Below, piece by piece: positions 1 through 13,094 of a stretch of 13,094 bases of DNA; within the stretch, counting starts at the first letter, position 1, and every line of letters begins with the position of its first letter. The position numbers and the translations under genes were made by a program. Below the pieces are notes generated by a model, which did no database searches, was not told the DNA's origin, and was given only the letters and a program-made list of their open reading frames with translations. Origin of the DNA: a virus; the UHGV virus genome UHGV-1625130. One strand, written 5' to 3'.

Positions 1-230
1 TGACCCCGCTGATGCTGGACACCTCCACCCGTAAGCTGGTTGCGTGGGATGGCACCACCGACGGTGCTGCCGTTGGCATTCTGGCGGTTGCTGCTGACCA
101 GACCAGCACCACACTGATGTTCTACAAGTCCGGCACGTTCCGTTATGAGGATGTGCTCTGGCCGGAGGCTGCCAGCGACGAGACGAAAAAACGGACCGCG
201 TTTGCCGGAACGGCAATCAGCATCGTTTAA
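1..230 (+). CDS. D: Head decoration protein D, C-terminal fragment (5' end lies outside the window; first full codon at 3)
   Basis: Translation ...[75 protein letters not shown] matches the lambda gpD C-terminus as I recall it, with a few substitutions; TAA stop at 228-230. Confidence 0.9.
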
Positions 231-247
231 CCTTACCCTTCATCACT

Positions 248-272
248 AAAGGCCGCCTGTGCGGCTTTTTTT
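248..272 (+). terminator. Terminator-like hairpin in the D-E intergenic region (stem GCCGC/GCGGC, loop CTGT, followed by T7)
   Basis: Read directly: aaaGGCCGCctgtGCGGCttttttt, 5-bp GC stem at 252-256 and 261-265, then a 7-T run at 266-272. Confidence 0.45.
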
Positions 273-285
273 ACGGGATTTTTTT

Positions 286-1311
286 ATGTCGATGTACACA
301 ACCGCCCAGCTGCTGGCGGCAAATGAGAAGAAATTTAAGTTTGATCCGCTGTTTCTGCGTCTCTTTTTCCGTGAGAGCTATCCCTTCACCACGGAGAAAG
401 TCTATCTCTCACAAATTCCGGGACTGGTAAACATGGCGCTGTACGTTTCGCCGATTGTTTCCGGTGAGGTTATCCGTTCCCGTGGCGGCTCCACCTCTGA
501 ATTTACGCCGGGATATGTCAAGCCGAAGCATGAGGTGAATCCGCAGATGACCCTGCGTCGCCTGCCGGATGAAGATCCGCAGAATCTGGCGGACCCGGCT
601 TACCGCCGCCGTCGCATCATCATGCAGAACATGCGTGACGAAGAGCTGGCCATTGCTCAGGTCGAAGAGATGCAGGCAGTTTCTGCTGTGCTTAAGGGCA
701 AATACACCATGACCGGTGAAGCCTTCGATCCGGTTGAGGTGGATATGGGCCGCAGTGCGGCGAACAACATCACACAGTCCGGCGTCACGGAGTGGAGCAA
801 GCGTGACAAGTCCACGTATGACCCGACCGACGATATCGAAGCCTACGCGCTGAACGCCAGCGGTGTGGTGAATATCATCGTGTTTGACCCGAAAGGCTGG
901 GCGCTGTTCCGTTCCTTCAAAGCCGTCAGGGAGAAGCTGGATACCCGTCGCGGCTCTAATTCCGAGCTGGAGACAGCGGTAAAAGACCTGGGCGAAGCGG
1001 TGTCCTATAAGGGGATGTATGGCGATACGGCGATCGTCGTGTATTCCGGACAGTACGTGGAAAACGGCGTCAAAAAGAACTTCCTGCCGGACAACACGAT
1101 GGTGCTGGGGAACACTCAGGCACGCGGTCTGCGCACCTATGGCTGCATTCAGGATGCGGACGCACAGCGCGAAGGCATTAACGCCTCTGCCCGTTACCCG
1201 AAAAACTGGGTGACCACCGGCGATCCGGCGCGTGAGTTCACCATGATTCAGTCAGCACCGCTGATGCTGCTGGCTGACCATGATGAGTTCGTGTCCGTAC
1301 AACTGGCGTAA
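286..1311 (+). CDS. E: Major capsid protein E
   Basis: 341-aa translation starting MSMYTTAQLLAANE... and ending ...DEFVSVQLA is near-identical to lambda gpE from memory. The track ORF begins at 259, but the ATG at 286 is the lambda start, and 259 lies inside the upstream hairpin. Confidence 0.95.
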   Translation: MSMYTTAQLLAANEKKFKFDPLFLRLFFRESYPFTTEKVYLSQIPGLVNMALYVSPIVSGEVIRSRGGSTSEFTPGYVKPKHEVNPQMTLRRLPDEDPQNLADPAYRRRRIIMQNMRDEELAIAQVEEMQAVSAVLKGKYTMTGEAFDPVEVDMGRSAANNITQSGVTEWSKRDKSTYDPTDDIEAYALNASGVVNIIVFDPKGWALFRSFKAVREKLDTRRGSNSELETAVKDLGEAVSYKGMYGDTAIVVYSGQYVENGVKKNFLPDNTMVLGNTQARGLRTYGCIQDADAQREGINASARYPKNWVTTGDPAREFTMIQSAPLMLLADHDEFVSVQLA

Positions 1312-1313
1312 TC

Positions 1314-1331
1314 ATGGCCCTTCGGGGCCAT
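1314..1331 (+). other. Perfect 7-bp stem-loop with a UUCG-type tetraloop in the E-FI intergenic region
   Basis: ATGGCCC-ttcg-GGGCCAT read directly, followed by T-rich tgtttctctgt and then the GGAGGAG Shine-Dalgarno of FI. Confidence 0.4.
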
Positions 1332-1352
1332 TGTTTCTCTGTGGAGGAGTCC

Positions 1353-1751
1353 ATGACGAAAGATGAACTGATTGCCCGTCTCCGCTCGCTGGGTGAACAA
1401 CTGAACCGTGATGTCAGCCTGACGGGGACGAAAGAAGAACTGGCGCTCCGTGTGGCAGAGCTGGAAGAGGAGCTTGATGACACGGATGAAACTGCCGGTC
1501 AGGACACCCCTCTCAGCCGGGAAAATGTGCTGACCGGACATGAAAATGAGGTGGGATCAGCGCAGCCGGATACCGTGATTCTGGATACGTCTGAACTGGT
1601 CACGGTCGTGGCACTGGTGACGCTGCATACCGATGCACTTCACGCCACGCGGGATGAGGCTGTGGCATTTGTGCTGCCGGGAACGGCGTTCCGTGTCTCT
1701 GCCGGTGTGGCAGCCGAAATGACAGAGCGCGGCCTGGCCAGAATGCAATAA
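1353..1751 (+). CDS. FI: DNA-packaging / head assembly protein FI
   Basis: 132-aa translation MTKDELIARLRSLGEQLNRDVSLTGTKEELALRVAELEEELDDTDE... matches lambda gpFI; GGAGGAG SD 6 nt upstream of ATG 1353. The track ORF start at 1314 is an in-frame upstream extension without an SD. Confidence 0.93.
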   Translation: MTKDELIARLRSLGEQLNRDVSLTGTKEELALRVAELEEELDDTDETAGQDTPLSRENVLTGHENEVGSAQPDTVILDTSELVTVVALVTLHTDALHATRDEAVAFVLPGTAFRVSAGVAAEMTERGLARMQ

Positions 1752-1762
1752 CGGGAGGCGCT

Positions 1763-2116
1763 GTGGCTGATTTCGATAACCTGTTCGATGCTGCCATTGC
1801 CCGCGCCGATGAAACGATACGCGGGTACATGGGAACGTCAGCCACCATGACATCCGGTGAGCAGTCAGGTGCGGTGATACGTGGTGTTTTTGATGACCCT
1901 GAAAATATCAGCTATGCCGGACAGGGCGTGCGCGTTGAAGGCTCCAGCCCGTCCCTGTTTGTCCGGACTGATGAGGTGCGGCAGCTGCGGCGTGGAGACA
2001 CGCTGACCATCGGTGAGGAAAATTTCTGGGTAGATCGGGTTTCGCCGGATGATGGCGGAAGTTGTCATCTCTGGCTTGGACGGGGCGTACCGCCTGCCGT
2101 TAACCGTCGCCGCTGA
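1763..2116 (+). CDS. FII: Head-tail joining protein FII (GTG start)
   Basis: 117-aa translation MADFDNLFDAAIARADETIRGYMG...HLWLGRGVPPAVNRRR matches lambda gpFII; GGGAGG SD upstream; start codon is GTG. Confidence 0.93.
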   Translation: MADFDNLFDAAIARADETIRGYMGTSATMTSGEQSGAVIRGVFDDPENISYAGQGVRVEGSSPSLFVRTDEVRQLRRGDTLTIGEENFWVDRVSPDDGGSCHLWLGRGVPPAVNRRR

Positions 2117-2127
2117 AAGGGGGATGT

Positions 2128-2692
2128 ATGGCCATAAAAGGTCTTGAGCAGGCCGTTGAAAACCTCAGCCGTATCAGCAAAACGGCGGTGCCTGGTGCCG
2201 CCGCAATGGCCATTAACCGCGTTGCGTCATCCGCGATATCGCAGTCGGTGGCACAGGTTGCCCGTGAGACAAAGGTACGCCGGAAACTGGTAAAGGAAAG
2301 GGCCAGGCTGAAAAGGGCCACGGTCAAAAATCCGCAGGCCAGAATCAAAGTTAACCGGGGGGATTTGCCCGTAATCAAGCTGGGTAATGCGCGGGTTGTC
2401 CTTTCGTAAAAAGGGGCAGCGTTCAGCCCTGAAAGGTGGCGGCAGCGTGCTTGTGGTGGGAAACCGTCGTATTCCCGGCGCGTTTATTCAGCAACTGAAA
2501 AATGGCCGGTGGCATGTCATGCAGCGTGTGGCCGGGAAAAACCGTTACCCCATTGATGTGGTGAAAATCCCGATGGCGGTGCCGCTTACCACGGCGTTTA
2601 AACAGAATATTGAACGGATACGGCGTGAACGTCTTCCGAAAGAGCTGGGCTATGCGCTGCAGCATCAACTGAGAATGGTAATAAAGCGATGA
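2128..2692 (+). pseudogene. Z: Tail completion protein Z, interrupted by a frameshift (N-terminal part 2128-2409 in one frame, C-terminal part continuing in the +1 frame to 2692)
   Basis: Frame A gives MAIKGLEQAVENLSRISK...GNARVVLS then TAA at 2407-2409. Frame B from about 2400 gives ...[96 protein letters not shown]. Together these cover the full lambda Z sequence apart from the ...VVLS-RRRRR-KKGQRS... linker as I recall it. The span is 14 nt shorter than lambda Z (565 vs 579 nt from recalled coordinates). Confidence 0.7.
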
Positions 2693-3084
2693 AACATACT
2701 GAACTCCGTGCAGCCGTACTGGATGCACTGGAGAAGCATGACACCGGGGCGACGCTTTTTGATGGTCGCCCCGCTGTTTTTGATGAGGCGGATTTTCCGG
2801 CAGTTGCCGTTTATCTCACCGGCGCTGAATACACGGGCGAAGAGCTGGACAGCGATACCTGGCAGGCGGAGCTGCATATTGAAGTTTTCCTGCCTGCTCA
2901 GGTGCCGGATTCAGAGCTGGATGCGTGGATGGAGTCCCGGATTTATCCGGTGATGAGCGATATCCCGGCACTGTCAGATTTGATCACCAGTATGGTGGCC
3001 AGCGGCTATGACTACCGGCGCGACGATGATGCGGGCCTGTGGAGTTCAGCCGATCTGACTTATGTCATTACCTATGAAATGTGA
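2689..3084 (+). CDS. U: Tail tube terminator protein U
   Basis: 131-aa translation [54 protein letters not shown]... matches lambda gpU; its ATG overlaps the Z stop (ATGA). Confidence 0.93.
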
Positions 3085-3091
3085 GGACGCT

Positions 3092-3832
3092 ATGCCTGTA
3101 CCAAATCCTACAATGCCGGTGAAAGGTGCCGGGACCACCCTGTGGGTTTATAAGGGGAGCGGTGACCCTTATGCGAATCCGCTTTCAGACGTTGACTGGT
3201 CGCGTCTGGCAAAAGTTAAAGACCTGACGCCCGGCGAACTGACCGCTGAGTCCTATGACGACAGCTATCTCGATGATGAAGATGCAGACTGGACTGCGAC
3301 CGGGCAGGGGCAGAAATCTGCCGGAGATACCAGCTTCACGCTGGCGTGGATGCCCGGAGAGCAGGGGCAGCAGGCGCTGCTGGCGTGGTTTAATGAAGGC
3401 GATACCCGTGCCTATAAAATCCGCTTCCCGAACGGCACGGTCGATGTGTTCCGTGGCTGGGTCAGCAGTATCGGTAAGGCGGTGACGGCGAAGGAAGTGA
3501 TTACCCGCACGGTGAAGGTCACCAATGTGGGACGTCCGTCGATGGCAGAAGATCGCAGCACGGTAACAGCGGCAACCGGCATGACCGTGACGCCTGCCAG
3601 CACCTCGGTGGTGAAAGGGCAGAGCACCACGCTGACCGTGGCCTTCCAGCCGGAGGGCGTAACCGACAAGAGCTTTCGTGCGGTGTCTGCGGATAAAACA
3701 AAAGCCACCGTGTCGGTCAGTGGTATGACCATCACCGTGAACGGCGTTGCTGCAGGCAAGGTCAACATTCCGGTTGTATCCGGTAATGGTGAGTTTGCTG
3801 CGGTTGCAGAAATCACCGTCACCGCCAGTTAA
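3092..3832 (+). CDS. V: Major tail tube protein V, including a C-terminal Ig-like (Big_2-type) domain
   Basis: 246-aa translation [45 protein letters not shown]...AEITVTAS matches lambda gpV; GAGGA SD upstream. The track ORF start at 3062 overlaps the end of U and is not the lambda start. Confidence 0.95.
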
Positions 3833-3847
3833 TCCGGGGAGTCAGAG

Positions 3848-4270
3848 ATGTTCCTGAAAACCGAATCATTTGAACATAACGGTGTGACCGTCACGCTTTC
3901 TGAACTGTCAGCCCTGCAGCGTATTGAGCATCTCGCCCTGATGAAACGGCAGGCAGAACAGGCGGAGTCAGACAGCAACCGGAAGTTTACTGTGGAAGAC
4001 GCCATCAGAACCGGCGCGTTTCTGGTGGCGATGTCCCTGTGGCATAACCATCCGAAGAAGACAAAGCTGCCTTCCATGAATGAAGCCGTTAAACAGATTG
4101 AGCAGGAAGTGCTTACCACCTGGCCCACGGAGGCAATTTCTCATGCTGAAAACGTGGTGTACCGGCTGTCCGGTATGTATGAGTTTGTGGTGAATGATGC
4201 TCCTGAACAGACAGAGGACGCCGGGCCTGCAGAGCCTGTTTCTGCGGGAAAGTTTTCGACGGTGAGCTGA
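3848..4270 (+). CDS. G: Tail assembly chaperone G (zero-frame product)
   Basis: 140-aa translation MFLKTESFEHNGVTVTLSELSALQRIEHLALMKRQAEQAESD...SAGKFSTVS matches lambda gpG; GGGGAG SD upstream. Confidence 0.93.
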   Translation: MFLKTESFEHNGVTVTLSELSALQRIEHLALMKRQAEQAESDSNRKFTVEDAIRTGAFLVAMSLWHNHPKKTKLPSMNEAVKQIEQEVLTTWPTEAISHAENVVYRLSGMYEFVVNDAPEQTEDAGPAEPVSAGKFSTVS

Positions 4271-4686
4271 GTTTTGCCCTGAAACTGGCGCGTGAGATGG
4301 GGCGACCCGACTGGCGTGCCATGCTTGCCGGGATGTCATCCACGGAGTATGCCGACTGGCACCGCTTTTACAGTACCCATTATTTTCATGATGTTCTGCT
4401 GGATATGCACTTTTCCGGGCTGACGTACACCGTGCTCAGCCTGTTTTTCAGCGATCCGGATATGCATCCGCTGGATTTCAGTCTGCTGAACCGGCGTGAG
4501 GCTGACGAAGAGCCTGAAGATGATGTGCTGATGCAGAAAGCGGCAGGGCTTGCCGGAGGTGTCCGCTTTGGCCCGGACGGGAATGAAGTTATCCCTACTT
4601 CCCCGGATGTGGCGGACATGACGGAGGATGACGTAATGCTGATGACAGTATCAGAAGGGATCGCAGGAGGAGTCCGGTATGGCTGA
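3848..4686 (+). CDS. T: Tail assembly protein G-T fusion, made by -1 programmed ribosomal frameshift at 4246-4252
   Basis: After a -1 slip at G_GGA_AAG the reading continues GKVFDGELSFALKLAREMGRPDWRAMLAGMSSTEYADWHRFYSTHYFHDVLLDMHF...GIAGGVRYG, which matches the lambda gpT portion of gpGT. The T frame has no independent SD or start consistent with standalone expression. Confidence 0.85.
4246..4252 (+). promoter_or_regulatory. Slippery heptamer G GGA AAG for the G/G-T -1 frameshift
   Basis: Read directly: tct gcG GGA AAG ttt in the G frame, 6 codons before the G stop. This is the same heptamer as the lambda G-T frameshift site. Confidence 0.8.
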
Positions 4687-7258
4687 ACCGGTAGGCGATC
4701 TGGTCGTTGATTTGAGTCTGGATGCGGCCAGATTTGACGAGCAGATGGCCAGAGTCAGGCGTCATTTTTCCGGTACGGAAACTGATGCGAAAAAAACAGC
4801 GGCAGTCGTTGAACAGTCGCTGAGCCGACAGGCGCTGGCTGCACAGAAAGCGGGGATTTCCGTCGGACAGTATAAAGCCGCCATGCGTATGCTTCCTGCA
4901 CAGTTCACCGACGTGGCCACGCAGCTTGCAGGCGGGCAAAGTCCGTGGCTGATCCTGCTGCAACAGGGGGGGCAGGTTAAGGACTCCTTCGGCGGGATGA
5001 TCCCCATGTTCCGGGGGCTTGCCGGTGCGATCACCCTGCCGATGGTGGGGGCTACCTCGCTGGCGGTGGCGACCGGAGCGCTGGCGTATGCCTGGTATCA
5101 GGGCAACTCAACCCTGTCCGATTTCAACAAAACGCTGGTCCTTTCCGGCAATCAGGCGGGACTGACGGCAGATCGTATGCTGGTCCTGTCCAGAGCCGGG
5201 CAGGCGGCAGGGCTGACGTTTAACCAGACCAGCGAGTCACTGTCGGCGCTGGTGAATGCCGGTGTGCGTGGTGGTGAACAGTTTGATGCCATCAACCAGA
5301 GTGTCGCGCGTTTTGCGTCTGCATCCGGTGTGGAGGTGGATAAAGTCGCTGAAGCCTTCGGGAAGCTGACCACAGACCCGACGTCGGGGCTGACGGCGAT
5401 GGCACGCCAGTTCCATAACGTGACGGCGGAGCAGATTGCGTATGTTGCTCAGTTGCAGCGTTCCGGAGATGAAGCCGGGGCATTGCAGGCGGCGAACGAG
5501 GCCGCAACGAAAGGGTTTGATGACCAGACCCGCCGCCTGAAAGAGAACATGGGCACGCTGGAGAACTGGGCAGACAGGACAGCACGGGCATTCAAATCCA
5601 TGTGGGATTCGGTGCTGGATATTGGTCGCCCGGACACTGCCCAGGGAATGCTGGAGAAAGCAGAAAAGGCTTTTGATGAGGCGGACAAAAAATGGCAGTG
5701 GTATCAGAGCCGGAGCCACCGGCGCGGTAAAACCTCAGCATTTCTTGCCAATCTCCGGGGAGCATGGGAGGACAGAGCGAATGCGCAACTTGGGCTTTCA
5801 GCCGCCACGTTGCAGGCCGATCTTGAAAAGGCCAGAGAGATGGCAGCAAAGGACTGGGTCGAGTCTGAGGCATCACGGCTGAAATATACCGAAGAGGCGC
5901 AGAAGGCTTACGAACGCCTGCAGACGCCGCTGGAGAAATATACCGCCCGTCAGGAAGAACTGAACAAGGCACTGAAAGACGGGAAAATCCTGCAGGCGGA
6001 TTACAACACGCTGATGGCGGCGGCGAAAAAGGATTATGAAGCGACGCTGAAAAAGCCGAAACAGTCCGGCGTGAAGGTGTCTGCGGGCGATCGTCAGGAA
6101 GACAGTGCTCATGCTGCCCTGCTGACGCTTCAGGCAGAACTCCGGACGCTGGAGAAGCATGCCGGAGCGAATGAGAAAATCAGCCAGCAGCGCCGGGATT
6201 TGTGGAAGGCGGAGAGTCAGTTCGCTGTACTGGAGGAGGCGGCACAACGTCGCCAGCTGTCCGCACAGGAGAAATCCCTGCTGGCGCATAAAGATGAGAC
6301 GCTGGAGTACAAACGCCAGCTGGCTGCACTTGGCGACAAGGTTACGTATCAGGAGCGCCTGAACGCGCTGGCGCAGCAGGCGGATAAATTCGCACAGCAG
6401 CAACGGGCAAAACGGGCCGCCATTGATGCGAAAAGCCGGGGGCTGACTGACCGGCAGGCAGAACGGGAAGCCACGGAACAGCGCCTGAAGGAACAGTATG
6501 GCGATAATCCGCTGGCGCTGAATAACGTCATGTCAGAGCAGAAAAAGACCTGGACGGCTGAAGACCAGCTTCGCGGGAGCTGGATGGCAGGCCTGAAGTC
6601 CGGCTGGAGTGAGTGGGAAGAGAGCGCCACGGACAGTATGTCGCAGGTTAAAAGTGCAGCCACGCAGACCTTTGATGGTATTGCACAGAATATGGCGGCG
6701 ATGCTGACCGGCAGTGAGCAGAACTGGCGCAGCTTCACCCGTTCCGTGCTGTCCATGATGACAGAAATTCTGCTTAAGCAGGCAATGGTGGGGATTGTCG
6801 GGAGTATCGGCAGCGCCATTGGCGGGGCTGTTGGTGGCGGCGCATCCGCATCAGGCGGTACAGCCATTCAGGCAGCTGCGGCGAAATTCCATTTTGCGAC
6901 CGGAGGATTTACGGGAACCGGCGGCAAATATGAGCCAGCGGGGATTGTTCACCGTGGTGAGTTTGTCTTCACGAAGGAGGCAACCAGCCGGATTGGCGTG
7001 GGGAATCTTTACCGGCTGATGCGCGGCTCTGCCACCGGCGGTTATGTCGGTACACCGGGCAGCATGGCAGACAGCCGGTCGCAGGCGTCCGGGACGTTTG
7101 AGCAGAATAACCATGTGGTGATTAACAACGACGGCACGAACGGGCAGATAGGTCCGGCTGCTCTGAAGGCGGTGTATGACATGGCCCGCAAGGGTGCCCG
7201 TGATGAAATTCAGACACAGATGCGTGATGGTGGCCTGTTCTCCGGAGGTGGACGATGA
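4679..7258 (+). CDS. H: Tail tape measure protein H
   Basis: 859-aa translation MAEPVGDLVVDLSLDAARFDEQMARVRRHFSG...QTQMRDGGLFSGGGR; coiled-coil-rich centre, Gly-rich segment IGSAIGGAVGGGASASGGTAIQAAAAKFHFATGGFTGTGG; strong GGAGGAG SD. The ATG overlaps the end of T by 8 nt. Six codons longer than the 853 aa I recall for lambda H. Confidence 0.95.
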   Translation: MAEPVGDLVVDLSLDAARFDEQMARVRRHFSGTETDAKKTAAVVEQSLSRQALAAQKAGISVGQYKAAMRMLPAQFTDVATQLAGGQSPWLILLQQGGQVKDSFGGMIPMFRGLAGAITLPMVGATSLAVATGALAYAWYQGNSTLSDFNKTLVLSGNQAGLTADRMLVLSRAGQAAGLTFNQTSESLSALVNAGVRGGEQFDAINQSVARFASASGVEVDKVAEAFGKLTTDPTSGLTAMARQFHNVTAEQIAYVAQLQRSGDEAGALQAANEAATKGFDDQTRRLKENMGTLENWADRTARAFKSMWDSVLDIGRPDTAQGMLEKAEKAFDEADKKWQWYQSRSHRRGKTSAFLANLRGAWEDRANAQLGLSAATLQADLEKAREMAAKDWVESEASRLKYTEEAQKAYERLQTPLEKYTARQEELNKALKDGKILQADYNTLMAAAKKDYEATLKKPKQSGVKVSAGDRQEDSAHAALLTLQAELRTLEKHAGANEKISQQRRDLWKAESQFAVLEEAAQRRQLSAQEKSLLAHKDETLEYKRQLAALGDKVTYQERLNALAQQADKFAQQQRAKRAAIDAKSRGLTDRQAEREATEQRLKEQYGDNPLALNNVMSEQKKTWTAEDQLRGSWMAGLKSGWSEWEESATDSMSQVKSAATQTFDGIAQNMAAMLTGSEQNWRSFTRSVLSMMTEILLKQAMVGIVGSIGSAIGGAVGGGASASGGTAIQAAAAKFHFATGGFTGTGGKYEPAGIVHRGEFVFTKEATSRIGVGNLYRLMRGSATGGYVGTPGSMADSRSQASGTFEQNNHVVINNDGTNGQIGPAALKAVYDMARKGARDEIQTQMRDGGLFSGGGR

Positions 7259-7584
7259 AGACCTTCCGCTGGAAAGTGAAACCCGGTATGGATGTGGCTT
7301 CGGCCCCTTCCGTAAGAAAGGTGCGCTTTGGTGATGGCTATTCTCCGCGAGCGCCTGCCGGGCTGAATGCCGACCTGAAAACGTACAGCGTGACGTTTTC
7401 TGTTCCCCGTTGGGAGGCCACGGCGCTGGAGTCGTTTCTGGCTGAGCACGGGGGCTGGAAATCCTTTCTGTGGACGCCGCCTTATGAGTGGCGGCAGATA
7501 AAGGTGACCTGCGCAAAATGGTCGTCGCGGGTCAGTATGCTGCGTGTTGAGTTCAGCGCAGAGTTTGAACAGGTGGTGAACTGA
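7255..7584 (+). CDS. M: Minor tail protein M
   Basis: 109-aa translation MKTFRWKVKPGMDVASAPSVRKVRFGDGYSPRAPAGLNADLKTYSVTFSVPRWEATALESFLAEHGGWKSF... matches lambda gpM; start overlaps the H stop (ATGA). Confidence 0.93.
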   Translation: MKTFRWKVKPGMDVASAPSVRKVRFGDGYSPRAPAGLNADLKTYSVTFSVPRWEATALESFLAEHGGWKSFLWTPPYEWRQIKVTCAKWSSRVSMLRVEFSAEFEQVVN

Positions 7585-8282
7585 TGCAGGATATCCGGCA
7601 GGAAACACTGAATGAATGCACCCGTGCGGAGCAGTCTGCCTGCGTGGTGCTCTGGGAAATCGATCTGACAGAGGTTGGTGGAGAACGTTATTTTTTCTGT
7701 AATGAGCAGAACGAAAAAGGTGAGCCGGTCACCTGGCAGGGGCGACAGTATCAGCCGTATCCCATTCAGGGGAGTGGTTTTGAACTGAATGGCAAAGGCA
7801 CCAGTACGCGCCCCACGCTGACGGTTTCTAACCTGTACGGTATGGTCACCGGGATGGCGGAAGACCTGCAGAGTCTGGTCGGCGGAACGGTGGTCCGGCG
7901 TAAGGTTTACGCCCGTTTTCTGGATGCGGTGAACTTCGTCAACGGAAACAGAGACGCCGATCCGGAGCAGGAGGTGATCAGCCGCTGGCGCATCGAGCAG
8001 TGCAGCGAACTGAGCGCGGTGAGTGCCTCCTTTGTACTGTCCACGCCGACGGAAACGGATGGCGCTGTTTTTCCGGGACGTATCATGCTGGCCAACACCT
8101 GCACCTGGACCTATCGCGGTGATGAGTGCGGTTATCACGGTCCGGCGGTCGCGGATGAATATGATCAGCCGACGTCCGATATCACGAAGGATAAATGCAG
8201 CAAATGCCTGAGTGGCTGTAAGTTTCGCAATAACGTCGGCAACTTTGGCGGCTTCCTTTCCATTAACAAACTTTCGCAGTAA
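7584..8282 (+). CDS. L: Minor tail protein L
   Basis: 232-aa translation MQDIRQETLNECTRAEQSACVVLWEIDLTEVGGERYFFCNEQNEKGEPVTWQG... with the C-terminal Cys cluster (CGYHG...CSKCLSGC) matches lambda gpL; start overlaps the M stop (TGATG). Confidence 0.93.
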   Translation: MQDIRQETLNECTRAEQSACVVLWEIDLTEVGGERYFFCNEQNEKGEPVTWQGRQYQPYPIQGSGFELNGKGTSTRPTLTVSNLYGMVTGMAEDLQSLVGGTVVRRKVYARFLDAVNFVNGNRDADPEQEVISRWRIEQCSELSAVSASFVLSTPTETDGAVFPGRIMLANTCTWTYRGDECGYHGPAVADEYDQPTSDITKDKCSKCLSGCKFRNNVGNFGGFLSINKLSQ

Positions 8283-8287
8283 ATCCC

Positions 8288-9031
8288 ATGACACAGACAG
8301 AATCAGCGATTCTGGCGCACGCCCGGCGATGTGCGCCAGCGGAGTCGTGCGGCTTCGTGGTAAGCACGCCGGAGGGGGAAAGATATTTTCCCTGCGTGAA
8401 TATCTCCGGTGAGCCGGAGGCGTATTTCCGGATGTCGCCGGAGGACTGGCTGAGTGCAGAAATGCAGGGAGAGATTGTGGCGCTGGTCCACAGCCACCCC
8501 GGTGGTCTGCCCTGGCTGAGTGAGGCCGACCGGCGGCTGCAGGTGCAGAGTGATTTGCCGTGGTGGCTGGTCTGCCGGGGGACGATTCATAAGTTCCGCT
8601 GTGTGCCGCATCTCACCGGGCGGCGCTTTGAGCACGGTGTGACGGACTGTTACACACTGTTCCGGGATGCTTATCATCTGGCGGGGATTGAGATGCCGGA
8701 CTTTCATCGTGAGGATGACTGGTGGCGTAACGGCCAGAATCTCTATCTGGATAATCTGGAGGCCACAGGGCTGTATCAGGTGCCGTTGTCATCAGCACAA
8801 CCGGGCGATGTGCTGCTGTGCTGTTTTGGTTCATCGGTGCCGAATCATGCCGCCATTTACTGTGGTGACGGCGAGCTGCTGCACCATATTCCTGAACAAC
8901 TGAGCAAACGAGAGAGGTACACCGACAAATGGCAGCGACGCACACACTCCCTCTGGCGTCACCGGGCATGGCGCGCATCTGCCTTTACGGGGATTTACAA
9001 CGATTTGGCCGCCGCATCGATCTGCGTGTGA
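8288..9031 (+). CDS. K: Tail tip assembly protein K (N-terminal JAMM/MPN-like region with HSHPGGLPWLSEAD motif, C-terminal NlpC/P60-like region); alternative lambda-annotated start corresponds to ATG 8432
   Basis: 247-aa ORF MTQTESAILAHARRCAPAESCGFVVSTPEGERYF... begins 5 nt after the L stop. Residues 49-247 (MSPEDWLSAEMQGEIVALVHSHPGG...) match the 199-aa lambda K as annotated. The HxHx7SxxD motif and conserved Cys/His residues are visible in the translation. Confidence 0.85.
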   Translation: MTQTESAILAHARRCAPAESCGFVVSTPEGERYFPCVNISGEPEAYFRMSPEDWLSAEMQGEIVALVHSHPGGLPWLSEADRRLQVQSDLPWWLVCRGTIHKFRCVPHLTGRRFEHGVTDCYTLFRDAYHLAGIEMPDFHREDDWWRNGQNLYLDNLEATGLYQVPLSSAQPGDVLLCCFGSSVPNHAAIYCGDGELLHHIPEQLSKRERYTDKWQRRTHSLWRHRAWRASAFTGIYNDLAAASICV

Positions 9032-9600
9032 AAACGGGGGCCGAAGCCATCCGGGCGCTGGCCATGCAGATCCCGGCGTTTCGTCAGAAACTGAGCGACG
9101 GCTGGTATCAGGTACGGATTGCCGGGCGGGACGTCAGCACGTCCGGGTTAACGGCGCAGTTACATGAGACTCTGCCTGATGGCGCTGTGATTCATATTGT
9201 TCCCAGAGTCGCCGGGGCCAAGTCAGGTGGCGTATTCCAGATTGTCCTGGGGGCTGCCGCCATTGCCGGATCATTCTTTACCGCCGGAGCCACCCTTGCA
9301 GCATGGGGGGCAGCCATTGGGACCGGTGGTATGACCGGCATCCTGTTTTCTCTCGGTGCCAGTATGGTGCTCGGTGGTGTGGCGCAGATGCTGGCACCGA
9401 AAGCCAGAACTCCCCGTACACAGACAACGGATAACGGCAAACAGAACACCTATTTCTCCTCACTGGATAACATGGTTGCCCAGGGCAATGTTCTGCCTGT
9501 TCTGTACGGTGAAATGCGCGTGGGGTCACGTGTGGTTTCTCAGGAGATCAGCACGGCAGACGAAGGGGACGGTGGTCAGGTTGTGGTGATTGGTCGCTGA
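8929..9600 (+). CDS. I: Tail tip assembly protein I (ubiquitin-like N-terminus, hydrophobic Gly/Ala-rich centre)
   Basis: 223-aa translation MAATHTLPLASPGMARICLYGDLQRFGRRIDLRVKTGAEAIRALA...DGGQVVVIGR matches lambda gpI; overlaps the 3' end of K by 103 nt in a different frame. Confidence 0.92.
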   Translation: MAATHTLPLASPGMARICLYGDLQRFGRRIDLRVKTGAEAIRALAMQIPAFRQKLSDGWYQVRIAGRDVSTSGLTAQLHETLPDGAVIHIVPRVAGAKSGGVFQIVLGAAAIAGSFFTAGATLAAWGAAIGTGGMTGILFSLGASMVLGGVAQMLAPKARTPRTQTTDNGKQNTYFSSLDNMVAQGNVLPVLYGEMRVGSRVVSQEISTADEGDGGQVVVIGR

Positions 9601-9618
9601 TGCAAAATGTTTTATGTG

Positions 9619-9648
9619 AAACCGCCTGCGGGCGGTTTTGTCGTTTAT
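9619..9648 (+). terminator. Terminator-like hairpin in the I-J intergenic region
   Basis: Read directly: AAACCGCC-tgcg-GGCGGTTT, followed by T-rich tgtcgttt, then the GAGGA SD of J. Confidence 0.4.
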
Positions 9649-9660
9649 GGAGCGTGAGGA

Positions 9661-12600
9661 ATGGGTAAAGGCAGCAGTAAGGGGCATACCCCGCGCGAAG
9701 CGAAGGACAACCTGAAGTCCACGCAGTTGCTGAGTGTGATCGATGCCATCAGCGAAGGGCCGATTGAAGGTCCGGTGGATGGATTAAAAAGCGTGCTGCT
9801 GAACAGTACGCCGGTGCTGGACAGTGAGGGGAATACCAATATATCCGGTGTCACGGTGGTGTTCCGGGCAGGTGAGCAGGAGCAGACACCGCCGGAGGGA
9901 TTTGAATCCTCCGGCTCCGAGACGGTGCTGGGTACGGAAGTGAAATATGACACGCCGATCACCCGGACCATCACGTCGGCAAACATCGACCGTCTGCGCT
10001 TTACCTTCGGTGTGCAGGCACTGGTGGAAACCACCTCAAAGGGGGACCGGAATCCGTCGGAAGTCCGCCTGCTGGTTCAGATCCAGCGTAATGGTGGCTG
10101 GGTGACGGAAAAAGACATCACCATTAAGGGCAAAACCACCTCGCAGTATCTGGCCTCGGTGGTGGTGGGTAACCTGCCGCCGCGCCCGTTCAATATCCGG
10201 ATGCGCAGGATGACGCCGGACAGCACCACAGACCAGCTGCAGAACAAAACGCTCTGGTCGTCATACACCGAAATCATCGATGTGAAACAGTGCTACCCGA
10301 ACACGGCACTGGTCGGCGTGCAGGTGGATTCGGAGCAGTTCGGCAGCCAGCAGGTGAGCCGTAATTATCATCTGCGCGGGCGCATTCTGCAGGTGCCGTC
10401 GAACTATAACCCGCAGACGCGGCAATACAGCGGTATCTGGGACGGAACGTTTAAGCCAGCATACAGCAACAACATGGCCTGGTGTCTGTGGGATATGCTG
10501 ACCCATCCGCGCTACGGCATGGGGAAACGTCTTGGTGCGGCGGATGTGGACAAATGGGCGCTGTATGTCATCGGCCAGTACTGCGACCAGTCAGTGCCGG
10601 ACGGCTTTGGCGGCACGGAGCCGCGCATCACCTGTAATGCGTACCTGACCACACAACGTAAGGCGTGGGATGTGCTCAGTGATTTCTGCTCGGCGATGCG
10701 CTGTATGCCGGTATGGAACGGGCAGACGCTGACGTTCGTGCAGGACCGACCGTCGGATAAGGTGTGGACCTATAACCGCAGTAATGTGGTGATGCCGGAT
10801 GATGGCGCGCCGTTCCGCTACAGCTTCAGCGCCCTGAAGGACCGCCATAATGCCGTTGAGGTGAACTGGATTGACCCGAATAACGGCTGGGAGACGGCGA
10901 CAGAGCTTGTGGAGGACACGCAGGCCATTGCCCGTTACGGTCGTAACGTCACGAAGATGGATGCTTTTGGCTGTACCAGCCGGGGGCAGGCACACCGCGC
11001 CGGGCTGTGGCTGATTAAAACAGAACTGCTGGAAACGCAGACCGTGGACTTCAGCGTGGGTGCCGAAGGGCTTCGCCATGTACCGGGCGATGTCATTGAA
11101 ATCTGCGATGATGACTATGCGGGTATCAGCACCGGCGGGCGCGTGCTGGCGGTGAACAGCCAGACCCGGACGCTGACGCTCGACCGTGAAATCACGCTGC
11201 CATCCTCCGGTACCACGCTGATAAGCCTGGTTGACGGAAGTGGCAATCCGGTCAGCGTGGAGGTTCAGTCCGTCACCGACGGCGTGAAGGTGAAAGTGAG
11301 CCGTGTTCCTGACGGCGTTGCTGAATACAGCGTGTGGGGGCTGAAGCTGCCGACGCTGCGCCAGCGCCTGTTCCGCTGCGTGAGTATCCGTGAGAACGAC
11401 GACGGCACGTATGCCATCACCGCCGTGCAGCATGTACCGGAAAAAGAGGCCATCGTGGATAACGGGGCGCACTTTGACGGCGACCAGAGCGGCACGGTGA
11501 ATGGTGTCACGCCGCCAGCGGTGCAGCACCTGACCGCCGAAGTCACCGCAGACAGCGGGGAATATCAGGTGCTGGCGCGCTGGGACACGCCGAAGGTGGT
11601 GAAGGGCGTGAGCTTCCTGCTTCGCCTGACCGTGGCAGCGGATGACGGCCGTGAGCGGCTGGTCAGCACGGCCCGGACGACGGAAACCACTTACCGCTTC
11701 ACACAACTGGCTCTGGGGAACTACAGGCTGACAGTCCGGGCAGTAAATGCGTGGGGGCAGCAGGGCGATCCGGCGTCGGTATCGTTCCGGATTGCCGCAC
11801 CGGCAGCGCCGTCGCGGATTGAGCTGACGCCGGGCTATTTTCAGATAACCGCCACGCCGCATCTTGCGGTTTATGACCCGACGGTACAGTTTGAGTTCTG
11901 GTTCTCGGAAAAACGGATTGCGGATATCAGGCAGGTTGAAACCAGCGCGCGTTATCTTGGTACGGCACTGTACTGGATAGCCGCCAGTATCAATATCAAA
12001 CCGGGCCATGATTATTATTTTTACGTTCGCAGTGTGAACACCGTTGGCAAATCGGCATTCGTGGAGGCTGTCGGTCGGGCGAGCGATGATGCGGAAGGTT
12101 ACCTGGATTTTTTCAAAGGCAAGATAACCGAATCCCATCTTGGTAAAGAGCTGCTGGAAAAAGTCGACCTGACGGAGGATAACGCCAGCAAACTGGAGCA
12201 GTTTTCGAAAGAGTGGAAGGATGCTAACGATAAGTGGAATGCCATGTGGGGCGTCAAAATTGAGCAGACCAAAGACGGCAAACATTATGTCGCGGGTATT
12301 GGCCTCAGCATGGAGGACACGGAGGAAGGTAAACTGAGCCAGTTCCTGGTTGCCGCTAACCGTATCGCGTTTATTGACCCGGCAAACGGAAATGAAACGC
12401 CGATGTTTGTGGCGCAGGGTGATCAGATATTCATGAATGACGTGTTCCTGAAACGCCTGACGGCCCCCACCATTACCAGCGGTGGAAATCCACCGGCATT
12501 TTCCCTGACACCGGACGGAAAGCTGACCGCTAAAAATGCGGATATCAGTGGCAGTGTGAATGCGAACGCCGGGACGCTCAACAATGTCACGGTAAATGAA

Positions 12601-13074
12601 AACTGTACGATTAAGGGCATGCTGGAGGCGACCCAGGTCAGAGGGGATTTCGTTAAAGCTGTATCAAAAGCCTTCCCGAAAAAAGTCGGTACGTGGGGTA
12701 ACACGGAAACACCAAACGGTACGGTTACAGTCACCATCAGCGATGATCATAACTTTGACCGTCAAATCATTATTCCGCCCATTATCTTTAACGGAATAGC
12801 GTATAGCGATCCGGGAAGTGGTAATAACCCGGGAGGTACAAGATACACGGGTTATGGTTTTGAAGTTCGCAAAAACGGTGTATTAATCGCATCCAGAGAA
12901 ACTAAAGGGGCCATTCCCGGTAGCTACAGTGCGGTTATTGATATGCCGAGTGGCAGGGGAAGCGTCACTCTGGAGTTTAAGGTTTTCCAGAAAGGCAATC
13001 AGGGGGCAGGCAATATCACCGACTGTACGGTGATTGTGACCAAAAAAGCCGCTTCCGGCATCAGTATTCGTTGA
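9661..13074 (+). CDS. J: Central tail fibre / tail tip host-specificity protein J (two FN3-like repeats in the 11.5-12.1 kb region; diverged C-terminal receptor-binding module)
   Basis: 1137-aa translation [54 protein letters not shown]... matches lambda gpJ over most of its length; GAGGA SD; TGA stop at 13072-13074. About 5 codons longer than lambda J as recalled, with the C-terminal ~150 aa differing. Confidence 0.95.
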
Positions 13075-13094
13075 AATATTTATAACCCCAATAA

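Follow-up and report, generated by a model that had tools for sequence, protein, structure and literature searches.

We conclude that tail completion gene Z of the lambda-like phage or prophage of gut Escherichia analyzed here has probably suffered a genuine deletion of 14 nt, and that full-length gpZ is not made. Judged from its sequence, the allele is most likely a null (loss-of-function) or strongly hypomorphic one within an otherwise intact structural module. A lesion of this type is an ordinary, already known way of inactivating a gene and not a new biological feature. The DNA analyzed, hereafter the window, is the whole 13,094-nt stretch of UHGV virus genome UHGV-1625130. It is ENA metagenome contig ERZ507980 NODE_922, which was assembled with SPAdes at low depth (k-mer coverage 2.748, ~2.7x).

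The window encodes a lambda-like late module comprising D (partial), E, FI, FII, Z, U, V, G, T, H, M, L, K, I and J, and the expected Pfam family was found for each gene of the module. The order FII-Z-U-V-G-T-H-M-L-K-I-J is common to the window and lambda, with Z located between the head-tail joining gene FII and the tail terminator gene U (2689-3084, plus strand; 131 aa, PF06141), as in lambda and Escherichia coli ECC-1470. Over its whole length, the window shares 97.6% identity with prophages of complete E. coli genomes, e.g., ECC-1470, and the Z region shares 95.9% nucleotide identity with lambda when the gap is counted. Apart from Z, every gene from E through J matches its intact homologue in both length and Pfam family. 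Divergence from ECC-1470 is highest in FI, M, K and J (3-5% mismatches), and FI contains an in-frame 3-nt insertion at 1579-1581, so that it encodes 132 aa in the window and 131 aa in ECC-1470. The programmed -1 frameshift heptamer of G-T (G GGA AAG) is intact at 4245-4251, and the T frame continues as in lambda.

Within Z, the frame that opens at ATG 2128 runs GTT GTC CTT TCG TAA and encodes 93 aa ending in ...GNARVVLS before the premature TAA at 2407-2409. This N-terminal part (2128-2409, plus strand) corresponds to gpZ codons 1-93 and has three mismatches to the ECC-1470 gene. Codons 99-192 follow in the +1 frame (2408-2692, plus strand), with one mismatch to ECC-1470 and the stop TGA at 2690-2692. 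They belong to an open reading frame at 2387-2692 (plus strand) that encodes MRGLSFR and then KKGQRS...RMVIKR. An initial annotation made from the sequence had described both the stop after ...GNARVVLS with its 93-aa product and the continuation of Z in the +1 frame; the list of open reading frames confirms the first, and the frame at 2387-2692 together with its Pfam match confirms the second. Searches with PF06763 (Minor_tail_Z) align the N-terminal fragment to profile positions 1-91 (E=2.5e-34) and the C-terminal fragment to 97-190 (E=6.1e-40), both above the gathering score, and only five arginines are missing from the profile coverage of the two reading frames combined. Z in the window is not one continuous reading frame; intact homologues are 177-193 aa. 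While lambda gpZ (192 aa, PF06763) is encoded by a single reading frame, Z of the window is split into the 93-aa frame-0 and the +1-frame reading frames, with no full-length product.

Alignment with lambda Z DNA, which the annotation had proposed as a check, was performed with lambda J02459 and E. coli ECC-1470 and contains a single gap of exactly 14 nt that leaves the region out of frame. The three-way DNA alignment, the whole-window alignment and the same junction in a second assembly (L004, described below) place the deletion junction at 2404-2407 (plus strand), inside the interval first proposed (2396-2420). Lambda reads CCTT[TCGCGCCGCAGGCG]TCGTAAAAAG at the junction, equivalent to S-RRRRR-KK, and the window at ~2393-2416 reads GGG TTG TCC TTT CGT AAA AAG GGG. 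The lambda protein sequence VVLS-RRRRR-KKGQRS, cited in the annotation, is borne out by the alignment with J02459. The deleted 14 nt are the arginine codons CGC CGC AGG CGT CGT minus one base. An earlier estimate of about 14 nt lost was therefore accurate in size, but the tract is not purely CGN as had been supposed, since intact alleles read CGC CGC AGG/AGA CGT CGT. Z measures 565 nt in the window vs 579 nt in relatives (all among the matches listed). With a deletion whose length is not a multiple of three and a premature stop, Z is most likely a frameshift pseudogene and at best a crippled split gene; the lesion is a deterministic sequence difference, to which a chance expectation is not applicable. 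The two reading frames are best annotated as one frameshifted Z pseudogene and not as two "minor tail protein" genes, and the allele can be traced with the 31-mer GGTTGTCCTTTCGTAAAAAGGGGCAGCGTTC.

The strongest alternative is a sequencing, library or assembly artefact, in which the true DNA has an intact Z and the gap stems from a handful of aberrant reads where depth across the GC-rich tract was very low. Sequencing or assembly error had been raised in the annotation, reasonably so at 2.7x coverage, but this concern is weakened by the identical junction on a second haplotype. That junction, along with the same 93-aa product, is present in another ENA assembly (L004; ERZ28667169, YEZI19-1_SAMN06115456 scaffold_7323, 1,389 bp), which is identical to the window at 1,386 of 1,389 positions and differs by three SNPs. 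At two of the three SNP sites, 1715 (C/T) and 2426 (G/T), other E. coli prophages show standing polymorphism, indicating that the two contigs represent different haplotypes and not a re-assembly of the same reads. The presence of the same junction on a second, slightly different haplotype makes a random sequencing or assembly error unlikely. The two assemblies might derive from one cohort or indeed from a single person.

The remainder of the contig bears on the same question. Compared with ECC-1470 over 13.1 kb, the window has two indels, namely the in-frame +3 in FI and the 14-nt deletion in Z. As only one of these breaks a frame, the contig is not generally error-ridden. Deletions of 14 nt are rare among Illumina errors, and to our knowledge a de Bruijn assembler cannot make a deletion across a 3-nt homology. 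In keeping with an artefact, the k-mer coverage of the contig is just 2.75, a small hairpin can form in the tract, the junction is missing from all curated genome and phage collections, and draft E. coli assemblies very often break at the tract (P0002, P0127-P0129, P0136, P0137), which marks it as a troublesome spot for short reads. Weighed against a shared junction in an assembly of another accession, with two known polymorphisms among its three SNPs, and 13 kb free of any further frame-breaking indel, an artefact is an unlikely explanation, and we favor a genuine deletion.

Contig ends at the Z poly-arginine tract (residues about 93-103) were also observed in a 704-member cluster with the representative ...RRRRRKKGQR and in 42 contigs starting with RRRKKG. 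Possible causes are a mosaic boundary between prophages of the same host and a drop in coverage at the GC-rich tract. A 93-aa NCBI "partial" protein ending in ...VVLS (P0129) was considered as a further instance of the deletion allele and rejected, because its label and neighboring partials (RR, RRRRRKKG) indicate truncation at a contig end.

The deletion allele is rare and is known from two metagenome contigs only. By megablast, none of 5,426 complete E. coli genomes, 3,948 of which carry a Z homologue, contains the junction, and neither does any of 50,697 phage records. The two-frame arrangement of Z is not conserved in either collection (0/5,426 and 0/50,697), and the related phages with the same split Z that the initial annotation had named as potential counter-evidence are absent from the 50,697 phage records. 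A 28-nt junction string had no match in GTDB species representatives or IMG/VR, and a 20-nt string had no match in GTDB representatives. Three matches of a 22-nt string in JGI metagenomes and seven of the 20-nt string in IMG/VR were discarded; all ten are chance occurrences in unrelated low-GC DNA, sharing with the window no more than the junction string itself (20-24 nt where BLAST reported a match). These chance strings (L006-L008, L020-L026) originate from few related samples, which advises caution with short exact-pattern scans of huge collections.

The deletion would most probably have arisen by replication slippage between direct repeats of 2-3 nt (TCG...TCG or TC...TC) that flank the GC-rich tract of arginine codons. 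Short repeats at both ends of a deletion are a signature of replication slippage or microhomology-mediated deletion. Here, the flanking microhomology is 3 nt (TCG...TCG) with a lambda-type parent and 2 nt (TC...TC) with an ECC-1470-type parent, the two alleles being about equally close to the window, and the placement of the junction is ambiguous around the retained T2404-C2405-G2406. The hairpin in the deleted tract has a predicted energy of -7.7 kcal/mol (z = -1.16), which is statistically unexceptional, so the slippage mechanism is only plausible and the hairpin optional to it. A hairpin-driven deletion, also considered, is reduced to a mere possibility by this weak fold.

Split or truncated Z calls are frequent in public data, and other frameshifted Z alleles of public E. 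coli assemblies also divide Z into two reading frames within a lambda-like tail module. Those are 1-nt homopolymer indels, chiefly at a G6 run, whereas the deletion of the window spans 14 nt, is flanked by microhomology and lies elsewhere in Z, in an otherwise clean contig. The 81-aa reading frame of the C-terminal fragment is recorded in 2,623 blocks. Ten places with this reading frame were read, revealing 1-nt indels in Z at eight and an intact Z at two, with the 14-nt deletion at none (0/10). Five of the eight 1-nt indels (L011-L014, L019) are at the G6 run that corresponds to 2357-2362 of the window, where it is intact. Several of the eight indel loci are in assemblies in which neighboring genes are frameshifted too, and many of the 1-nt Z indels are for that reason probably sequencing errors. 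At L014 (G7) and L019 (G5) the neighboring genes are mostly intact, and some such indels may be real. At L010 and L015 (positions 2668-3246), Z is an intact 192-aa gene for which the gene caller recorded only an 81-aa reading frame with a GTG start. Such mis-starts mean that the 2,623-block count overstates Z breakage, and as a proxy for broken Z the count proved unusable, with two of the ten loci intact but mis-started and the other eight carrying 1-nt indels of another kind.

The expected consequence of the lesion can be drawn from lambda, whose gpZ is the prototype tail completion protein (PMC11784142, PMC11099176, PMC11661146, PMC12617516). Lambda lacking Z produces normal-looking virions that are mostly non-infectious, with infectivity about 500-fold lower (PMC11784142, PMC11099176, PMC11661146), a loss attributed to a misplaced DNA end in the tail (PMC11784142, PMC11099176, PMC11661146, PMC12617516). 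The Z-defective phenotype given in the annotation agrees with this literature (PMC11784142, PMC11099176, PMC11661146). Lambda Z amber mutants are likewise without full-length gpZ, and by analogy a ~500-fold lower infectivity would be expected for the element studied here (PMC11661146, PMC11784142). The amber allele is a laboratory nonsense mutation, while the window has a natural deletion in which the C-terminal coding part is kept in another frame with potential internal starts. A frameshift that abolishes a tail gene product is also known from stf of lambda PaPa as compared with Ur-lambda (PMC12617516), but while lambda can do without stf in the laboratory, normal infectivity depends on Z.

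Based on the lambda Z-minus phenotype, the element would yield normal-looking, poorly infectious virions unless a co-resident lambdoid prophage supplies gpZ. In genomes with a Z homologue, the median number of Z-homologous places is two, which makes complementation in trans plausible, and gpZ from a co-resident prophage could relax selection against the lesion. The suggestion in the initial annotation of a decaying prophage exceeds the data, as Z is the sole lesion in 13 kb and prophage status is not evident from the contig. Assessments of prophage viability from metagenomes should count the element as probably defective or helper-dependent for Z.

A second alternative, which we regard as quite improbable, is that the split gene still provides Z function, either because the 93-aa fragment co-folds with the 81- or 101-aa fragment or because of a low-level +1 shift at CUU_U (2401-2404). 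Such a shift could give a near-full-length gpZ (...VVL-RKKGQRS...), and this could be sufficient if about one copy per tail is needed, as for the tail completion proteins (TCPs) of T5 and 80alpha. Both of these are monomers in the tail (PMC11784142, PMC11661146), which speaks in favor of retained function.

A structure was predicted for P0153, an intact homologue of 192 aa that over the aligned residues shares 97% identity with the N-terminal fragment of the window. The AlphaFold2 model (mean pLDDT 76.9) comprises helices at the N terminus (6-56), then a beta domain (59-151) and, at the C terminus, one long helix (155-191), in agreement with the published account of a gpZ model as a TCP fold that bears an additional beta domain at its apex (PMC11661146). 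R94-R98 are predicted in a low-confidence coil (92-111) between strands 88-91 and 112-115, and the position of the break in this coil is compatible with retained function. Against it, the strands of the beta domain come from both fragments and each fragment adds one terminal helical segment, from which it follows that neither piece is an independent domain. A sequence search found no solved gpZ structure, and Foldseek comparison of the model with the PDB gave no meaningful match. A BFVD search returned only uncharacterized or "minor tail" viral proteins and weak matches to the HK97 gp10 family. gpZ is resolved in no lambda cryo-EM map (PMC11784142, PMC11099176, PMC11661146, PMC12617516).

The arginine tract itself is variable in the family alignment; it is shorter in one homologue from Salmonella (RR-RR) and in one from Citrobacter (RR), and others have mixed basic residues. 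The 177-aa and 191-aa Z subfamilies, with clusters of >1,000 members each, lack it altogether, as does P0020, a 162-aa protein encoded in a 5-Mb genome with an in-frame 30-aa deletion that includes the tract. From these sequences, the arginine loop looks like an accessory, variable insertion. As the tract is non-conserved and lies in a low-confidence loop, its in-frame loss might be tolerated, which is a point in favor of retained function; the present loss is out of frame. The location of the penta-arginine tract in a variable, predicted-disordered loop bears on the structure and location of gpZ. Z variants without the arginine loop are found in alignment A3 (columns 86-116) as P0020, P0192, P0200, P0206 and P0213.

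Translation of the two parts was evaluated from the predicted initiation sites. Translation from ATG 2128 ends at TAA 2407 with an N-terminal product of 93 aa, and the remaining 94 codons would be translated, if at all, only from internal starts at ATG 2387 or GTG 2447. ATG 2387-2389 (plus strand) lies 20 nt before the premature stop, opens the 101-aa reading frame in the +1 frame and is a candidate reinitiation start; in the intact gene the same letters are out of frame (GGT AAT GCG). Its Shine-Dalgarno sequence is weak (anti-SD duplex -4.0 kcal/mol, spacer 0), and the start could be usable only by termination-reinitiation from TAA 2407. Re-initiation at this ATG, as suggested in the annotation, is thus matched by a reading frame but by a poor site (-4.0, spacer 0), and GTG 2447 is the better candidate. 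Here an SD-like AAGGTGG (2433-2439) precedes GTG 2447-2449 (2433-2449 in all, plus strand) as an alternative start for the 81-aa C-terminal fragment, with an anti-SD duplex of -7.2 kcal/mol and a spacer of 6, values like those at the native starts of L and G. The gene caller picked this start in L004 and in many other contigs. The usable Shine-Dalgarno sequence at GTG 2447 would support retained function, whereas ATG 2387 is almost without one.

For the shift route, which requires +1, the sequence offers CUU_U at 2401-2404 followed by UCG, a sense codon and not a stop, with no SD-like stimulator at prfB-like spacing. Inspection of the sequence at the Z break for a programmed frameshift found neither a slippery heptamer nor an SD-like element 3 nt upstream. 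The occurrence of the allele on two haplotypes, in a module that is otherwise intact, could be read as a sign of function, but a defective prophage inherited vertically would be just as likely to persist on two haplotypes, and the arrangement is found in no phage record and no complete E. coli genome. Even less probable is a naturally split gpZ, in which the fragments reassemble or the +1 shift at CUU_U suffices and the allele persists in an infectious phage lineage. Programmed frameshifting or transcriptional slippage was rejected for lack of both a motif and conservation of the arrangement, and because the A5 run is too short. Programmed -1 frameshifting in G-T also involves two overlapping frames, but the Z break of the window has no heptamer, needs a +1 shift and is conserved in no relative.

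If Z is inactivated by the deletion, as we consider probable, the effect may extend to the next gene. The U start codon ATG (2689-2691) overlaps the Z stop codon TGA (2690-2692) in an ATGA arrangement, and the anti-SD duplex of U is weak (-3.3 kcal/mol). These features suggest that translation of U is coupled to that of Z and make a polar effect of the Z frameshift on U possible; with the coupling at the ATGA overlap lost, gpU may be reduced as well.

What the first reader, a model, noticed from the sequence alone, without database searches (positions are those of the whole stretch)
8288..9031. K reads as a 247-aa two-domain protein directly abutting L, 48 codons longer than the lambda-annotated K
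The ORF starts at ATG 8288, only 5 nt after the L stop. Its first 48 codons precede the HSHPGGLPWLSEAD JAMM-type metal-binding motif, which would be expected to need upstream sequence to form a complete MPN fold. Lambda K is annotated as 199 aa beginning at the Met equivalent to 8432, leaving a ~148-nt gap after L. By my recalled lambda coordinates the L-to-K offset differs by 1 nt between this window and lambda, implying a 1-nt indel in that gap. The longer form here is probably the true ancestral K.
Basis: partly seen in the sequence, partly recalled or inferred. Interest (0 to 1): 0.4.

Follow-up and report, generated by a model that had tools for sequence, protein, structure and literature searches.

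The report
Full-length lambda tail gene K
The 247-codon gene is the ordinary, complete form of the lambda tail-assembly protease K; the shorter 199-residue K in the classic lambda reference comes from one base missing from that 1982 sequence, which is useful for curators but is not a new biological finding.

Summary
ORF 8288-9031 (+) encodes 247 aa and starts 5 nt after the L stop. Its first 48 codons precede the HSHx7SxxD motif. Reference lambda (J02459/NC_001416) differs in the L-K interval by exactly one base: it lacks the G at window 8422, which would follow reference position 14266.

That missing G occurs only in the reference and two records derived from it. The other 118 of 122 phage records have the G. 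They include independently sequenced lambda, imm21/imm434 hybrids, DE3, and commercial lambda cI857 ind1 Sam7 DNA. All 80 IMG/VR loci and the Edwardsiella and Salmonella homologues checked carry an intact ~245-aa ORF.

Residues 1-48 hold the catalytic Glu19 and the first helix and beta-hairpin of a JAMM/MPN (Prok-JAB) domain. The 199-aa form keeps only the second half of that domain. The C-terminal half is an NlpC/P60 peptidase.

So the long form is ancestral and is also the real lambda K. The short form is an annotation artefact, still carried by RefSeq and UniProt (TIPK_LAMBD). The JAB + NlpC/P60 architecture was published in 2006, and NCBI's PGAP pipeline already annotates the 247-aa form. 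The likely function is cleavage of the ubiquitin-like domain from gpI during tail-tip assembly. Already known; low interest.

The parts
7584..8282 (+). Gene L (minor tail / tail tip protein L, 232 aa). Its TAA stop at 8280-8282 lies 5 nt before the K start.
   Evidence: ORF list. Pfam Phage_tail_L 335 bits and NCBIfam TIGR01600 330 bits.
8283..8287 (+). 5-nt L-K spacer ATCCC. There is no Shine-Dalgarno motif in the 25 nt upstream of ATG 8288, so K initiation is probably coupled to termination of L (inferred).
   Evidence: Sequence. A 4-5 nt spacing is kept in 80/80 IMG/VR loci and in an Edwardsiella homologue.
8288..9031 (+). Gene K, full length: 247 codons plus the TGA stop. Tail tip assembly protein K, made of a JAMM/MPN domain and an NlpC/P60 domain.
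   Evidence: It is 98% identical (242/247) to the 247-aa K of re-sequenced lambda PV340536. PGAP annotates the same 744-nt CDS in E. coli genomes.
8288..8431 (+). Codons 1-48, the part missing from the reference-lambda K annotation. They encode helix 3-15 and strands 20-27 and 30-35 of the JAB fold.
   Evidence: This 48-aa piece alone hits Prok-JAB profile positions 3-41. AF2 pLDDT is 81-93 over residues 1-40. The segment is conserved in 70%-identical homologues and is aligned by 35-50%-identical homologues. pN/pS is about 0.35 with synonymous sites saturated.
8342..8344 (+). Codon GAG = Glu19, the upstream acidic residue of the JAMM motif E-x(n)-H-S-H-x7-S-x2-D. It lies inside the segment missing from the 199-aa form.
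   Evidence: Invariant E19-S20-C21-G22 in alignment A2. It aligns with the ...NEACG... segment of JAB protein 2kks. Motif definition from PMC300881.
8422..8422 (+). The G (third base of Ala45) that is absent from J02459/NC_001416 after reference position 14266. Its absence breaks the reading frame in the reference.
   Evidence: Alignment A1. Only 4 of 122 phage records lack it. Whole-genome comparisons. The reference ORF from 14133 reads 45 identical residues, then shifts frame and stops at codon 77.
8416..8434 (+). Internal GGAGG (8416-8420) followed 11 nt later by ATG 8432-8434 (Met49). This is the start used for the 199-aa annotation.
   Evidence: Annotated as RBS and start in OM418625. Met49 is kept in 78/80 close loci but is Ile in homologues at 85-92% identity, so it is not a conserved initiation site.
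8294..8599 (+). JAMM/MPN+ (Prok-JAB, PF14464) metalloprotease domain, residues 3-104.
   Evidence: Pfam 51.5 bits. PDB sequence hit to 2kks. Foldseek hits to 2kks, PfJAMM1 5ld9/5lda, Rpn11, CSN5 and AMSH.
8489..8530 (+). HSHPGGLPWLSEAD: His68, His70, Ser78 and Asp81 of the JAMM zinc site.
   Evidence: Sequence. H68, S69, H70, P71, S78 and D81 are invariant in A2.
8618..8959 (+). NlpC/P60 (PF00877, C40 peptidase) domain, residues 111-224. Candidate catalytic residues are Cys121 (8648-8650), His187 (8846-8848) and His199 (8882-8884).
   Evidence: Pfam 49.2 bits. The three residues are invariant in A2. H187 and H199 align with the His residues of NlpC/P60 protein 8idc_E. Foldseek hits to MepS, Acd33800, CwlO and Spr.
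8929..9600 (+). Gene I (223 aa as in reference lambda). It overlaps the K 3' end by 103 nt in another frame. It has a ubiquitin-like N-terminal domain ending in Gly100-Gly101 (9226-9231), then hydrophobic segments and the C-terminal plug domain. It is the presumed substrate of K.
   Evidence: ORF list. Pfam Lambda_tail_I covers residues 14-97. Ub-like assignment and predicted cleavage in PMC1779556. Only residues 135-223 are seen in the virion (PMC10721106).

Best explanation
Window 8288-9031 is the complete gene K of a lambda-type tail module (H-M-L-K-I-J). It encodes a 247-aa non-virion assembly enzyme with two peptidase domains. The N-terminal domain is a JAMM/MPN+ zinc metalloprotease (residues ~1-105, with Glu19, His68, His70, Ser78 and Asp81). 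The C-terminal domain is an NlpC/P60 cysteine peptidase (residues ~111-225, with Cys121, His187 and His199).

Translation most likely starts at ATG 8288 by coupling to termination of L 5 nt upstream (inferred).

The 199-aa K of reference lambda is an artefact. The 1982 sequence omits one G after position 14266. This split the ORF, and annotators chose the next ATG that has a Shine-Dalgarno motif.

Mechanism. Shown here: a complete JAMM catalytic motif and fold, and an adjacent gene I with a ubiquitin-like domain ending in Gly-Gly. Taken from the literature: the JAB domain cleaves the ubiquitin-like N-terminal domain from gpI once gpI has docked in the nascent tail tip. This leaves the C-terminal plug domain in the virion, and K itself is not incorporated. 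The role of the NlpC/P60 domain is unresolved.
For: Identity and length:
- ORF and coordinates.
- 98% identity to the 247-aa K of re-sequenced lambda.
- PGAP annotates a 744-nt CDS 5 nt after L.
- 80/80 IMG/VR loci have an intact 247-codon ORF.
- Representative homologues at 35-50% identity, 230-260 aa long, align from query residues ~4-10 (2792 representatives with E<=1e-3).

Domains:
- Pfam Prok-JAB over profile positions 3-112 of 114, plus NLPC_P60.
- Catalytic residues invariant in A2.
- AF2 model with pLDDT 81-93 over residues 1-40.
- Foldseek hits to JAMM1 with and without SAMP2, Rpn11, CSN5 and AMSH, and to MepS and other NlpC/P60 enzymes.

Reference error:
- Alignment A1.
- Only J02459, NC_001416 and two derivative records lack the G.
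- Independently assembled lambda cI857 ind1 Sam7 DNA has the G, and otherwise differs from the reference only at the four known marker substitutions.
- The reference still encodes the first 45 residues perfectly before the frameshift.

Function:
- Iyer et al. 2006 predicted that K processes Ub-like I at its C-terminal glycine (PMC1779556).
- gpK is absent from virions, and gpI is visible only from residue 135 (PMC10721106).
- A 2025 meeting report states that the Davidson lab showed gpK cleaves the Ub-like domain from gpI (PMC12908700).
Against: No Shine-Dalgarno motif precedes that ATG, whereas a strong GGAGG lies 11 nt before Met49. About a fifth of database gene calls use the 199-aa start (clusters P0060, P0061, P0064 and P0075).

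The biochemical evidence for cleavage of gpI is available only as a conference summary. The exact cleavage site is not stated there.

The AF2 model rests on a shallow alignment of 16 sequences (mean pLDDT 76.5).
Confidence: 0.9

Rival explanations
1. Two nested products. As well as the 247-aa protein, ribosomes initiate at Met49 (ATG 8432), using the GGAGG at 8416-8420, to make a 199-aa protein with only the NlpC/P60 domain. This would resemble the nested C/Nu3 or S107/S105 pairs of lambda.
For: GGAGG lies 11 nt upstream of ATG 8432. Met49 is kept in 78/80 closely related loci. RBS-based gene callers often choose this start (199-aa clusters with thousands of members).
Against: Met49 is Ile in E. 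coli homologues at 85-92% identity. The Glu-Ala codons that form the GGAGG are replaced (Thr-Met, Thr-Gln) in Salmonella, Citrobacter and Edwardsiella homologues. The site is therefore not conserved beyond what the protein sequence requires. An 11-nt spacing is longer than optimal. A product starting at Met49 would carry half a JAB domain, likely unfolded, ahead of the NlpC/P60 domain.
Confidence: 0.07
2. The deletion of the G is real in the lambda stock sequenced in 1982. In that case lambda cI857 ind1 Sam7 truly makes only a 199-aa K, or makes K by frameshifting, and the JAB domain is dispensable.
For: Two further records lack the G (OR974322 and OR474059).
Against: OR474059 is marked UNVERIFIED, is an engineered strain, and is 100% identical to the reference over its first 24.5 kb. 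OR974322 keeps the reference coordinates and the transferred RefSeq annotation. An independent assembly of cI857 ind1 Sam7 DNA (MW057783) has the G. So do LC730321, PV340536, KT232076, the imm21/imm434 hybrids and DE3. The 45 codons upstream of the deletion show no decay.
Confidence: 0.02
3. Codons 1-48 are a chance upstream extension of the ORF and are not translated. The true K begins at Met49, as annotated in lambda.
For: There is no Shine-Dalgarno motif before ATG 8288. This is the historical annotation.
Against: The 48 residues alone match the first third of the Prok-JAB profile. They contain the invariant catalytic Glu. They are conserved down to 35% identity. They show purifying selection, with pN/pS about 0.35 and synonymous sites saturated. 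They are modelled with high confidence as core JAB elements.
Confidence: 0.01

Closest known systems
Bacteriophage lambda tail tip assembly protein K (gpK; UniProt TIPK_LAMBD, GenBank AAA96551.1, RefSeq NP_040598.1)
   Same: It is the same gene in the same H-M-L-K-I-J module. It is 98% identical to K of re-sequenced lambda over all 247 residues, and nearly identical to the deposited 199-aa entry over residues 49-247.
   Different: The deposited reference protein lacks residues 1-48 because one G is missing after position 14266 of J02459/NC_001416. The window has five substitutions relative to lambda: S56Q, S169A, A241V, I245T and C246F, written as window residue, position, lambda residue.
[quoted passage not shown]
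   Same: The domain architecture is identical, and so is the gene neighbourhood with Ub-like TAPI and TAPJ.
   Different: None found. This is a typical member.
Archaeal and eukaryotic JAMM/MPN+ isopeptidases (PfJAMM1 with SAMP2, HvJAMM1 desampylase, Rpn11, CSN5, AMSH)
   Same: The fold and the E...HSHx7SxxD zinc site are shared. The predicted substrate is likewise a beta-grasp ubiquitin-like domain ending in Gly-Gly.
   Different: K would cut a linear peptide bond within one polypeptide (gpI) during virion assembly, not an isopeptide bond. It is fused to an NlpC/P60 domain. Sequence identity is only 21-26%. The NCBIfam desampylase score of 29.5 bits is far below the 130-bit cutoff.
NlpC/P60 (C40) peptidoglycan DL-endopeptidases (E. 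coli MepS/Spr, B. subtilis CwlO, M. tuberculosis RipC)
   Same: The papain-like fold and the Cys-His-His arrangement are shared.
   Different: K is not found in virions (PMC10721106), so a role in cell-wall digestion at infection is doubtful. Its substrate is unknown. Scores against the specific NCBIfam cell-wall hydrolase models are far below their cutoffs.

Membership tests
JAMM/MPN+ metalloprotease (Pfam Prok-JAB PF14464) | Profile match above the curated threshold that covers the whole domain | tested here: met
   51.5 bits against a cutoff of 25; residues 3-104 cover profile positions 3-112 of 114. The 199-aa form scores 23.1 bits and covers only positions 64-112.
JAMM/MPN+ metalloprotease (Pfam Prok-JAB PF14464) | Catalytic motif E-x(n)-H-[ST]-H-x7-S-x2-D | tested here: met
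   Glu19, His68-Ser69-His70, Ser78 and Asp81, with exact spacing; all are invariant in 16 homologues. Motif as defined in PMC300881.
JAMM/MPN+ metalloprotease (Pfam Prok-JAB PF14464) | MPN fold | tested here: met
   The AF2 model gives Foldseek probability 1.00 to 2kks (TM-score on target 0.58), PfJAMM1 5ld9/5lda (0.62-0.64), Rpn11, CSN5 and AMSH. The model is of moderate confidence (pLDDT 76.5).
JAMM/MPN+ metalloprotease (Pfam Prok-JAB PF14464) | Zinc-dependent peptidase or isopeptidase activity on a ubiquitin-like substrate | not testable with these tools
   For lambda gpK acting on gpI this is reported only in a meeting summary (PMC12908700).
NlpC/P60 (C40) cysteine peptidase (Pfam PF00877) | Profile match above threshold over the full domain | tested here: met
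   49.2 bits against a cutoff of 23; residues 111-224 cover profile positions 1-105 of 105.
NlpC/P60 (C40) cysteine peptidase (Pfam PF00877) | Catalytic Cys, His and a third polar residue | tested here: met
   Cys121 (in DC), His187 (in NH) and His199 are invariant. His187 and His199 align with the His residues of 8idc_E. The His-His spacing is 12. Assignment of catalytic roles is by homology only.
NlpC/P60 (C40) cysteine peptidase (Pfam PF00877) | Peptidoglycan or other amidase activity | not testable with these tools
   No experimental data were found in the library searched.
Lambda-type tail tip assembly protein K (TAPK) | Position between L (Phage_tail_L) and I (Lambda_tail_I), upstream of J | tested here: met
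   The same order is seen in E. coli, Edwardsiella and Salmonella prophages.
Lambda-type tail tip assembly protein K (TAPK) | Close sequence similarity to lambda gpK | tested here: met
   242/247 residues identical to K of lambda PV340536. PHROG phrog_30 hit at 546 bits.

The most novel reading that the evidence does not exclude
The strong internal GGAGG-N11-ATG at 8416-8434 might be used in lambda-clade phages to make a second, 199-aa product with only the NlpC/P60 domain, alongside full-length K. That would give the two peptidase activities different stoichiometries during tail-tip assembly.
Probability: 0.07. Interest if true: 0.35.

Novelty: already known. Interest (0 to 1): 0.15.

Why it matters
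The practical value is for curation. The most widely used phage reference (J02459/NC_001416, NP_040598, UniProt TIPK_LAMBD) still carries a K protein without its first 48 residues, and those residues include the catalytic glutamate of the JAMM domain.

Analyses that start from that entry see only a peptidase domain. One example is an HHpred analysis of 'residues 52-182 out of 199' (PMC7291167). Such analyses miss the deubiquitinase-like domain that explains how K relates to the ubiquitin-like gpI.

The error also spreads. Several modern lambda and HK630 records, and about a fifth of database gene calls, repeat the short start.

Biologically nothing new is implied. The architecture and its predicted role have been published since 2006, and experimental confirmation has been reported at a meeting.

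Tried and rejected
(1) I searched the literature for an explicit published note of the +G after 14266, or of a 247-aa lambda K. None was found in the held library. My recollection that a commercial supplier lists '+G at 14266' for lambda cI857 ind1 Sam7 DNA could not be cited. I replaced it with a direct comparison of MW057783 against the reference.

(2) The Casjens & Hendrix 2015 review could not be retrieved.

(3) I counted variable sites by codon position in 70 unique close relatives. Third positions were enriched only weakly (16 of 30 variable sites in codons 1-48). This was too shallow to be decisive, so I used divergent Edwardsiella and Salmonella genes instead.

(4) I looked by eye for a canonical -1 slippery heptamer in the K/I overlap that could produce a K-I fusion. 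None was seen, and I did not pursue it.

(5) I suspected that the window was the same as IMG/VR contig L011, because its contig range ends at 13094. It is not identical.

(6) The antisense ORFs across the region (7482-8294, 8303-8707 and 8613-8978 on the minus strand) have no support. I treated them as by-products of GC-rich coding sequence.

Full report
**What is in the sequence**

The window carries a lambda-type late operon: major capsid and head-completion genes, then Z, U, V, G/T, H (4679-7258), M (7255-7584), L (7584-8282), the ORF in question (8288-9031), I (8929-9600) and J (9661-13074).

L ends with TAA at 8280-8282. Five bases (ATCCC) follow, and ATG 8288 opens a 247-codon frame that ends with TGA at 9029-9031. 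The internal Met that matches the lambda-annotated K start is codon 49 (ATG 8432). HSHPGGLPWLSEAD is residues 68-81.

**The one-base difference**

In NC_001416, L is 13429-14127 and K is 14276-14875 (199 aa). I aligned window 8260-8460 with the reference and with four other lambda or lambda-like records. There is one indel. The reference reads GGAGGC-TATTTCC where every other sequence reads GGAGGCGTATTTCC. The missing base is window G 8422, the third base of codon Ala45, and it would follow reference position 14266. It sits between a C and a T, so its placement is unambiguous.

In the reference, the ORF from the ATG at 14133 encodes the same first 45 residues (MTQTES...GEPEA). It then shifts frame and stops at codon 77.

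**Is the deletion real or a reference error?**

I used an 80-nt probe taken from the reference. Only 4 of 122 matching phage records are identical to it; all the others carry the extra base. The four are:

- J02459 and its RefSeq copy NC_001416.
- OR474059, an 'UNVERIFIED' engineered strain that is 100% identical to the reference over its first 24.5 kb.
- OR974322, a record with reference coordinates, the transferred RefSeq annotation and the Sam7 marker.

Independently sequenced lambdas all have the G. These include LC730321, PV340536, KT232076, the imm21, imm434 and h434imm21 hybrids, and the DE3 prophage.

The most telling case is MW057783. It was deposited as 'Campylobacter phage CJLB-4' but is evidently lambda cI857 ind1 Sam7 DNA. 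Over reference positions 13081-48441 it differs from NC_001416 at exactly five sites: +G after 14266, C37589T, C37742T, G43082A and G45352A. Its K is annotated as 744 nt. The genotype used for the original sequencing therefore carries the G. The missing base is best read as an error in the 1982 sequence, not as a mutation.

**Are codons 1-48 coding?**

- Pfam places residues 3-104 on Prok-JAB profile positions 3-112 of 114 (51.5 bits, cutoff 25). The 199-aa form retains only positions 64-112 and falls below the cutoff. The 48-aa piece alone matches positions 3-41.
- In 16 homologues down to 69% identity, from Escherichia, Shigella, Citrobacter, Salmonella and Edwardsiella, the N-terminal segment is well conserved. 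I8, L9, A12, A16, P17, E19, S20, C21, G22, V24, G30, Y33, P35, C36, N38, S40, E42, Y46 and F47 are invariant.
- An exhaustive search of 1.84 billion cluster representatives found 2792 relatives with E<=1e-3. Those at 35-50% identity are typically 230-260 aa long and align from query residues ~4-10.
- All 80 IMG/VR loci have an intact 247-codon ORF that starts 4-5 nt after the L stop. An Edwardsiella prophage keeps the same 5-nt junction. A Salmonella one has a 102-nt gap but still encodes the full-length protein.
- Against those two divergent genes, codons 1-48 have pN 0.27-0.30 and pS 0.78-0.85. Synonymous sites are saturated, so this indicates purifying selection in this frame. It is slightly weaker than over codons 49-247.
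- PGAP routinely annotates the 744-nt CDS as 'C40 family peptidase'. Homologous regions occur in 4369 of 5426 complete E. coli genomes.

**Structure and active sites**

AlphaFold2 run on the 16-sequence alignment gives mean pLDDT 76.5. Residues 1-40 score 81-93 and form helix 3-15 and strands 20-27 and 30-35.

Foldseek against the PDB returns JAMM/MPN proteins: 2kks, Pyrococcus JAMM1 alone and with the ubiquitin-like SAMP2, Rpn11, CSN5 and AMSH. It also returns NlpC/P60 enzymes: MepS, Acd33800, CwlO and Spr. A sequence search of the PDB finds 2kks over residues 7-105.

The JAMM motif E-x(n)-H-S-H-x7-S-x2-D (PMC300881) is complete: Glu19, His68, His70, Ser78 and Asp81. Glu19 lies in the segment absent from the reference annotation, so the deposited 199-aa protein lacks a catalytic residue and about half of the fold.

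The NlpC/P60 half has invariant Cys121, His187 and His199.

**Why the short start was chosen, and whether it is used**

ATG 8288 has no Shine-Dalgarno motif. It probably depends on coupling to termination of L, which fits this operon: H/M and M/L overlap by ATGA and TGATG. This step is inferred.

By contrast, a GGAGG lies 11 nt before ATG 8432, and some records annotate it as an RBS. With the frame broken by the missing G, it was the natural choice. RBS-scoring gene finders still choose it in roughly a fifth of database calls (199-aa clusters P0060, P0061, P0064 and P0075, set against the larger 247-aa clusters).

Met49 is Ile in E. coli homologues at 85-92% identity. The codons that form the GGAGG change in more distant homologues. 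Nothing therefore supports a conserved internal start. I give a nested 199-aa isoform about 7%.

**Function**

The JAB + NlpC/P60 architecture of 'TAPK' was described by Iyer, Burroughs and Aravind in 2006. They also described its linkage to the ubiquitin-like 'TAPI' and predicted that the JAB domain cuts TAPI at the C-terminal glycine of the Ub-like domain (PMC1779556).

In this window, the Lambda_tail_I (Ub-like) domain of gpI covers residues 14-97. It is followed by ...AGAKSGG (Gly100-Gly101), then hydrophobic segments.

Cryo-EM of lambda resolves only gpI residues 135-223, as a plug in the tail tip. Mass spectrometry does not detect gpK in virions (PMC10721106; see also PMC12617516).

A 2025 meeting report states that the Davidson laboratory showed gpK cleaves the Ub-like domain from the structural domain of gpI, and only after gpI has engaged other tip proteins (PMC12908700).

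The most likely mechanism is therefore an assembly checkpoint protease. K's JAMM domain removes the Ub-like domain of gpI within the nascent tip complex, and K then leaves. The complete catalytic apparatus and the genomic linkage are shown here. The cleavage itself comes from the literature. The role of the NlpC/P60 domain remains open.

**Verdict**

This is already known in substance. The architecture was published in 2006, and PGAP and several recent lambda records annotate 247 aa. What remains is a curation point. The canonical entries (NC_001416 NP_040598, UniProt TIPK_LAMBD) and some recent papers that analyse '199 residues' (PMC7291167) still use the truncated protein. Interest is low.

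Noticed in passing
window 8929-9600 (alternative starts at 8968 and 9028): Gene I has three different starts in public records. The lambda reference uses ATG 8929 (223 aa). PGAP uses ATG 8968, which is Met14 (200 aa). PV340536 uses GTG 9028, which overlaps the K stop (190 aa). The Pfam Lambda_tail_I (ubiquitin-like) domain spans residues 14-97 of the 223-aa form. The 190-aa start would therefore remove the first strands of the beta-grasp, so Met14 or Met1 is the more plausible start.
   Followed up: partly
window 8929-9031: The K 3' end and the I 5' end overlap by 103 nt in different frames (64 nt if I starts at Met14). Both reading frames are conserved at the protein level here: K ...SAFTGIxNDL... 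and the first strands of the I ubiquitin-like domain.
   Followed up: no
L095 (MW057783.1) and L006 (OR974322.1): Two database 'isolates' are evidently laboratory lambda control DNA. 'Campylobacter phage CJLB-4', from poultry faeces, equals lambda cI857 ind1 Sam7. 'Escherichia phage Lambda isolate P6/2022/SA', from chicken cloacal swabs, equals the reference plus Sam7 and a few differences.
   Followed up: partly
L007 (LC730321.1), reference positions 138, 20833 and others: Lambda_AGU differs from NC_001416 at 15 sites. One is +C at 20833, in the stf (orf-401/orf-314) region where laboratory lambda carries its known frameshift. This isolate may therefore have an intact side tail fibre gene, like Ur-lambda.
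   Followed up: no
window 4679-7258 and 9661-13074: The tape measure H is 859 aa here, against 853 aa in lambda. J is 1137 aa, against 1132 aa. The phage is therefore a lambda relative rather than lambda itself, and its J may differ at the receptor-binding end.
   Followed up: no
proteins P0013, P0033, P0084 (K-I fusions) and P0023, P0035, P0042 (L-K fusions): A few database proteins, mostly singletons, fuse L+K or K+I domains (Pfam PF05100+PF14464+PF00877, or PF14464+PF00877+PF06805). They are probably frameshift errors in assemblies, given the 5-nt L-K gap and the K/I overlap, although Iyer et al. 2006 mention genuine fusions in some prophages.
   Followed up: no
L003 (OM418625) and L005 (HK630 JQ086376), K region: Records whose DNA has the G, and therefore an open 247-codon frame, still annotate the 199-aa K. 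In one case an explicit RBS feature is placed at the internal GGAGG. This shows the reference error being carried forward by annotation transfer.
   Followed up: yes

Follow-up and report, generated by a model that had tools for sequence, protein, structure and literature searches.

[quoted passage not shown] The domain carries four loops at its bottom that enter the LamB trimer, and the tail tip opens in response to binding (PMC11101478). Phage 434 reportedly uses OmpC, and lambda carrying the 434 tail-fibre gene (h434) binds OmpC, not LamB (PMC3509688, PMC11101478). In an AlphaFold3 model, the tip of 434 J is docked onto an OmpC trimer (PMC12502783). Furthermore, when the C-terminal part of natural gpJ variants was placed on lambda gpJ and stf was removed, the resulting particles were redirected to OmpC (PMC11338833; Brodel et al. 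2024). The solved A8 gpJ chimera (PDB 9WCA/9WCB; PMC11338833), whose RBD type also occurs in YYZ-2008 and a Stx2a prophage, exemplifies how the C-terminal part alone can switch the receptor. Residues 960–1132 of J have been termed the "specificity region", the phylogeny of which is incongruent with that of the rest of J (Maddamsetti 2018; PMC6646904). That study, whose data set took in mEp460, cdtI and Ayreon, found indels concentrated at four hot spots (residues 1012, 1048–1049, 1077–1078 and 1107) and concluded that the specificity region is a module circulating and recombining independently.

The window analysed here is a stretch of 13,094 nt that corresponds to one whole metagenome contig (ENA ERZ507980, NODE_922, coverage 2.75). 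It carries a lambda-like late operon from the end of D through J, in the order D-E-FI-FII-Z-U-V-G-T-H-M-L-K-I-J, and its DNA is 94–100% identical to lambda over nearly all its length by blastn. Gene Z contains a 14-nt frameshifting deletion, possibly an assembly error. J follows the tail genes K and I, and its stop codon lies 20 nt from the contig end.

9661–13074, plus strand: gene J, encoding the tip attachment protein or central tail fibre (1137 aa), from the open reading frame and its translation; last gene on the contig.

The product shows the Pfam architecture FNIII-A_GpJ, Phage-tail_3, Ig_J, Ig_J_second, Phage_Tail_Tip and Ig_GpJ_C, with all matches far over the cut-offs. Based on this domain architecture and the gene order, J of the window is a lambda-type tip attachment protein (gpJ), and the protein string quoted in the original prediction is identical to the translation. 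Over its full length, the gene shares 96–97% DNA identity with the J genes of Perceval, ev207 and 434, the value for Perceval and ev207 being approximately 96.7%. The exact protein was found on one ENA contig only, and the closest match among complete E. coli genomes reaches 97.8%.

J was aligned with its counterparts in lambda, 434, Perceval and cdtI. Residues 1–966 are 98.2% identical to lambda J (949/966), whereas residues 967–1137 share only 40.1% identity with it (71 of 177 aligned columns). The transition is abrupt: in bins of 10 residues, identity to lambda stays at 10/10 up to residue 969 and then falls to 6/10, 7/10, 5/10, 5/10 and 1/10. Extra nucleotide mismatches begin at 12568 (residue 970), the blastn alignment with lambda stops at 12630, and the last approximately 440 nt have no blastn-detectable similarity to lambda. 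J is described here in three parts.

9661–12567, plus strand: lambda-like J body, residues 1–969, comprising the hub, the FNIII/Ig domains, the alpha-helical shaft and the central straight fibre; defined by amino acid identity, per-window nucleotide identity and continuous blastn alignment to lambda.
12568–12660, plus strand: junction zone, residues 970–1000, with the semi-conserved linker NAN.GTL.NVT..ENC.I.G.L.A...GD.VK; defined by the mismatch list and 10-residue bins, with decaying identity to lambda.
12661–13068, plus strand: Ig-like receptor-binding domain of the 434 type, residues 1001–1136, Pfam PF12421 Ig_GpJ_C; defined by Pfam and PDB sequence matches.

The J body retains 92–100% nucleotide identity to lambda in each 90-nt window. 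The original prediction had placed a C-terminal receptor-binding module diverged from lambda J at 12560–13074. Its start lies close to the true junction, and the separate comparison of the C-terminus and the rest of J that it called for returned clearly unequal identities. Across the same junction, 434 J aligns with the window gap-free at 91–99% nucleotide identity, and lambda J and 434 J are themselves 98.0% identical over residues 1–966. The linker, which connects the straight fibre to the Ig domain, is kept in all five RBD classes compared (11 J sequences). The stretch FSLTP.G.LTA.NADISG…GTLNNVT..ENC, immediately before the divergent block, is likewise common to all classes. Such a conserved stretch would offer a natural place for a homologous crossover, and the junction zone at 12568–12660 is likely the site of homologous exchange.

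The identity of the module was assessed through domain profiles, solved structures and close homologs. The PF12421 Ig_GpJ_C match has an E-value of 5.5e-27 and scores 94.9 bits, the gathering cut-off being 26.2, and it covers profile positions 1–134 of 135. In a phmmer comparison with solved structures (query residues 1–170), the best match was A8 gpJ (9wca, E = 3.4e-38), and lambda gpJ (8xcj) gave E = 9.6e-30; the lambda gpJ structures 8xcj, 8xck and 8iyk match the module over its full length with E-values of approximately 1e-29. Homology to these solved structures suggests that the module adopts an Ig-like beta-sandwich fold. A single-sequence AlphaFold2 model of residues 967–1137 is mostly beta but unreliable, with a mean pLDDT of 50.1. 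Over these 171 residues, the window is 95.3% identical to 434 J (163/171, gap-free), 97.1% identical to Perceval and 98.2% identical to cdtI. Judged by sequence, the C-terminal module of J is thus homologous to the lambda RBD and a member of the 434 class.

The module belongs to neither the lambda type nor the A8/YYZ-2008 type. The LamB-binding lambda-type specificity region shares 40.1% identity with it and is separated from it by indels at the 1012, 1048, 1077 and 1107 positions; the two are homologous Ig-like domains that differ at all four variable regions and in reported receptor, LamB for lambda and OmpC for the 434 type. The A8/YYZ-2008-type cassette, a natural J C-terminus that redirects lambda particles to OmpC, belongs to another class, with approximately 46% identity to the RBD of the window; this value was obtained with YYZ-2008 and Stx2a_JNE121849, both of which match the A8 sequence. 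Among the closest known proteins is 434 J (UMO75286.1), which is also 1137 aa long, is 98.1% identical to the window over residues 1–966 and shares with it both the indel pattern and the junction with lambda-like sequence. Relative to lambda, the following length changes were identified.

12694–12699, plus strand: indel 1, two additional residues (W1012, G1013) at lambda residue ~1011/1012, coinciding with hot spot 1012 (PMC6646904).
12820–12837, plus strand: indel 2, six additional residues (GNNPGG, residues 1054–1059) at lambda residue ~1051, near hot spot 1048–1049 (PMC6646904).
12919–12921, plus strand: indel 3, one additional residue (G1087) at lambda residue ~1078, matching hot spot 1077–1078 (PMC6646904).
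12985–13017, plus strand: indel 4 region, residues 1109–1119, with two residues gained and six lost relative to lambda residues 1099–1114, spanning hot spot 1107 (PMC6646904).

The block of the window from residue 970 to the end, with its four indels at or near the hot spots, thus shows no substantive difference from the published specificity-region module. The four indel regions would correspond to the contact loops of lambda, termed L1–L4 in PMC11101478.

To place the module among lambdoid phages, its 171 residues were compared by tblastn with 50,697 phage records. Identity was at least 90% in 74 records and below 60% in 169, and no record fell between 60% and 90%. Seven further J C-termini were gathered, and 400 residues of each were aligned. 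At least five RBD classes were distinguished, namely the 434, lambda, A8/4A7/YYZ-2008, PhiR40/WGPS2 and 1720a-02 types, and each is freely reassorted with shafts, of which there are at least two types. In phage 4A7, for instance, a lambda-like shaft (0.92–0.94) is joined to an A8-like RBD (0.82–0.89), and cdtI joins a Stx-like shaft (0.63) to a 434-type RBD (0.98). RBDs 95–98% identical to that of the window occur in J of the prophage-derived phages cdtI, Perceval (from E. coli LF82), ev207, ev243, 2B8, mEp460 and Ayreon, as well as in many long-tailed Stx1a and Stx2c prophages among the phage records. Of these carriers, cdtI and ev243, together with phiSTEC1575, differ from the window in possessing another alpha-helical-shaft module, 28 aa longer, at J residues ~800–900. 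Additionally, approximately 2,089 of 5,426 complete E. coli genomes match at least 80% of 12400–13094; the 434-type cassette is among the commonest J tips in E. coli.

These distributions bear on whether the C-terminus might have diverged in place from a lambda-type domain, under rapid positive selection on receptor binding and with no exchange at all. Framework residues common with lambda (40% identity) would agree with such a history, as would the known concentration of adaptive substitutions in the specificity region during laboratory evolution (PMC6646904, PMC11336670). However, the rest of the contig is 94–100%, and altogether approximately 97%, DNA-identical to lambda right up to a final ~440 nt that blastn no longer recognizes, and the change comes with four indels. 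Moreover, the same cassette recurs at 95–98% identity in phages with differing shafts and genomes, and the 60–90% identity band that gradual divergence would be expected to populate is empty among phage records. Divergence in place is therefore very improbable. The sequence comparisons support a real mosaic exchange, in which the C-terminal module of J has an ancestry other than that of the lambda module. This agrees with the different ancestry originally proposed for the module, given its near-identity to the J C-termini of 434, Perceval and cdtI on varied shafts. Exchange of this kind is a long-known feature of lambdoid phages and not peculiar to the phage of the window (PMC6646904); mEp460, cdtI and Ayreon, which were part of that earlier data set, carry the same cassette type. 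The mosaic junction is accordingly real, yet ordinary and previously described, and the window represents one more instance.

We consider it very probable that 12568–13074 is a 434-type J specificity region, consisting of the linker and the Ig-like RBD, that was gained by homologous recombination and for which OmpC is the predicted receptor. J forms a trimer, in which the C-terminal domains make up the far end of the central tail fibre. The domain framework is retained, and the four loop or indel regions are swapped for their 434 versions, so that the tip is predicted to dock on OmpC instead of LamB. Because the J machinery upstream of the module is the same as in lambda, the trigger mechanism presumably is too. 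The cassette would have entered the lambda-like J lineage through two crossovers, one in the conserved straight-fibre/linker sequence just upstream of the cassette and the other downstream of J, putatively past the contig end.

A junction of this type could also be created during assembly, if 2.7x metagenome reads from two co-occurring lambdoid prophages had been joined across the conserved linker. The contig coverage of only 2.75 and the deletion in Z, which could be an assembly error, are compatible with such an origin, and mixed reads could also yield the 55-nt 434-like patch described below. Yet a lambda-like body with a 434-type tip is likewise found in the isolated, fully sequenced phages 434, Perceval, ev207, 2B8 and mEp460, and for all five, one alignment piece covers the entire J of the window at 95–97% identity. 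An artefactual junction is thus exceedingly improbable. Since isolated phages display the same combination, the mosaic arrangement is natural even if the contig of the window were chimeric in detail.

The original prediction also relied on base composition, describing the module as compositionally distinct. The figures on which it was based are exact: the block 11461–11520 has a GC content of 68.3%, and the four blocks between 12661 and 12900 have 48.3, 45.0, 45.0 and 40.0%. The module is indeed the GC-poorest part of the contig, with a GC content of 0.481 in the last 513 nt against 0.575 in the rest (z = −4.3), and the 513-nt window of lowest GC in the entire contig starts at 12580. GC3 within J decreases from 0.74 (nt 1–2160) through 0.59 (nt 2161–2898) to 0.50 (last 513 nt). 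A discontinuity in the GC profile across J therefore exists, but its position is not that of the mosaic junction.

11835, no strand assigned: main GC change point in J, with 0.605 upstream and 0.497 downstream, from a likelihood change-point scan.

This change point lies approximately 730 nt upstream of the homology break, inside sequence that shares 94–99% identity with lambda. A change point of lambda J itself falls at the same position (0.593 to 0.532). The GC content of the receptor-binding module is not significantly below the 0.51 of the preceding 724 nt (z = −1.28). The last 513 nt of lambda itself have a GC content of 0.546, higher than the 0.481 of the module in the window. GC content was consequently rejected as a junction marker. 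As the main GC step is located far upstream and is common to lambda, the low GC of the module does not constitute evidence for exchange; its composition is compatible with a separate history without locating the junction. More generally, a GC dip is an unreliable sign of a mosaic junction.

The module had further been predicted to recognize an outer-membrane receptor different from that of lambda, and this agrees with the reported use of OmpC by 434 and lambda h434. By analogy with these phages, the most likely receptor of the window J tip is OmpC, not LamB. In the sequenced hybrid lambda h434 imm21, the switch from lambda to 434 occurs at J nt 2115–2133, and 434 lom, stf and tfa are also present, so OmpC use cannot be assigned to the last 170 residues from this hybrid alone. 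Receptor identity also does not map simply onto sequence class, since RBDs of the A8/YYZ-2008 types, only 43–46% identical to that of the window, are OmpC users too (PMC11338833). No receptor data were found in the literature for Perceval, ev207, mEp460, Ayreon and phi458, nor for cdtI, ev243, 2B8 and the long-tailed Stx1a/Stx2c prophages. OmpC alleles are highly polymorphic.

Within the last 171 residues, the window and 434 J differ by eight substitutions (window residue first): A970S, V978I, E980Q, N1019D, S1049D, R1099G, Q1110H and G1115R. Four of them, S1049D, R1099G, Q1110H and G1115R, are each no more than about five residues away from an indel region, and N1019D is six residues from indel 1. 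Owing to these indel-proximal differences, the specificity for particular OmpC alleles could differ from that of 434. A 434-type cassette might accordingly recognize something other than K-12 OmpC, either certain OmpC alleles only or a porin such as OmpF. Several of the eight substitutions fall in or beside indel regions, A8 and 1A2 gpJ chimeras accept differing OmpC alleles (PMC11338833), in lambda and phage 21 the porin used changes with one or a few substitutions (PMC11336670), and the classical h434 hybrid also has 434 side-fibre genes. Set against this, the module is 95% identical to that of 434, shares its indel pattern exactly and is 97% identical to those of K-12-propagated phages (Ayreon on K12 and PhiR26_1 on MG1655, hosts as given in the records). 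We therefore regard another receptor as quite unlikely and retain OmpC as the predicted receptor of the 434-type tip.

Most of the cassette in the window is nearer to cdtI and Perceval than to 434, except for a short 434-like patch.

12633–12687, plus strand: 434-like patch of 55 nt, in which ten consecutive informative sites agree with 434 and not with cdtI/Perceval; defined by informative-site runs and the mismatch list.

The flanks of the patch at 12568–12600 and 12762–13003 match cdtI/Perceval and not 434. Of the 52 informative sites, 12 agree with 434 and 40 with cdtI/Perceval, and they are arranged in 7 runs; none of 100,000 permutations produced so few runs. The patch encodes A1004, K1008 and V1009. 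This pattern points clearly to gene conversion also among members of one cassette type. Beyond this, the cassette, as a within-434-class recombinant with the patch beside the first variable loop, a cdtI/Perceval-like background and loop-proximal substitutions relative to 434, may recognize another subset of OmpC alleles or an extra porin. We consider this extended reading unlikely. If it were true, short conversion patches in the RBD would represent a natural means of host-range fine-tuning below the level of whole-cassette exchange.

The contig represents a lambda-like prophage or phage. For annotation, the central tail fibre of the window would best be recorded as 434-type, with OmpC and not LamB as the predicted receptor, and the finding has little significance beyond that. 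Cassettes of this kind are practical for retargeting lambda-based delivery particles (PMC11338833), and the one in the window is already present in thousands of sequenced genomes. In lambdoid J proteins generally, only the last ~170 residues can serve to infer the receptor, since the remaining 85% of the protein carries no information about it.

The alpha-helical shaft of the tip attachment protein J (aa ~810-910, window ~12090-12400) represents another exchangeable module. A different version of this shaft, 28 aa longer, is carried by phages cdtI, phiSTEC1575-Stx2k and ev243, as well as by many Stx prophages, and the window shares only 37-46% amino acid identity with this alternative in 50-aa windows across the region. 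The shaft module and the receptor-binding cassette, the 434-type C-terminus of J (12568-13074), assort independently of each other. In the sequenced laboratory hybrid lambda h434 imm21 (OM418627.1), which carries the classical host-range allele from phage 434, the switch from lambda to 434 sequence lies at J nt 2115-2133 (approximately J aa 705-711), and the 434 lom, side tail fibre and tail fibre assembly genes are also present. Given this crossover position and the accompanying 434 genes, the allele designated "h434" extends beyond the J tip.

A second mosaic patch of the window was identified in the following gene, at 5201-5400 and 5665-5866.

4679-7258: gene H, encoding the tape measure protein

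Identity to lambda is only 86% in region 5201-5400. In region 5665-5866, blastn aligned neither lambda nor 434 to the window, but identity to phiSTEC1575-Stx2k is ~100%. The encoded H protein comprises 859 aa, compared with 853 aa in lambda.

Several additional features of the reading frames were observed. Compared with lambda, 434 and phiSTEC1575-Stx2k, gene Z, encoding the tail completion protein (2128-2692), has lost 14 nt between 2403 and 2404, which disrupts the gene. The missing sequence is TCGCGCCGCAGGCG, flanked by two TCG repeats, and its loss results in two overlapping ORFs, 2128-2409 and 2387-2692. Either the prophage is defective or, at a contig coverage of 2.7x, the deletion arose as an error of assembly. 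As in lambda, the last part of the G homologue (3848-4270) contains the slippery heptamer GGGAAAG for the G/GT -1 frameshift, at 4246-4252. The K homologue (8288-9031) has a called start at 8432, giving a protein of 199 aa, and an in-frame upstream ATG at 8288, giving 247 aa; the longer form is annotated in the 434 record, whereas the lambda RefSeq contains the shorter one. Within J, an antisense ORF of 564 aa occupies 10591-12285 on the minus strand; most of it overlaps the stretch of J with high GC3, and codon bias has probably produced it incidentally.

A 32-residue peptide of lambda J triggers HepS, an abortive-infection nuclease encoded by Gifsy-1 (PMC13043305). This peptide is retained at aa 902-933 of the window J (12364-12459), including the key residue F924, with N921D as the sole difference from lambda. 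HepS would be predicted to sense the phage of the window.
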